Positions 1 through 64,000 of a stretch of DNA of 64,000 bases are shown here, piece by piece. Position numbers and translations under genes: made by a program. The DNA is taken from the NCBI GenBank assembly GCA_021513715.1, contig CP084167.1, positions 1,216,001 through 1,280,000 of the forward strand. The letters are read 5' to 3'. Source of the stretch: Candidatus Heimdallarchaeum endolithica (lineage in GTDB: Archaea; Asgardarchaeota; Heimdallarchaeia; Heimdallarchaeales; Heimdallarchaeaceae). Below the pieces are notes generated by a model, which did not search any database, was not told the origin of the DNA, and saw nothing but the letters and a program-made list of their open reading frames with translations. Each line of letters begins with the position of its first letter. Position 1 is the stretch's first letter.

Positions 1-239
1 TCCTTTTCTCCTTTCAACCATGGACCAATAAATTTCTTGATTATATACGTAACTGAATTATTTGTTTCTGGAGAATACCAAGGACCTGTATCAGTTACGC
101 TTTCACCCCATCCACTTTGATCTCCTGACTGAAGTTTAGTTAAAACAATTTCTCTTGTTTTTTGGACACCAAAACTTGTTCTAAAAGGTCTTTTCAAATT
201 CATAATTATTGTATAAATGGTGATAGAGTCTATTTTCAT
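1..239 (-). CDS. menC: o-succinylbenzoate synthase / N-succinylamino acid racemase (enolase superfamily); N-terminal part only, runs off the window
   Basis: Manual translation from ATG at 239: MKIDSITIYTIIMNLKRPFRTSFGVQKTREIVLTKLQSGDQSGWGESVTDTGPWYSPET. PFRTSFG, GWGE and PxYSxET are OSBS/NSAR motifs. Confidence 0.85.
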   Translation of the reverse strand, partial: MKIDSITIYTIIMNLKRPFRTSFGVQKTREIVLTKLQSGDQSGWGESVTDTGPWYSPETNNSVTYIIKKFIGPWLKGEK

Positions 240-307
240 TTCAAGATAACACTCTATCTTGTTTTATAACAATTATGATTTACTTTTTTACAAACATCTC
301 TTTTAAG

Positions 308-363
308 TGTCGATAAAAAACATAGACAGTCCTTGAAAATGTCGATAAAAAATATCGACATTT
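308..363. promoter_or_regulatory. Tandem palindromic operator-like sites
   Basis: Perfect inverted repeat AAATGTCGATA-N5-TATCGACATTT (337-363) and a degenerate copy TGTCGATAAAAAACATAGACA (308-328) 32 bp upstream. Confidence 0.5.
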
Positions 364-372
364 CTCTGAAAA

Positions 373-1215
373 TTAAAGTTCAAAATTTTTTTGCAAGACA
401 TAATAAGTCTCTATTTCCTCTGGATTCTTCATTACATAGAGATCCACAATAGTATAATTTTTCTTCAAGTAATGTTGGAAAACTTTTCTTGTCTTCATTC
501 TCCATTCTATTGCTAAAGAGTTATTTTCTTTCTTTATTTCATTAATGTTTGGGGGTATTCTTACAAACAGCAAATCTTTGCTAATATTTAGTTTTAAATC
601 AGTAGGATGTAAAAAATTGTCTTTTCTTTCAGCAGATAAAACTAAATTTGCAGATTTCAATGAGCTAGAATAATCATCAAACTTACTTTGAAGTCTATCT
701 TCCACTCTTCTACTTTCTATATACCAGTTTACATAGAATCTATCTGTCGGTAACCCTATATTCTCTGCATCATGCATTTCGCCCCAGTAATTCTCCTTAT
801 AAGTGTTACATACTGCCCCTAACTTGTGAAGATTTAGAAACGCATTCTTACTTTGTAAAGGATCAAAAGTCCAGTTAATTAATTTAAATTCCTTTTTTAT
901 AGCCCATTTTCTCTGCTCTATCTTTAACTTAAAACCTAAACCTAGATTCTGGTAAGCTTTTTTTACTGCATTGTGATGAGAGTAAATAAAAAAGCCGTAT
1001 TCAGGAAGATTACCTACCCATCCCCACACATAACCTATGAGTTCATTTTTATCATAAGCACCAATGAGAACAGCGCCACTCCTTTTAGTTGCTTTGAATA
1101 ATCTCCTTGGAACTAATTCTAGATCAGGCATACCCCAAGCTTCTCTCTCAATATTCTCTATTTTGCTAAAACTTTCTTCATCTTCTATCTCTTTGAAAAT
1201 GATTTCACTAGACAT
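373..1215 (-). CDS. GNAT-family N-acyltransferase (D-amino acid N-succinyltransferase-like)
   Basis: YSHHNAV..YQNLGLGFKLK..Q, WTFDPLQSKNAFLN.HKLG and PTDRF motifs; directly upstream of the OSBS/NSAR gene. Confidence 0.85.
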   Translation of the reverse strand: MSSEIIFKEIEDEESFSKIENIEREAWGMPDLELVPRRLFKATKRSGAVLIGAYDKNELIGYVWGWVGNLPEYGFFIYSHHNAVKKAYQNLGLGFKLKIEQRKWAIKKEFKLINWTFDPLQSKNAFLNLHKLGAVCNTYKENYWGEMHDAENIGLPTDRFYVNWYIESRRVEDRLQSKFDDYSSSLKSANLVLSAERKDNFLHPTDLKLNISKDLLFVRIPPNINEIKKENNSLAIEWRMKTRKVFQHYLKKNYTIVDLYVMKNPEEIETYYVLQKNFEL

Positions 1216-1267
1216 AAAATCAAATTAAAAATAATAGAAGAGGATATAAACGTTTACGAAAAGGATA

Positions 1268-2257
1268 TTAAGGTATGAGTCCCCAGAAAAAGGATTCTAA
1301 AAGCTTTGTTTTGAACTCTTTAGTAGTAGAGTAACTTGAGGAGAAGAAAGCTACATTTTCAAGAATATCTTGCAAATTGTTGAAAAATTCACCATACTCT
1401 TCACTTAGTTTTTCAATATCGACATAATAACGGATTAAAACACCTATTTTTTTCAAGTTTTTTTTCTTAATTAATGAATCTTTGAGTGATGTATATTTCT
1501 CTTTCATAATGTCTAGCATCAATAGAAGAACTTCTTGCTCATTTGCAATATCACTATCAAGCTCTTCTAAAGGAATAATTGAAAATTGGAAGGTTTTAGT
1601 TTTTATTATTCCAATCTCATTCTCAAATTTAACAAAAGAAAAAGGTAACGTTAAGAGGAAAGAAGCAAATGAGTTTTTTATTTTTTCTACTTCCTTTTTA
1701 GAATAAACTAAAGCTATTTTTTTAACTTTGGTTTTAAATAACCCTTTACTAATAAGTTCTTTCAATTCTTGAGCAAGGAGATTTGCCTGTGATACACTTA
1801 ATAATTCTTTTACTATACCTTCATATTCGTTAACGATACTCGTTAATAGTTTTTCATCTACTTGATCTATTGATTTAATGTTATGAAACTTATATATTAA
1901 TAATTTAGCAAACTCTTCTCTAAAATCATCTATCTTACTTACTATTTCAGGAACAAGACAAAGCAACAATCCTATTGTTTTCTTTTTCATTCTTTTATCT
2001 TGCATTGTAGGATCATCAACTAAGAAGGAGAAAGCATATTGGACAAAACCTTCAGAAAAAGCAAAAGGAAATGGTCCATATAATTCAGAACAAATCTCTT
2101 CTAGATCAACTACTCCTTGAAAAACAAGTGAATAAGTCATAGCTCCAGAAAACTCAAATTTGTCTATTATTTCTCCTTCAAATTGTGTCTCTTCTGATGA
2201 TACCATTTGAGTTAATGCAGGACCTATATCTTCTAATTTAAACAATGCTATAAGCAT
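1268..2257 (-). CDS. Hypothetical protein; possible longin/uDENN-like N-terminus and degenerate small-GTPase-like C-terminus
   Basis: 329-aa ORF. N-terminal F..ED.GP...LYGPFP...FSF..DD...D.R pattern; C-terminal strand/helix spacing resembles Ras-like folds, but there is no P-loop. Domain calls are tentative. Confidence 0.7.
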   Translation of the reverse strand: MLIALFKLEDIGPALTQMVSSEETQFEGEIIDKFEFSGAMTYSLVFQGVVDLEEICSELYGPFPFAFSEGFVQYAFSFLVDDPTMQDKRMKKKTIGLLLCLVPEIVSKIDDFREEFAKLLIYKFHNIKSIDQVDEKLLTSIVNEYEGIVKELLSVSQANLLAQELKELISKGLFKTKVKKIALVYSKKEVEKIKNSFASFLLTLPFSFVKFENEIGIIKTKTFQFSIIPLEELDSDIANEQEVLLLMLDIMKEKYTSLKDSLIKKKNLKKIGVLIRYYVDIEKLSEEYGEFFNNLQDILENVAFFSSSYSTTKEFKTKLLESFFWGLIP

Positions 2258-2277
2258 AATTATAACTATTTGAAAAA

Positions 2278-2360
2278 GAGTATTAAAACTTTACAGTACT
2301 TTGAAAAAAAGGAAAATGAGTATTAAAACTTTACAGTACTTTGAAAAAAAGGAAAATGAG
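2278..2360. repeat. Perfect 40-bp tandem duplication
   Basis: TATTAAAACTTTACAGTACTTTGAAAAAAAGGAAAATGAG at 2281-2320 and 2321-2360, preceded by GAG microhomology. Confidence 0.95.
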
Positions 2361-2377
2361 AGAAATTATTAAACGAA

Positions 2378-3400
2378 CTACTTTTTCTTTTTAATTAATA
2401 ACCATGAAGCTAATGAAAGTAACATAAGAGAGAAAAATGCACTGATGAACGGAAATGAAGTACTCTCCGTGAAATTTTCTGGATTTTGAAGTGTATAAAT
2501 ATCATATTCAATTAATGAAATGTAGGAAGTTAATCCAAAAGCAGGTAACAATGGAGATAGCGAAGCAATTTTTGCTCCTGTTTCACTCACAATCTGGCTT
2601 ATTACATTTGCATCAAATTGAGGTTGAACAACTATAGTTTTCACATTTTCTTCTTTCATCTCATTTATTACATTCTGTATATGCTCTGGACTAGGCTCGG
2701 TTTCATGTTGTTCTTCAATTATTGCAACTCTTTCAATACCTAAAAGGTCAAAAAGATACATAAAAGAGGGGTGATGTACAACAACTTTCAGTCCTTCAAC
2801 TTCAGGCTTGTATTCATCATTTATTCTTTTTATTAAGTCATCAAGATCATACAGATAGTTATCTCTATTAGAAAGGTATTTTTCTTCATTTTCAGGGTCT
2901 AAGGAAATAATTGTTGTAGTAATGTTTTTCACAAAACTTTTAGCATATATTGGGCTCATCCACACATGAGGGTTAAGAAAACTTTCATCTGCTGCTGGAT
3001 CTTCTTCCATTATACTCTCATTAGCTAACGTTATAACAACCAAATCAAGATTATCCTCTAATATTGAATCCATAGCAGAGGAGAGCCAAGATTCTAATCC
3101 TTCTATTCCTAAACGTATAAGAACATCTGCTTCTGAAATTAATTCTCTCTCTTGGGTAGTCATTTCATAAGTGTGAGGATCTTCTAGACCAGAAACAATA
3201 GAGATAGGAGTGAATAAACCTTTACCAATTTCGTAAGCCCAATTTTGTAATATACCTATTGTTGTAACGACATTTAAGGTGTCACTTGGGTTAAATTCTT
3301 GTTTTGGCAATGCTAAAGCAAGATTCCTCTCTGTATTAAGATTTGCAAACATTAATGCTGTGAAGATTAAGAAAAAAGCCATTATTCTTTTTTTATTCAT
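2378..3400 (-). CDS. Zn/Mn ABC transporter substrate-binding protein (ZnuA/TroA family) with C-terminal membrane anchor
   Basis: EDPHTYE, NPHVWMSP, HPSFMY and EPSPEH motifs; signal peptide; C-terminal TM segment plus KKKK. Confidence 0.93.
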   Translation of the reverse strand: MNKKRIMAFFLIFTALMFANLNTERNLALALPKQEFNPSDTLNVVTTIGILQNWAYEIGKGLFTPISIVSGLEDPHTYEMTTQERELISEADVLIRLGIEGLESWLSSAMDSILEDNLDLVVITLANESIMEEDPAADESFLNPHVWMSPIYAKSFVKNITTTIISLDPENEEKYLSNRDNYLYDLDDLIKRINDEYKPEVEGLKVVVHHPSFMYLFDLLGIERVAIIEEQHETEPSPEHIQNVINEMKEENVKTIVVQPQFDANVISQIVSETGAKIASLSPLLPAFGLTSYISLIEYDIYTLQNPENFTESTSFPFISAFFSLMLLSLASWLLIKKKK

Positions 3401-3412
3401 TTGATTTCCTCC

Positions 3413-3434
3413 TATTTACGACTCTTCGTAAATA
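3413..3434. promoter_or_regulatory. Palindromic operator between divergent metal-uptake genes (candidate DtxR/MntR box)
   Basis: TATTTACGA-CTCT-TCGTAAATA, a perfect 9-bp inverted repeat in the 65-bp divergent intergenic region. Confidence 0.65.
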
Positions 3435-3465
3435 TTTCAATAAAACAAAATTTATAAACTTTACT

Positions 3466-3942
3466 TTGTTTCAATTTATTGAGAAGGTGATAAATTTGAT
3501 CTTAGAGAATGATCAGCAAGTGGAAATTTCAATTAATGAAAAAATTATTTTAGATTTTCTCTATCGTTGGATACGTCCTATCCGCGTTGGAGACTTAAAA
3601 AATTATCTAAACGTAAAACATTCCACTCTTAACTCACAACTTCAAAATTTGGAAGAAAAACATTTGATTAAATGGAAAAGATATGGAAGTGTAGAACTTA
3701 CAGAAAAAGGAAAGAAATATTCTTCACATTTAACTCGCCATCACAGGATTTTAGAATTGTTTCTTGTTGAAACTCTTGCTATTTCTGTTTTAGAAGCTCA
3801 CAAGATAAGTACAGAAATAACTCCTGTTGCGAGTTGTAAATTTATTCACTATATTGTGCAAAAATTTGGCGAACATGATAAATGTCCTTGTGGAAATGAA
3901 ATCCCCCAGATCGAAGGGGAATGTTCAATTGGAGGGATATAA
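3466..3942 (+). CDS. DtxR/MntR-family metal-dependent transcriptional regulator
   Basis: HTH followed by YGSVELTEKGK, RHHRILELFL and C-terminal CPCGNEIP. True start may be TTG at about 3496 after GGTGA. Confidence 0.9.
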   Translation: MFQFIEKVINLILENDQQVEISINEKIILDFLYRWIRPIRVGDLKNYLNVKHSTLNSQLQNLEEKHLIKWKRYGSVELTEKGKKYSSHLTRHHRILELFLVETLAISVLEAHKISTEITPVASCKFIHYIVQKFGEHDKCPCGNEIPQIEGECSIGGI

Positions 3943-4965
3943 ATGGGTTCGTTTCTTGATTTTTTTTATGCATTAGCAAATTATAGTTGGATGCAGAGGG
4001 CTTTTTATACAGCCTTAATTGTAGGAATTGTTGGTGGTATTATTGGAGTTTTTATTCTATTGAAAGGAATGGTTTTTTTAGGTCAAGCGATTGCTCATAC
4101 TGCTTTTGCTGGTGCTGCACTCGCCATATTACTAGGAATTGAACCTTTATACATTATCATAGTTTTTGGAGTTATTGCAGCATTGGGTGTAGGTTATGTT
4201 AATGAAAAGAAAGTAATGAAAGAGGATATAATTATTGGGGTAATATTCACTTTTTTCATGGCTTTAGCTATAATATTTATCACTCTAAACAAGAAATACA
4301 GTACTGACGTTAATGCTATCTTGTTTGGTAACATTTTATTGGTTTCAAAGCTTAACTTCATTGTTCTACTTATAACATTAGGTATTGTTGGAATTTTGAT
4401 TCTTGGTCTAAAGAAAGAATATTATCTCATAACATTTAACTCTGAAATAGCTACAGTCTCAGGAGTACCAGTAAAATTATTAGATTACCTTTTACTTGTT
4501 CTACTAGCTTTAACAATCGATGTATCTCTAAAAGCCATCGGGGCGATTTTAGTTTTCGCTATGATTGTCACACCTGCTGCAGCTGCTTATCAATGGACTT
4601 TTAAGATTAACAAAATGCTTTTACTCTCTTCAATAATCGGAGTGATTTCTAGTATTGGAGGACTTTTTCTATCTTATCTCTTAAATTTGTCCAGTGGTGC
4701 TACTATAGTTAGCTTATCCACTTTAATTTTCCTTTTTTCCTTTCTAGTTTCGCCAAAACGTATCAAAACAGGTTTTACTACAGCAGAATGCAAATTCTGT
4801 AGACATGTAATCAACGGTGAAAGTTATTGTTTAGATGAACCAGAGTGTAGAGCTCTAGATATACCTCATTACCATGATGATAAAGGAATAATTATTCTGA
4901 AAAAGGACATTAGACCTCTTTCTACTCTAACAAGACACAAACATGATAAAAAGGAGGAAAAATAG
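3943..4965 (+). CDS. Metal ABC transporter permease (ZnuB/MntB family) with Cys/His-rich C-terminal tail
   Basis: AIAHTAFAG, LFGNILLV and LKAIGAILVFAMIVTPAAAA motifs; abuts the flanking genes. Confidence 0.93.
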   Translation: MGSFLDFFYALANYSWMQRAFYTALIVGIVGGIIGVFILLKGMVFLGQAIAHTAFAGAALAILLGIEPLYIIIVFGVIAALGVGYVNEKKVMKEDIIIGVIFTFFMALAIIFITLNKKYSTDVNAILFGNILLVSKLNFIVLLITLGIVGILILGLKKEYYLITFNSEIATVSGVPVKLLDYLLLVLLALTIDVSLKAIGAILVFAMIVTPAAAAYQWTFKINKMLLLSSIIGVISSIGGLFLSYLLNLSSGATIVSLSTLIFLFSFLVSPKRIKTGFTTAECKFCRHVINGESYCLDEPECRALDIPHYHDDKGIIILKKDIRPLSTLTRHKHDKKEEK

Positions 4966-5733
4966 ATGCAGCTTAAACAGGAGTCTAATAAAATTTTAAG
5001 TAAAGATCATCCTGAGGTAATTGTCTGTCTCAAAGATGTCTCTGTTGCTTATGGTAAAAATATAGCTTTATACAAAATTAACTTAGATATAGAAAAAGGT
5101 GATTTTATAGGAATTGTTGGCCCCAATGGAAGTGGAAAAACTACTTTACTAAAAACTGTTCTTGGTTTAATTAAACCTATCCAAGGAAACATTAATCTAT
5201 TCAATCAGCAAATCAGTGGTAAAATACCAAGAGAGATTAAAAACAAAATAAGCTATATTCCTCAATTTACTCCTTTTGATAAGAACTTTCCTGCATTAGT
5301 TGAAGATGTTGTTATGATGGGAAGATATAGCAAAATAGGGATGTTTAGGATGCCTAATAAGGAAGATAAGGAAAAGGTAAAACAGTCATTAAAACTTGTT
5401 AAAATGGACAACATGGCGCATAGACCTATAGGTCACCTGAGTGGAGGTCAACAACAAAAAGTTATGATAGCTCAAGCTCTTGCCACTTCCCCCTCTATTC
5501 TCTTACTTGATGAGCCCACATCAGCTTTAGACTTTAAAATGACTAAAAACGTGATGGATATTCTTAAACAACTTAATGAAAGATATGGAATTACAATTGT
5601 AACAATTCATCATAATTTAAGGATAATCAAGAGCTATACTAAACGAGTGATTGCTATTAACAAAACTCTTGTTTATGATGGTTCACCTAATGACGCCTTA
5701 TTTGACGAGATAATAGAAGAGATGTACATTTAA
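4966..5733 (+). CDS. Metal ABC transporter ATP-binding protein (ZnuC/MntA family)
   Basis: GPNGSGKT Walker A, LSGGQQQK signature, LLLDEPT Walker B, YIPQ. Confidence 0.95.
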   Translation: MQLKQESNKILSKDHPEVIVCLKDVSVAYGKNIALYKINLDIEKGDFIGIVGPNGSGKTTLLKTVLGLIKPIQGNINLFNQQISGKIPREIKNKISYIPQFTPFDKNFPALVEDVVMMGRYSKIGMFRMPNKEDKEKVKQSLKLVKMDNMAHRPIGHLSGGQQQKVMIAQALATSPSILLLDEPTSALDFKMTKNVMDILKQLNERYGITIVTIHHNLRIIKSYTKRVIAINKTLVYDGSPNDALFDEIIEEMYI

Positions 5734-5750
5734 CCCTTTTTCTTTATTTT

Positions 5751-5860
5751 TAGTACTTCCGCAATAAGTTGACCGATTTCTATAGGTTAAAATTATAGGC
5801 GTTCATACTATCATTGGCGTGTTCTCAATTCATACTTTTTGAGATAATTCGGAAGTACTA
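5751..5860. mobile_element. 110-bp MITE-like remnant with 11-bp terminal inverted repeats
   Basis: TAGTACTTCCG (5751-5761) and CGGAAGTACTA (5850-5860); the terminal TA could be a TA target duplication. Confidence 0.45.
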
Positions 5861-5929
5861 TATTTTTCAAAAATATTTATATTCCACCACCTAATAGTTA
5901 TCAAATATCTCTAAAAACAGATACAAAAA

Positions 5930-6070
5930 ATGATTGCAATGGATAGTGGATTTATTGCTTTATTAATTATCATTGTGATTAGCGGATCATTACTAATTTA
6001 TGATCTATTTAGATTTTTTATTATAATAAAAAAAGAGATTACGAGAAAAAAAAATGTCCCAGAAAACTGA
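5930..6070 (+). CDS. Putative small single-pass membrane protein (46 aa)
   Basis: MIAMDSGFIALLIIIVISGSLLIYDLFRFFIIIKKEITRKKNVPEN: TM helix plus basic tail; overlaps the nucS start. Confidence 0.35.
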   Translation: MIAMDSGFIALLIIIVISGSLLIYDLFRFFIIIKKEITRKKNVPEN

Positions 6071-6824
6071 ATTTCTTAAACCTATTTTATCAAGTGAATT
6101 GATAACCACCTTAAACGCAGCTATTGGCGAAAGAATGCTAATACTAGCAGGTAGTTGCACAGCTTTTTTTGATGGAAGAATAAAGTCAACTTTAGAATTA
6201 GGAGAAAGAATATTAATAATTAAAAAAGATTTATCCATTCTAATGCATGGAGTTTCAGGTGTAAAACCTTTAAATTGGCAAAAACCAAAACAAGGGCCAA
6301 TTTCATTCCTTAAAGAGAAAAATGAATTAGTTATGCATACAAAAAGGAAAAAAACAGAAGAAGAACTTTGGATCAGATTTCGCTCTATCGATTTTGTTAT
6401 TTTATGGGCAGGTAGTGATTTTTCTTCTTTAGAGATTTATGGAGATGAATCTGATCTTGTTAAATATCTAGTTGAACACCCTTCAATAATTGAAAAAGAT
6501 TTACAAATTCTTTCAACAGAATTTCCTACTGATGTAGGGTATGTTGATATTAAAGCTCTTGATAACAAAAAGAAACTACTCATAATTGAGGTAAAAAAGA
6601 GAAAAACTACTCCTTCAGATGCTTTTCAATTAAAAAGATACAAAGATTATTTCGAGAAAATAGAAAAAAAGAAAGTTCGAGCTATGCTTATTGCTCCTTC
6701 CTTTCCAGACAAGGTGAGAAAGTATTTAGAAAACAATGATTTAGAATCTAAAGAAATTGATTGGAAAACTATCTTTCCCACTATCTCTAGAGAGAAAAAT
6801 GTAAAAATTGATGATTTTTTTTAA
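6054..6824 (+). CDS. nucS: Endonuclease NucS/EndoMS
   Basis: FDGRIKSTL.GERILIIK.D.S.L.H, KPLNWQ, and PD-(D/E)xK-type VDI...IIEVKKR...QLKRY. Confidence 0.93.
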   Translation: MSQKTEFLKPILSSELITTLNAAIGERMLILAGSCTAFFDGRIKSTLELGERILIIKKDLSILMHGVSGVKPLNWQKPKQGPISFLKEKNELVMHTKRKKTEEELWIRFRSIDFVILWAGSDFSSLEIYGDESDLVKYLVEHPSIIEKDLQILSTEFPTDVGYVDIKALDNKKKLLIIEVKKRKTTPSDAFQLKRYKDYFEKIEKKKVRAMLIAPSFPDKVRKYLENNDLESKEIDWKTIFPTISREKNVKIDDFF

Positions 6825-6827
6825 TCT

Positions 6828-7136
6828 TTATTCTCCTATGCATTCAGCTTCAGGAATAATTATCCAAGCAATTATATAGGCTATGAATAATGAAGTCCCA
6901 CTTGCAAAGAAAAGCAATATAGCAAGTAATCTAACTAAAGAAACATCTAAGTTTGAGTAAACAGCAAGTCCAGAGCACACTCCGCCTAGAACTTTATCAT
7001 TAGCACACCTAAACAACTTATGCTGTTGAGAATAAACTGAAGCTGGAACTTCTTGTTGTACTTCAAATTGACGACCACACTTTTGGCAAAACAATGCCCC
7101 TGGAGGGTTTTCTGTCCCACATTGTTCACAAATCAC
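6828..7136 (-). CDS. Zinc-ribbon plus PspC-domain membrane protein
   Basis: CEQCG...FCQKCG zinc ribbon; LFR...DKVLGGVCSGLA...VRL...YIIAWIIIPE PspC motif. Confidence 0.88.
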   Translation of the reverse strand: MICEQCGTENPPGALFCQKCGRQFEVQQEVPASVYSQQHKLFRCANDKVLGGVCSGLAVYSNLDVSLVRLLAILLFFASGTSLFIAYIIAWIIIPEAECIGE

Positions 7137-7352
7137 GATATCACCATCTAATTATGAATATTAAAAAATATAAATCTATGTAAATAAACCCTTTAAGACT
7201 TCACCTATGTTGAAATCTTTAACAAAAAGCAATTATATTGTAATCTTAGAAGTAACTTAATAACAATTTATTTTTAACGATTCTATTTAGGAATAGTCTT
7301 CTATTTAACCCTTAGTAAAATTTTAAATAAAAGCGCAAAGTTCTCTCATCTG

Positions 7353-8366
7353 ATGTCTGATATACCTTTTATTATTATCAATCCTCAAGCTCGTTCTGGC
7401 AAGATAGGAAAAAACCTTGAAAAAATAAAGAAAAAGTTCAAACAATATCTTGGAGAGTTTAAATTCGAATTAACACAATGTCCTTTGGACGAAATAAGGA
7501 TAACAGCTGAAGCTATTGAAAAAGGTTACAAAAAAATACTTGTTTGTGGAGGAGACGGTACAGCTACAAACACAGGAGATGCAATCATAAATTCTGGACA
7601 GAAAGATGTTATTCTGGGTTTAATAAGTGCAGGGAGCATGTGTGACTGGCATAAAACTCATTCAATTCCTTTTGATATGGATAAAAGTTTACAAATCATT
7701 GCAAAAGGATATTATGAATCTTTTCCTGCAATGAAATGCACGGGAGACAAAACTTACTACTCTTTTGACATGGCTGATGGTGGATTCACTGGGGCAGCAG
7801 CTGCAGCAGCACACCATGAAGTGGAGTGGATCAAAAATGGAGACATAAAATACTTATGGTTAGCTCTCAAATATATTTTAGTGTCAAAGAATACTCAAGC
7901 TAAAATAACAATAGATGACAGAAAACCAATCGAGATAAAAGATTTCACCAACCTTATTGTTGCTTTCGGAGACGAAATAGTAGGGTTTAAAGTTCTTCCT
8001 GGAAATGACTATTTTTCAAGAGTAAACAAAGACTTAGGTATTTTTGTTCTTCATAAGCTGAAAGGATTTAGGAGAATTATTATGCTAATTAGAGCTTTAA
8101 GCGCAAAACATGTAGGTAAGAAAGGTGTCTGGTTAACAAGAGGAAAAAAAGTTGTCATAGAAACAGAGAGACCTATCCCTTGGGAGGCAGAAGGAGAGAT
8201 ATTTAATGAAAAATCTCACACAGTAACAATTGAATACATAGATGACGCATTGAAGCTATTCGTTCCAAAGAACAGAACCTACAATGATAAAATAGACGAA
8301 AATATCTATAATGAACCTTTTGAGAATTCATTCAAAAAAAGAAAAGTAGAAATTTATAAAAAATAA
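7353..8366 (+). CDS. Diacylglycerol/lipid kinase family protein
   Basis: IINPQARSG, CGGDGT and late WEAEGE (xxDGE-like) motifs. Confidence 0.85.
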   Translation: MSDIPFIIINPQARSGKIGKNLEKIKKKFKQYLGEFKFELTQCPLDEIRITAEAIEKGYKKILVCGGDGTATNTGDAIINSGQKDVILGLISAGSMCDWHKTHSIPFDMDKSLQIIAKGYYESFPAMKCTGDKTYYSFDMADGGFTGAAAAAAHHEVEWIKNGDIKYLWLALKYILVSKNTQAKITIDDRKPIEIKDFTNLIVAFGDEIVGFKVLPGNDYFSRVNKDLGIFVLHKLKGFRRIIMLIRALSAKHVGKKGVWLTRGKKVVIETERPIPWEAEGEIFNEKSHTVTIEYIDDALKLFVPKNRTYNDKIDENIYNEPFENSFKKRKVEIYKK

Positions 8367-8368
8367 TT

Positions 8369-10324
8369 CTACTTTCTATTTTCTAACTTTTTTGACCAAG
8401 TATCTTTTAGTGTTATAATGCGATTGAAAACTAAATTGTCTTTTGTTGTATCTTTGTCAATAATGAAATAACCTAATCTCTCGAATTGGTACCTTGATCC
8501 TACTTCTGCTTTTGCGAGGAATGACTCCACAAAACCTTTTACTATTTTTAATGAATCAGGGTTTATGTAATCAGTGAAATCTTTTCCTTCCTCTACATCT
8601 AAAGGATTTTCTTTTAAGAATAATCTATCGTATAACCTTATTTCTGCAGGTATAGCATTCTTCTCAGATATCCAATGAATACTTACTTTTACTTCTGGGT
8701 CGTCTTTAGTAGAACAGGTTTTTGAATCTGGATCATAAGAACAGTGTAACTCTTTGATTTTTCCTGTTTTTTCATCTTTAACTACTTTCTCGCATTTGAT
8801 TGTGTAACTATACTTCAACTTAACTTTTCTTCCTGGTGCGAGTCTGTAGAAATCTTCAGGAGGTTTTTCCTTGAAGTCACTATTATCGATATAGATTACT
8901 TTACTGAAAGTTATTACTCTTTTACCCATATCTTTGTTTCGAGTATGATTATTCACTTCTATTTTTTCTTCTTTGTCATCTGGATAATTGGTTATTATTA
9001 CTTTCAAGGGCTCAATTACACTCATAACTCTGGGGCAGCGTTCTTCTAGATCTTCCCTTATATAATGTTCCAATATTGAAAAATCAACTATTCTTTCTCT
9101 TTTAGATACACCTATACCATCAGTGAACTTTTTTATTGCTTCAGGAGTAACTCCTCGTCTTCTGAAAGCAGCAATTGTAGGCATGCGAGGGTCATCCCAA
9201 CCATCCACTATTCCTTCACTTACCAAGTGTAGCAGTTTTCTTTTACTCATCACCGTATAAGAAAGATTTAATCTAGCGAACTCTATTTGCTGTGGATGAA
9301 AGATAGGATTTCCTTCCTCATCTTCTAGTTGTTCTAGAAACCAATCATACAGCTCTCTATGTACCTCAAATTCTAAGGTACAAATAGAGTGCGTTATTCC
9401 TTCAATAGAGTCTTCTAAACCATGAGCCCAATCATATAATGGATATATACACCATTTGTCTCCAGTATTATGGTGTGTTCTATGTAATATTCTGTAAATT
9501 ACAGGATCCCTCATTAAGAGATTAGGGTGGGACATATCAATTTTAGCTCGTAAGACTTTTTCTCCATCAACGAACTCTCCATTCTTCATTCTTTCAAATA
9601 AAGCCAGATTTTCTTCTATGCTCCTATTTCTATACGGGCTTTCTTTTCCTAGTTCTGTTACTGTTCCTCTTAATTTTCTTATTTCTTCAACACTCAAATC
9701 GTCAACATATGCTTTTCCTTTTTTAATTAATTGAACTGCATATTCATATAATCTATCAAAATAGTCAGAAGCAAAGAAGAGTCTATCTTCCCAATCAGCT
9801 CCTAGCCATTTAACATCTTCAATAATTGATTTTACATATTCTTCCTCTTCAGTAATGGGGTTAGTGTCATCAAACCTGAGGTTGAATTTACCATTATACT
9901 CTTTTGCTATCCCATAATTGAGGTTAACAGAAACAGCATGTCCAATATGTAGATACCCATTTGGTTCTGGAGGAAAACGAGTATGAACTCTTCCATTATA
10001 TTTTCCTGTTTTCATATCTTCGTTTATTATTTTACGAATAAAATCAATTTCTTTTGTTTCTTTTACTTCTTCTTTCTCTTCCGAAAGTAGCTCAGGGTAT
10101 TTTCGTTGAATAAGTTGCTTAGTTTCATCTAGAGGTTGTGCATTGAGTTTTTCTATCATATCAAATACAATTTCTTTTAATTTTTTTGCACGACCTCGAA
10201 GCTCAGGATGGTTTGACATTAATTTACCCATCACAGCGCTAAGTTTCGCGTTGCCAAATTCTAGAATATTCTCTAGTACATATTTTTCAATGATGTCTTC
10301 TTCGGAATTCATTGTGACAAACAA
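8369..10324 (-). CDS. glnS: Glutaminyl-tRNA synthetase with archaeal GluRS-like N-terminal helical domain
   Basis: [51 protein letters not shown] (Cys of the Gln pocket), [26 protein letters not shown]. Confidence 0.93.
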
Positions 10325-10479
10325 TAAATTTTCATTAAATTAAAATCTTTAGTCTTTAGATAAAAGAGAGTTAAAGATAAAGGTGTTTAATTTATTTTTT
10401 CCTCTTCAGGGAACTTTGATTTAGATATCACTATTTTGTAAAAAAGGATTAATTATCTACTACTCAAGAAATATTAAGG

Positions 10480-11688
10480 CTACTCTATTAGTGGTTGAGG
10501 AGCATGAGTTAATTGCTTTACTTTTGTTTTTTCAACTGCATAAGTATTTTCTGAACCTAATGTCATCCTATTTGGAAAGATCAATTTGGGTTCAACTGCA
10601 AGAACATTTCCTTCTTGAATCATATAATCAGACCTTCTAATTATAACTGGAAAATCGTTTAATTCTAAACCGACCCCATGAGCAAGAAATGGTATTTGTC
10701 CTCCTAACATCATTGTTTTATCTAATCCTAGCTCTTTAGCGAATTCATAGGACTCCATATAAATTTCAGAAACTTTTTTTCCTACTTTTAATAGCTCAAC
10801 CACCTTTTTCTCACACAACCAAGACTGATAGTATAATTCTTTAATAGAATCAGAAGGATTGCCAAAAACATAACATCTTGTTTCATCAGCGATGTAGCCT
10901 TTATAAGTAGTAGAAATGTCAACAAGAACTAGTTCATCCTGTTTAATCTTTTTCCTACTAGGCCCCCAAGGGTTAGATTGGTGCAATCCAGGGCCTGCTG
11001 TTGCTGTTAATGTATAACTAGAGATACCTGTATTAAGTCCTGATAAAACAATTCCATTACCCCCTGCTTCTGTATAAAAATCTCGGCTTCTCACTGAAGC
11101 TTGAGCTCCATTTTTCCTCATTTCAGCATATAACAATCCACTTGCTTCTATCTCTGTCATTCCAGGTTTTATTATTTCTGGAACATTGGAGTGAACTTCA
11201 TCCAAAATTTTTGCTGCCTTTGCTATGTGGCTAATCTCGTTTTTAGACTTTGATGAACGTATTTCTCTTAATACTCGACCAATGGAAATAACTTTTTTCT
11301 CTGGAAATAGCTTTGCTAATTTTTGAAATAGATCATAAGGCAAAACATCTCCTTCCAAACCAACTAACCCTTTTTTTCCGAGTTCAAACTCTTTTTTTTC
11401 TAAATAGTTGATTATTTCACTTGTTCTGTGAATTGGGACAATATTTTCGATTATTGTTTCTTCTTTTATTCTATCAAGCACCCTTCGAGCGAACAGTATA
11501 CTTTCTCCTTCTTGGGGAACAAATAACAGGCAAGATTGCCCTGTTCCAGAATAATAATACAGATCTGACTTATATTGAATAATAGAAAAGTCAATATTCA
11601 TTTCAGTTAATTTTTTTTGTAAACGTTTAATCCTTTCTTCAAACTCTTCTTTTGGAATATCATCTTTTTCTAAAATCATTAAGTTCAA
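10480..11688 (-). CDS. Xaa-Pro aminopeptidase / M24 metallopeptidase
   Basis: Creatinase-like N-domain; VD...GYIADETR, HGVGLELND, AVEPK and GSENT metal ligands. Confidence 0.9.
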   Translation of the reverse strand: MNLMILEKDDIPKEEFEERIKRLQKKLTEMNIDFSIIQYKSDLYYYSGTGQSCLLFVPQEGESILFARRVLDRIKEETIIENIVPIHRTSEIINYLEKKEFELGKKGLVGLEGDVLPYDLFQKLAKLFPEKKVISIGRVLREIRSSKSKNEISHIAKAAKILDEVHSNVPEIIKPGMTEIEASGLLYAEMRKNGAQASVRSRDFYTEAGGNGIVLSGLNTGISSYTLTATAGPGLHQSNPWGPSRKKIKQDELVLVDISTTYKGYIADETRCYVFGNPSDSIKELYYQSWLCEKKVVELLKVGKKVSEIYMESYEFAKELGLDKTMMLGGQIPFLAHGVGLELNDFPVIIRRSDYMIQEGNVLAVEPKLIFPNRMTLGSENTYAVEKTKVKQLTHAPQPLIE

Positions 11689-11730
11689 AAAAAAATGTAT
11701 GTTAAAATACTTTCGAAAGGTATTTTGCTC

Positions 11731-12402
11731 TTAAACTATCTTTACCCATCTAGGTTCGTACTCGTATTTTGCAAATTTTACTCTTATTAGTTGAGTTGGC
11801 CCTTTTTCTATGTCATCTTCTCTTCTTGTTTCAACCATCATATCAGCTATACTATGAAGAGAACGTTCTATTTTTTCATCCATTACTCCTTTATCTAAGA
11901 CAAGTAGAGCACATTGATTACGAAGTCTAATTCTAGCTGCAACTGTTTGGATGAAATTAATCACTTGCATAGGATCATTATAAAGCATTAATAGCGAAAA
12001 TTGATCAAAAACTATTCTTAATTTATTACTCTGTTGAGAACGTTCATTAATACTCACAGAAATTGACAATAGGTCATTTGCTTTCTCTATAATTGTAGTA
12101 TTAGGTGTTTTTTCTTTGGGTAAAGCTCTAAAAGAAAAAACATCGATAAAATTCAATCTTCCTTTCTCTATATGTTCATCTATATTGTCTATACGTTTTT
12201 TCAGAATATTAAGCGTATCAAGAGCAGAGTTAGCATATAATACTAAAAGAACAGAATCACCATTATTCAATCCATCTTCAATGAATCTGTACATCATTTC
12301 TCTCTTTGAAGTACCAGATTCACCTGTCATTAATATCAGTGAAGAATCTATGGATCTTGTTAAGATATCTATTCTTGTTTTAACTGACATACTAACCCTC
12401 AC
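11731..12402 (-). CDS. Single-domain KaiC/RAD55-like ATPase, degenerate Walker A
   Basis: GESGTSKR, LNFIDVFS, RIVFDQFS, IADMMVE. Confidence 0.8.
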   Translation of the reverse strand: MRVSMSVKTRIDILTRSIDSSLILMTGESGTSKREMMYRFIEDGLNNGDSVLLVLYANSALDTLNILKKRIDNIDEHIEKGRLNFIDVFSFRALPKEKTPNTTIIEKANDLLSISVSINERSQQSNKLRIVFDQFSLLMLYNDPMQVINFIQTVAARIRLRNQCALLVLDKGVMDEKIERSLHSIADMMVETRREDDIEKGPTQLIRVKFAKYEYEPRWVKIV

Positions 12403-12403
12403 T

Positions 12404-13138
12404 TTATTTACTCATAGCTTTAACAGCTTCTTGGCAGAATATTAATGCTTCAGAAATAAGGTTGCTTTTATCTACGTTTTGAGAACCTAAACGTAGTTTG
12501 AAACAAGTATGTACCACTTCAGAAGGTAATTTATCAGCATATTTCTCCTTAATAATGTCTTGAACATTGCTTCTATAGAATTCTTTTTCTCCACTATAAT
12601 ACATGAATGCACAAGCGCATCCTAAGACTGCATCTACAGTCATGTAAATTGCCTGATATTCATCTTCTGGAGGATATAGCACTAAATCTTTCATTTGATT
12701 ATAAAATTCTGTCCCCATTGCTTTTGCTGACTCTTTTATTGCATCTTCAGTAACTTTTAAAGCTGAAAATGGGTTTTTTCCAATCAGTTCTCTTCCTTTT
12801 TGGGCTAAAAGGATTTGAGTAGCAGGCAATGATGAAATTGAAGAAGATTCTAGAACTTTAACATCAATTAGTGAAGCAAATAATGGGTCTTCTAAATATT
12901 TAGAAATTATTTTACCTAATTTACTAATGGTTTTTTCCCACTTATCTTTTGCTGCAAATTTTTCATCAATTATTACTAAAAAATCACAGTCTGATTCTCC
13001 TGCGATGTGTACGTTATCAACTACACTTCCAACAAGAAGAAGACTTTTTACTTCTTTCTCAAGTTGTTTTTTTATATCCTTAGAAAACTCATCGATCAAA
13101 CTTTGGTATTCATCTCTTGTAAAGCCCATTTCTTTCAC
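12404..13138 (-). CDS. Nucleotidyltransferase-domain protein with helical (HEPN-like) C-terminus
   Basis: LVGSVV...GESDCDFLVI (GS..DxD) Pol-beta-type motif. Confidence 0.75.
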   Translation of the reverse strand: MKEMGFTRDEYQSLIDEFSKDIKKQLEKEVKSLLLVGSVVDNVHIAGESDCDFLVIIDEKFAAKDKWEKTISKLGKIISKYLEDPLFASLIDVKVLESSSISSLPATQILLAQKGRELIGKNPFSALKVTEDAIKESAKAMGTEFYNQMKDLVLYPPEDEYQAIYMTVDAVLGCACAFMYYSGEKEFYRSNVQDIIKEKYADKLPSEVVHTCFKLRLGSQNVDKSNLISEALIFCQEAVKAMSK

Positions 13139-13375
13139 CTTTTTGTTTATGCGAACATGTTTTTATATACTATAAATAATTTACTGATTATAATAATTTT
13201 TTCTGTTTTACAGTAAAAATAGAGAAAAAAAGTAGAATAATAGGAGAATAAAAAGAAAAAACAGTTTCTCAATACTGGAAGCGAAAAACAAATAACCCCT
13301 ACATTTAGAACATCATATTAGGGAAAACGCTTAATTATATTGTATCAAAATTAGTTAATATACAGCTTTTTCTAT

Positions 13376-16303
13376 GTGATTACTATGGGCAAAAAGAAGA
13401 AGTCAATTCAAATCAACCAAGAGATTATTTATGGACACACTCTTACTCCAGATGAAGTTGCTCTTAAATTAGGGACAGATCTTAAATTTGGTTTAAAAGA
13501 GAAAGATATTGAAAAAAGGCAAGATATGTTTGGAAAAAATGTTATTCCTCCTGTTAAAGGAAACATTTGGGATGTTTACTTAGCTCCTCTTTTTAATTGG
13601 TTGATTAATATTTATTTAATCGTTGCTGCGATTTTAGCCATTTTAGCAATCTGGGTTCCTGGTCAATGGTCTCAGATAGGTTTTTGGATGATTATAATAT
13701 TGTTTAATGTTGCATTTACCATTTTTCAGCAAGTTAGAGCACAGTTTAAGCTTGATGCTTTACATAAGTTAACAGCTCCTACCTCTGTTGTAATTCGAGA
13801 TGCCATTCCTGATACTGTAGAAGCTGCAGAACTTGTCCCTGGAGACTTAATAGAACTAGATCAAGGAGATAGGGTGCCTGCAGATGCTAGAATAATTCAA
13901 GCAAATAATTGTTTAGTTAATGAATCAGCATTAACTGGGGAATCTATTGCTGTTGAAAAAACAAACAACCCAAAAATTACTTTACCTATGGATACACCTA
14001 TTGGTCAAAGAAGCAATATGCTTTTTACTGGAACATATATAGAAAGTGGAAGAGCTGTAGCTATTGTAACCAATACAGGTATATTCACTGAACTTGGAAA
14101 ATTATCAAAAGAGCTTGAGAATATAAGTACAAACGAGATTCCGATTAGAGCTAAGGTTAACAGACTAGCAATGTGGTTAGGAATAGCTGTAGTTTCATAT
14201 TTGATAATCTCTATTATTTACAAAGTTATTTATCATCTTAAAAGAGGAACTTTAGAAAATGTTGATATCTTTCTTCAAGATATCGTTTCTTCTCTTACAA
14301 CTTCAATGGCAATAATGCCAATTTCTATTCCTCTTCTAACTACACTTATTTTGATTACAGGAGTTCTCTCAATGGCTAAAAAAAGAGTAATTATTAGAAA
14401 TTTGTCTGCAGTTGAGACTCTTGGTAGAAGTTCTATCTTATGCACTGACAAAACAGGTACTATTACAGCCAATCAAATGACTATTCAGAGGATTTGGGAT
14501 ACATCTTTGTTTTATGGTGTTTCAGGTACAGGATATAGTAATCGAGGAGCTATTTTCCCGATTGGAGAAGAAAGAGAAGTAAAAATCGAAGAATATATGA
14601 TTCCAGATTATTCAAGACCCTTTACTAAAGGTTCTCCCCTACAAGATATTCTAATTGGAGGTTTCTTAAATAATAATGCTCACTTAGTTGTAGAAGAAGT
14701 TTTTGAACCTTTCCATCAAACCTCTTGGAAAACGACAGGAGACCCTACTGATGGAGCTTTTCTTGCATTATTTAACAAATCAGGATTAAGAGAAGAGGAA
14801 GTCAAGAAAGAATTCGGTTTTCTTAAAGAATTTAATTTTGATTCCACAATTAAAAGGATGAGTAAACTTTACGAAATAGAAGAAGGTTATATTCTATTCT
14901 GCAAAGGTGCAACAGAAACTGTGTTACCCTTATGTAATAGTATAGGTTCATCTTCAAGCTTTACTCTTTTGACTGAAGAAAAAAGAAAAGAGATTATTGA
15001 AAACGTTAACTACTTTGCATCTCAAGGTTATAGAGTAATCTCATTAGCTTTACGAATTTTGCCCAAGGGAGATCTAATTCCTGATAGGAGAGAAGAAATA
15101 GAAAGAGATCTGGTATACAATGGTTTTGTTGCCATGCTTGATCCTCCCAGATATAGTGTTAAAGAAGCAGTGGAAGAATGTTATAATGCTCAAATAACTC
15201 CAATTATGATTACTGGTGATTCTCTCTTAACAGCTAAAGCAATTGGTAGAGAAGTGGGAATAATTAGAGAGGAACAATTGGCAGTAGAAGGAAATAAAAT
15301 CTCTGAACTATCTGATGAAGAGTTTTTTAACACAAGAATTTTTGCTAGAGTTTCACCTCAACATAAACAAGAGATTGTCGCAAAATACAAAAGTAAAAAT
15401 AAAATTGTTAGTATGACAGGAGATGGAGTAAACGATGCTTTGGCCTTAACTAATGCAGATGTAGGAATATGTATGGGTATTGCTGGGACAGATGTGGCTA
15501 AACAAGCTTCTGATGTTGTTATTGCAGATGATAGTTTTACAAGTACTGTTTTAGGAATAAGAGAAGGAAGAGGTTTATTCGAAAAAATAAGAGTTATGAT
15601 CTTTTTCTATATTACATTAAATGTTGCAGAAGCACTAGTTTACTTTACTAGCTCATTTATTCCAGGTTTTCATTTATTAAATGAGTATCAAAGAGTAATT
15701 ATTTTCTCAACTGCGCATACTATCCCCCCTCTTGCTTTCATAGCTGATTCAATAGCAAGTGATATAATGAATTATCCACCAAAAGATAACGAGGATATAT
15801 TTAACAAAAGATATGTCATTGCTTTAGCTTCTCTGGCTACTACACTTGCTCTATCCTCTGGATTAATATACATTTTAGCTTATACTGGAATTATTCCTGT
15901 GTACTCTTTTAATCAAGCAATACCTTTAGCTGAAGACATCCTAAACGCTGCACAATCTTGGGAGCAAGCTAAAGCTAGAACTATGTTTGTAATGGTACTA
16001 GTTATTAGTGAAAGTTTAGTAGTTCTTTCTTTAAGAAGGTTCAACAAGGGTTTATTAAAATCTCTAAAAGAAGATTGGAAAAACATAGTTATGGTTTTAG
16101 TTCTGGTAGTTCCTATTGGGCATATTTTAACCATGTATATTTTACCTTTCCAGAACTTTCTAAAAAATGCCATTGGGTTCAATTTAGAATATCTTCCATT
16201 ATCAATTGTAGATTGGTTAATTTTACTACCAGCTATTCTTTTCCCAATAATAGCACTAGAGAGTACAAAATGGCTAATTAGAAAAAAGAAGAAATATTTC
16301 TGA
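13376..16303 (+). CDS. P-type (P2A-like) cation-transporting ATPase
   Basis: LTGES, CTDKTGT phosphorylation site, KGATE, DPPR, MITGD, TGDGVNDA. Confidence 0.95.
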   Translation: MITMGKKKKSIQINQEIIYGHTLTPDEVALKLGTDLKFGLKEKDIEKRQDMFGKNVIPPVKGNIWDVYLAPLFNWLINIYLIVAAILAILAIWVPGQWSQIGFWMIIILFNVAFTIFQQVRAQFKLDALHKLTAPTSVVIRDAIPDTVEAAELVPGDLIELDQGDRVPADARIIQANNCLVNESALTGESIAVEKTNNPKITLPMDTPIGQRSNMLFTGTYIESGRAVAIVTNTGIFTELGKLSKELENISTNEIPIRAKVNRLAMWLGIAVVSYLIISIIYKVIYHLKRGTLENVDIFLQDIVSSLTTSMAIMPISIPLLTTLILITGVLSMAKKRVIIRNLSAVETLGRSSILCTDKTGTITANQMTIQRIWDTSLFYGVSGTGYSNRGAIFPIGEEREVKIEEYMIPDYSRPFTKGSPLQDILIGGFLNNNAHLVVEEVFEPFHQTSWKTTGDPTDGAFLALFNKSGLREEEVKKEFGFLKEFNFDSTIKRMSKLYEIEEGYILFCKGATETVLPLCNSIGSSSSFTLLTEEKRKEIIENVNYFASQGYRVISLALRILPKGDLIPDRREEIERDLVYNGFVAMLDPPRYSVKEAVEECYNAQITPIMITGDSLLTAKAIGREVGIIREEQLAVEGNKISELSDEEFFNTRIFARVSPQHKQEIVAKYKSKNKIVSMTGDGVNDALALTNADVGICMGIAGTDVAKQASDVVIADDSFTSTVLGIREGRGLFEKIRVMIFFYITLNVAEALVYFTSSFIPGFHLLNEYQRVIIFSTAHTIPPLAFIADSIASDIMNYPPKDNEDIFNKRYVIALASLATTLALSSGLIYILAYTGIIPVYSFNQAIPLAEDILNAAQSWEQAKARTMFVMVLVISESLVVLSLRRFNKGLLKSLKEDWKNIVMVLVLVVPIGHILTMYILPFQNFLKNAIGFNLEYLPLSIVDWLILLPAILFPIIALESTKWLIRKKKKYF

Positions 16304-16370
16304 AAACCATTTAAAACCTACTATTCTTTTTTTCTGCGTAAATGTTATTAAGGGAGAAGTTGAAAAACGA

Positions 16371-16751
16371 ATGAAAATGATTGGAGTAAATTATCATATC
16401 AAAATGATAATACCTAATAAAGGCGAAATAAATGCAGAGTTGATAAGAATTAAAGCTCCTCAGTTAACTGAACAGTTAGTCAGAATACTACCTTTGAACA
16501 CTAGAGCTATCAGGAGAGGAAATATTTTCTTGATTCCAATTAACCAGACTTTTGGTATTGAAAAACCAATAAAAAAAGTAAAAAAGAGTGATCTTGTCTA
16601 TGACCCTAAATCCCAAGCAATTTTAATTATTTTAGAAAATACAGAACTAGACTTTAGAGTAGCACAAATAGGAACAGTTGTTAAGAATCTTGAATTAATT
16701 CAAAAACTAAAAACGACTGTGGGAGTAAGAATTGAAAGTTTAAATCAATGA
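16371..16751 (+). CDS. Cyclophilin-like fold protein
   Basis: AP..T...LP...EKP...V.KSDLVY.P...AI.I pattern of archaeal cyclophilin-like proteins. Confidence 0.6.
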   Translation: MKMIGVNYHIKMIIPNKGEINAELIRIKAPQLTEQLVRILPLNTRAIRRGNIFLIPINQTFGIEKPIKKVKKSDLVYDPKSQAILIILENTELDFRVAQIGTVVKNLELIQKLKTTVGVRIESLNQ

Positions 16752-16787
16752 TGCAAAGCAAATTTCTTTTTTAGCCTAATATCTTTC

Positions 16788-16988
16788 TTATTTTTCATCT
16801 TCAACTATAATTCGTTGAAGAAAGATGTTACACTCTTTACAAACTAAAAAATCAAAAGTTTCTTTTTCTTTATAATAAATTTGGAAATGCATTGGTTTAT
16901 TACATTTTCCACATTTTACATCAGTCTCTTGCTCTTCAATTAGAATCAATTCATTTACATCGACTCTTGGAGAAACATATTTTTGCAT
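16788..16988 (-). CDS. Small zinc-finger protein
   Basis: CGKC...CKEC pairs in 66 aa. Confidence 0.65.
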   Translation of the reverse strand: MQKYVSPRVDVNELILIEEQETDVKCGKCNKPMHFQIYYKEKETFDFLVCKECNIFLQRIIVEDEK

Positions 16989-17109
16989 TGGACAACAACT
17001 CTTAGATTCTCAAGGAAAAAATGAATATTTATTAATAAAGCTTTTTAAGCAAAATATAGTAAAAATGGATTCAAAAGAATCCTTTAGTTTATTTTGACTT
17101 TTAAGTTGT

Positions 17110-17397
17110 TTAGCTTCTTCGAAGTGTAATATCGATAGTACTTACAGTCTTTACTCCAGTATCAGTTTCTATTTCTTCAGAGCCTATTTTGGTGTCATAA
17201 ATTTTGATCTGTTCAGCTAGGAATTTGCGAGTGCTAATTTCTGCCACATCAACAGCTTTGCTTATTGAACGGCCACGAGCTTTGAGAATACATTCATCAG
17301 CTCCTTTGTTAAAGATAGTTACTACTACTAGACAGTAAGACATTGTTCCTTTTCTTCCGATGTAAATTATTTGTTGATCTTGTTGTTCTTCAGACAT
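17110..17397 (-). CDS. albA: DNA/RNA-binding protein Alba
   Basis: IYIGRKG.MSY, LKARGRSISKAVDVAE, VSTIDITL. Confidence 0.95.
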   Translation of the reverse strand: MSEEQQDQQIIYIGRKGTMSYCLVVVTIFNKGADECILKARGRSISKAVDVAEISTRKFLAEQIKIYDTKIGSEEIETDTGVKTVSTIDITLRRS

Positions 17398-17498
17398 GTT
17401 TATCCATCCTCGTTAATTGGTTTTAATGAATTTTTCAAATTGATATTTATAAAGTTTATTAACTGGTAAACATTGAAAGGCAAAAGTGAAGTAAAAAA

Positions 17499-18074
17499 TT
17501 AAGGCTTATATCTATCAAATAAGAAAAAGTGTAATTTTCCTTTCATTTTAGTAGCTAGAACGAAGTTTTTTCGTACTGTAGTTGCGAGTCTTCCAGCTCT
17601 AACTAATTCAATAGGATTAATAGATCCTTCCTTTTTTATAATTTGAACAAGATAAGGTGAGTGTTCTAACCCAGGTCCCTTAGTGTAAACAGCGAAATCA
17701 GTACCAAACTTTAGTCCTGGCTTGACAACATAACCTTTCTCTCTTAGATGTTTGTAAACTTCCATTTTCTGGTTGAAATTAATGTGATTTTCTCTGCATC
17801 TCTTCAGAAACTGTTTTTTGTCCAAAAGATTATTTTCTTCATCAAAAATTTCAATTATTTTTTTTTCCTGAAGAAAAAAAGCTTCAAAATATGAGAGCTC
17901 TAATGGGTCCCTAAATTCATCACCTAGGTTAGGTTTTCTAACTCCTATAGGTTTTCCATAAAATCCATTATTATACAACCATGTTCCTTTCTCTAGATCC
18001 CATACGACTACTCTGTTACCAATAAATTGAGCTTTGATTAATTCATTCATTCTTGCTAATAGTGAATTAACCAT
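17499..18074 (-). CDS. endA: tRNA-intron (splicing) endonuclease
   Basis: LELSYFEAFFL, VYKHLREKGYVVKPGLKFGTDFAVY..GP..EHS, RLATTVRK (catalytic Y/H/K region). Confidence 0.93.
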   Translation of the reverse strand: MVNSLLARMNELIKAQFIGNRVVVWDLEKGTWLYNNGFYGKPIGVRKPNLGDEFRDPLELSYFEAFFLQEKKIIEIFDEENNLLDKKQFLKRCRENHINFNQKMEVYKHLREKGYVVKPGLKFGTDFAVYTKGPGLEHSPYLVQIIKKEGSINPIELVRAGRLATTVRKNFVLATKMKGKLHFFLFDRYKP

Positions 18075-18146
18075 TTTTATTTTTATGTTTTTTAGTGAAA
18101 AAAAACCACAAAAAATAAAGATAATGACGATTTTATTTAATCATAG

Positions 18147-19340
18147 ATGACTGATACTAACGATTTTCCTTTATCTATAGAGAAATATGTCCAACAATGC
18201 ATTTACTGTGGATATTGTTCTGTATGTCCAACATATAAAGAAATTGGTTGGGAAAGTAATCATCCTCGAGGGATTCTTAAACAAATAGAAAAATACATCA
18301 ACGAAGACACAACTAGAGAAGAACAAAAAACTCTGTTTCAAGCGGTTTTTGACTGCACTTTATGTGGAGCTTGCCAAAATATTTGTTTGTCTGACATTCC
18401 GATTATAGATATTTGGATACAAATGAGAAAAGAAGCATTTGACAAAGGTCTGTGGAAGCAAGAATTAGTCCAAATAACAGAATTTGTTAAAACAACACAC
18501 AATATCTATGGACTAGATCCAAAAGACAGATTAAAATGGACAGAATATGTAAATATCAATCTTAATCGAAGAGTGAAAAAAAATAAACCGTTCCTATTCT
18601 TTTTTGGTTGTCAAGCCTCTTATTCAGGAAAAATGATGAAAATAGCAGAAAGTGCAGTAAAAGTCTTACGCAAAGCTAAAGTAGATTTCACTGTTTTAGG
18701 AGAAGATGAGTGGTGCTGTGGTTCTCCTATATTTCTGGGAGGAGGATTTGAACTAGGAAAGTCTTTGGCGAAACACAACCTTGAGAAAATAAAAGAATTA
18801 GGAGTAAAAACTCTCGTTACTGCATGCTCAGGTTGTTATCGAACTTTTAAAAACGTTTATCCAAACATATTAGGTGATGAGTGGGATATTGAAGTTCTTC
18901 ATTTCTCAGAATTAATTTCTAATTTGATAAAAGATGGGAAAATCGAGTTTAAGAAAGAATTAACGGAAAAAATAACTTACAAGGACCCATGTGAGTTAGT
19001 AAGGCATACAGGAGTCATTCAAGCCCCAAGAGATGTAATTTTAAACATCAAAAATGTCCGCTATGAAGAGTTAATTTCCAATAAGGAAAATGCACTTTGT
19101 TGTGGGGGAGGAGGTTTACTAAAAATCAATAATCGTCCTTTAGTTGAGCAAGTAAATGATAGGTTAATGGATGAAATAGCTTATTCTGAAGCTGATATCG
19201 TAGTAAACAATTGCCCTCTTTGTTTAGACACAATTAACCAAGGTTTGAAAAAGAAAAATTTGAATGTAGAAGTTATAGATATGACAGAACTTGTAGCGCG
19301 GGCTATGGGAATAGAGGAAAAGGAGGAGGATAAAGATTAA
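18147..19340 (+). CDS. Fe-S oxidoreductase (GlcF/HdrD-like; two [4Fe-4S] motifs plus CCG domains)
   Basis: CIYCGYCSVCP, CTLCGACQNIC, WCCG, DPCEL, LCCGGGG, CPLC. Confidence 0.9.
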   Translation: MTDTNDFPLSIEKYVQQCIYCGYCSVCPTYKEIGWESNHPRGILKQIEKYINEDTTREEQKTLFQAVFDCTLCGACQNICLSDIPIIDIWIQMRKEAFDKGLWKQELVQITEFVKTTHNIYGLDPKDRLKWTEYVNINLNRRVKKNKPFLFFFGCQASYSGKMMKIAESAVKVLRKAKVDFTVLGEDEWCCGSPIFLGGGFELGKSLAKHNLEKIKELGVKTLVTACSGCYRTFKNVYPNILGDEWDIEVLHFSELISNLIKDGKIEFKKELTEKITYKDPCELVRHTGVIQAPRDVILNIKNVRYEELISNKENALCCGGGGLLKINNRPLVEQVNDRLMDEIAYSEADIVVNNCPLCLDTINQGLKKKNLNVEVIDMTELVARAMGIEEKEEDKD

Positions 19341-20739
19341 AGACAGAGAACGAGCGCAATTTAGAAGATTCTTTAAAAAGAGATTTGAAGAAGGAGAACA
19401 TATTCTAGAACTATATACAAGAGATTTCGCTAAAGTCCCGAATTTAGTAAAAAAACTAGTTATTGCTAAACCAGAAGCAGTAATATTAGTAGAAACAGTG
19501 GAAGACATAAAAAAAGCATTTGAAATAGCAAATAAAACAAAAATACCTCTTATTCCTCGCGCAGGAGCTACTTCAGGACATGGAGGAACACTAGTTTACA
19601 AAAAAGGAATAATAGTCGATCTAACAAAACTTAACAGAATAATAGATATAGAGCTGATGGATCAATCAGTAACAGTAGAACCTGCAGTAACTTTTCACGA
19701 CCTGGAAAAAGCCCTAACAATGCAAAGTTTAGCTCTTTGCTCCTATCCATCAAGTATTTACTCAGGAACAATAGGAGGGTGGATAGCACAAGGAGGAGAA
19801 GGTATAGGGAGTTTGAAATATGGAAGCATTATTGACCTATTATTAGGATTAGAAGTTGTCTTGCCAGATGGAAGTGTAAAATACTATACTGAGAAAGAAG
19901 ATTTTGAAATGTTTGTAGGAGCACAAGGAACAACAGGAATAATAACCAAGGTTAAACTAAAATTTAGGTTTGACATACCCTTAAAACATATTGCTTTTAC
20001 ATTTGATAATTTCTCAGACATGTTAAAAGGGTTATCAAGATGTAGAGAAGTAGAACCATTTTCAGTTTGGTTCCTAAACAAACATAAAGTAGATTATTTA
20101 AATAAAACACTAGGATATATTTTACCTTCACGTCATCTAGTCATTGTTTCAAAAGAGATAAGCTATGATGAAGAAGAAAAAGAGTTCAGAGAAAAAATAT
20201 ACAAGATAGTACGAGAAGAAAAAGGACAACTAATTTCAGATTATTATATTCAAGGAATATGGAAAGCAAGATTCAAAATCTTTTCAATATTGAAAGAAAT
20301 GGAAAACTATATTCTAGGGGAAGTAAGCATACCATTAGATTACGGGGCAGAGTATATAGAGAGTCTTCCAAAGAAAATAGATAAAAAAATATTGATAGAA
20401 GGAATAATGGTTTCTTTTTCTACAGTATCAATAATCTTGAATTTGGTGCTAAAAACAGACCAATCAAAAATTAAACAATATAAAAAATTCTTGCAAGTCT
20501 ATAAATGGATATTAAAAGCAATAAAAATAGGAGGTTTTCCCTCAGCAACAGGGTTATGGTTCGGAGGATATTACCACACTATTTATGGAAAAGAAAGAGA
20601 AGAGAAATTGTTGAAATTTAAGAAAGAAGTAGATAAAAACAACATTTGCAACCCAGATAAAGTATGGTCCCCTAAAGTAAAACAATTACCCTTAATTTCT
20701 TTGAAAACAGCGATAAAAATTATAGGTGAATTATTTTGA
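19336..20739 (+). CDS. FAD-binding oxidoreductase (GlcD/D-lactate dehydrogenase family), probable ATT start
   Basis: PRAGATS.HGG, TIGGWIA, LKYG, GAQGTTGIIT, NPDK. The frame is open from 19315 and encodes the conserved LYTRD...PEAV segment upstream of the first canonical start (GTG 19498). Confidence 0.88.
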   Translation: MKDRERAQFRRFFKKRFEEGEHILELYTRDFAKVPNLVKKLVIAKPEAVILVETVEDIKKAFEIANKTKIPLIPRAGATSGHGGTLVYKKGIIVDLTKLNRIIDIELMDQSVTVEPAVTFHDLEKALTMQSLALCSYPSSIYSGTIGGWIAQGGEGIGSLKYGSIIDLLLGLEVVLPDGSVKYYTEKEDFEMFVGAQGTTGIITKVKLKFRFDIPLKHIAFTFDNFSDMLKGLSRCREVEPFSVWFLNKHKVDYLNKTLGYILPSRHLVIVSKEISYDEEEKEFREKIYKIVREEKGQLISDYYIQGIWKARFKIFSILKEMENYILGEVSIPLDYGAEYIESLPKKIDKKILIEGIMVSFSTVSIILNLVLKTDQSKIKQYKKFLQVYKWILKAIKIGGFPSATGLWFGGYYHTIYGKEREEKLLKFKKEVDKNNICNPDKVWSPKVKQLPLISLKTAIKIIGELF

Positions 20740-21549
20740 AAATAGAAGAATACTTTTTTCCTGAAGATTTACTGTATGATATAAGTGAACCAGGACACAT
20801 TTGGATAAGGAAAATAGAAGAAAAAAAAATAGAGATAGGAATAGACGATTATGCAGCTAAACGTGCAGGAGAAATAGAGTTTATTAGAACAATGAAAGTA
20901 GGAAAACAAATTACAAAAGGGGGAACAATAGGAACTTACGAAACAGGAAAATGGATAGGACAAATAAAAAGTCCCGTATCAGGAACATTAGTAGAAAAAA
21001 ATGAACTACTAAAAAATCAACCAGAATTGGTGAATAAAGCGCCCTATAGCGCATGAGATACTTTTTTACGTAATAAACTAAATTTTTAGTTTGTGGAGTT
21101 ATCAGACCAATAACAACCTGAAACACATTTGCAAAAATAAAGAATACATACACGATATTAGGGAGTGTCACAACTTTTCAGCTATCTTTATATATTTAAT
21201 TCTCATTTATCTAATGTCTTGAGCTATATGCTTAAAGACGTAGGTTTCACTCCTACGACACCCGGTCTTCCCTGTGGGAGTTATGAGTGCCCGGGATAAG
21301 GAGATGAACCCCTTAGAGAACTTAATTAAGACTGTGTCTTTCATGTTCTCTTAAGCCAGTCTTCACAACTTTCGCTAAGTTTGTTGATTGGTTGGGGAGA
21401 GTCCTGAAGAAATTAAGTAAAATTTCAACTCATGGATAGTGAGAATAGAAGGAATAAAAATAGAAGAAGAACTAAAAGAAAATGAATTAATAGTAGAAGC
21501 AGGAGAAAAATTGAAAGAACACATATTATTTAGAATCTCAAAAGAATAA
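20736..21549 (+). pseudogene. gcvH: Glycine cleavage H-like lipoyl carrier protein interrupted by a 379-bp insertion
   Basis: HIW, IGIDDYA, lipoyl-Lys motif YETGKW, SPVSG.V.N. Removing 379 bp restores ...NKAPYSAWIVRIEG...ISKE* (144 aa). Confidence 0.85.
21052..21434. mobile_element. Non-autonomous 379-bp insertion element with structured non-coding core, flanked by CATG direct repeats
   Basis: CATG at 21052-21055 and 21431-21434; excision restores gcvH; no transposase ORF; several GC-rich hairpins at 21239-21410. Confidence 0.85.
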
Positions 21550-21581
21550 AGAAGAAAAAGCAAATTCCAGGAAAAGAAAAT

Positions 21582-22403
21582 TTAAAGTAAAATTCCTAAA
21601 AGGAAAAAAAGAATAATTATTAAACCCAGAACTAAACAAACAAAAGCAAAACTGTATTTTTTAGCAACTTTAAGAAGTAATTCAATGGTTAAGAAACCGA
21701 CTATAGCTGTAACCAAAATAGCTAAACTTATCTCCCACCATTTGAAGAGAAGAACAGGTTCGTGAGTGATAAGTGACCAAGTTAAGTTGAGTGTAAAACC
21801 TCCAAGAACAGCAGGGATGCTCATAATAAAACTGCCTTTCAAAGCTTCTTCTTTATCCACTCCTAGAAAAAGTAATCCACCAACAGTGGTACCAGAACGA
21901 CTGATACCAGGAATAATAGTAAAACCCTGCAATAAACCAACAACAAGCATACGTTTCTTACTCAGTTCAGCGATAGGAACACCTTCTTTTTCAACCTTAC
22001 GAGAAAAATAAAGAACAAAAGCGGTAACTAAAAGAGCAATACCAACAATTAAGGTAATATACTCGCCAAAAACAGAACTCTCACCTAAATAAGATAGAAG
22101 AAGATAACAAGGAATACCAGTAATAGCTGTTCCAAAAGTAGTTAGTAAAATAAACCAACGCCATTGAACAACTTCAGGAGAACGATCGCGAAAATCAATA
22201 AAAAAGAAGAGCTCCTTATAGTATTTTAAAACAACAGCAATAAGAGTGCCTAAATGAAGCCACAAAGAAAGAGAAATAGCTTCTTGTGAACCAACATGCA
22301 AAAAAGAAACAAGTAAAGTAACAGATTGTCCTTCAGAACTGACTGGTAACCACTCCAATAAACCTTGTAGGACAGCAAAAAGAAGTAAAAACCAGAAGAG
22401 CAT
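21582..22403 (-). CDS. uppP: Undecaprenyl-diphosphate phosphatase (BacA/UppP)
   Basis: QGLLEWLPVSSEGQ, HLGT, PGISRSGTT, SFIMSIPA. Confidence 0.92.
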   Translation of the reverse strand: MLFWFLLLFAVLQGLLEWLPVSSEGQSVTLLVSFLHVGSQEAISLSLWLHLGTLIAVVLKYYKELFFFIDFRDRSPEVVQWRWFILLTTFGTAITGIPCYLLLSYLGESSVFGEYITLIVGIALLVTAFVLYFSRKVEKEGVPIAELSKKRMLVVGLLQGFTIIPGISRSGTTVGGLLFLGVDKEEALKGSFIMSIPAVLGGFTLNLTWSLITHEPVLLFKWWEISLAILVTAIVGFLTIELLLKVAKKYSFAFVCLVLGLIIILFFLLGILL

Positions 22404-22708
22404 GAGGTAAAAAAAAGAGAGAGGATAAAAATATATCTATTAAATAAGAAAAGAAGAACGAAACAATTACCAAAATAGAAAAATGAAAAATGAATAAGCA
22501 AAAGGGAATGATAAATAAAAACAAAACAAACTGTGAAAAGAAAAAGAATAAATAAAAAAAAGCAGAAAGAAGTGAAGATAGAAGATCATTAGAATTTTAA
22601 AGCAAGGAGAATACAAAAATTAATATTAAATCTCTTTTTGCCGATATATTTATTTATTTAATACTTGAACAAAAAACTAACAAAATAACTTAAACAATGT
22701 GAAATTAT

Positions 22709-25000
22709 ATGGGGTTAATAGAAACAAGGATAAACTCAAACATTTTTTCTAAAAAACATGGTGTTAGAAAAAAAATGGCTTATACTCACTTGATAGTAGC
22801 TATTTTGCTTGTACTAGTAATCAGTAATACTACATTAGGACAAAGTACAGATAGTAATAACATGCAACCTTACTCAAATAAGCCTAAAAATGCATTAGAA
22901 AGCAATGTTCTTTGGACTTATAGCACTGGAGGAAATATTCGTTCTTCTTCTGCTATAGGGGACATTGATGGAGATGGAAAAATAGAAGTTCTTGTGGGAA
23001 GTTTCGATAAAAATCTTTATGCTATTAACGGAGAAGATGGAACTGTTCTATGGAAATATGAAACAGGAGGAAAAATCTACTCTTCTCCAGCTTTAGGAGA
23101 CATTGACGGGGATGGAAAAATAGAAGTTCTTCTGGGAAGTTACGATAAAAATCTTTATGCTATTAACGGAGAAGATGGAACTGTTCTATGGAAATATGAA
23201 ACAGGAGGAAAAATCTACTCTTCTCCAGCTTTAGGAGACATTGACGGGGATGGAAAAATAGAAGTTCTTGTGGGAAGTTTCGATAAAAATCTTTATGCTA
23301 TTAACGGAGAAGATGGAACTGTTCTATGGAAATGTGAAACAGGAGGAAAAATCTACTCTTCTCCAGCTTTAGGAGACATTGACGGGGATGGAAAAATAGA
23401 AGTTCTTGTGGGAAGTTACTACCACAATTTTTATGCTATTAACGGAGAAGATGGAACTGTTCTATGGAAATATGAAAGAAAAAACGAAATTTTCAATTCT
23501 CCAGCTTTGGCAGATATAGATGGAGATGGAAAAAAAGAAATAGTGATGAGTATTGGAAATATATTTTATGCCCTTAACGGAGAAGATGGAACTGTTCTAT
23601 GGGAATTTAAAATGATTCTGAATTTTTACTCTTCTCCAGCTTTTGGGGACATAAATGGGGATGGAAAAATAGAAGTAATTATTGGAAACTCGAATACTGT
23701 AGTTTATGCGCTCAATGGAGAGGATGGAACAATTCTGTGGATGTATAAAACAAAAGGAAATGTTCAATCTTCTCCAGCTTTAGCAGACATGGATGGAGAT
23801 GGAAAAATAGAAGTGATTATAGGAAGTATTGACAAAAGAATTCATGTTATAAATGGAGAGGATGGAACAGGACTATGGACATATAAGACAGAAGGAAAAA
23901 TCTACTCTTCTCCAGCTTTAGGAGACATGGATGGAGATGGAAAAATAGAAGTGATTATAGGAAGTTACGATAACAACCTCTACACTTTTGACTTTGATAA
24001 TGCAAGTGCGTATGTTTATTGGCAAGGAATGGGAGGAACAAGCAATTTTGATAGAACGGCCAATCTAGGTTATATAGATGAAGACCATGATGGATTAACG
24101 GATGAGGAAGAAAAAGAAGTAACAGGAACAAATAAAACAAAAGCAGATACGGATGAGGATGGATTGCCAGATGGATGGGAAGTAAGATATGGACTAAATG
24201 CAACAGGAGAAGATAACGCGAATGAAGACATAGATGAGGACGGACTGACGAATATTGAAGAATATGAATATAATACAAATCCGATAAAAGTAGACACAGA
24301 TGAAGATGGACTGAACGACTATGAAGAAATAAATACATATGAAACAGACCCGATAAAAGTAGACACAGATGAAGATGGACTGAACGACTATGAAGAAATA
24401 AATACATATGAAACAGACCCAAATAAAAAGGACACAGATGGAGATAGATATAATGATTATAAAGAAATAGAAGCAGGAACAGACCCAAAGAATAAAGAAG
24501 ATAAACCAAAGACAAGAATATACTGGGGAGGAGCAATACTATTAGTAGCTGTAGCATTGATAGTGATAAAAAACAGAAAGAAATTAAGAAAGAAAGTGAA
24601 AAAATACGTAGAAAAAATAGAAGCACCGAATTTAAAAGAAGCAATAAAAACAAGAAAAACAGGATTCAAAAATTATAAAGAATATGAAGAAGCAAAGAAA
24701 AAAGGATACAAAAACTATACAGAATGGCAAAAATTCCAAAAAAGACAAGAAATACTAAAAGATCTAATAAGCAGAACAAAAAGAATAGCAATAAAAGATT
24801 TCATGACACTACTAAATTTCAAAAATAGGGAAGAACTGTATAAGTGGATACTAACGCTACCAGAAGGAATAGCAGTAATAGATGGAGAATACGTAGTGTT
24901 CGCAGCAGAAAGCGAGACGAAAGAAGAAATAGATGAAGCGATAAACACATTACTAGATCAGTTTTCAGAACTAGAGCGCTCAAAACAAGGTAAAATATAA
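22709..25000 (+). CDS. Surface protein: 8 FG-GAP-like beta-propeller repeats, Ca-binding DxDxDG (TSP3-like) repeats, TM helix and cytoplasmic tail
   Basis: Eight roughly 46-aa SSPALGDIDGDGKIEV repeats, DTDEDGLND repeats, TM YWGGAILLVAVALIVI. Likely start ATG at about 22775. Confidence 0.88.
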   Translation: MGLIETRINSNIFSKKHGVRKKMAYTHLIVAILLVLVISNTTLGQSTDSNNMQPYSNKPKNALESNVLWTYSTGGNIRSSSAIGDIDGDGKIEVLVGSFDKNLYAINGEDGTVLWKYETGGKIYSSPALGDIDGDGKIEVLLGSYDKNLYAINGEDGTVLWKYETGGKIYSSPALGDIDGDGKIEVLVGSFDKNLYAINGEDGTVLWKCETGGKIYSSPALGDIDGDGKIEVLVGSYYHNFYAINGEDGTVLWKYERKNEIFNSPALADIDGDGKKEIVMSIGNIFYALNGEDGTVLWEFKMILNFYSSPAFGDINGDGKIEVIIGNSNTVVYALNGEDGTILWMYKTKGNVQSSPALADMDGDGKIEVIIGSIDKRIHVINGEDGTGLWTYKTEGKIYSSPALGDMDGDGKIEVIIGSYDNNLYTFDFDNASAYVYWQGMGGTSNFDRTANLGYIDEDHDGLTDEEEKEVTGTNKTKADTDEDGLPDGWEVRYGLNATGEDNANEDIDEDGLTNIEEYEYNTNPIKVDTDEDGLNDYEEINTYETDPIKVDTDEDGLNDYEEINTYETDPNKKDTDGDRYNDYKEIEAGTDPKNKEDKPKTRIYWGGAILLVAVALIVIKNRKKLRKKVKKYVEKIEAPNLKEAIKTRKTGFKNYKEYEEAKKKGYKNYTEWQKFQKRQEILKDLISRTKRIAIKDFMTLLNFKNREELYKWILTLPEGIAVIDGEYVVFAAESETKEEIDEAINTLLDQFSELERSKQGKI
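22990..23470 (+). repeat. Near-identical 138-bp intragenic tandem repeats (propeller blades)
   Basis: TCTTCTCCAGCTTTAGGAGACATTGACGGGGATGG recurs at 23081, 23219 and 23357. Confidence 0.9.
24281..24420 (+). repeat. Perfect 69-bp intragenic tandem repeat (PIKVDTDEDGLNDYEEINTYETD x2)
   Basis: Units start at 24281 and 24350. Confidence 0.9.
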
Positions 25001-25041
25001 TCCCCTTCCTTTATTTTTTTTAAAAAAAAATAATTAAGAAA

Positions 25042-25174
25042 ACAGATTAGCCTTCAGAACTGACCAGTAACCAATCCAATAAACCTTGAAGGACAGCAAA
25101 AAGAAGTAAAAACCAGAAGAGCATGAGGAAAAAAAAGAGAGAAAATAAAAAGATATCGACTAAATAAGAAAAGA
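25042..25174 (-). pseudogene. Diverged duplicate of the uppP 5' end and upstream region
   Basis: Aligns with 22321-22454 (CCTTCAGAACTGAC...GGACAGCAAAAAGAAGTAAAAACCAGAAGAGCATGAGG...TAAATAAGAAAAGA). Confidence 0.85.
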
Positions 25175-25269
25175 GGTAAGAAGTAAATAGACAAATATAA
25201 AAAACAAACAAAGCAAACATTTAGTAAAAAAAAAGAAAAAGTCTAAAATGAAATAAAAAAAGAGAGGGG

Positions 25270-26175
25270 TTAAAAAACAAAGCTAGGGAGGAGAGAAATA
25301 ATAAATAAAAGAGTAAATATCATGTGCAACTGTGCAGTGTGAACATCGATAATAGGAAAAATCTTTTCATTTTCAGTTTTAAGAGCAATGATGTTCTTTA
25401 ACGCAAGTGGAAAAGTCAAAAAAGTCAAAAGAGACCAATAATCAACTATGCCCAACAACAAATAAACAAAAACAAGAATAAAAGGTAAGACAACTAAGAA
25501 AACATACTCAAAGAAAGCAAAGCGTTTACCAAATAAAATAGAGAGAGATTTCATACCAAAACCAGCATCGATTTCAAGATCACGGTAGTTATTGCCCTGT
25601 AGAACAGCCAAAATAAGCAAAGCTTGAGGAAGAGATAAGAAGAGAGATAACCAAGAAAAGAAACCTGATTGAACAATAAAAGTACCAAGAGTTATGCCAA
25701 TACCAAAAGTAAAAAATATAGCAAACTCACCAAGACCACGATATTTTAACTCAAAAGGAGCTAAACCATAGAAAAAAGCAAGAATAAAACCTAACAAACC
25801 TAAAAATAAAACCAAAAAAATACTGGTAAGATAGAAAATATACAAACCAACAAAAATACCAAATAAAAATGAAAAAAAGCCAACACAAAAAACATGTTTT
25901 GGAGTAAGTAAACCCCTAACAAGAATCCTACCTTGAGTGTGAATATTAGAAACATCAATGCCTTTCTTGAAATCAAAATATTCGGAAACAAGATTAGCAC
26001 CTAAATGTAAAAGAAAAATACCAAGGAAAGTTAAAAAAGCAAGAAACCAATTAATGTAACCAATTTCGTACCAGGAAATAAGAAGACCAAGTGTAACAGT
26101 AAATAAACTAAGAGTAAAAGAAAAAGGACGAAAAACAATAAACCATAATTTAAAGCGGGAAAGAAAAGTTAAAAT
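25270..26175 (-). CDS. menA: UbiA-family prenyltransferase (MenA/UBIAD1-like), probable ATT start
   Basis: Frame open from ATT at 26175 (301 aa): RPFSFTLS, HLGANLVSEYFDFKKGID, LKYRGLGE, NNYRDLEID. No ATG/GTG/TTG until 25845. Confidence 0.85.
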   Translation of the reverse strand: MLTFLSRFKLWFIVFRPFSFTLSLFTVTLGLLISWYEIGYINWFLAFLTFLGIFLLHLGANLVSEYFDFKKGIDVSNIHTQGRILVRGLLTPKHVFCVGFFSFLFGIFVGLYIFYLTSIFLVLFLGLLGFILAFFYGLAPFELKYRGLGEFAIFFTFGIGITLGTFIVQSGFFSWLSLFLSLPQALLILAVLQGNNYRDLEIDAGFGMKSLSILFGKRFAFFEYVFLVVLPFILVFVYLLLGIVDYWSLLTFLTFPLALKNIIALKTENEKIFPIIDVHTAQLHMIFTLLFIISLLPSFVF

Positions 26176-26558
26176 CTAAAATCACAACCAAAAAAAAACA
26201 TTTGACCGATTAAAAAAAGATTGTTGTTAAAATAAAAAAAGGAAATGATATAGGAAAAAAAAGAGTAGAAAAGAAGGAAAATTAAAAGGAAATAATAAAT
26301 AAATACAAAACAAACTGTGAAAAGAAAAAGAGCAAAAAGGAAAACAAACCAATGAAACGATAGAAATACATAAGAATTTTAGCCCAGGAAGCTTCAGGAA
26401 AAATCTTTTCTACGCATTAAGAGATTAAAATCAATTTTAATCCTACCAAATCGATGAGAAATAATAGGATATAAGAATTCTACAAAAATATAAGTAAAAA
26501 GGATAAGAATAGAAAAACCTAGACAAAGCAAATAGATTAAACCCTTAAGAAAACAGAT

Positions 26559-26633
26559 TGGTAGTCCCCAGGAGATTTGAACTCCTGCCCCCGGATCCAG
26601 AGTCCGGGATCCTTGCCACTAGACTAGGGGACT
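26559..26633 (-). tRNA. tRNA-Gln (anticodon CTG), encoded CCA
   Basis: Cloverleaf: acceptor AGTCCCC/GGGGACT, anticodon arm CCGGA-CT-CTG-GA-TCCGG, T arm AGGAG-TTCAAAT-CTCCT, ACCA end. Confidence 0.97.
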
Positions 26634-26668
26634 CTAAATTACAAGCGGTAACAAAGGATTGGAAAAGA

Positions 26669-26743
26669 TGGTAGTCCCCAGGAGATTTGAACTCCTGCCA
26701 CCGGATTCAAAGTCCGGAATCCTTGCCGCTAGACTAGGGGACT
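26669..26743 (-). tRNA. tRNA-Gln (anticodon TTG), encoded CCA
   Basis: Near-identical cloverleaf with anticodon arm CCGGA-CT-TTG-AA-TCCGG. Confidence 0.97.
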
Positions 26744-27029
26744 TTTTATCTTAACTATTAGTCTTCTGTCGATTCTTTTTTTTAATTGTGTTTTAAACTT
26801 TTCTTTATCTACTATGCTTTATAAACTATTAAATTTTTTTCAATTTTTTCTTCAATATCTGACAGAAATTTTCCTCTGAATTAGTTTTACTGGTTTAACA
26901 ATATTATTTTTTTCCTGCTAGATTCTTCCTCTTATATTTTGAAAGCTTTTTTCCATCAATATTGATTCCTATCAACATTTCTGATGCTATTCCTATCCTC
27001 TGTTTTATAAACAATTTTTTTCTCGAGAG

Positions 27030-27167
27030 TCATTTATAAATAAAAAATGTCATAAAGTTTATAAAAAGAATGAATCTCTTTATAAATGATCTGACAACTT
27101 TGACAGATTCAAAAAAAGAGAAAATAAAAAAGGCTCTAAGAGCAAAAAAATAAAGAAATAGGTATGT
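27030..27167 (+). promoter_or_regulatory. CRISPR leader
   Basis: AT-rich non-coding stretch with several TTTATAAA TATA-like boxes before the first repeat; the degenerate repeat is at the far end of the array. Confidence 0.65.
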
Positions 27168-30100
27168 GTTGCAATTAGGATCTCAGAATAGTGAGAATTG
27201 AAATCCTTCTTCGACATATGTTTAGCAAATATTTTGTCCAATAATGTTGCAATTAGGATCTCAGAATAGTGAGAATTGAAATTAGGTTCAAACATAGTAA
27301 CAGGAGTGGAAAGTTCGTTCAAGGTTGCAATTAGGATCTCAGAATAGTGAGAATTGAAATCATATTGTTCAATATCTTCTTTCAAAACAGATTTAGAAGA
27401 AAGTTGCAATTAGGATCTCAGAATAGTGAGAATTGAAATTCAGTTCTGACTAGAACTTTTAGATTTTGCATTTTTAATGTTGCAATTAGGATCTCAGAAT
27501 AGTGAGAATTGAAATTTTTCAGTAAGTCCAAGTATTGAAGCAAAATCATTGAATTCGTTGCAATTAGGATCTCAGAATAGTGAGAATTGAAATTTCTACA
27601 TTTCATGTCGATGGGTTTTTGTCCTGGTATGTGTTGCAATTAGGATCTCAGAATAGTGAGAATTGAAATTAAGTTTTCACTCCGAACTCATCAATATAAC
27701 CTGTTCTGAAGTTGCAATTAGGATCTCAGAATAGTGAGAATTGAAATAAGGCTGTAGAAACAACTTGTTCTCCCATGCCGCTTTTTTGAGGTTGCAATTA
27801 GGATCTCAGAATAGTGAGAATTGAAATAAGTCTAGAAAATAGACTTACTTTACTTTTTTTTTAATTTAGGGTTGCAATTAGGATCTCAGAATAGTGAGAA
27901 TTGAAATTTGTTTGTGTTTAGGGTGCTCTCGCTTAAATAGAATTCCATGTTGCAATTAGGATCTCAGAATAGTGAGAATTGAAATTAAGAAAATGTCAGG
28001 GTCGTGATAAATGTCTTCAGCATAGTTGTTGCAATTAGGATCTCAGAATAGTGAGAATTGAAATAATGAACCTTTATCTAAACTTCCCATTTTTAACCAC
28101 TCCTGTTGCAATTAGGATCTCAGAATAGTGAGAATTGAAATTTAGATTTGACAAAAGGTCGAAGTAGAAACCATTTCTCAGGTGTTGCAATTAGGATCTC
28201 AGAATAGTGAGAATTGAAATTTCTTTTTTCTTTATTTGTGTAAAAATGTTTTTGTAGAGGGTGTGTTGCAATTAGGATCTCAGAATAGTGAGAATTGAAA
28301 TTGAAAAGAAAAAATGTGTAAAAAGAAAAATAATAAAAAAGTTGCAATTAGGATCTCAGAATAGTGAGAATTGAAATCATTCTGTGGGTTTCCTTTCAGA
28401 AATTTGCTCAATAGAGCGTTGCAATTAGGATCTCAGAATAGTGAGAATTGAAATTAATTATATTCTTCTACATTTATTGCAGGAAATGAAGTGTGTTGCA
28501 ATTAGGATCTCAGAATAGTGAGAATTGAAATTCTTTTGTTCCGTTTTTTTCTCTTCTATTTCTTCTTGTGTTGCAATTAGGATCTCAGAATAGTGAGAAT
28601 TGAAATTCTGAAAGTTCAAAATTCTTTTTATAAACTTTTAATAAGTTGTTGCAATTAGGATCTCAGAATAGTGAGAATTGAAATACCATTTTTTCTTTTC
28701 TTCGAACTGTTGCACATTTCCAGGTTGCAATTAGGATCTCAGAATAGTGAGAATTGAAATTTTATGATGTAAATGATGAACTTACTGAAGATTATATTGA
28801 AGTTGCAATTAGGATCTCAGAATAGTGAGAATTGAAATATATCATTATCGTAACCGTTTATTTCTGTATCGATAATATGTTGCAATTAGGATCTCAGAAT
28901 AGTGAGAATTGAAATCAAGCGGAAGCATACCCGCTTACCTTTTTAACAGATACGCTTGTTGCAATTAGGATCTCAGAATAGTGAGAATTGAAATCTAACG
29001 TTACCAAAAAATTAAGACAAAAGGCGGTAGAATATGTTGCAATTAGGATCTCAGAATAGTGAGAATTGAAATTCTAATTTAACTAATTTGCCTTTTACGA
29101 TCTTTTCACCCGGTTGCAATTAGGATCTCAGAATAGTGAGAATTGAAATGATAATTTATTTATTTCTTTCCATCTTTCTAATTCTTCCATGTTGCAATTA
29201 GGATCTCAGAATAGTGAGAATTGAAATTATTCTATACCTCTTAAGTATATTATTTCGTCGTCAGAAGTTGCAATTAGGATCTCAGAATAGTGAGAATTGA
29301 AATACAAATATACGTGTTTCTATCATTGATACATTTTTATCTGTTGCAATTAGGATCTCAGAATAGTGAGAATTGAAATTTTAGTATTGACATAGATGGT
29401 AATACAATAATAGATTTAGCGTTGCAATTAGGATCTCAGAATAGTGAGAATTGAAATAAAATTACTATAATACTATCATTTACTATCATTTACTAGTTGC
29501 AATTAGGATCTCAGAATAGTGAGAATTGAAATTGGTAGGATAGTCCTTTTTAGTCATGAAGTAGATGTAGTGTTGCAATTAGGATCTCAGAATAGTGAGA
29601 ATTGAAATGCATTTTTTATAAGTTTTTTGGCTAACTTTTTTCTTGTGTGTTGCAATTAGGATCTCAGAATAGTGAGAATTGAAATACTGTTTTCAAGAAA
29701 TCAAAGCCTTACTTACAGCGATGCAAAGTTGCAATTAGGATCTCAGAATAGTGAGAATTGAAATTTTTTCCTCTAAATCCGTATTCTACTCCTCTAATGT
29801 AAATGTTGCAATTAGGATCTCAGAATAGTGAGAATTGAAATACTCTCTTGAATGGTCAATATAGATATGTTCTTCGTGGTAGGATGTTGCAATTAGGATC
29901 TCAGAATAGTGAGAATTGAAATTATACGCTGGAACGCTGGACATTATTTCTATTTTGAGAGACCAGGTTGCAATTAGGATCTCAGAATAGTGAGAATTGA
30001 AATATTATTTTCTTAAACGCTTCTTCTATCTTTCTTATATTATTGTTGCAATTAGGATCTCAGAATAGTGAGAATTGAAATACAATCAATGTATCAGTAT

Positions 30101-33100
30101 CCTCGTTTGCTACTGCTTGTTGCAATTAGGATCTCAGAATAGTGAGAATTGAAATTCTGTTTTCAAAAATTGTATTATATCGCTTTCAGTAGCATGTTGC
30201 AATTAGGATCTCAGAATAGTGAGAATTGAAATAATGTCAGAAACGTGTATAAAACCTTTCTTAAATTCTCTTGTTGCAATTAGGATCTCAGAATAGTGAG
30301 AATTGAAATCTCCTGATAGATTGATTGTTTATTCAAATTGCATTTATTGACTGTTGCAATTAGGATCTCAGAATAGTGAGAATTGAAATTAAGTTAAACC
30401 GTTACTGGATACTCTAGACCAACCAGAACGTTGCAATTAGGATCTCAGAATAGTGAGAATTGAAATCAACTAGGGCAACTGAAAAACCAGTTTATGCCAC
30501 GTATTGTTGCAATTAGGATCTCAGAATAGTGAGAATTGAAATTTATGCTTACTGTAATAGTTATTTTAGTTTATGCTTTTAGAAGTTGCAATTAGGATCT
30601 CAGAATAGTGAGAATTGAAATTAATTCTCGTCTGTTTGCTATACGCATAACCTTGCTTTGTGTTGCAATTAGGATCTCAGAATAGTGAGAATTGAAATAT
30701 AACTAAAAGATTATTTATTAATTCTGTTACGTTACTTTGTTGCAATTAGGATCTCAGAATAGTGAGAATTGAAATAAACCCCTCTGTATCTTCTATAAAA
30801 TCGCAACGATCACCTGTTGCAATTAGGATCTCAGAATAGTGAGAATTGAAATAAAGGAAAATGGATAAGAGTAATGGATAATAACTTTTTTGCTGTTGCA
30901 ATTAGGATCTCAGAATAGTGAGAATTGAAATAACAAAGACAATTTTTACCGAACTGATTAGTTACATGGTTGTTGCAATTAGGATCTCAGAATAGTGAGA
31001 ATTGAAATTCTGTTATTGTCCATCTTTTTGTTTCTTTATCATAATTATAAGTTGCAATTAGGATCTCAGAATAGTGAGAATTGAAATTTTGCATAAAATC
31101 GGCCTTGCAGACAATAAGATCGATGTGTTGCAATTAGGATCTCAGAATAGTGAGAATTGAAATCAAGACCCTGTTTTCAGCATAGACTTGCGATTCCTCT
31201 AAGTTGCAATTAGGATCTCAGAATAGTGAGAATTGAAATAGGTTGCCAGGGGTAATATCATGACTGGAAGGGCTCATAATGTTGCAATTAGGATCTCAGA
31301 ATAGTGAGAATTGAAATTCAGAAAAAAACAATACAATTTGGAAACTATCAGAACTTAAGTTGCAATTAGGATCTCAGAATAGTGAGAATTGAAATTGAAT
31401 CTATAAACGTTTCTTCATCTTTTATTTTTATCTCTTGTTGCAATTAGGATCTCAGAATAGTGAGAATTGAAATAATTGTTGTTGTCTCTCGTTCGGCTTC
31501 ATGGGATTTAGACTGTTGCAATTAGGATCTCAGAATAGTGAGAATTGAAATTTAATTCGTTTAAGGGTGAGTAAATGAATAAATTTGAAAAAGTTGCAAT
31601 TAGGATCTCAGAATAGTGAGAATTGAAATTACATCAAAGTTCGTGAGTTAGATTCTTGTGTAACTCGTGTGTTGCAATTAGGATCTCAGAATAGTGAGAA
31701 TTGAAATGCACCTAAAACGTAATAAAGTTGCATGTTGCTGAATGAAAGTTGCAATTAGGATCTCAGAATAGTGAGAATTGAAATAACAGAAATAAACGAA
31801 TTTATACTTTCATTAGATTACAAAGTTGCAATTAGGATCTCAGAATAGTGAGAATTGAAATATAACCGCAACCACATTTTACCTTTTTTTTAATTAAGTA
31901 AGCAAGTTGCAATTAGGATCTCAGAATAGTGAGAATTGAAATTAAACGTTCTGTAATCACGTGGGTGATACCTAGAACTTTGTTGCAATTAGGATCTCAG
32001 AATAGTGAGAATTGAAATTTCACTTTTAGGATACAAAACAGTAAAAAAGTCGCATATGTTGCAATTAGGATCTCAGAATAGTGAGAATTGAAATTAAGCT
32101 TCTGAAAAATAGTGTTCAAAGTTTAGTCCTGGATTGGAGTTGCAATTAGGATCTCAGAATAGTGAGAATTGAAATCCTTTAAGAAAAAAAATTAGAGGTT
32201 AGCGGTAAAAGCACCAGTTGAAATTAGGATCTCAGAATAGTGAGAATTGAAATGAAAAAACAGACAAATTAATCCAAAGATACTTTTCTTTAGTTGCAAT
32301 TAGGATCTCAGAATAGTGAGAATTGAAATTATCTGATAGTTGTATTCCTTCTTTTCTTTCTTTTTCATTGTTGCAATTAGGATCTCAGAATAGTGAGAAT
32401 TGAAATATTAGTTCTCAAATAAGTAACTTTCAAACAAACATTACTAGTTGCAATTAGGATCTCAGAATAGTGAGAATTGAAATTTTAGCATCAGCATTCA
32501 CCTCGAACGTTTTTCAAAATAGCTGTTGCAATTAGGATCTCAGAATAGTGAGAATTGAAATTTGTGCTTGACTCAGAGCCTACTATGGCACTGTATAAGA
32601 AGTTGCAATTAGGATCTCAGAATAGTGAGAATTGAAATAATAGAAGAAAAGAATAATTGAATAAAAGATTATTTAAGCAGTTGCAATTAGGATCTCAGAA
32701 TAGTGAGAATTGAAATCCAACCCCTCCATTCCATGGATAAATTGTCTTTTCATTCGGGTTGCAATTAGGATCTCAGAATAGTGAGAATTGAAATTCTTCG
32801 TCCAATCTTTTGCTTATTTTTGCTATTCTAAATGTTGCAATTAGGATCTCAGAATAGTGAGAATTGAAATTATGCTTTTGAGCGATGAATTTTACTGTTC
32901 GTTTATAGATGGGTTGCAATTAGGATCTCAGAATAGTGAGAATTGAAATTCTACAGAGCGACCTTCCTTAAATTTCACCTTGAAGTTTTGTTGCAATTAG
33001 GATCTCAGAATAGTGAGAATTGAAATTTGCTCAAAAATACCCAGGATTGTTAGATAAATACAAAAAAGTTGCAATTAGGATCTCAGAATAGTGAGAATTA

Positions 33101-33104
33101 AAAT
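27168..33104 (+). CRISPR. CRISPR array, about 77 repeats / 76 spacers, 37-bp repeat GTTGCAATTAGGATCTCAGAATAGTGAGAATTGAAAT
   Basis: Manual count of about 77 copies with period about 78 bp (spacers about 37-44 nt); variants at 32217 (GTTGAAATT) and terminal 33068 (ATTAAAAT). The ATTGAAAT 3' end gives + orientation. Confidence 0.99.
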
Positions 33105-33209
33105 ATAAGAACCATAAGTAGAATATTATCAAATTATCTATTTTTGTTCTATTTTTCACTATAAACTTATAGATGATTATTTTCTCAATTTTTCAATTTT
33201 ACTATTATT

Positions 33210-33638
33210 TTAGGTTAATTCTCTTTCTCTTATCTCAATTTCTACTTCTTTTTCTGGACCTTTTAATAAAATATAAAGTGGTTCAAGGAATTTTCTACCT
33301 ATTAGTACTTCTTTACAAGAAATATGTGAATCTATTGTAACAATAAACGAGATATTAAAACCTTTAATATATACCGAACCACTTGCTGATTTTAAAGTAA
33401 TTTTATCTCCTGAAATTGTCTCTCCTAAACAAAAAGAATCTTCATCAAACTCGTAACTTTTAAGTTCTAATTTTTCATATATATTTTCTGGAACAATTAA
33501 GTCTCCCTCATATCCAGTATCTATCAACCCTAAAACTTGAACTGAATTTTTTTCTAAGGGGTCACATATTTTAATTGGAATATAGGGGCCTTCCATTGTG
33601 GTTAAGGAAGATATTTGATATTTGAAAGATTTTTTCAT
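33210..33638 (-). CDS. Clan AA (retropepsin-like) aspartic protease
   Basis: GLIDTGYEGDLIVP catalytic DTG and VLIGRKFL motif. Confidence 0.85.
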   Translation of the reverse strand: MKKSFKYQISSLTTMEGPYIPIKICDPLEKNSVQVLGLIDTGYEGDLIVPENIYEKLELKSYEFDEDSFCLGETISGDKITLKSASGSVYIKGFNISFIVTIDSHISCKEVLIGRKFLEPLYILLKGPEKEVEIEIRERELT

Positions 33639-34018
33639 TATTCTTTTCTCCTATATCTGATAGAAACTTTCCTCCGTAGTGGTTTAACAGGTGTAACTAT
33701 GTTGCATTTTCCTTCAAGATTATTCTCTCTTATTGCCTTAATAGCTCTTTCTCTATCTGTATAAATACCTATCAACTTTCCTGATGATATTACAACCCAC
33801 TCATTTTCATGTTCCTTAATTAATTCTGCCCTTATTCTTCTTAATGTTGCATTATTTAGCGCTCTTTCCTTATCTTCTTCTGTTTGAGGTGAATCTTCAT
33901 TTATCCATTTTATCATTGCTTCTTCAAAAGCTTCACTAAGTTTCAAACCTTTCATCGCTGCTTTTGCTTTAAAACGTGCATAAAGTTCTTTTTTTACATT
34001 TTTAATTAGAACAGACAT
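33638..34018 (-). CDS. Ribbon-helix-helix plus DUF5678-like protein
   Basis: N-terminal VLIKNVKKELYARFKAKAAMKGLKLSEAFEEAMIKW (RHH-like); C-terminal EHENEWVVISSGKLIG; 1-nt stop/start overlap with the protease. Confidence 0.7.
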   Translation of the reverse strand: MSVLIKNVKKELYARFKAKAAMKGLKLSEAFEEAMIKWINEDSPQTEEDKERALNNATLRRIRAELIKEHENEWVVISSGKLIGIYTDRERAIKAIRENNLEGKCNIVTPVKPLRRKVSIRYRRKE

Positions 34019-34206
34019 TTCTGAGTTTAACTAGTTTAACTTACTTAATAAATTTTATCAAATTATTCATTTATTTAATAGATTATAAAAAAAGTTTTTC
34101 ATACATTTTTAGAATAAATTCTTGTTAAACTTTTCCTTGACCTATTTTAATAGTATTATCAAAACTTCATGATTTACTTTTATATCTTTCTACTAACCTT
34201 GAGGGG

Positions 34207-34480
34207 TGTAGTGTCTAGTTTTTATAGCACCCCCTGGGCAAAAAGGAACTAAGGAGAGGGTGTCTCAAGCTTTGATAATTATAAACGAAGTTATTGTGAA
34301 CACAAAGAGGGCATTCTACTGTCCTTAAACCATTCTTCAAACCGATACATTCCTAAATAACTTTTATTATTATCATTTTGGGGACTCTGCTCTTTTTAAA
34401 AGGAGCAGATAATTTTTGGAATTTTATATCGTACTAGAGTCTCCACAAATATTTTTGTCGGAATAAACCTAGACACTACT
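34207..34480. mobile_element. MITE / IS remnant with IS6-like terminal inverted repeats
   Basis: TGTAGTGTCTAGTTTTTAT at the left end, ATAAACCTAGACACTACT at the right end; no transposase; internal hairpin TCTGCTC..GAGCAGA. Confidence 0.7.
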
Positions 34481-34602
34481 AATCTTGGTAGTAATAAAGT
34501 AAAGAAGAAAACTAGATTTTGTTATCTATATAAAATATATAGTCTATTTATCACACAATACCACCCTTATTTCCTATTTATAGCCTATTAGAATATCATC
34601 AA

Positions 34603-35646
34603 ATGTCTTATAGATTATATAAAATCTATTTACTTTCGATGCTAATGAATAAACGACAAATTATTCTAAACACAATATCCATAGCTTTTTTAGCTATGAT
34701 TATTAGCTCTTCCGTAATAGGGAGTAAAGAGAACACTTTAGTCATCCAAGGATCGAATACTGTATTTCCTATCGCCAATCTTGCAGCTGCAAGATTCCAA
34801 GAGTGTAATCCAGGAATTACTGTCACAGTTGGAGGTGAAGGCTCAGGCGCAGGTATTGCTGACTTGATTGATGGAAAAGCTGATGTTGCAACTGCATCCA
34901 GATTTCCAAAACAGTCTGAAATAGACGAAGCTAATAATACAGATGTAGAACTAATCGTTCATACTATTGCTAAAGATGGAATCGCAATTATTGTAAATCC
35001 TAATAATCCTTTAAGCGAACTTTCTTTTGAACAAATCTCAAAGATTTATAATGGGACATACACTCATTGGAGCAATCTTAACTTAACTGTTGCTGTTGAT
35101 CCTATCCGGGTATTAGAACGAGATGAATCATCAGGCACTCATGACTACTTCAATGAAGAATTCCTTAATGGAGAGGAAGTTAATCCTAATACTGTTTCTG
35201 ATTATGCCCAATATCAATCCACCAGCCAACTATTTGCAGATGTAGCTGAAAATGTAAATGCGATAGGATATGGAGGGTTAGCTTATGTTGATGAGACTGT
35301 TAAAGCGGTTGCTGTTAAAAAAGAAGAAGGAGACACTGCAGTAACCCCTACGATTGCCACAGTTAGTGATGCTTCTTATCCAATTAGTCGCCCTCTTTAC
35401 ATGATAACTAATGGCGAACCTGAAGAAGGAGATCTCCGAAAATACTGGTTAGATTTCATTCTCTCTGTAGAAGGTCAGTCAATTGTTCTATATGTTGGTT
35501 ATATTCCCATAGGCAATTATTTAGAAAATTATGACCCAACTAATCCTCCTGAATGCAAAGTAATTGTTGAGGGGACTCCATTTGGTTTTATTACAGTGCC
35601 AATTAGTATTGCTATATTTGCACTAGCTTTAAGAAGAAGGAATTAG
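34603..35646 (+). CDS. pstS: Phosphate ABC transporter substrate-binding protein
   Basis: GSNTVFP, GSGAGI, ASR, SSGTHDYF, NAIGY, YPISRPLY; C-terminal TPFGF-TM-RRRN anchor. Likely start ATG at 34639 or 34645. Confidence 0.95.
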   Translation: MSYRLYKIYLLSMLMNKRQIILNTISIAFLAMIISSSVIGSKENTLVIQGSNTVFPIANLAAARFQECNPGITVTVGGEGSGAGIADLIDGKADVATASRFPKQSEIDEANNTDVELIVHTIAKDGIAIIVNPNNPLSELSFEQISKIYNGTYTHWSNLNLTVAVDPIRVLERDESSGTHDYFNEEFLNGEEVNPNTVSDYAQYQSTSQLFADVAENVNAIGYGGLAYVDETVKAVAVKKEEGDTAVTPTIATVSDASYPISRPLYMITNGEPEEGDLRKYWLDFILSVEGQSIVLYVGYIPIGNYLENYDPTNPPECKVIVEGTPFGFITVPISIAIFALALRRRN

Positions 35647-35707
35647 AATATTCTTTTTTATTTTTTTCTTTAAGATAATGATTTTCAACTACTTGGAGGA
35701 ATAATAA

Positions 35708-38209
35708 ATGAACACAACATTGATGACAAAAGATACCAGTAGCGAAAGTAAAAGGTTAGAAAGTTTAACGAAATTACTTTCCAATAATACAATCGGATCA
35801 ACTTTCTATGTAAGAAAAACATTAGATTCTTCTATTAAAGTTGTTCTTGCCATAATGACAGTTTCCGCAAGTTTATTAACTATTTTTATCTCACTCTATT
35901 TGTTTATCGAAGCCTTACCTGTTATGGGGAGTATAAAAATTTGGTCAATATTCTTAGAAATAATCATATTCATCTTAACAAGTTTTATTGCTTTATGGAC
36001 ATTTTTTAATAAGTCTACTTTCAGTCAAAAGTTCAGAAAACAGACAATAAGGAATCTGGCGATAATTGTTGAAATGTTAGGTGTATTTCTAATAGTTACA
36101 CTCCTCATTGATTACACAACTAGCAAAGATATACTATCTTTAGTTTCTGTAACAATTACTATAATTTTTGAATTTGGGATACTTATTCTTCTTATCCACT
36201 TATTTAACTCTAAAACTAAGAAAATTAATCAAAAATATATGAAACCATTTGCTTTTCTTTTGATCTTTTTGGTATTGTCAATTTTCATATTCGAAATTAT
36301 TGAAGTTATACCTGAAATATACACATTAAGTGAGATTAAGCAATTACTCTTTGGGCAAACATGGAATCCAAAAAAAGAAAATTTCGGAGCTTTTAATCTT
36401 TTCATGGGTTCAATGATTGTAACATTTTATGCAATAATCATTGTTATTCCTTTTGGATTAAGTATAGGGATTTTTATGGCTGAATTTGTTCCTGAAAATT
36501 TGTATAAACACCTTAAATCTAGTATTGAATTAATCTCTGCTATCCCATCAGTCATTATGGGACTTATATCGTTCAGATATTTTGCTAAACTGATTAAAAG
36601 CATATTTTTCGCTTTAGGAGTAGAACAGCAATACAGTGTAGGAAATATTGCACTAACAGCATCAATTACTCTTGCTTTTATGACAGTTCCAATGATTGCA
36701 AGTTTAACCGATGATGCGTTAAGGTCTGTCCCTAAAGAACTAAAGAAATCAGCCCTAGCTCTTGGTAGTAGCCATTGGGAAGTTATTGCAAGAGTTTCCA
36801 TTCCCTATAATAGATCCTCAATATCATCAGCTATTATTCTAGCTTTCGGTAGAATTTTTGGCGAGACCATGGTTGTTCTCATGGTAGCAGGTTCAAATCC
36901 TGCGTTATCTAAAGGATTGCTTAATCCCCTTCAAGGGATATATGCATTACCAGCAGCTATTGCATTAGAAGTAAGTGATGTTGTTGTTGATGATCCACAA
37001 TGGCATGCCTTATTTTATTTAGGTCTGGAACTATTAACTATTTCTTTCGTAATTACAGTTCTTGGACGTAGAATAGCTAGCGGAAAACTTACCTTTACAT
37101 CTGTAAAAAAATTATTTAAAAAAGGTTGTTCTTATCTCTGGAATAGATTATCAAAGAGAAAAGAGGAAGAAATCAAATACTCTGAAAATAATAACTTTGC
37201 ACGTTTTACTAAAGATAAATTTATGCATCCAAAGAACAAATATTTTCAATCTAGACCTACTAGTCCATCTGAAGAACAATTAAATACTGAATATTTTGAG
37301 ACGCTTATGTGTACAAATAGTTCTATTTTGTCGAAGTACAAGATAAGGAAACAAAGAATATATACTGGAATATTTACACTCTTAACTTTTATCGTTTTAG
37401 GAGTATTAGGGTTAGTATTTTTCTCTGTTGGAATAGATGGATTCAGAAATATAGATTTTCAAGACATTATTCCAGGAAAACCTAGTTTTAGTCGAATGGT
37501 TCAAGGACATTATGGTTACCTCACGTCCACAATAGGCTCAATTTTGGTTGTTGGTACAGCTGCTTTAATTGGTCTGCCCATATCAACTGCAGCAGGAATT
37601 TATCTTACCTTCTATCTTAAACCTACAAATAAATTAGGACAAATGATTAAGAATGGCATTCAGAACATTGCTTCAGTTCCGAGTGTCGTTGTAGGCCTAT
37701 TTGGTTGGGGTATCTTTGTCAGCACCTTTGGTTGGGGGAAAAGTGTACTTTCAGGAGGTTTTACTTTGATGATTATGATGGTACCTATTGTAACATCAAC
37801 AACAATAGAAGCACTAAATCAAGTACCAAATGATTTCCGTCAAGGATCTTTAGCTTTAGGTTCTACAAAATGGGAAAGTATAAAGGAACATAATTTAAGA
37901 TATGCTTTCCCATCAATTATCACTGGGTACTTATTCTCCATTTCAAGAGTAATTGGAGAAACAGCACCTATCATTCTAACAGCTGCAGCTGCCAGATATG
38001 CTCCCACCTACTTTCCCTCAGGTTTAACTAATTCTGCTGTTGCTATGTTGCCTTTTGACATCTATGAATTTGGACTTTATACAGACGTTATCTACCCCAA
38101 CAGTTTTAGCTGGGCGATGACATGTGCATTAATTCTATTAGTTATAGCTCTTGGATTGTTCGTTTTTGGACAAATCTTACGCTCTAAGTTGCAAGTAAAA
38201 TATGATTAA
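35708..38209 (+). CDS. Fused phosphate ABC permease PstC-PstA
   Basis: Two complete permease modules in one 833-aa ORF: IELISAIPSVIMGL...ALALG...RIFGETM (PstC) and ASVPSVVVGLFG...SLALG...RVIGETAP (PstA). Confidence 0.9.
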   Translation: MNTTLMTKDTSSESKRLESLTKLLSNNTIGSTFYVRKTLDSSIKVVLAIMTVSASLLTIFISLYLFIEALPVMGSIKIWSIFLEIIIFILTSFIALWTFFNKSTFSQKFRKQTIRNLAIIVEMLGVFLIVTLLIDYTTSKDILSLVSVTITIIFEFGILILLIHLFNSKTKKINQKYMKPFAFLLIFLVLSIFIFEIIEVIPEIYTLSEIKQLLFGQTWNPKKENFGAFNLFMGSMIVTFYAIIIVIPFGLSIGIFMAEFVPENLYKHLKSSIELISAIPSVIMGLISFRYFAKLIKSIFFALGVEQQYSVGNIALTASITLAFMTVPMIASLTDDALRSVPKELKKSALALGSSHWEVIARVSIPYNRSSISSAIILAFGRIFGETMVVLMVAGSNPALSKGLLNPLQGIYALPAAIALEVSDVVVDDPQWHALFYLGLELLTISFVITVLGRRIASGKLTFTSVKKLFKKGCSYLWNRLSKRKEEEIKYSENNNFARFTKDKFMHPKNKYFQSRPTSPSEEQLNTEYFETLMCTNSSILSKYKIRKQRIYTGIFTLLTFIVLGVLGLVFFSVGIDGFRNIDFQDIIPGKPSFSRMVQGHYGYLTSTIGSILVVGTAALIGLPISTAAGIYLTFYLKPTNKLGQMIKNGIQNIASVPSVVVGLFGWGIFVSTFGWGKSVLSGGFTLMIMMVPIVTSTTIEALNQVPNDFRQGSLALGSTKWESIKEHNLRYAFPSIITGYLFSISRVIGETAPIILTAAAARYAPTYFPSGLTNSAVAMLPFDIYEFGLYTDVIYPNSFSWAMTCALILLVIALGLFVFGQILRSKLQVKYD

Positions 38210-38229
38210 AGGAGATGTGAGTAATTTAA

Positions 38230-39066
38230 ATGAAAACTACGAATAATATACTAAAAAATAAGTTCAGAACAAAAAGAACGACTGAAAGGAAACATAAATT
38301 TAATTTATCCCTAAAAATAGCTGTTAGTGTCAGAAATTTCAGTTTCTTCTACAGTGAACACCAAGCTGTGAAAAATGTTACTTTAGATATACCAAAAAAT
38401 AAAATTACAGCTATAATAGGACCATCAGGTTGTGGAAAATCAACATTCTTACGCTCTTTCAATCGCATGAATGATGAAATCGTAGGATACAAGTATAGTG
38501 GAGAAATTATTATTGATAATCAAAACATATTAGATCCTGTGATAGATCTAATAACTTTAAGATCTAAAGTGGGTATGGTTTTCCAGAAGCCCACTCCATT
38601 TCCCCAATCTATTTGGAAGAATATTGCTTATGGTCCAATGATAAGGGGAATAAAGAATAAAGGTCAATTAAATCAAATAGTGGAATTTTCTTTAAAACGT
38701 GCAGGTTTATGGAAAGAAGTGAATGAAAGGTTAGATGATAAAGCTTCACAACTCTCTGGAGGACAACAGCAACGTCTATGCATTGCTCGGGCACTTGCTG
38801 TTTGGCCAGAGATCATTCTTTTTGACGAACCTTGTGCTTCATTGGATCCAATTTCTACATCTGTCATAGAGGATCTACTTTTAGATCTAGCTAAGGACTA
38901 TACTGTTATTATCGCTACTCATTCAATGCATCAAGCAGCAAGAATAAGCAACATGACTGCTTTCATGTATTTAGGTGAATTAATAGAATATGATAAAACA
39001 GAAAAAATATTCGAAAATCCGGCAAAAGAATTAACAGAACAATATATTACGGGAAGATTTGGGTAA
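38230..39066 (+). CDS. pstB: Phosphate ABC transporter ATP-binding protein
   Basis: [49 protein letters not shown]. Confidence 0.97.
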
Positions 39067-39086
39067 AAAAGCATGGATGTGAAAAA

Positions 39087-47444: not shown

Positions 47445-49199
47445 ATGACTTGGTGCTTAAGTGATTCAAAGTTTATCTACGGTGTTAATCGAAACGATCT
47501 TTATTTTTTAGATATTAATGATCAGGGTGAACTTTTACTTAAGCTTAAGGATCAATCTATTTCCTTTAATGAAATCATCAACCTTGTCAAGTCTCAGTTT
47601 AGTTCTTCATCCTCTTCTGTCTCTTCATTTACTCTTCGCGTTCCTCAATTAATCACTGAACAGATTTCTAAACTTAGTAACTGTTTTCTTTCTACTATTC
47701 AAAAATATCAATATACTGGTAGTTTTCAGGGCATCTATCCTATTAAAGTCAATTCTTTGAGTTATGTCCTTGAAACTATTAAAAATCACAATTCTTCCTA
47801 TGCTTTTGAAGCTGGAACTGTTAACGAATTAGAAGTTTTGCTTTCTCTTCTTTCAGAAGATAAAAACCGAATGATAATGTGTAATGGTGTTAAGGATTAT
47901 GATTATGTAAATAAAATTAGAGAAGCTCTTAACGATGGTTATTCTATTGTTATTAGCCTTGAGTCATGTTCTGAGTCTGCAACCATACTTGATTCTATAG
48001 ACCATGATTTACTTAAACTTGCTTTGAGAATCAAACCTTACCCAACTGTCAAGTCTCATTGGGGAAGTTCTTCTGGCCGAGATTCTAAATTTGGTTTGTC
48101 TATTCACGAGTTCAAACGTATTATTGATTTGTTAGAAAAAAAGGGAGTGAAGGACAAAGTTATGGCTATTCACGCCCATCCTGGTTCTCAGGTTATCGAC
48201 ATTGACGGTTTAAGGAATTTTGTTTTGTATCTTTCAAACAGGTATCTGGAACTTAAGAGTCTTGGTTTTACTAGTCTTAAAAACATAGACTTTGGTGGAG
48301 GTATTCCTATTAATTATGATAATAGGTTACCTTCTGACATTTTAGAAAATTATATTAAAACTATTATCCTAACTTTGAAAGAAACCATAACCAATCCTAA
48401 AGACCAACCCAACATTTGGATTGAGGCAGGAAGATTTGTTACAGCTTCTTCTTCTTTGATTATTATTGAGACCATTGCTCTTTATTCTGTTTTTCCTCCG
48501 AAAAATGGTTTAAACGAACACAATTCTAAATTTGACACTATACTTAACAAGATTAACCATTCTCCATCTATTCCACTTTTATTTTCTAATTGGACTGATT
48601 TTAGATCCCCTGCTATCTACTCGAGTGTAGACGAAATTTTAAACATGGAAATTGTGATGAAATTTTTGAGATTGGCCATCAGAAAAAAAATGATGAATTT
48701 AGAGGATGAACAGAAGTTTAACAAGATTTTTGATTTAGAGCTGGATAAACTTTTTTATGAGATTTATTCTCCTGAATACATTTTAATTGGTAACTTTAGT
48801 GTTTTTAATACCATTATTGATTGGTTACTTGTTTATCAATACTTTCCAATTCTACCCACCACCAACCTCAACCAACAACCTTTTTCTTTAGTCAGATTAG
48901 TGGATAAAACTTGTGATTCTGATGGTGAAGTTTCTATTTATCATCCTGTTTTCAATGAAGACAAAATCTTGTATACAACCGATGGTTTTCCCTTAACAAT
49001 AAAAGACAAGAAATTTAATCTCATGGGCTTTCCTATAGGTTGCTTACCTGATAAGTTCCCTTTTTATTTAGTTATAGCTTTAACAGGGGCTTATCAAGAT
49101 AATATTAAGATGCACCATAATCTTATCGAACCATTAAGCAGTTTTATTATCACTCATGAGAATGGTAAGTGGAATGTTTTCCATTATGGAGATAAATGA
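47445..49199 (+). CDS. speA: Biosynthetic PLP-dependent arginine decarboxylase
   Basis: YPIKVN (PLP Lys), CNGVKD, SKFGL, HAHPGSQ, DFGGG, NFSVF, TCDSDG, GAYQ. Confidence 0.85.
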   Translation: MTWCLSDSKFIYGVNRNDLYFLDINDQGELLLKLKDQSISFNEIINLVKSQFSSSSSSVSSFTLRVPQLITEQISKLSNCFLSTIQKYQYTGSFQGIYPIKVNSLSYVLETIKNHNSSYAFEAGTVNELEVLLSLLSEDKNRMIMCNGVKDYDYVNKIREALNDGYSIVISLESCSESATILDSIDHDLLKLALRIKPYPTVKSHWGSSSGRDSKFGLSIHEFKRIIDLLEKKGVKDKVMAIHAHPGSQVIDIDGLRNFVLYLSNRYLELKSLGFTSLKNIDFGGGIPINYDNRLPSDILENYIKTIILTLKETITNPKDQPNIWIEAGRFVTASSSLIIIETIALYSVFPPKNGLNEHNSKFDTILNKINHSPSIPLLFSNWTDFRSPAIYSSVDEILNMEIVMKFLRLAIRKKMMNLEDEQKFNKIFDLELDKLFYEIYSPEYILIGNFSVFNTIIDWLLVYQYFPILPTTNLNQQPFSLVRLVDKTCDSDGEVSIYHPVFNEDKILYTTDGFPLTIKDKKFNLMGFPIGCLPDKFPFYLVIALTGAYQDNIKMHHNLIEPLSSFIITHENGKWNVFHYGDK

Positions 49200-49614
49200 A
49201 ACAGATAATTTTATAAACAGTTGTTTTTCATTATCATTCGACCATTTAAAAGAGGACCCTTTAATGAGCATGCGAGAATCTATAGTTAAAACCTTTAAAG
49301 AAATAAGAGATGAATATAGAGAAGTTGAGACTGCAGACAAAATTTTTGATATAATCAGTTTAGTTGGTATTGTACTCTTCTTTGTAAGTGCGTTATTAAT
49401 GAGTTTAAACAACAAAATTAACCCTATCAACATTGCATTTTCGATCTATCCATTAGCTATTGCTGGTACTTCTACTGCTATACGTATGAAACTTAAAAAA
49501 ATTACAGATGAAGAAGAAGCATCTAAAATCTTTAAAGAATACGTCACTATTATTGGTTTACTAACTGTTTTAGTATTAATAGTAATTATTTTTACTGTAT
49601 TAATCTATGTTTAA
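49156..49614 (+). CDS. Hypothetical membrane protein (3 TM)
   Basis: Hydrophobic segments; true start is probably ATG at about 49264-49270. Confidence 0.6.
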   Translation: MRMVSGMFSIMEINETDNFINSCFSLSFDHLKEDPLMSMRESIVKTFKEIRDEYREVETADKIFDIISLVGIVLFFVSALLMSLNNKINPINIAFSIYPLAIAGTSTAIRMKLKKITDEEEASKIFKEYVTIIGLLTVLVLIVIIFTVLIYV

Positions 49615-49669
49615 TTTACTACTTTTTTTTAAAAAGTACCACAAATTTTTTTATATATAATATGGTTAT

Positions 49670-51082
49670 TTGTGGACAATGAGTTACAATATTGAAAAAC
49701 AATATACTAGAGTTATTAAATATGGTATGAGTTTAGGTGTTAGGAGAGTATTTGAAACCATCGTTTTTGCAATTTCTATCTTTAGTATGACTTTTATTTA
49801 CCTTTATGTGCTTTTTACTGAGAATGTTTCTGCAATTGGAAAATACTTGTTCTTTCCTATTGGTATTTTTCTAGAAATTGTACTTATTTTAGCATATATT
49901 GAGAACCATTATAGTATTGAGATTTTTGGAGAGATTGTTACAAAATTTTTCACTACCCTAAGCATTTTATCTCTTCTAATGATAGTCATTTATTCTTCTA
50001 TTCCAGCTCTATATACAAACAAAAAACTTGATGGAATAAACATTTCTCTCTTAGTTATTTACTTCATTTTAGTTGCAGTAGAAACAGGTTATTTCTTGTA
50101 TTCTGTTCCTAGAGGAGAATTTTCTGAATCTTTTGGAATGGAAAAGCAATTTTCTATTTTAGAGAAAAAACTAAAAACTATTAATTTAAATTCTTTACCA
50201 ATTGAAAAAGCCATTAACAAAGGAATCGAAACTTTAAAGAAGAAAGTTTCTGAAAACGGTGTTTGGGGCTCTTTAAACCCTCTTTACGAAACTGCAATAG
50301 TTTTAGAATTTTTCCATTCTCAAAATTATGAAATTGACTCCACATGGACTATCAAGACTTCCCAGGGTAAAAGACCTGTTTCTCTCAAGAATTCATTTGA
50401 CTATATTTCTACAATTGTTGACATGCTTGAAGAAACTGAAATTTCTTACGAGCAATTATACATTTTATATGTTGTTAGCTTATTTGATCCGTCTACACTT
50501 GATCCCCACTTAAATTTAATTGAAACTTTCAAAAATGAGCTAAAAGAAGAAACAGAATGGGATTTTATTAACTCTCTTAATCAATTTTCTCCCAATGTTA
50601 GATCAAGAAGTACCCCCCCTCATTTCATTTTTGCCTATATTGCTGATGTTATTGGAGAAATAGAATTATTAGATCGTATCTCTCTTTTATTCACAAAAAG
50701 CATTGATATCATAATTAAAAGAGGATATTCCCGTTTTTCCACATCAAAGACTGGAAGAACCCCCATGGAAATGTTTGCTCGATTAATGTTAACCTTATAT
50801 CATATTAGGAGAATGCCGCCTAAAAGACAAGAATTCTTAAAAGCTGTTCAACAGACTCAATTTATTGAAGGTAGCTGGGAAGATGATATAGGAACCACAG
50901 GGTACGTTATTCAATCTTTAATTCCAAGTGAAACTATTGAATCCATGCCACTGAAGAAAGGGACTCTGTACTTGTTAGCAATGCAAGACAAAGAGGGAAT
51001 GTGGAACGGAAGCATTGAAGAAACAATAACTGCTCTTAAAACACTTATCCAGATCAAGAAATTCATTGAAGAACAAGTTTAA
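49670..51082 (+). CDS. Membrane protein with C-terminal terpene-cyclase/prenyltransferase-like alpha/alpha barrel
   Basis: 4 N-terminal TM segments; QW-like motifs SENGVW, QFIEGSW, QDKEGMW. Confidence 0.6.
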   Translation: MWTMSYNIEKQYTRVIKYGMSLGVRRVFETIVFAISIFSMTFIYLYVLFTENVSAIGKYLFFPIGIFLEIVLILAYIENHYSIEIFGEIVTKFFTTLSILSLLMIVIYSSIPALYTNKKLDGINISLLVIYFILVAVETGYFLYSVPRGEFSESFGMEKQFSILEKKLKTINLNSLPIEKAINKGIETLKKKVSENGVWGSLNPLYETAIVLEFFHSQNYEIDSTWTIKTSQGKRPVSLKNSFDYISTIVDMLEETEISYEQLYILYVVSLFDPSTLDPHLNLIETFKNELKEETEWDFINSLNQFSPNVRSRSTPPHFIFAYIADVIGEIELLDRISLLFTKSIDIIIKRGYSRFSTSKTGRTPMEMFARLMLTLYHIRRMPPKRQEFLKAVQQTQFIEGSWEDDIGTTGYVIQSLIPSETIESMPLKKGTLYLLAMQDKEGMWNGSIEETITALKTLIQIKKFIEEQV

Positions 51083-51153
51083 TTTTTTCTTCCATTTTTC
51101 TTCTTCTATTTCATATTCACAATTCTTTTAAGAATAAATAAAAAATAAAATAT

Positions 51154-51954
51154 ATGACAGATATTATTCACATTCTACTTTATATTCAAACAGCAACTGT
51201 AATATTATGTTTATTGTATGGTTCTATCATAGACATCTTTAAACGCGAAATTTCTGACATTCCATGGATTGTTATGGTTTTAGAGGGAATTGTTACTACC
51301 ATTCTTATGATTATATTTTATAATGATAAAAAAGAGATCTGGAGAATTATAGGAATAAATTTCTCTCTTGCGTTAATTATTGGTATAATCATCTATTATA
51401 CTGGAATTATGGGGGGAGCAGATGCAAAAGCAATAATGGCTTTATCAGTAAATACTGCTATTTTTCCTTTCGATTTTCCACTAACAAAACTCACAGTTTA
51501 TCTTTTCCTTCCTCCTGTTTTCAATATTTTCTTTAATTGGTTACTTGCAATAATTATCTTCTATCCTATTCCTTTAGCTATATACAACATAATTTTGAAA
51601 TTAAGAGGTATAAAACTGTTCAATGAAACCCACGCCAACTTTTTCGACAAGATTCTCTCTCTAATTTCAGGATATATAATCAAAGTAGAGAAAGCTAAAA
51701 ATAGGATTGATATTGTATATTCCGAAGTTTATAATCAAAAGAATGAACGTTGGGAAATCAAGCATTTTATGAAGGTCGAAGAAGAGGAAGAAGAAGAAAA
51801 ATTCAAACATGAAGTTGAAGAGTGGATTAATAAAACTAATAAAGAATACATCTGGGTTAAAGTTCTTCCTCCAGGCATAGTATTTTTGCTGATAGGTTAT
51901 GTCATCTCATTATTTATTGGAAACCCACTATTCGCTTTATTCAGTCTTCTTTAA
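51154..51954 (+). CDS. Prepilin/preflagellin peptidase (A24, FlaK/PibD-like)
   Basis: DIFKREISDIPW, MGGADAKA (GxGD-type aspartate), C-terminal IWV...PGIVFL. Confidence 0.88.
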   Translation: MTDIIHILLYIQTATVILCLLYGSIIDIFKREISDIPWIVMVLEGIVTTILMIIFYNDKKEIWRIIGINFSLALIIGIIIYYTGIMGGADAKAIMALSVNTAIFPFDFPLTKLTVYLFLPPVFNIFFNWLLAIIIFYPIPLAIYNIILKLRGIKLFNETHANFFDKILSLISGYIIKVEKAKNRIDIVYSEVYNQKNERWEIKHFMKVEEEEEEEKFKHEVEEWINKTNKEYIWVKVLPPGIVFLLIGYVISLFIGNPLFALFSLL

Positions 51955-51994
51955 TATTTTATTTTTATTTGTTTATTTTCTTTTTTACTTTCTT

Positions 51995-52627
51995 TTATAT
52001 TCCTTGATTATGCTTATCAAACATGCTCTCTTCAGTTAAATTTAATGCAATTGCTAGTTCAGCTACTATTCCATCCAAAAAAGACAAAGCAGCACTTTCG
52101 AACATAGTTCCCTCTGGAGTTAAAGTACTATCTAATCCAATTTCTCTTCTTGCAAGATCAGTTTTTGTACGTCCTATTAGTTTTACAGTTACATCTCCTA
52201 ATCTTCCTATTACACTTAATGGATAACTAGTTATAACAATCACATATGGGTTCCAGATCAAGTATGTTTCCAGAACTGCCTTTACAATAGGAGTTGTACC
52301 TGACCCACTTATAACAACTATTGTTTCTCCTTCCTTTACTCTTGGAACGGATCTAGAGTTAGTGATAAATCTTGATTCTGCACCTAAATGCTCTAAACGA
52401 GTTTGAAACATCTGTCCAACCATTGCTGAACGTCCACTTGCTAAAATGAATATTCTTCTTTCATTTTTTATATCATCAAGTAACCTATCTCTAACTGCTA
52501 TTACATATTCATGATGTTTCCTCATGTGCTCTACATTCTTCTTCAAATTATCGATCATTAATTCTATTGCTCGAAAAATAATAAGATCTTTATTATCTGC
52601 TGACTCTATGTTCTGGGTTTCATCCAT
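51995..52627 (-). CDS. hxlB: 6-phospho-3-hexuloisomerase (SIS domain)
   Basis: RIF..SGRS, RL.HLG, ISGSGTT, P.GTMFE...FLD, ..H.N. Confidence 0.8.
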   Translation of the reverse strand: MDETQNIESADNKDLIIFRAIELMIDNLKKNVEHMRKHHEYVIAVRDRLLDDIKNERRIFILASGRSAMVGQMFQTRLEHLGAESRFITNSRSVPRVKEGETIVVISGSGTTPIVKAVLETYLIWNPYVIVITSYPLSVIGRLGDVTVKLIGRTKTDLARREIGLDSTLTPEGTMFESAALSFLDGIVAELAIALNLTEESMFDKHNQGI

Positions 52628-52890
52628 TATTTTTTCGCTCCTTATTGCGAAATAATGAAATTTCCACAGTGTTTTTTTATCTGTAGAATTTCTTTCTAAG
52701 CTAAAACAACTGCAACCATTTTTAAATTAAATGGTTCAAACTAGATTTTTTCTCAATTAAACTGCCTTAAAAAGGCTAAAAGTCACTTTTTTCTAGTGAC
52801 TGTCTCTTGCATAATAGTGTAAATAGTGTTTCGAAAACTTTTTTTCCTCTGAAAAATAATAAGGAGATATAAGTAATAGAGACGAATTCC

Positions 52891-55818
52891 ATGTTGAAGA
52901 AGTTTAAAAAAATTACAAGTTCTAAGCATCGTCCTTCTTTTATTGCAGGATTTACTATATTCTTTTGGTTGATTATTGTAGTATCAAATATAAATCAAGT
53001 TTTACATCTTTCCCAACATCTAACTGATGAAGGTAACTTTTCTTCTTCAACAGATTCTGAATCGAGAATAGCTTCAAACATTATTTCAAAATACCAAGAA
53101 GATAATGCAACTTTTTTCCTTATCATTCGAAATAAGAATGGGAGCTCGGTTTTAACAGAAGAAATGTACAAGAAAATTACAGAAGTTGAAAAAAATATAA
53201 CAAGCAACAGATTGATTGGGCCCTACTTATCTTCTTCAACACCATACTCTTCTATTTTTGATACAACAGATAACCTACTAAGAAGTGTATTAAGTTTACA
53301 ATGGTATTCCACTAAATTCATTATTTACTCTGCTGCAATTATATGGGGAGGTATAGAATATTTTTGTGTTAATTGGATAAGTAATTATAATTATTCCTCA
53401 AATCTTACTAGTTCTGTTAAAAATGCAGAATATTTCACTAAACAATACCTAGAAGGATATATTTCAGACATTAATAGTTCAATTTTTCTTCCAATGATGT
53501 ATTCTTTTATCTCTAATTTTTCTTCTTTATTCTATAATAGCTTAAAACTTTCAGAAAACTTTCCTTCAAATGTGTCGGAAGCCATATCTCTTTCCTCATC
53601 TTTAATTGAAAATAATAAAACATTTTTTTCTCAAATATCAAGTGAAACAAGATTTTTGGATGCATTAATTTTTCTTTCAAGTTCTTTTAATATAAGTAAG
53701 TGGAATGAATCCTATTATTTATTTTCTAAAACAAGTGAATTTTTATTTAATTCAACTAAACAAAGTGACATTAATTTTGTTGATGAAGTTTATTCTAACG
53801 GTTCATTAACGGGTTTTGTTAACGCGAAAAACAAGTATTTAATTCCGATATTAAGACTAGAAAAAACAATTCCTCCTATTTCTGAAGATATGATTATCTC
53901 TTTACTAACTTTATTCACTAATTACAACAAAACTAGAGAACCTGATACCATGATTATTTTATTTAATACTGCTTTATCTTATAAGACTGTAAACGGATAT
54001 AATTTATATAAAGAGATCATTCGTATTCTTCCTCTTTTACAAAAGGCAAACCCTTCTTTAGAAATTGAGGTTACAGGGTTTGATCTTTTCATTATTGAAT
54101 TAACAGAAGATTCAGAAAATCAAGCTAAAAAAATGGATATTATCGTCATTGTTTTCTTGATTGTGATTCTAATTTTAGCCTATCGTTCACCCATCCTTCC
54201 TCTTATTCAGATTCTTTCTATTGGGATTGCAATGGTTGTTTCTCGTTCTATATTTATTTTAGTTAGCAAGACAGTTTATCCTCTTTCTAGCACGAGCTTA
54301 ATTCTTATGAGCATCAACTTATTAGGAGCCACAACAGACTATAGTGTTTTTCTTATTGGAGATTATTTATTAATGTATGAAAAGTTTAAAGATAAGAAAA
54401 AATCTGTTAAAGAGACTCTAGAGAGAACAGCAAAGAGCATAGTCATTTCTTCAATTTCTCTAGCTATTGGTTTCGGTTCATTAATTTTTTCTCGTATCCC
54501 ATCTATTAGAGGAATGGGGATAGGAGGAGCTATAGGTTTTCTTTCTGGAATGATAGTTTCCTTAACAGTTGTTCCATCTTGTTTATTTCTCATAAAGCAA
54601 GAAGTGCTAACTAAATGGAAATTCAAGAAGAAGATTACACCTAATTTTAACTTATTTAACAGAACACAGAAACTTGTTCTAAGGCGACCTATGAAAGTAT
54701 TTTTAACTTTCACTTTTATTTCTGCTTTATGCTTTGGATTGTTTTTCATAACTCCACTTGATTATTCACAATTAAGTACAGCTCCAGATAGATATATTTC
54801 AAAACAAGGATTTAATTTAATTTCAGAGCATCTAGGTGAAGATAAACTTAACCAAATTATTATTTTATATAAAACACCAGAAAATGAATCTTTTATGTTC
54901 AATAACAATTCTCTTAATATTAAGACTATAGAAAAAGTGGAAGAAACGATAACAAAGATAACAAAAAATACAAATTTCACTTATATTTATGGAGTTAGTC
55001 ATCCTTTGGGTAAACCTTTTTCAGAAAGTATAGAAAATACTTCTTATTTTCTTTATCAAGAGATTCTTTTATTAACAACCAAATTTATTTTACCCGATAG
55101 TCAATATGCTTTAGTCACTTGTGGGTCTCCTTTCAAAGAAGAAGACATAAGACTAGATCAACAAGTTACTATAATTCGAGACACCATAAAAGAGTTAAAT
55201 AAAGACCCACAATTTGAGGATTGGGAGATTTTAGTCACAGGATTCCCTGTTACTTTAGTAGATGGCAAGAGAATAATCCAAGAAGATTTTTTGATTATCT
55301 CTTTAATGATATTAGTTAGCTCCTTTATCCTACTAGTCTTTTTTATGAAAGACGTTTTCATGGCATTTAGAATATTACTAACAATAGTCATTAGTCTTGG
55401 ATTGAATCTAGGAATATTTGCTATATTTGCGCATATATTTTTTGGAGGGAGTATATTGTTTATGGTACCATTATTCCTTTTTTCTGTTTTAATATCATTA
55501 GGTTTAGATTTTGACATCTTGTTCTTAGGTATTTTTAATAGGTTGTTTAAGGAAACAGGCGAACTTGAATCAAGTATTTTTAACTCTGTCAAACAAACAA
55601 TGTCAAATATTTCTATCGCAGGAATAATTATGATGGCCACTTATTTTTCACTAATATTTACGAATTCAATCCAGATGATTCAAATTGGATTAGGATTAAG
55701 TATAGGCATTTTTATTGATGTTTTTGTTTCTCGTTTATTTATTGTTCCCTCTGCAGTGATTCTCACTTCAAAGTTTGAGCAAAAATTAAAGCTCAGGAGG
55801 AAAAAGAATGAAAAATAA
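52891..55818 (+). CDS. MMPL/RND-family transporter
   Basis: Two TM bundles with GATTDYSVFL and LGLDFDILF motifs and large extracellular domains. Confidence 0.88.
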   Translation: MLKKFKKITSSKHRPSFIAGFTIFFWLIIVVSNINQVLHLSQHLTDEGNFSSSTDSESRIASNIISKYQEDNATFFLIIRNKNGSSVLTEEMYKKITEVEKNITSNRLIGPYLSSSTPYSSIFDTTDNLLRSVLSLQWYSTKFIIYSAAIIWGGIEYFCVNWISNYNYSSNLTSSVKNAEYFTKQYLEGYISDINSSIFLPMMYSFISNFSSLFYNSLKLSENFPSNVSEAISLSSSLIENNKTFFSQISSETRFLDALIFLSSSFNISKWNESYYLFSKTSEFLFNSTKQSDINFVDEVYSNGSLTGFVNAKNKYLIPILRLEKTIPPISEDMIISLLTLFTNYNKTREPDTMIILFNTALSYKTVNGYNLYKEIIRILPLLQKANPSLEIEVTGFDLFIIELTEDSENQAKKMDIIVIVFLIVILILAYRSPILPLIQILSIGIAMVVSRSIFILVSKTVYPLSSTSLILMSINLLGATTDYSVFLIGDYLLMYEKFKDKKKSVKETLERTAKSIVISSISLAIGFGSLIFSRIPSIRGMGIGGAIGFLSGMIVSLTVVPSCLFLIKQEVLTKWKFKKKITPNFNLFNRTQKLVLRRPMKVFLTFTFISALCFGLFFITPLDYSQLSTAPDRYISKQGFNLISEHLGEDKLNQIIILYKTPENESFMFNNNSLNIKTIEKVEETITKITKNTNFTYIYGVSHPLGKPFSESIENTSYFLYQEILLLTTKFILPDSQYALVTCGSPFKEEDIRLDQQVTIIRDTIKELNKDPQFEDWEILVTGFPVTLVDGKRIIQEDFLIISLMILVSSFILLVFFMKDVFMAFRILLTIVISLGLNLGIFAIFAHIFFGGSILFMVPLFLFSVLISLGLDFDILFLGIFNRLFKETGELESSIFNSVKQTMSNISIAGIIMMATYFSLIFTNSIQMIQIGLGLSIGIFIDVFVSRLFIVPSAVILTSKFEQKLKLRRKKNEK

Positions 55819-57415
55819 GATTATTCATTTATTCTTACTATTGCTATTTATAACAACTTTTATTCCTATGATTACTAGTGCATCTAGCGATATTGATTTT
55901 AGAGATTTAGATTTTTCATCTAAAGGTTATGATATAACTTATAGAATATTAGAAGGGAAAAATATAGGAAGTTTATTCAGTGATATTGGTTTTAATCTTT
56001 CTGGTTCACTATCTGGTTCAGAATTTCATGTTTTGCTTAAAAATCAGAAAAGCGAAATAAGAGATGTTTACTCATTGGAATCTAACACAGTAATCCAGCA
56101 AAACACATCAATTTTTATTTTTGATAATTACATACAGTTAAAAAACAAAATAGAATTTAGTTCTGAATTAACAAAACTTATTTCTCAGATAAAAATAGGA
56201 GATAATTTTCTTAAACCAACAGATGATAAAAAAATTTCTACATCTCTCCCTTACAATTCAACTATTCCTATTCCCAGAATATTCTCCCAAGTTTTATTCC
56301 CAAATTTCAATTCAATAATTACAAACAGTAACTATTTTGATTTTCTTCCAATAATTCTAGGAACTGAATATGAACGATATGAGGCAGAGTTCTCTTTTCT
56401 ACAGCTTACTGGAAATTTTACAGTTAATATTTATAATAAATTTCAAGATTATTTTACTGTTTCACTGAGAAAAACTGATTCCAGTTTAATTATTAAAAGC
56501 TCTTGGAATAAGAATAATGGTCTCCTTCAATCTCTTTCTATTCAGTTTAAACATAAAGAAACAGCTAACATTTTCAGTATAGAATATAAGGATTTTAGTG
56601 AGATTGGAACACCAGAAGATTCAGATGTTGTTTCTTTTTTCATATCAAATAGTTCAGCAGATTTAGATTACTATAATGGACCTGAAGCAAAAAAGACCCA
56701 ACTAGAAAGCGCTACACGATTAATTAACAATATTAATAATACAGAAGCTTTTCGATATCTAATACAAAATAATGGAGGATTATCAATCTCTTGGACATGG
56801 CAAGTGTTAGATCCTTTAACACAAAAATATGCTGAATCCTCTATACTTCAAGAAACAACTTTTCTTTCACAGATGGAACCAGTAATCATACCAAAATGGG
56901 ATATGAACATTGGTTTGATTATGTTTTTAGAAAGTATAGGAGAAAGTTTAAAAGAGCAAGTTCAGGATTACAGAATCAAGATTGGAAACAGAACAGAATA
57001 TTCTATATCGATAAACAAATTCAATATTCAGTTACAAGAGTTTGAGCAGTTCTATTACCTATTAGTTGATTTTGATGTAAGTTATCAAAGAAAAGAAATA
57101 AGTTTCTTAGCAAGCAGAACTCAGATACAACAGTGGAATTTATCATATTATTTTTGGTTAAGTTATTCCAAATCAGGCATATTAAGCGGGTTTTCCATTT
57201 CTTGTCAAGAAATCAATCACTTTTATTTTGAACCTTTCGATATCAAAAGAGAAACACATTATAAGTGGAATTACAAAATAGAAAGTACAGAAAAAGTTCA
57301 CACTGTTCCAACATTCACTATACCTACAACAAAAACTCCAATTTCGAAAATTTTCTTCGTTACTTTGCTTGTAATTACAGTATTCAAGAAAAAGAAAAAG
57401 AAAGAGTTGAAATAA
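55808..57415 (+). CDS. Secreted/surface protein with C-terminal TM anchor
   Basis: Signal peptide; Thr-rich linker, KTP-TM-KKKKKK tail; overlaps the MMPL stop. Confidence 0.75.
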   Translation: MKNKIIHLFLLLLFITTFIPMITSASSDIDFRDLDFSSKGYDITYRILEGKNIGSLFSDIGFNLSGSLSGSEFHVLLKNQKSEIRDVYSLESNTVIQQNTSIFIFDNYIQLKNKIEFSSELTKLISQIKIGDNFLKPTDDKKISTSLPYNSTIPIPRIFSQVLFPNFNSIITNSNYFDFLPIILGTEYERYEAEFSFLQLTGNFTVNIYNKFQDYFTVSLRKTDSSLIIKSSWNKNNGLLQSLSIQFKHKETANIFSIEYKDFSEIGTPEDSDVVSFFISNSSADLDYYNGPEAKKTQLESATRLINNINNTEAFRYLIQNNGGLSISWTWQVLDPLTQKYAESSILQETTFLSQMEPVIIPKWDMNIGLIMFLESIGESLKEQVQDYRIKIGNRTEYSISINKFNIQLQEFEQFYYLLVDFDVSYQRKEISFLASRTQIQQWNLSYYFWLSYSKSGILSGFSISCQEINHFYFEPFDIKRETHYKWNYKIESTEKVHTVPTFTIPTTKTPISKIFFVTLLVITVFKKKKKKELK

Positions 57416-59176
57416 TTGCTACATCATGAAGATAAATTTATTTTAGATACAAATTTTATTATTAGTGCTTTTGAGAAAAAACCCTCAACAATTACTACTT
57501 TCATAAAGAAGATAAGAAACCTCAATATTCAGCTACTAATTACAAATCATATTATCAAAGAAATTAGGTGGTATTTGCGTAGAAGAATAATAAATGAAAT
57601 TACAATTAAAGAAGTTTCCACTAAAGAAATTAGAAAACTTCTTTCTGAACTTGAAAAAAAGAAGATATCACCGCCACATTTTCCTGACTTATCTAATATT
57701 GTACTTGCAAAAAAATTAAGCGGTACAGTTGTAACAAGTGATCTTCAACTTGTAAAAACTTGTGAAAAATTGGGTATTCCAGTTCACATGTCTTCTTCAT
57801 TTGTATTCTTTTTAAAAGAAAAGGCAAACGATTTTGCAGACAAGAAATACTTTAATGAATTATATGATAACATTCTCTCTGATGAAATTAAACACAGTGT
57901 AGAACAGAGTGAAATATATAATCCTGTTTATAGGATAAAAGAAATTCAACTACATGCGATTAAAGTTTTACAAAAACTGCCTAAAATTTCTCCTTATAAG
58001 CCACAAGAGATGGTCTTCCTAAAAGAAGAAAACGAACTTTTAGACTTAATCAATGAAATAGAATTTGAGATGCCAAATTATATTACACAGATTCGTGACG
58101 CTAAAAACTTAGAAACTCTTGAAATAGAATTGAAAGACATTTATAATCAGATTAATGACATTGTTTGGCAATTACAACTTCTACTCAAAACAAGAAAGAG
58201 CCCAATTTTATCTGCATCAATAAGAATAAAAGCTAGAGTACTATTTATTTTAAGTATTGTCGAGTTTACATTATTAAACTTTGGAAAATTAGAAAATACT
58301 TTGAATATTCTCTCGGAGATAGCTTCTACTTCACCAGATATGGTCTCAGATTTATTTATGGATTTACAGTTTCTGAGAATGGTTTTTTTCTTTGTTACTC
58401 AAAATTACAATCGGTTAACCGGATACTTTTCTGATAATTTTCTTCTATTATGTGAAATTGAAAGAAGAACAGACTTAACAAAACTTACACGAACTATAAT
58501 TTTTGCTTGTACCATTTTAGAAAGCAGAGTAATAGATAAGAATGCATCTTTAGAAGGTAAAAAAGAAATTTCTCTCTTATTCCAGCTAGGATATATTTTA
58601 TTACAAAAAAGAAAAATTGAAAATGCACTACTCATCTTGCTACAAACACATTACTTGGCATTGCAGATTAAAGATGAGAAATTAATCAGAAATTCTTTAG
58701 AGCTCATGATTGTTATCCATTACATCTCAAACGAGAATATAAGTACAGAAATAGAGCAAGGGTTATTAGAACTAAAAAAACTTAATCCATTTAATGTTCC
58801 AGTTTTTTCTATAAAAGAAGAATTAGATCTAGGTATTTTCACTGAAAAAGAGTTTAAATCTGTTGACAGCTTCCCTAGTCTGCTAAAAGAATGGTTCTAT
58901 ATTTATGATTATTTGAAAAAAGATGAAGAAGGACAAACAAAAACAGTAATTTTTGTTATTAATCCTTATTTTTCACCCAAGACAGTCTTTATTACTACTC
59001 AAATCTTGCCCATGTATGAACTTCGACCTGGAAGACAAATAAAAATAATAAAAGGAATGCTGAAAATCAATAAGTGTAATTATAATTATGAAAAAAGGGA
59101 AGTTGATTTAGTAATTGAAATCAAAGAAGCTTTATTCTCTCTTAGAGACCCATGGGGAATGAAAATACTCAGGTAA
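57416..59176 (+). CDS. PIN-domain protein with long C-terminal helical region
   Basis: FILDTNFII...EI...PDLS...VVTSDLQL PIN acidic residues. Confidence 0.75.
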   Translation: MLHHEDKFILDTNFIISAFEKKPSTITTFIKKIRNLNIQLLITNHIIKEIRWYLRRRIINEITIKEVSTKEIRKLLSELEKKKISPPHFPDLSNIVLAKKLSGTVVTSDLQLVKTCEKLGIPVHMSSSFVFFLKEKANDFADKKYFNELYDNILSDEIKHSVEQSEIYNPVYRIKEIQLHAIKVLQKLPKISPYKPQEMVFLKEENELLDLINEIEFEMPNYITQIRDAKNLETLEIELKDIYNQINDIVWQLQLLLKTRKSPILSASIRIKARVLFILSIVEFTLLNFGKLENTLNILSEIASTSPDMVSDLFMDLQFLRMVFFFVTQNYNRLTGYFSDNFLLLCEIERRTDLTKLTRTIIFACTILESRVIDKNASLEGKKEISLLFQLGYILLQKRKIENALLILLQTHYLALQIKDEKLIRNSLELMIVIHYISNENISTEIEQGLLELKKLNPFNVPVFSIKEELDLGIFTEKEFKSVDSFPSLLKEWFYIYDYLKKDEEGQTKTVIFVINPYFSPKTVFITTQILPMYELRPGRQIKIIKGMLKINKCNYNYEKREVDLVIEIKEALFSLRDPWGMKILR

Positions 59177-60113
59177 GTTTTTCTTTCCATTCATCTATTG
59201 TTTTTAATATTTCTTCAACATCAATAGGCTTTCTTCTCATCTTTTCTATTAGTTGGCTCATGTTATGTCTCATAAAAGGAGAAAGAGCACTAGCTTCCAT
59301 TAAAGCATCTCTTGCTTTGTCAAAAGCTTTTATTATCTGCTCCTTATCTCTTGACACTGTCACTATTGTCTTAAGATTATCAAAAACCTTCTTTGGTTCA
59401 ACATTTTCCCAATCTTCTTCAATATTAGTTTCTTGAACTAGGGAAGAAGTAATTAAAGCGTATCCCTCTCCTATCTGTTTAATTAGACCTTTTCTTTCAA
59501 GATTGAATAGAAGTTGATCTATTTTCCTTTTTTCCACACCAAGTTCATTTGCTAATGATTCAGAGTTTTTTGGGAGAGTGGAACTTGATAGAATACCCAA
59601 AATTCTTTGAGAAACTGTACCATTTTTTTTACAATATTGAACAAGAGAAGTTAAGGCAGTTACAAATTTATCATCAGTAGGCTTTGAATAATAAGTCACT
59701 AATTCCTCAAGAAAGTTCTCAATTTCTCCAGTTTCTATATGTACAGGAGTAAAACTTTCAGGTTCTTTTGGTTTACCAAAAGTTTCTTTTTTCAATCTAT
59801 CAATTTCTATCTCCAGATCTCTTATCTTTAACTTAAGCTCATTTTCTCTTTCATCTCGAGCTTGTGCATCTTGCTCTTTCCAATATCGCTCTTCTTCCAT
59901 TCTCTTGGAATATTTCTCTATCTCTTCATCTTTCTGTTGAATAACTTGTTTAAGTTTAGCTATTTCAGTATTTAGATTTTCTATCATATTTGATTGATGG
60001 GAGATACGTTGTTGTAGTTGAGACATATATTGCTCTTGAGCTTGCATTTGCAATTTCATACGTCTAACGTCATTTTCTTCTCCACCGTCTGCCCCATATG
60101 GAGTCCTTACCAC
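59169..60113 (-). CDS. Coiled-coil plus winged-helix hypothetical protein
   Basis: Long Q/E/K heptads; SESLANELGV...L..LERKGLI wHTH. GTG start at 60113 after GAGGTGA. Confidence 0.75.
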   Translation of the reverse strand: MVRTPYGADGGEENDVRRMKLQMQAQEQYMSQLQQRISHQSNMIENLNTEIAKLKQVIQQKDEEIEKYSKRMEEERYWKEQDAQARDERENELKLKIRDLEIEIDRLKKETFGKPKEPESFTPVHIETGEIENFLEELVTYYSKPTDDKFVTALTSLVQYCKKNGTVSQRILGILSSSTLPKNSESLANELGVEKRKIDQLLFNLERKGLIKQIGEGYALITSSLVQETNIEEDWENVEPKKVFDNLKTIVTVSRDKEQIIKAFDKARDALMEASALSPFMRHNMSQLIEKMRRKPIDVEEILKTIDEWKEKLT

Positions 60114-60176
60114 AAAAGTCACCTCAATTATAAGCAATATTCTCTCCCATAGTTAAAAAATTTTAGATTTGGAAAA

Positions 60177-60782
60177 TTAGCCCAATATTTCTAGCAAAAT
60201 GATTTCAAATATCTTTTTACACCTTGAAACATTAGAATAAGGCCATTTCTTGTCTTCTGTATTAAGAACATAGTCTGCTAAAGCCATTACTGAACCTACC
60301 CCATAACCTAGCTCTTTTTTATTTCGTGCCAGAAAATTATCAAAATTCCTTAGATATTCATCTTCCTTTGCTTTAGAACTATCCTCTCCTTCTTTTCTGT
60401 CAGGATTATCTAAACGTCCAAATCTTGTTCTCAAAGAAGCATGAAATGCAATAATAAAGACATTTGTTTCTCCAAAATGGTTTTTCAAAACTTCAATTTC
60501 AGAAACTGCTCGAATCCCAGAGACGAAAACTGCTTTAATTTCTTTATCTAAATTGTCAATCTTCTCAATCAATCGTTCAGTAAAATAACTATCAGATATT
60601 TTCTTACAATCATCTGTAACCTTCTTTATATTTTCTGGGATAAAATCAAAGCCTCGTTTTTTCACTTCTTCCAAAACTACTGTTCCTGTTTCAAACAGAG
60701 GAATATTGTATTTTTCGCCATAGATTTTGGCATAAGTTGTTTTTCCTGCTAACGGAAGAGATGTGAGAACTATAACCTTCAT
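60177..60782 (-). CDS. Archaeal dephospho-CoA kinase-like P-loop kinase
   Basis: SLPLAGKT, G.VV.EE, GIR...E, RF.RL, KEL.YGVG.V.A.ADY. ATG at 60782. Confidence 0.75.
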   Translation of the reverse strand: MKVIVLTSLPLAGKTTYAKIYGEKYNIPLFETGTVVLEEVKKRGFDFIPENIKKVTDDCKKISDSYFTERLIEKIDNLDKEIKAVFVSGIRAVSEIEVLKNHFGETNVFIIAFHASLRTRFGRLDNPDRKEGEDSSKAKEDEYLRNFDNFLARNKKELGYGVGSVMALADYVLNTEDKKWPYSNVSRCKKIFEIILLEILG

Positions 60783-60839
60783 ACCCTCAATTTTATATGG
60801 TATAAAATAAATTTTTCTTAAAAAAATAAAAAAATAAAC

Positions 60840-60906
60840 GGTCAGAGAGCTCCAGTGGTTCATAGTAAGCCATAGCTTAACTCCCCCGGTCTATGAGGCT
60901 CTGACC
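60840..60906 (-). ncRNA. Candidate small structured RNA (67 nt)
   Basis: GC-rich island closed by a GGTCAGAG/CTCTGACC stem; TTTAAATA box about 21-28 nt upstream and an oligo-T tract downstream on the minus strand. Confidence 0.5.
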
Positions 60907-60963
60907 TAAATTAACTTCTACATTTTTATTTAAAAATTAACTGATTAAATATAGAAAAACCAT

Positions 60964-61421
60964 TTGGTACTTGGTGTCAAAAAAGAAATAAATCTAGATC
61001 TTTTCTTATCTGCATTAAACATCGAATATTGTAAAACTTTAGAATATCTTATAGTTGAAGTGAAAAACGATCAAATTGTAGAGAATCTTACCCCTAATTT
61101 CCAAAGAATTTTAGATGGACATTTACCCAAGAATGTTGGATTAGTAATTGTTACTTCTCAATCTACTTCTAAAGAGGAGTTTGACTTTGTTTCTCGTTGC
61201 TTTGCCCCTTGGTTTGCAATAAATGAAGACCCGGTAACAGGTTCTGCTCACACTATTTGTATCCTTACTGGAGTAAAAGGCTAATGAAAAAAGAATTAAA
61301 TGCTTATCAATGTTCTCCACGTGGAGGAATTCTTCATCTTCTACCTTCAAAAGTTTCTGAAAGAGTTTACATTGTAGGAAAAGCAACTGTTGTTTTAAGT
61401 GGTAATCTATTTCTTAATTAA
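60964..61421 (+). pseudogene. PhzF-family epimerase pseudogene (5'-truncated, frameshifted)
   Basis: SRCFAP..INEDPVTGSAH, then a frameshift near 61252 to YLYPYWSKRL...YQCSPRGG...VYIVGKA; N-terminal half absent. Confidence 0.8.
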
Positions 61422-61430
61422 TTTTATTTT

Positions 61431-61462
61431 TTGACTGACCGTTAATTTTATATATCAGTCAA
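61431..61462. promoter_or_regulatory. Inverted repeat enclosing the TATA box of grpE-dnaK (candidate heat-shock operator)
   Basis: TTGACTGA-N16-TCAGTCAA around TTTTATATA. Confidence 0.45.
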
Positions 61463-61563
61463 TGTCTTGAAAGTATCAGAAAATTAGAAATCTGAATTAC
61501 GAGGTTACATTTAAACTCGGAGAACACACTATATACATTTGATATCAAGGAGAGTAGATTAGA

Positions 61564-62268
61564 TTGAATGAAGAAGAAAAGGAATTAGTAGAAGTAGATG
61601 TCAACGAAGAGGGTATTGAAGAGATATCTGTTGGTGAACAAAAACAAGAAACTGAATCTAAAGAAGAAAGTAAAGAAAAGAAAGAGTCTCAAGATGAGGT
61701 CGACGAAATAGAAGAGTTACGAAAATCACTCAAAGCACTTTTCTCAGATCCTGAAGCGTTAATTGAGCAATATGTTGAATTATATAAAGAGCTCAAAGAA
61801 GCAAAGGAAAAGCGTGATGAGTATCTTTACCTTGCTCAAAAAACTCAAGCTAATTTAGAAAACTATAGAAAGCAAGTACACAAGGATCAACAATGGGCTA
61901 ATTTCCACAACAAGTCCAAAATCCTGGAGAAATTTCTTTCCATCTACGATGACCTTGCTAGAACTCAAGCTGAATTTGATAAGAATCCAGATATTGAACA
62001 TGTAAAAGAAGCTCTTCGCATGATATTTGAAAATTTCAAGGCTACTTTTGATAATTTAGAAGTTAAAGTAATTTCACCCAAAGAAGGTGAAAAATTCAAT
62101 CCTCGTATTCATGAAGCTATTCATGTTTTAGAGTTAGAGGACAAAGAAAACAACTCTATTATTGAGGTTGTAAGTTTAGGATTTATGTTACAAGACTTAG
62201 TTCTTCGTCCTGCTAAAGTCGTGATTTCAAAAGTAAAGAGTAAACAAAAAAATGAAAATAAAGATTAA
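61564..62268 (+). CDS. grpE: Nucleotide exchange factor GrpE
   Basis: ANLENYRK, FNPRIHEAI, GF.L.D.VLRPAKVVISK; directly upstream of dnaK. Confidence 0.95.
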   Translation: MNEEEKELVEVDVNEEGIEEISVGEQKQETESKEESKEKKESQDEVDEIEELRKSLKALFSDPEALIEQYVELYKELKEAKEKRDEYLYLAQKTQANLENYRKQVHKDQQWANFHNKSKILEKFLSIYDDLARTQAEFDKNPDIEHVKEALRMIFENFKATFDNLEVKVISPKEGEKFNPRIHEAIHVLELEDKENNSIIEVVSLGFMLQDLVLRPAKVVISKVKSKQKNENKD

Positions 62269-62279
62269 GGTGATTAGAA

Positions 62280-64000
62280 ATGTCAGAAGAAAAGAAAGAA
62301 ACTAAGAAAGAAATAGTTGTTGGAATTGACTTAGGAACAACAAACTCTGCTATTGCCTACATGGTAGGAAACCAACCTCAGATTATTCCCAATGCTGAAG
62401 GAGGAAGAATCACTCCCAGTGTTGTAGCTTTTAATGAGGATGGAACCAGAACTGTTGGTATCCAAGCTAAAAGACAAGCTGTTGCCCAAGCTGAACGAAC
62501 AGTTATTGAGATTAAAAGAAAAATGGGTACCGATTATCGATTTGAAGTTGATGGAAAGAAATACAGACCTGAGGAAATCAGTGCTATGATTCTTTCCAAA
62601 CTCAAACATGATGCTGAAGAATATTTAGGTCAAAAAATTAACAAAGCAGTTATCACTGTTCCTGCATATTTCAGTGATTCTCAAAGACAAGCAACAAAAG
62701 ATGCAGGAGAGATAGCAGGTTTAGAAGTTTTAAGAATTGTTAACGAACCTACAGCATCCGCTCTAGCATATGGTCTTGATAAAGAAGAAGCTGAAAAGGT
62801 TCTTGTTTTTGATCTCGGTGGAGGAACTTTTGATGTTTCAATATTGGAATTAGACGAAGGATTATTCAGAGTAATTGCTACAAGTGGGAATAACCTTCTT
62901 GGAGGTTCTGATTGGGATCAAAAGATAATAGACTGGATGATTGAGGAATTTAAGAAAAATGAAGGAATTGACCTTTCTAGTGACCCAAAGATTGTACAAC
63001 GATTAAAAGATGCAGCAGAACAAGCCAAAATTGAATTAACATCCAAGCTCCAAACAAGGATTAATCTTCCCTATATCACTTTTGATCCAAAGACTAACAG
63101 TCCAAAACACCTAGAGATGACACTTACAAGAGCTAAATTTGAAGAGATGACAAGAGATCTTGTTGAAAAATGCCGTGGACCCTCCTTACAAGCAATGAAA
63201 GATTCAAAACTAAAGCCTGAAGATCTAGATAAAATCATTCTTGTTGGTGGAGCCACTCGTATGCCAATGATACAAAAAATGGTTAAGGAGCTTTTTGGTA
63301 AAGAACCTCACAAAGGAATTAACCCTGATGAAGTAGTTGCATTAGGAGCTGCTGTTCAAGCTGGAGTCTTAGCTGGAGAAGTAAAAGACATCCTTCTACT
63401 TGATGTTACTCCTTTAACTTTAGGTGTCGAGACACTAGGAGGAGTTATGACACCATTAATTGAACGAAACACTACTATACCAGTTACCAAGAAAAAAGTT
63501 TTCACTACAGCTGTTGATGGGCAACCAAGTGTAGAAATTCATGTTCTTCAAGGAGAACGTACAATGGCTAAAGATAACATTACTTTAGGCCGATTCCAGT
63601 TAGTGGGTATTCCTCCTGCACCTAGAGGTGTTCCTCAAATTGAAGTAAGTTTTGAAATAGATGCTAACGGCATTCTCAAAGTATTTGCAAAGGATTTAGG
63701 AACTGGAAAAGAACAATCAATCACTATCCAATCTTCTCATCTAACTGAAGAAGAGATCGAGAGAATGAGAAAAGAAGCAGAGCAATACAAAGAAGAAGAC
63801 CAAAAACGCAGAGAATTAATTGAAGCAAAAAATGGAGCAGAACAAGCAATCTATACTACTGAAAAAACAATAAAAGAAGCAGAAGATAAAATTACTGAGG
63901 ACGAGAAAAACGCATTGAATGCCAAAATTGAGGAATTAAGGAAGATTCTTGAGGGAGAGGATCTTGATAAAATTAAGAAAAAGACTGAAGAATTAATGCA
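62280..64000 (+). CDS. dnaK: Chaperone DnaK (Hsp70); runs off the window end
   Basis: ATG at 62280 after AGGTGA: [42 protein letters not shown]. Confidence 0.98.

Follow-up and report, generated by a model that had tools for sequence, protein, structure and literature searches.

The gene described here encodes a glutaminyl-tRNA synthetase (GlnRS) in an archaeon, in which a core of bacterial type is preceded by a helical domain of the kind that begins archaeal glutamyl-tRNA synthetase (GluRS). The explanation that we regard as probable is that a glutamine-specific GlnRS of bacterial descent was transferred to a Heimdallarchaeial lineage, was fused to a GluRS N-terminal domain and charges the host tRNA-Gln carrying A73, beside GatDE. 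The chimera has the appearance of a foreign enzyme adapted to archaeal tRNA-Gln and not of an ancestor of eukaryotic GlnRS. According to reviews up to 2022, all known archaea lack GlnRS, and the reason given is that archaeal tRNA-Gln, with A1:U72 and A73, is incompatible with both the bacterial and the eukaryotic enzyme (PMC9499178, PMC8762117). A tRNA-identity barrier to the transfer of GlnRS into archaea was proposed by Tumbula et al. in 2000, as cited in PMC9499178.

The window, that is, the whole stretch of 64,000 nucleotides that was analysed, contains an uninterrupted 651-codon open reading frame at 8369-10324 on the minus strand, with TTG 10324 as its mechanical start. Because homologues begin with MNS or MKS, the start is probably ATG 10312, four codons inside the TTG frame. 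On the basis of the list of open reading frames, TIGR00440, homologue starts and the upstream sequence, the glnS coding sequence is placed at 8369..10312 on the minus strand (647 codons, stop codon at 8369-8371). Over its whole length, the protein reaches 706.8 bits with the TIGR00440 glnS model (cut-off 425.8) and 398 bits with the archaeal gltX model, under the cut-off of 401.75. Residues 113-623 cover three Pfam GlnRS/GluRS domains, all encoded on the minus strand: the class I catalytic domain (residues 113-413, 9086..9988, PF00749, E 2.2e-104), the proximal beta-barrel of the anticodon-binding region (residues 430-531, 8732..9037, PF03950, E 5.1e-29) and the distal anticodon-binding beta-barrel (residues 549-623, 8456..8680, PF20974, E 4.9e-23). 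The AF2 model of the whole protein has a pLDDT of 92, and its strands agree with two beta-barrel anticodon-binding domains.

The motifs expected of a functional enzyme are also in place. HIGH occupies residues 126-129 and VMSKR residues 358-362, in alignment columns that are invariant or nearly so. Alignment to the E. coli chain equates the glutamine-selecting residues R116, Y297, C315 and F319 with E. coli R30, Y211, C229 and F233, and these four are invariant in 162 sequences, comprising 55 with the N-terminal domain, 13 bare enzymes and 94 bacterial ones. All of the motifs pointed out in the preliminary description, VMSKRKL among them, are found in the reading frame. Its claim of a GlnRS in an archaeon is confirmed by the TIGR00440 score above cut-off and by an archaeal small-subunit rRNA gene (SSU_rRNA_archaea, 1324 bits), which is located together with glnS on one 3.33-Mb contig. 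Judged by its sequence, the gene product is a true GlnRS with catalytic and glutamine-selecting motifs intact, and we infer that the gene encodes a working, Gln-specific enzyme.

The N-terminal domain (residues 5-82, 10079..10312, minus strand) is of the archaeal GluRS N-terminal type, which is named YqeY or "YQEY domain" in the structural literature (PMC2978374). It is delimited by NF003169, TIGR00463, a 55-sequence alignment with GluRS N-termini (A3) and the AF2 model, in which it forms a five-helix bundle with a pLDDT of about 90. Taken alone, residues 1-100 match only archaeal GluRS models, namely NF003169 (E 8.7e-17, positions 4-91) and TIGR00463 (E 3.8e-10, positions 2-85). All 130 representative matches to the domain were archaeal-GluRS-type N-termini by inspection. 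Alignment A3 is almost gap-free and yields a common motif without indels, K[YF]ALxNA..G.A..G.V.G.....PELR..AK ... VN.L ... PELL, with N15 invariant and A16, G20, A22, N57 and P73 conserved at 90% or more. The resemblance to the archaeal GluRS N-terminus that had been noticed from the letters is therefore borne out as homology by the NF003169 match, the 130 sequences and A3. The domain is followed by an 11-residue acidic linker (residues 83-93, 10046..10078, minus strand), which is predicted to be disordered; residues 83-90 have a pLDDT below 50, and linker length and sequence vary among homologues. In all full-length N-domain homologues from Heimdallarchaeia, the fusion point lies where the bacterial enzyme begins, at DFIRxIINED.

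Relatives of the domain outside archaeal GluRS were also sought. No bacterial GlnRS carrying it was found in the homologue searches, and a "Bacillota" locus (L117) whose tblastn match seemed to span the domain proved to be an ordinary GlnRS of 575 amino acids. PF02637 is absent from the best-matched Pfam families listed for the 55 N-domain members at E <= 1, and Pfam assigned these 55 domains to no family. With hhalign, the N-domain profile gave a probability of 3%, hence no signal, against the C-terminal YqeY domains of bacterial GlnRS, and no signal against eukaryotic GlnRS N-terminal domains. Foldseek returned no match to the domain in the PDB. Among the top 19 of 48,161 chains stood three structures of YqeY and two N-terminal domains of GlnRS, at Z scores of 5.6-6.5, which lie within the noise band for helical models and lend a YqeY-like fold weak support. 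The domain is at most 43% identical to any extant GluRS; its best GluRS matches come from a sister family (80-88 bits), followed by others at 79.6 bits or less, and the GluRS of its own family scores 48 bits. A phylogeny of the domain on 90 columns gave no resolved donor. The literature searched held no description of this GlnRS architecture.

The core presents a different ancestry from the N-terminal domain. It is 63-67% identical to bacterial GlnRS and about 38-42% identical to the eukaryote-type GlnRS sampled. Against solved structures, it scores 594-657 bits with most bacterial GlnRS, 533 with that of D. radiodurans, 405-440 with the human and yeast enzymes and 228 with archaeal GluRS. Eukaryotic GlnRS sequences for the outgroup were gathered with a giant-virus GlnRS query; a search for "longer" proteins aimed at eukaryotic GlnRS returned bacterial fusion forms. 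In three trees with these eukaryotic sequences as outgroup, namely FastTree, LG+G4 (91/97) and LG+C20 PMSF (97 SH-aLRT), the N-domain clade nests among the bacterial enzymes, next to Ignavibacteriota. Valine at the position of E. coli D235 was considered as a clade-specific adaptation of a tRNA contact and rejected; Bacteroidota and a single Ignavibacteriales sequence have it too, so that it is probably inherited. Of the proposal that a transferred bacterial GlnRS had captured a host domain, both structural halves have held, in that the core is bacterial by identity and by three trees and the N-terminal domain is homologous to that of GluRS; the direction of transfer, into the archaeon, is the favoured one. 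The purpose proposed for the capture, coping with archaeal tRNA-Gln, is putative and gains indirect support from the tRNA discriminator pattern described below.

Among 400 Asgard genomes, GlnRS occurs in only three Heimdallarchaeial families of one class, two with the N-terminal domain and one with the bare enzyme. Sister families within the same order lack it, as do all sampled genomes of the other Asgard classes. The host genome also keeps gltX, gatD and gatE, all three of which the preliminary description had proposed to look for, so that both routes to Gln-tRNA coexist. Across the class, 78 of 83 genomes contain gatD, and GluRS with GatDE is kept in essentially all genomes having GlnRS. 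Consequently, a need for GlnRS is not demonstrable.

Only two tRNA-Gln genes are present in the genome, both on the minus strand of the window and both assigned with ARAGORN and from their sequence. The presumed substrate, tRNA-Gln(UUG), lies at 26669..26743 and has A1:U72, G2:C71, U3:A70, A73, A37 and an encoded CCA; tRNA-Gln(CUG), at 26559..26633, has A1:U72, U3:A70, A73, G37 and likewise an encoded CCA. In relatives, the distance between glnS and tRNA-Gln(UUG) is 76-91 bp for most of 14 of the 20 family genomes with GlnRS, and about 100 bp in family f7. The relatives' tRNA cluster includes a tRNA-like gene with anticodon UUA. The N-domain lineages have A73 in 19 of 20 distinct tRNA-Gln genes, whereas the bare-enzyme family has an additional, dedicated pair of tRNA-Gln genes with bacterial-like G73/A37 beside glnS (14 of 14) and an A73/G37 tRNA-Gln gene elsewhere in the genome. 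Relatives devoid of GlnRS carry A73/G37. About three lineages underlie the discriminator pattern, which thus reflects very few independent events. The adjacency of glnS and tRNA-Gln in relatives, as well as the association of the bare enzyme with a G73 pair and of the N-domain enzyme with A73, is new here.

Two readings of this history compete with the favoured one. The core could be ancestral or intermediate, GlnRS having arisen from an archaeal-type GluRS in the stem of Heimdallarchaeia and eukaryotes, with the N-terminal domain retained and bacterial GlnRS descending from the archaeal form. When archaeal GluRS is the only outgroup, the N-domain clade indeed falls outside a clade with a support of 100 that unites every bacterial and bare sequence, the N-terminal domain is close to no extant GluRS, and among known lineages Heimdallarchaeia stand nearest to eukaryotes (bioRxiv 10.1101/2024.07.04.601786). 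However, the basal position disappears in the FastTree, LG+G4 and C20 trees once eukaryotic outgroups are added, and it was therefore rejected as a long-branch effect. Forcing the N-domain clade to be sister to all bacterial GlnRS costs 43 lnL units, although the AU test does not reject this placement (p 0.148). The far higher identity of the core to bacterial enzymes, the patchy distribution over three families of one class and the lack of any profile relation between the N-terminal domain and that of eukaryotic GlnRS also speak against an ancestral form, which we consider very unlikely. The suggestion that the lineage might shed light on how GlnRS originated is not favoured. A single acquisition is a rather doubtful alternative: one bacterial glnS would have settled beside tRNA-Gln in the ancestor of the three families, after which one branch would have gained the N-terminal domain or the other have lost it. 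The vicinity of glnS to tRNA-Gln genes in both kinds of family, an AU test that does not reject a common origin of the N-domain and bare forms (p 0.37) and the lack of Asp at the E. coli D235 position in both clades agree with it. All trees nevertheless separate the N-domain and bare clades into different bacterial neighbourhoods (separating branches 96-98 SH-aLRT; three label changes in 200 of 200 bootstrap trees). Furthermore, glnS and its tRNA are co-directional in one clade and convergent in the other, the neighbouring tRNAs differ in A73 versus G73, and no N-domain remnant was found within 1.5 kb of the bare glnS genes.

Other readings concern the gene itself. It is highly improbable that the protein is non-canonical in vivo, that is, a relic, a regulator or a paralogue serving, for example, only a special tRNA, with GluRS and GatDE making all Gln-tRNA. 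The retention of the indirect route and the UUA-anticodon gene in the cluster of relatives fit such a role, but no catalytic or glutamine-selecting residue varies among 55 sequences whose identity has fallen to about 65%, the protein exceeds the TIGR00440 cut-off by a wide margin, the AF2 model is confident, and the UUA-anticodon tRNA is absent from this genome. As for an assembly or binning artefact joining a bacterial gene to an archaeal fragment, nothing was found to suggest it apart from the different descent of the two halves. The same fusion recurs in more than 40 protein clusters and 30 genomes of two families, on contigs of up to 220 kb; here the gene shares its single contig with archaeal rRNA, GluRS and GatDE, and GC around glnS is 0.33 as compared to about 0.31 for the window, similar to its surroundings. 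The chance of an artefact is therefore practically negligible.

Under the favoured explanation of transfer and fusion, a Heimdallarchaeial lineage would have gained glnS horizontally from a donor that was probably Ignavibacteriota/FCB-like. In that lineage, a copy of the helical domain of about 80 residues that begins every archaeal GluRS would have been fused at the extreme N-terminus. The resulting enzyme would charge archaeal-type tRNA-Gln (A1:U72, A73) directly with glutamine, alongside GluRS and GatDE. In E. coli, the glutamine identity elements include G73 and the pairs 1:72 and 3:70 (PMC9976931). The tRNA pattern suggests that the grafted domain acts as an enhancer of tRNA affinity in cis, which may compensate for the absent bacterial discriminator G73. 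More tentatively, Heimdallarchaeia may hold two alternative fittings of a foreign GlnRS to archaeal tRNA-Gln, either, in one family, as a bare enzyme with a dedicated extra pair of G73/A37 tRNA-Gln genes or, in two families that include the present genome, as an N-domain enzyme with A73 tRNAs, both beside GluRS and GatDE. If true, this would be a natural experiment on crossing the tRNA-identity barrier in the closest archaeal relatives of eukaryotes. A GlnRS fixed in a whole archaeal family, with a domain graft, provides a concrete and testable mechanism for crossing that barrier, and the enzyme/tRNA pairs may serve as orthogonal pairs.

Comparison with known enzymes clarifies what is shared and what is particular. 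Residues 94-651 align collinearly with the bacterial enzyme (E. coli GlnS, PDB 1GTR/1QTQ/1O0B; P. aeruginosa, 5BNZ) at 650-657 bits and share with it HIGH, KMSKS, both beta-barrels and the counterparts of R30, Y211, C229 and F233. The same direct glutaminylation is expected. Unlike the bacterial enzymes, the Heimdallarchaeial one has an additional 90 residues of N-terminal domain and linker, and its host tRNA-Gln offers A73 and U3:A70 instead of G73 and G3:C70. Relative to E. coli GlnRS, it has Val for Asp235, five inserted residues close to E. coli position 250 and Asn at the equivalent of R200. With the archaeal non-discriminating GluRS (M. thermautotrophicus, PDB 3AII), it shares a homologous N-terminal domain ahead of the catalytic domain and a five-domain layout. 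It differs from it in its GlnRS core (228 versus about 650 bits), in having Cys, not Arg, at site 229, in GlnRS-specific loops and in a DFIR... junction in place of the LPxLP linker.

A close analogy in design is the GlnRS of D. radiodurans (PDB 2HZ7; NF011291), which likewise combines a core with a helical helper domain from the indirect Gln-tRNA pathway and whose YqeY domain enhances affinity for tRNA-Gln in cis (PMC1865053). By this analogy, the Heimdallarchaeial domain is most likely to have the same role. The Deinococcus appendage is C-terminal and has 215 residues, whereas that of the Heimdallarchaeial enzyme is N-terminal, of about 80 residues and of archaeal GluRS type. The match to NF011291, a GlnRS/YqeY fusion model of Deinococcus type whose name NCBI applies to relatives, extends over positions 8-561 of 769; nothing follows the GlnRS core in the protein, so that the C-terminal YqeY extension (positions ~562-769) is absent. 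Eukaryotic GlnRS (yeast 3TL4/4H3S, human 4YE6; PMC3333875) also bears an N-terminal helical appendage, which is tRNA-binding and GatB-like, and the first three helices of the Heimdallarchaeial domain resemble it weakly in structure (Z 5.6-6.3, within the noise band). However, the eukaryotic appendage (PF04558/PF04557) has about 200 residues and no profile similarity to the Heimdallarchaeial domain, and the eukaryotic core, at only 405-440 bits, forms a separate clade; the chimera is probably without bearing on the origin of eukaryotic GlnRS. After Deinococcus, with its C-terminal YqeY, and eukaryotes, with their N-terminal GatB-like domain, the present enzyme is the third independent GlnRS with a helper domain from the indirect pathway, and three such gains point to a general need for extra grip on tRNA in a new tRNA environment.

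The glnS gene is an open reading frame of 651 codons at 8369-10324 on the minus strand, according to the ORF listing and its translation (P0001, to which residue numbers refer), and every motif quoted for it in the preliminary description is present in that translation. Homologues of P0001 start with MNS or MKS, and an ATG sits four codons within the TTG-started frame, so that the true start is probably the ATG at 10312 rather than the TTG at 10324. An A/T-rich, TATA-like stretch upstream also points to this ATG, and the mRNA perhaps has a very short leader. Pfam models cover the class I Glu/Gln catalytic domain (E 2e-104 for residues 113-413) and the two beta-barrel domains that bind the anticodon. 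Among NCBIfam models, the glnS equivalog TIGR00440 gives 706.8 bits (cut-off 425.8) and the archaeal gltX model 398 bits, under its own cut-off. The glutamine-selecting residues (E. coli R30, Y211, C229 and F233) are invariant across 162 of the 162 sequences compared. The window belongs to a single 3.33-Mb contig that also bears an archaeal 16S rRNA, and the closest named relatives of P0001 come from Candidatus Heimdallarchaeaceae MAGs. The window GlnRS is a real, conserved enzyme.

Its N-terminal domain (N-domain, residues 5-82) is of a different kind from the core. Scanned alone, residues 1-100 match no Pfam family; the models they do match are all of archaeal GluRS, within the first ~90 model positions (NF003169, E 8.7e-17, and TIGR00463, E 3.8e-10). 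When residues 5-96 were searched exhaustively against 1.84 billion representatives, 130 matches came back (identity 26-43%, lowest E-value 1e-9), all by inspection archaeal-type GluRS N-termini or fragments thereof. An alignment of N-domains and GluRS N-termini (55 sequences) is almost gap-free, with a clear common motif; the likeness to the archaeal GluRS N-terminus proposed in the preliminary description is borne out. Two metagenomic proteins, P0251 (798 aa) and P0363 (491 aa), contain five or six tandem stretches like this GluRS domain. AlphaFold models the N-domain as a five-helix bundle (pLDDT about 90), followed by a disordered acidic linker at residues 83-90 and a confidently modelled GlnRS core (pLDDT 92 for the whole protein). 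A Foldseek search of the PDB with the N-domain gave no match. In a structure scan independent of Foldseek, the top 19 chains include three YqeY proteins as well as the N-terminal domains of human and yeast GlnRS, with Z scores of 5.6-6.5 that do not rise above noise, and profile comparison with YqeY and with eukaryotic GlnRS N-terminal domains found no similarity. "YqeY-like" is therefore kept as a label from the literature, not a result of the present analysis. The NCBI pipeline names relatives of P0001 "glutamine--tRNA ligase/YqeY domain fusion protein", a name that misstates the architecture, since the match ends ahead of the model's C-terminal domain.

All full-length N-domain-bearing Heimdall homologues share one order: N-domain, variable acidic linker, then the motif DFIRxIINED, the exact point where bacterial GlnRS proteins start. 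This junction indicates a clean N-terminal addition onto a complete enzyme. No bacterial GlnRS bearing the N-domain was found in the sequence searches made. Other appended domains do occur in bacteria: one protein set (P0123, P0125-P0129, P0140-P0149) includes fusions of 1030-1140 aa with the bacterial GluRS-type anticodon-binding domain PF19269, and others of about 897 aa with PF04015.

The core shares 63-67% identity with GlnRS from many phyla of bacteria. In comparisons with solved structures, the core reaches 594-657 bits with most bacterial GlnRS, 533 with that of D. radiodurans, 405-440 with the human and yeast enzymes and 228 with archaeal GluRS. Bacterial-type GlnRS is also found in Plasmodium and Toxoplasma (P0222; PDB 4p2b; 60% identity, 644 bits), and large viral contigs carry either the bacterial or the eukaryote type (loci L159-L176 versus L178/L179). 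The preliminary description offered two readings: a transferred bacterial core that captured a host domain, or a lineage informative about the origin of GlnRS. With archaeal GluRS as the sole root, the N-domain clade is basal to all GlnRS, as the latter would have it. This placement disappears once eukaryotic sequences (Amoebozoa, plants and Anaeramoeba, reached via a giant-virus homologue) are added: the tree becomes (GluRS, (eukaryotes, bacteria)), and the two Heimdall clades fall among the bacteria. The window enzyme is unlikely to be informative on the origin of eukaryotic GlnRS. Under LG+G4 in IQ-TREE, the N-domain clade (support 100/100) joins Ignavibacteriota and Planctomycetota sequences (91/97), and LG+C20 PMSF gives the same placement (97 SH-aLRT). 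The bare clade, made up of enzymes of family f5 that lack the N-domain, stands apart, with a sequence labelled Odinarchaeota and Proteobacteria/Thermodesulfobacteriota. Neither a monophyletic grouping of the two Heimdall clades (p 0.37) nor a place for the N-domain clade outside the bacteria altogether (delta lnL 43, p 0.148) is rejected by AU tests. Transfer of the core from bacteria is the best-supported reading, most probable but not proven. The site of E. coli D235 reads G2/G3 of the acceptor stem; it is occupied by Val or Ile in the N-domain clade and by Thr or Ser in the bare clade. Bacteroidota also have Val there, as does an Ignavibacteriales sequence among the N-domain clade's nearest bacterial relatives, so this Val may have been inherited.

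Of the transfer reading, the bacterial-type core and the archaeal GluRS type of the domain are supported. The separate N-domain phylogeny did not resolve the donor. When a profile built from the GlnRS N-domains is scored on archaeal GluRS, the sister family f5 ranks first (80-88 bits); other archaea reach at most 79.6 bits and the window's own family (f1) only 48. A Heimdallarchaeial GluRS is a plausible source. The fusion is not recent. Taken together, the window GlnRS is most probably a bacterial import with a grafted archaeal GluRS N-terminal domain.

Reviews describe archaea as lacking GlnRS (PMC9499178, PMC8762117), and one preprint notes in passing that Hodarchaeales and Kariarchaeaceae have GlnRS next to cox genes (10.1101/2024.07.04.601786). 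Neither the chimera nor the tRNA pattern below was found described in the literature searched. In a survey of 400 genomes of the phylum, GlnRS occurs in only three families, all in the window's class: f1 (20/30 genomes) and f7 (10/12), both with the N-domain, and f5 (12/22), where it is bare and about 560 aa long. It was seen in none of three other families of the same order and in no sampled genome of the other classes. The preliminary description suggested looking for gltX and gatD/gatE, and the window's genome has both an archaeal-type GluRS, over the model cut-off, and neighbouring gatD and gatE genes; GatB was not found there. The two routes to Gln-tRNA are thus encoded in one genome. Across the class, 78 of 83 genomes carry gatD and 71 of 83 carry GluRS, so that having GlnRS has not brought loss of the indirect route. 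Most of the f7 genomes G080-G090 carry gatD twice at full length (about 495-547 bits per copy) despite their GlnRS.

The genome's only two tRNA-Gln genes lie within the window (26559-26743), each combining the archaeal A1:U72 pair with an A73 discriminator. In the window's genus this pair is 16.6 kb from glnS. Elsewhere the two are linked: in 14 of the 20 GlnRS-bearing f1 genomes tRNA-Gln(UUG) closely follows glnS in the same orientation (mostly 76-91 bp downstream), an intron-containing tRNA-Gln(UUG) lies about 100 bp downstream in f7, and a UUG and CUG pair converges on the glnS 3' end in f5. Just downstream of glnS in relatives of genera g5 and g3, a tRNA-like gene of 74-75 nt with anticodon UUA sits between tRNA-Gln(UUG) and tRNA-Gln(CUG) (L247:1321-1395(-), L249:1321-1395(-), L252:1271-1345(-), L245:1327-1400(+), L035:1165-1239(-)). 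With A1:U72 (A1/A72, a mismatch, in L245), A73 and a CCA in the gene itself, it resembles a candidate ochre suppressor derived from tRNA-Gln. The window's genome lacks this gene, and the glnS, gatD and gltX matches of the genomes bearing it showed no in-frame TAA.

Counted as distinct genes by lineage, tRNA-Gln varies with the enzyme present. Where GlnRS is absent (families f3 and f4 and one f5 genome), the tRNAs have A73, G37 and C3:G70. With the N-domain enzyme, A73 is found in 16/17 genes in f1 and 3/3 in f7, and the UUG isoacceptor has A37 with U3:A70 in f1 and A37 with A3:U70 in f7. With the bare enzyme of f5, the genes adjoining glnS have G73 and A37 in 14/14 cases. The closed f5 genome G066 has three tRNA-Gln genes, namely a G73/A37 pair adjoining glnS (L274:1373-1562) and, 316 kb away, an A73/G37 UUG gene (C1:2761946-2762018; L272:1501-1573), which looks like two parallel tRNA sets, one per pathway. 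A37 is a glutamine identity element in E. coli. G73 is an established one as well (PMC9976931). The pattern, drawn from few independent lineages, fits two answers to one incompatibility: the bare enzyme would be served by dedicated tRNAs of bacterial character, and the enzyme that has to work on A73 tRNAs would have gained a tRNA-binding domain. The window GlnRS offers a testable case of a synthetase crossing a tRNA-identity barrier. For an appended domain aiding tRNA-Gln affinity there is a precedent in the GlnRS of D. radiodurans, whose appended YqeY domain raises that affinity, in cis only (PMC1865053).

What the first reader, a model, noticed from the sequence alone, without database searches (positions are those of the whole stretch)
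21052..21434. 379-bp protein-free mobile element with a guide-RNA-like structured core, inserted in gcvH
Seen: excision of exactly 379 bp at the duplicated CATG restores gcvH. The ends have only weak inverted similarity (9/15). Inside, a TTTATATA box (21187) precedes hairpin CGTAGG/CCTACG (21239-21257) and two similarly built stem-loops, each with an asymmetric internal loop and a TGT triloop (21261-21295 and 21313-21354). One loop contains ATGAGT, complementary to the element junction ACTCAT; the other contains TCATG, the core. Known: IS110-family bridge/seek RNAs use two internal loops that pair with donor and target around a short core; IS200/605 right ends finish in TTCAA, which lies 2 nt from this end, and encode reRNA. 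Inference: a non-autonomous RNA-guided element mobilised in trans.
Basis: partly seen in the sequence, partly recalled or inferred. Interest (0 to 1): 0.75.

Follow-up and report, generated by a model that had tools for sequence, protein, structure and literature searches.

The report
Guide-RNA-only mini transposon in gcvH
A 379-bp protein-less jumping element has split the only gcvH gene of this Heimdall-group Asgard archaeon, and its structured core is the guide-RNA (omega RNA) module of a TnpB transposon that has lost the nuclease gene; this kind of element is known in bacteria, but here the ends are unusual and no enzyme that could move it was found.

Summary
A 379-bp insert (window 21055-21433) splits gcvH; the sister species and metagenome contigs carry the intact, empty site. 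It is one of about 16 full copies (86-100% identical), inserted in genes in both orientations, so it is a DNA transposon and not an intron.

The bridge-RNA (IS110) reading fails. The genome has no DEDD recombinase, and near-identical copies sit in unrelated flanks that share only VCAT|R.

A covariance model of the 3' 220 nt finds homologues in other Heimdallarchaeaceae genera. There the RNA directly follows, and overlaps, a 480-510-aa tnpB gene and ends at the transposon right end. 45 of 59 pairs show compensatory changes. The noticed ATGAGT/ACTCAT complementarity matches the pseudoknot known from the ISDra2 omega RNA.

The element shares its CAT target and its TTACGTAA subterminal inverted repeats with a resident TnpB-only IS family (~12 copies). 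It is therefore an omega-RNA-only derivative with its own TATA box, probably served in trans by TnpB.

The mobilising enzyme is unknown. The ends are inverted repeats, the only Y1 transposase gene is broken by a copy of this element, and the sister genome has none.

Other notes of this scan described copies of this family before.

The parts
20736..21054 (+). 5' part of gcvH (codons 1-106); the insertion creates a stop, TGA, at 21054-21056
   Evidence: ORF list; Pfam GCV_H 2.5e-24; the intact orthologue in G001
21052..21054 (+). Target motif CAT immediately 5' of the element; candidate transposon-adjacent motif, VCAT with the preceding base
   Evidence: Every copy of this element and of the TnpB-only IS family has CAT here. 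T at the position before CAT occurs in 1 of 32 sites against a 37% background, P about 7e-6
21055..21433 (+). The 379-bp non-autonomous element. The boundaries are ambiguous by up to 4 nt because CATG stands on both sides
   Evidence: 16 full copies in the genome; empty site in G001 and in metagenome contigs
21055..21074 (+). Left terminal inverted repeat, with the palindrome TTACGTAA at 21066-21073
   Evidence: 17 of 22 match to the reverse complement of the right end in the family consensus. The same layout is found in the TnpB-only IS family
21187..21194 (+). TATA box (TTTATATA) 27 nt upstream of the first conserved RNA position; probable archaeal promoter of the RNA
   Evidence: A TATA-like box is kept in all diverged full copies while the surrounding 5' sequence drifts. 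It resembles the tnpB promoter box of related TnpB elements, which is fused directly to the RNA in the mini-elements of G002. Transcription itself is inferred
21214..21433 (+). Omega-RNA-like scaffold (220 nt) ending exactly at the right end
   Evidence: Fold z-score -3.1. Covariance model R1 finds homologues after tnpB genes in other genera. 45 of 59 pairs show changes on both sides, and 93% of cells are paired against 39-50% when partners are slid. R1 aligns end-to-end to the 3' ends of the resident TnpB IS at 27, 23 and 15 bits
21283..21288 (+). ATGAGT: 5' strand of the long-range (pseudoknot) helix; at DNA level also a recurrent breakpoint
   Evidence: Pairs with 21428-21433 in the consensus fold. 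The helix is kept in 27 of 27 homologues, with one double change. The resident IS family has ATGATT/AATCAT instead. Breakpoints at this site:
21342..21344 (+). Internal CAT (within TCATG) that behaves as a pseudo-end
   Evidence: Three 5'-truncated copies (genome 1375194, 1184271; G001 L036) start exactly after this CAT, each preceded by a flank CAT
21409..21433 (+). Right terminal inverted repeat: hairpin GAAATT/AATTTC around TTAAGTAA, then AACTCAT
   Evidence: The last six bases form the 3' strand of the pseudoknot helix
21434..21453 (+). Predicted guide segment of a read-through transcript (gcvH sequence just 3' of the element)
   Evidence: Inferred by analogy with TnpB omega RNAs, whose guide is the DNA just outside the right end (PMC10097598, PMC10055086). 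Not tested
21434..21549 (+). 3' part of gcvH (codons 108-146 and stop)
   Evidence: Restored reading frame; collinear with G001 gcvH

Best explanation
The insert is a miniature, protein-less derivative of a TnpB-only transposon family of Heimdall-group Asgard archaea.

It keeps four things: the two ends, which are inverted repeats with a TTACGTAA box 11 nt inside; a promoter (TATA box at 21187); the about 220-nt omega-RNA scaffold that in full-length relatives follows the tnpB gene; and the terminal ...CTCAT.

Shown:
- It transposes as DNA. It has many copies, in both orientations, and the empty site exists in the sister species.
- It always lands 3' of VCAT, usually before a purine.
- Its core is a conserved, covarying structured RNA of the TnpB guide-RNA kind.

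Inferred:
- The RNA is transcribed from its own TATA box and runs through the right end into the flank.
- The flank-derived 3' segment then serves as guide for a TnpB made by a resident full-length element. The about 12-copy family with the same ends and target is the best candidate.
- That complex would cut the empty VCAT + flank site after excision, so the element is copied back from a sister chromosome (homing or retention, as shown for bacterial IS605 TnpB).

The right end reads TCAT, whereas T is almost never found before the target CAT. This would keep the occupied site from being cut.

The enzyme that excises and inserts the element is not identified. In this window the result is a broken gcvH, the only copy in the genome.
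For: Mobility
- 16 full copies at 86-100% identity, plus truncated and older copies.
- Insertions lie in ORFs in both orientations.
- The empty site is present in G001 and in metagenome contigs.

Link to TnpB elements
- A 1.88-kb TnpB-only family (about 12 copies) has the same CAT|G flank and the same TTACGTAA box 11 nt from CATG at both ends.
- A tnpB 5' fragment at genome 2492927 carries a left end of the mini-element type.

RNA identity
- Model R1 finds 287-nt homologues in at least three further genera.
- In 11 loci the homologue starts at most about 68 nt before the stop of a 477-511-aa TnpB gene, or just after that stop, and ends at AACTCAT.
- The same genera also hold tnpB-less mini forms in which the left end with the tnpB promoter is fused to the RNA start.
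- Covariation: 45 of 59 pairs have double changes.
- R1 aligns end-to-end to the resident IS 3' ends.

Pseudoknot
- The six bases before the guide pair with a segment about 150 nt upstream.
- ISDra2 omega RNA pairs -5..-3 with -105..-103 in the same way (PMC10097598).
- The pairing changes in a compensatory way between families (ATGAGT/ACTCAT against ATGATT/AATCAT).

Constraint
- Diversity among copies is 0.051-0.057 in the RNA module against 0.093 in the 5' spacer.
- The TATA box is kept in all diverged copies.

Target logic
- The base before CAT is T in 1 of 32 sites (P about 7e-6).
- The base after the insertion point is a purine in 42 of 45 sites.

Precedent
- PATE-like elements that encode omega RNAs used in trans are noted for bacteria (PMC10055086).
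Against: - No transcript data exist, so expression, RNA ends and TnpB binding are inferred.
- The genome has no TnpB close to those linked with the nearest RNA homologues. The resident family is 41-44% identical to them in protein, and its own RNA matches R1 only weakly (15-27 bits). A working partner is therefore not assured.
- The alignment used for covariation was fitted to the model, which favours the structure.
- The ends are inverted repeats rather than the asymmetric hairpin ends of classical IS200/IS605.
- The fourth base of CATR tends to agree on both sides, which hints at a small duplication. The transposition chemistry may therefore differ from the peel-and-paste scheme on which the homing model rests.
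Confidence: 0.72

Rival explanations
1. The element is a guide-RNA relic. It descends from a TnpB element, but its RNA no longer has a matching TnpB in this genus and does nothing. The element persists only because its ends are still recognised by the unknown transposase.
For: The closest RNA homologues belong to TnpBs absent from G000 and G001; the resident TnpBs are only 41-44% identical to those. R1 scores only 15-27 bits on the resident IS RNAs.
Against: The RNA module is less variable than the 5' spacer among copies. The TATA box is retained in every diverged lineage. Stems are kept by wobble or compensatory changes even within the two Heimdallarchaeum genomes. A recent burst of copies at 99.5-99.7% identity all have intact RNA modules.
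Confidence: 0.15
2. The conserved core acts as DNA, not RNA. It would be a long right-end recognition region, possibly folding as single-stranded DNA, for the transposase.
For: Base-pair covariation cannot tell RNA from single-stranded DNA. Internal ATGAGT and CAT sites behave as DNA breakpoints.
Against: A 220-nt multi-helix scaffold with the pseudoknot next to the boundary, placed directly after tnpB and preceded by a promoter in the mini forms, matches omega RNAs. The left end has no counterpart of this structure, although the terminal repeats are symmetric.
Confidence: 0.05
3. It is an IS110-type element whose RNA loops pair with target and donor DNA and guide a DEDD recombinase supplied in trans.
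For: There are two stem-loops with internal loops, one loop is complementary to the element's end, and there is a short CATG core.
Against: No DEDD_Tnp_IS110 match exists in the 3.33-Mb single-contig genome. The loops are invariant while the insertion flanks are unrelated beyond VCAT|R. The TCATG loop is missing in distant homologues. The RNA is homologous to RNAs that follow tnpB genes.
Confidence: 0.02
4. It is a self-splicing or protein-spliced intron (group I/II, IStron-like or archaeal bulge-helix-bulge) that leaves gcvH functional.
For: The insertion is in the sense orientation within a coding gene, and the core is structured.
Against: About half of the genic copies are antisense to the host gene. 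Rfam gives no match in the element to any ribozyme or intron family even at E up to 10. The ends are inverted repeats and the element carries an internal promoter.
Confidence: 0.01

Closest known systems
PATE-like mini-elements of IS200/IS605 that encode omega RNAs (noted for Geobacillus stearothermophilus by Meers et al., PMC10055086; PATEs were first named in haloarchaea)
   Same: No protein gene. It keeps the transposon ends and the guide-RNA module, so it must borrow both the transposase and TnpB in trans. It shares its ends and target motif with TnpB-carrying elements in the same genome.
   Different: The ends here are symmetric inverted repeats with a palindromic box, not asymmetric hairpin ends. 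The flanks read CATR on both sides. No usable Y1 TnpA exists in either closed genome. The host is an Asgard archaeon. The RNA has its own archaeal TATA box.
ISDra2 TnpB omega RNA (reRNA), IS200/IS605 family (PMC10097598, PMC8612924)
   Same: The RNA ends at the transposon right end, so the guide comes from the flank. It is a multi-stem scaffold. The bases just before the guide pair with a distant upstream segment to form a pseudoknot.
   Different: There is no detectable sequence similarity. The scaffold is longer (220 against 116 nt). It is not overlapped by a tnpB gene in this element. The candidate adjacent motif is VCAT instead of TTGAT.
The resident TnpB-only IS family of this genome (about 1.88 kb, about 12 copies; IS1341-type architecture)
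   Same: Same CAT|G flank. Same TTACGTAA box 11 nt from CATG at both ends. Same RNA architecture, with a compensatory pseudoknot pair.
   Different: It carries a 483-527-aa TnpB. Its RNA is only a distant homologue (15-27 bits). Its copies are older (80-91% identical), whereas the mini-element had a recent burst.
IS110-family bridge/seek RNA elements
   Same: A structured non-coding RNA encoded by the element, and a short core shared by the ends and the target.
   Different: There is no DEDD recombinase, no programmable loops and no loop-target covariation. The RNA belongs to the TnpB guide family instead.

Membership tests
TnpB omega RNA (reRNA) | Encoded at the transposon right end, with the scaffold ending at the boundary so that the flank supplies the guide | tested here: met
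   The model match ends at 21433, the last base of the element, in all copies. The same holds in TnpB-linked homologues
TnpB omega RNA (reRNA) | Physically linked to a tnpB gene (downstream of, or overlapping, its 3' end) in at least part of the family | tested here: met
   In 11 loci of other genera the homologous RNA starts at most about 68 nt before the stop of a 477-511-aa TnpB gene, or just after that stop. It is not linked in this element itself
TnpB omega RNA (reRNA) | Conserved secondary structure, with a pseudoknot formed by the bases just 5' of the guide | tested here: met
   45 of 59 pairs show double changes. The ACUCAU/AUGAGU helix is kept in 27 of 27 sequences and changes in a compensatory way between families. 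The three-dimensional fold was not tested
TnpB omega RNA (reRNA) | Is transcribed, bound by TnpB, and directs cleavage next to the adjacent motif | not testable with these tools
   No RNA run holds the stretch; a biochemical test is needed
PATE / MITE derived from IS200/IS605-type elements | No coding capacity, multi-copy, and ends shared with a protein-coding element of the same genome | tested here: met
   Only short chance ORFs lie in the element, 86 aa at most and none confined to it. There are 16 full copies. The ends and target are shared with the TnpB-only family
PATE / MITE derived from IS200/IS605-type elements | Asymmetric subterminal hairpins, with no inverted repeats and no duplication (Y1 peel-and-paste ends) | tested here: not met
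   The ends are inverted repeats (17 of 22) with the box at equal distance from CATG on both sides. A related subfamily has tandem TTTGCGAA motifs without hairpin potential. The fourth base of CATR often agrees on both sides
PATE / MITE derived from IS200/IS605-type elements | A Y1 (HUH) TnpA available in trans | tested here: not met
   The single Y1 gene in G000 (genome 925129-925479) is separated from its start codon by a copy of this element. That gene belongs to an IS with GC-rich hairpin ends. G001, a closed genome with 11 copies, has none. Extrachromosomal sources are not excluded
IS110 bridge-RNA elements | DEDD (RuvC-like) recombinase of the IS110 family | tested here: not met
   PF01548 has no match in the genome
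IS110 bridge-RNA elements | RNA loops complementary to target and donor flanks that covary with them | tested here: not met
   The RNA is invariant in copies with unrelated flanks
IS607 family | Serine transposase with an N-terminal MerR-like DNA-binding domain, usually next to tnpB | tested here: not met
   There are two resolvase-domain genes. Both have the catalytic domain at the N terminus, and neither is linked to these elements
Group I/II intron or IStron | Ribozyme core and sense-only insertion in genes | tested here: not met
   No Rfam match within the element at E up to 10; antisense insertions are common

The most novel reading that the evidence does not exclude
This mini-element and the whole Asgard clade of TnpB-only elements have inverted-repeat ends, a VCAT|R target, CATR on both sides, and recurrent deletions and inversions at internal (C/T)ATG sites. 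They may be moved by a transposition mechanism not yet described for TnpB elements. That could be an unrecognised enzyme or TnpB with its RNA taking part in breakage and joining. Neither closed Heimdallarchaeum genome offers a usable Y1, IS607-type serine, IS110 or Cas1-type transposase, yet the mini-element has multiplied very recently.
Probability: 0.15. Interest if true: 0.85.

Novelty: new variant of a known kind. Interest (0 to 1): 0.5.

Why it matters
The finding gives a clean archaeal example of a guide-RNA-only parasite of the TnpB system. The mobile unit has shed the nuclease and kept only the ends, a promoter and the guide scaffold. This supports the view that transposase, nuclease and guide RNA are separable, tradeable modules.

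It also defines, with covariation support, the omega-RNA family of an Asgard-specific TnpB clade, which is of interest for the ancestry of eukaryotic Fanzor nucleases and for compact genome editors. From natural insertion sites it yields a candidate adjacent motif (VCAT) and a self/non-self distinction (TCAT at the right end).

Finally, it sharpens an open question. These elements have symmetric ends and no visible transposase in two closed genomes, and a burst of copies at 99.5-99.7% identity shows the machinery was active recently. For the organism, the practical effect is inactivation of its only gcvH in the sequenced genotype, while close relatives keep it intact.

Tried and rejected
- **Rfam** at E up to 10 over 20500-22000 gave only chance hits outside the element.
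- **nhmmer** with the core alignment found no similarity to the 3' ends of other TnpB families in the genome. Only the covariance model with filters off linked it to the resident family.
- **Partial copies**: searched around them for a parent transposase and found none.
- **Right-end pattern scans**:
  - The genome-contig scan found only Ca. Heimdallarchaeum aukensis.
  - The metagenome scan gave more close copies, four chance matches and one rearranged copy, but no parent.
- **Transposase hunt**:
  - Y1: one broken copy.
  - IS110: none.
  - Resolvase: two unrelated genes.
  - Cas1: only in CRISPR adaptation modules with Cas2/Cas4-sized neighbours, which were not scanned.
  - Multi-copy ORF families are IS4/IS5-like, IS481-like, a further DDE_Tnp_1 family, a family of unknown kind and a PD-(D/E)XK family. 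The four whose ends were examined have their own, different ends.
  - Neighbourhoods of Thorarchaeota TnpB homologues show no transposase.
- **Aloposons** (PMC8813620) integrate at tRNA genes and were set aside.
- **Expression**: no RNA holder is listed for this stretch, so expression could not be examined.
- **Circle junction**: no right-end-to-left-end junction or tandem copy was found in the genome or in the fetched loci.
- **Other structural ideas**:
  - The proposed crossing helix AAGACTG/CAGTCTT, from another note of this scan, is not kept in distant homologues.
  - TTCAA near the end has no counterpart role; all copies end in CTCAT.

Full report
**What is there**

The window lies at 1216001-1280000 of a single-contig, 3.33-Mb, 30.8% G+C archaeal genome. 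Its congener G001 is Candidatus Heimdallarchaeum aukensis PM71. From size and kinship the genome is probably the second closed Heimdallarchaeum genome of Wu et al. 2022 (PMC8813620), but this is my inference. That paper reports 11 transposase/integrase families. It does not mention TnpB, MITEs or this element.

At 20736 a gcvH gene starts and runs into a stop at 21054-21056. Taking out 379 bp between the two CATG (21052-21055 and 21431-21434) restores a 146-codon GcvH. G001 has exactly this uninterrupted sequence and an intact gene. Contigs from other metagenome runs, one of them about 98.7% identical to the flanks, join 21051 to 21431. The insertion is therefore real and recent. gcvH has no second copy in the genome.

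**It is a multi-copy DNA transposon, not an intron**

- The genome has 16 full copies at 86-100% identity. Five of them are 97.6-99.7% identical to one another.
- There are two older full-length variants and several 5'-truncated or partial copies.
- G001 has 11 copies.
- Reconstructed empty sites show insertions inside long ORFs in both orientations, and several at start codons. This excludes a spliced element.
- Rfam gives nothing within the element.

**Ends and target**

Every copy is preceded by CAT and ends in CTCAT.

- The base before the target CAT is T in 1 of 32 sites, against a 37% background (P about 7e-6).
- The first flank base after the element is G in 26 sites, A in 16, T in 2 and C in 1, out of 45 sites.
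- The target is therefore VCAT|R, while the element's own right end reads TCAT.

In the family consensus the ends are inverted repeats (17 of 22), with the palindrome TTACGTAA 11 nt inside CATG on each side.

The fourth base (R) tends to be the same on both sides, but not always. TATG is never seen on the left. The junction is thus strand-asymmetric, and I cannot decide between three readings: no duplication, a 1-nt duplication or a 4-nt duplication.

**Relatives in the same genome**

A 1.88-kb family encoding only a 483-527-aa TnpB (Pfam Cas12f1-like TNB domain) has about 12 full copies. It has the same CAT|G flank and the same box at the same distance at both ends. One of its subfamilies carries tandem TTTGCGAA motifs at the ends instead.

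Two further TnpB-only families have similar layouts with a TTGTACAA box. One of them also ends in AACTCAT.

A tnpB 5' fragment at genome 2492927 carries a left end of the mini-element type.

**The structured core is an omega RNA**

A covariance model (R1) of the last 220 nt finds about 287-nt homologues in other genera of the family.

- In 11 of these loci the RNA starts at most about 68 nt before the stop codon of a 477-511-aa TnpB gene, or just after that stop.
- In the loci where both boundaries were read, the match ends at AACTCAT and is followed by unrelated DNA.
- Those elements are again TnpB-only, are flanked by CAT|G, and have inverted-repeat ends with tandem TTTTCCCCA motifs.
- The same genera also have tnpB-less mini forms. 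In these the left end, with the tnpB promoter box, is fused directly to the first base of the RNA. This shows how such mini-elements arise by internal deletion.

On the joint alignment:

- 45 of 59 pairs show changes on both sides.
- 93% of cells are paired, against 39-50% when the partners are slid.
- No shuffle reaches the observed values. The caveat is that this alignment was fitted to the model.

With filters off, R1 also aligns end-to-end to the 3' ends of the resident 1.88-kb family (27, 23 and 15 bits).

It is kept in all 27 homologues. In the resident family it is replaced in a compensatory way by ATGATT/AATCAT. It corresponds to the pseudoknot of the ISDra2 omega RNA, where the bases just 5' of the guide pair with a segment about 100 nt upstream (PMC10097598).

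**Promoter and constraint**

TTTATATA (21187-21194) lies 27 nt before the first conserved RNA base. A TATA-like box is kept in all diverged copies, while the 5' spacer drifts. Diversity among copies is 0.051-0.057 in the RNA module against 0.093 in the spacer. Transcription itself could not be examined, because no RNA run is listed.

**How it most likely works**

Shown: it is an omega-RNA-only, non-autonomous relative of TnpB-only elements. It inserts 3' of VCAT.

Inferred: the RNA reads through the right end, and the flank provides the guide. A TnpB supplied in trans would cut the vacated VCAT + flank site, so the element is restored by recombination. This is the model established for bacterial IS605 elements, where PATE-like elements encoding omega RNAs for use in trans were already noted (PMC10055086). 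The TCAT right end against the VCAT target would protect occupied sites.

The weak point is the partner. The TnpBs linked to the nearest RNA homologues are only 41-44% identical to the resident ones.

**What moves it is unknown**

- The only Y1 TnpA gene (genome 925129-925479) belongs to an IS605-type element with GC-rich hairpin ends. The most diverged copy of this very element separates it from its ATG.
- G001 has no Y1 gene at all.
- There is no IS110 recombinase and no IS607-type serine transposase.
- Cas1 occurs only in CRISPR adaptation modules. The Asgard Cas1-TnpB association reported by Altae-Tran et al. (PMC10691335) is therefore not seen here.
- The other multi-copy families whose ends were examined have their own, different ends.

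DNA breakpoints recur at internal (C/T)ATG sites:

- Three truncated copies start after the internal CAT at 21342-21344.
- One partial copy ends, and another starts, at the ATGAGT site.
- One metagenome variant carries an inversion between ATGAGT and ACTCAT.

This fits an enzyme that cuts after (Y)CAT-like sites and occasionally uses pseudo-sites.

**Verdict**

The bridge-RNA interpretation is rejected, and the right-end guide-RNA interpretation is supported. The element is a new variant of a known kind: an omega-RNA-bearing PATE/MITE, here in an Asgard archaeon with inverted-repeat ends. The real open question is its transposase. Other notes of this scan had already described copies of this family, and the CATG-flanked TnpB elements, elsewhere in the genome.

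Noticed in passing
genome 925129-925884 (locus L009 1501-2256, minus strand): The only Y1 (HUH) transposase gene of the genome is cut between its ATG CCA T and the rest of the gene by the most diverged copy of this mini-element. Removing the copy restores M-P-S-G-Y-D-A-N... The outward-reading RNA of that copy would carry a guide matching the transposase gene itself.
   Followed up: partly
window 45144-45327 (genome 1261144-1261327): A 184-bp fragment, 88.6% identical to an internal part of the 1.88-kb TnpB-only IS family, lies elsewhere in this window, with a second short match beside it.
   Followed up: no
genome 396394-396560, 700172-700335, 2845691-2845858, 2939989-2940151: Another TnpB family (445-452 aa, ends with a TTGTACAA box) also has short, roughly 165-bp derivatives. 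These keep only its 3' RNA/right-end part, so guide-RNA-only remnants are not limited to one family.
   Followed up: no
locus L081 1778-1998 (metagenome contig Ga0164318_10030686): A natural variant of the copy orthologous to genome 2922001 has its 3' 150 nt inverted. The breakpoints fall exactly at the internal ATGAGT and the terminal ACTCAT.
   Followed up: partly
genome 2492448-2492927 (minus strand): A 5' fragment (about 480 bp) of a tnpB element has a left end of the mini-element type (CATAAGATAC...), which links the mini-element's left end to a lost TnpB subfamily.
   Followed up: partly
loci L125-L132 (Thorarchaeota contigs): TnpB homologues (561-583 aa) of the same Asgard clade sit about 250 bp from a divergently oriented giant gene (over 1,600 aa, no Pfam family) in two sets of contigs. 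It may simply be the host gene next to the insertion.
   Followed up: no
genome 2102657-2103646, 2241059-2244365, 2398083-2401892: A five-copy PD-(D/E)XK nuclease family; two copies lie beside repeated genes whose products begin with a P-loop (GGxGKT) motif. They may belong to integrated elements.
   Followed up: no
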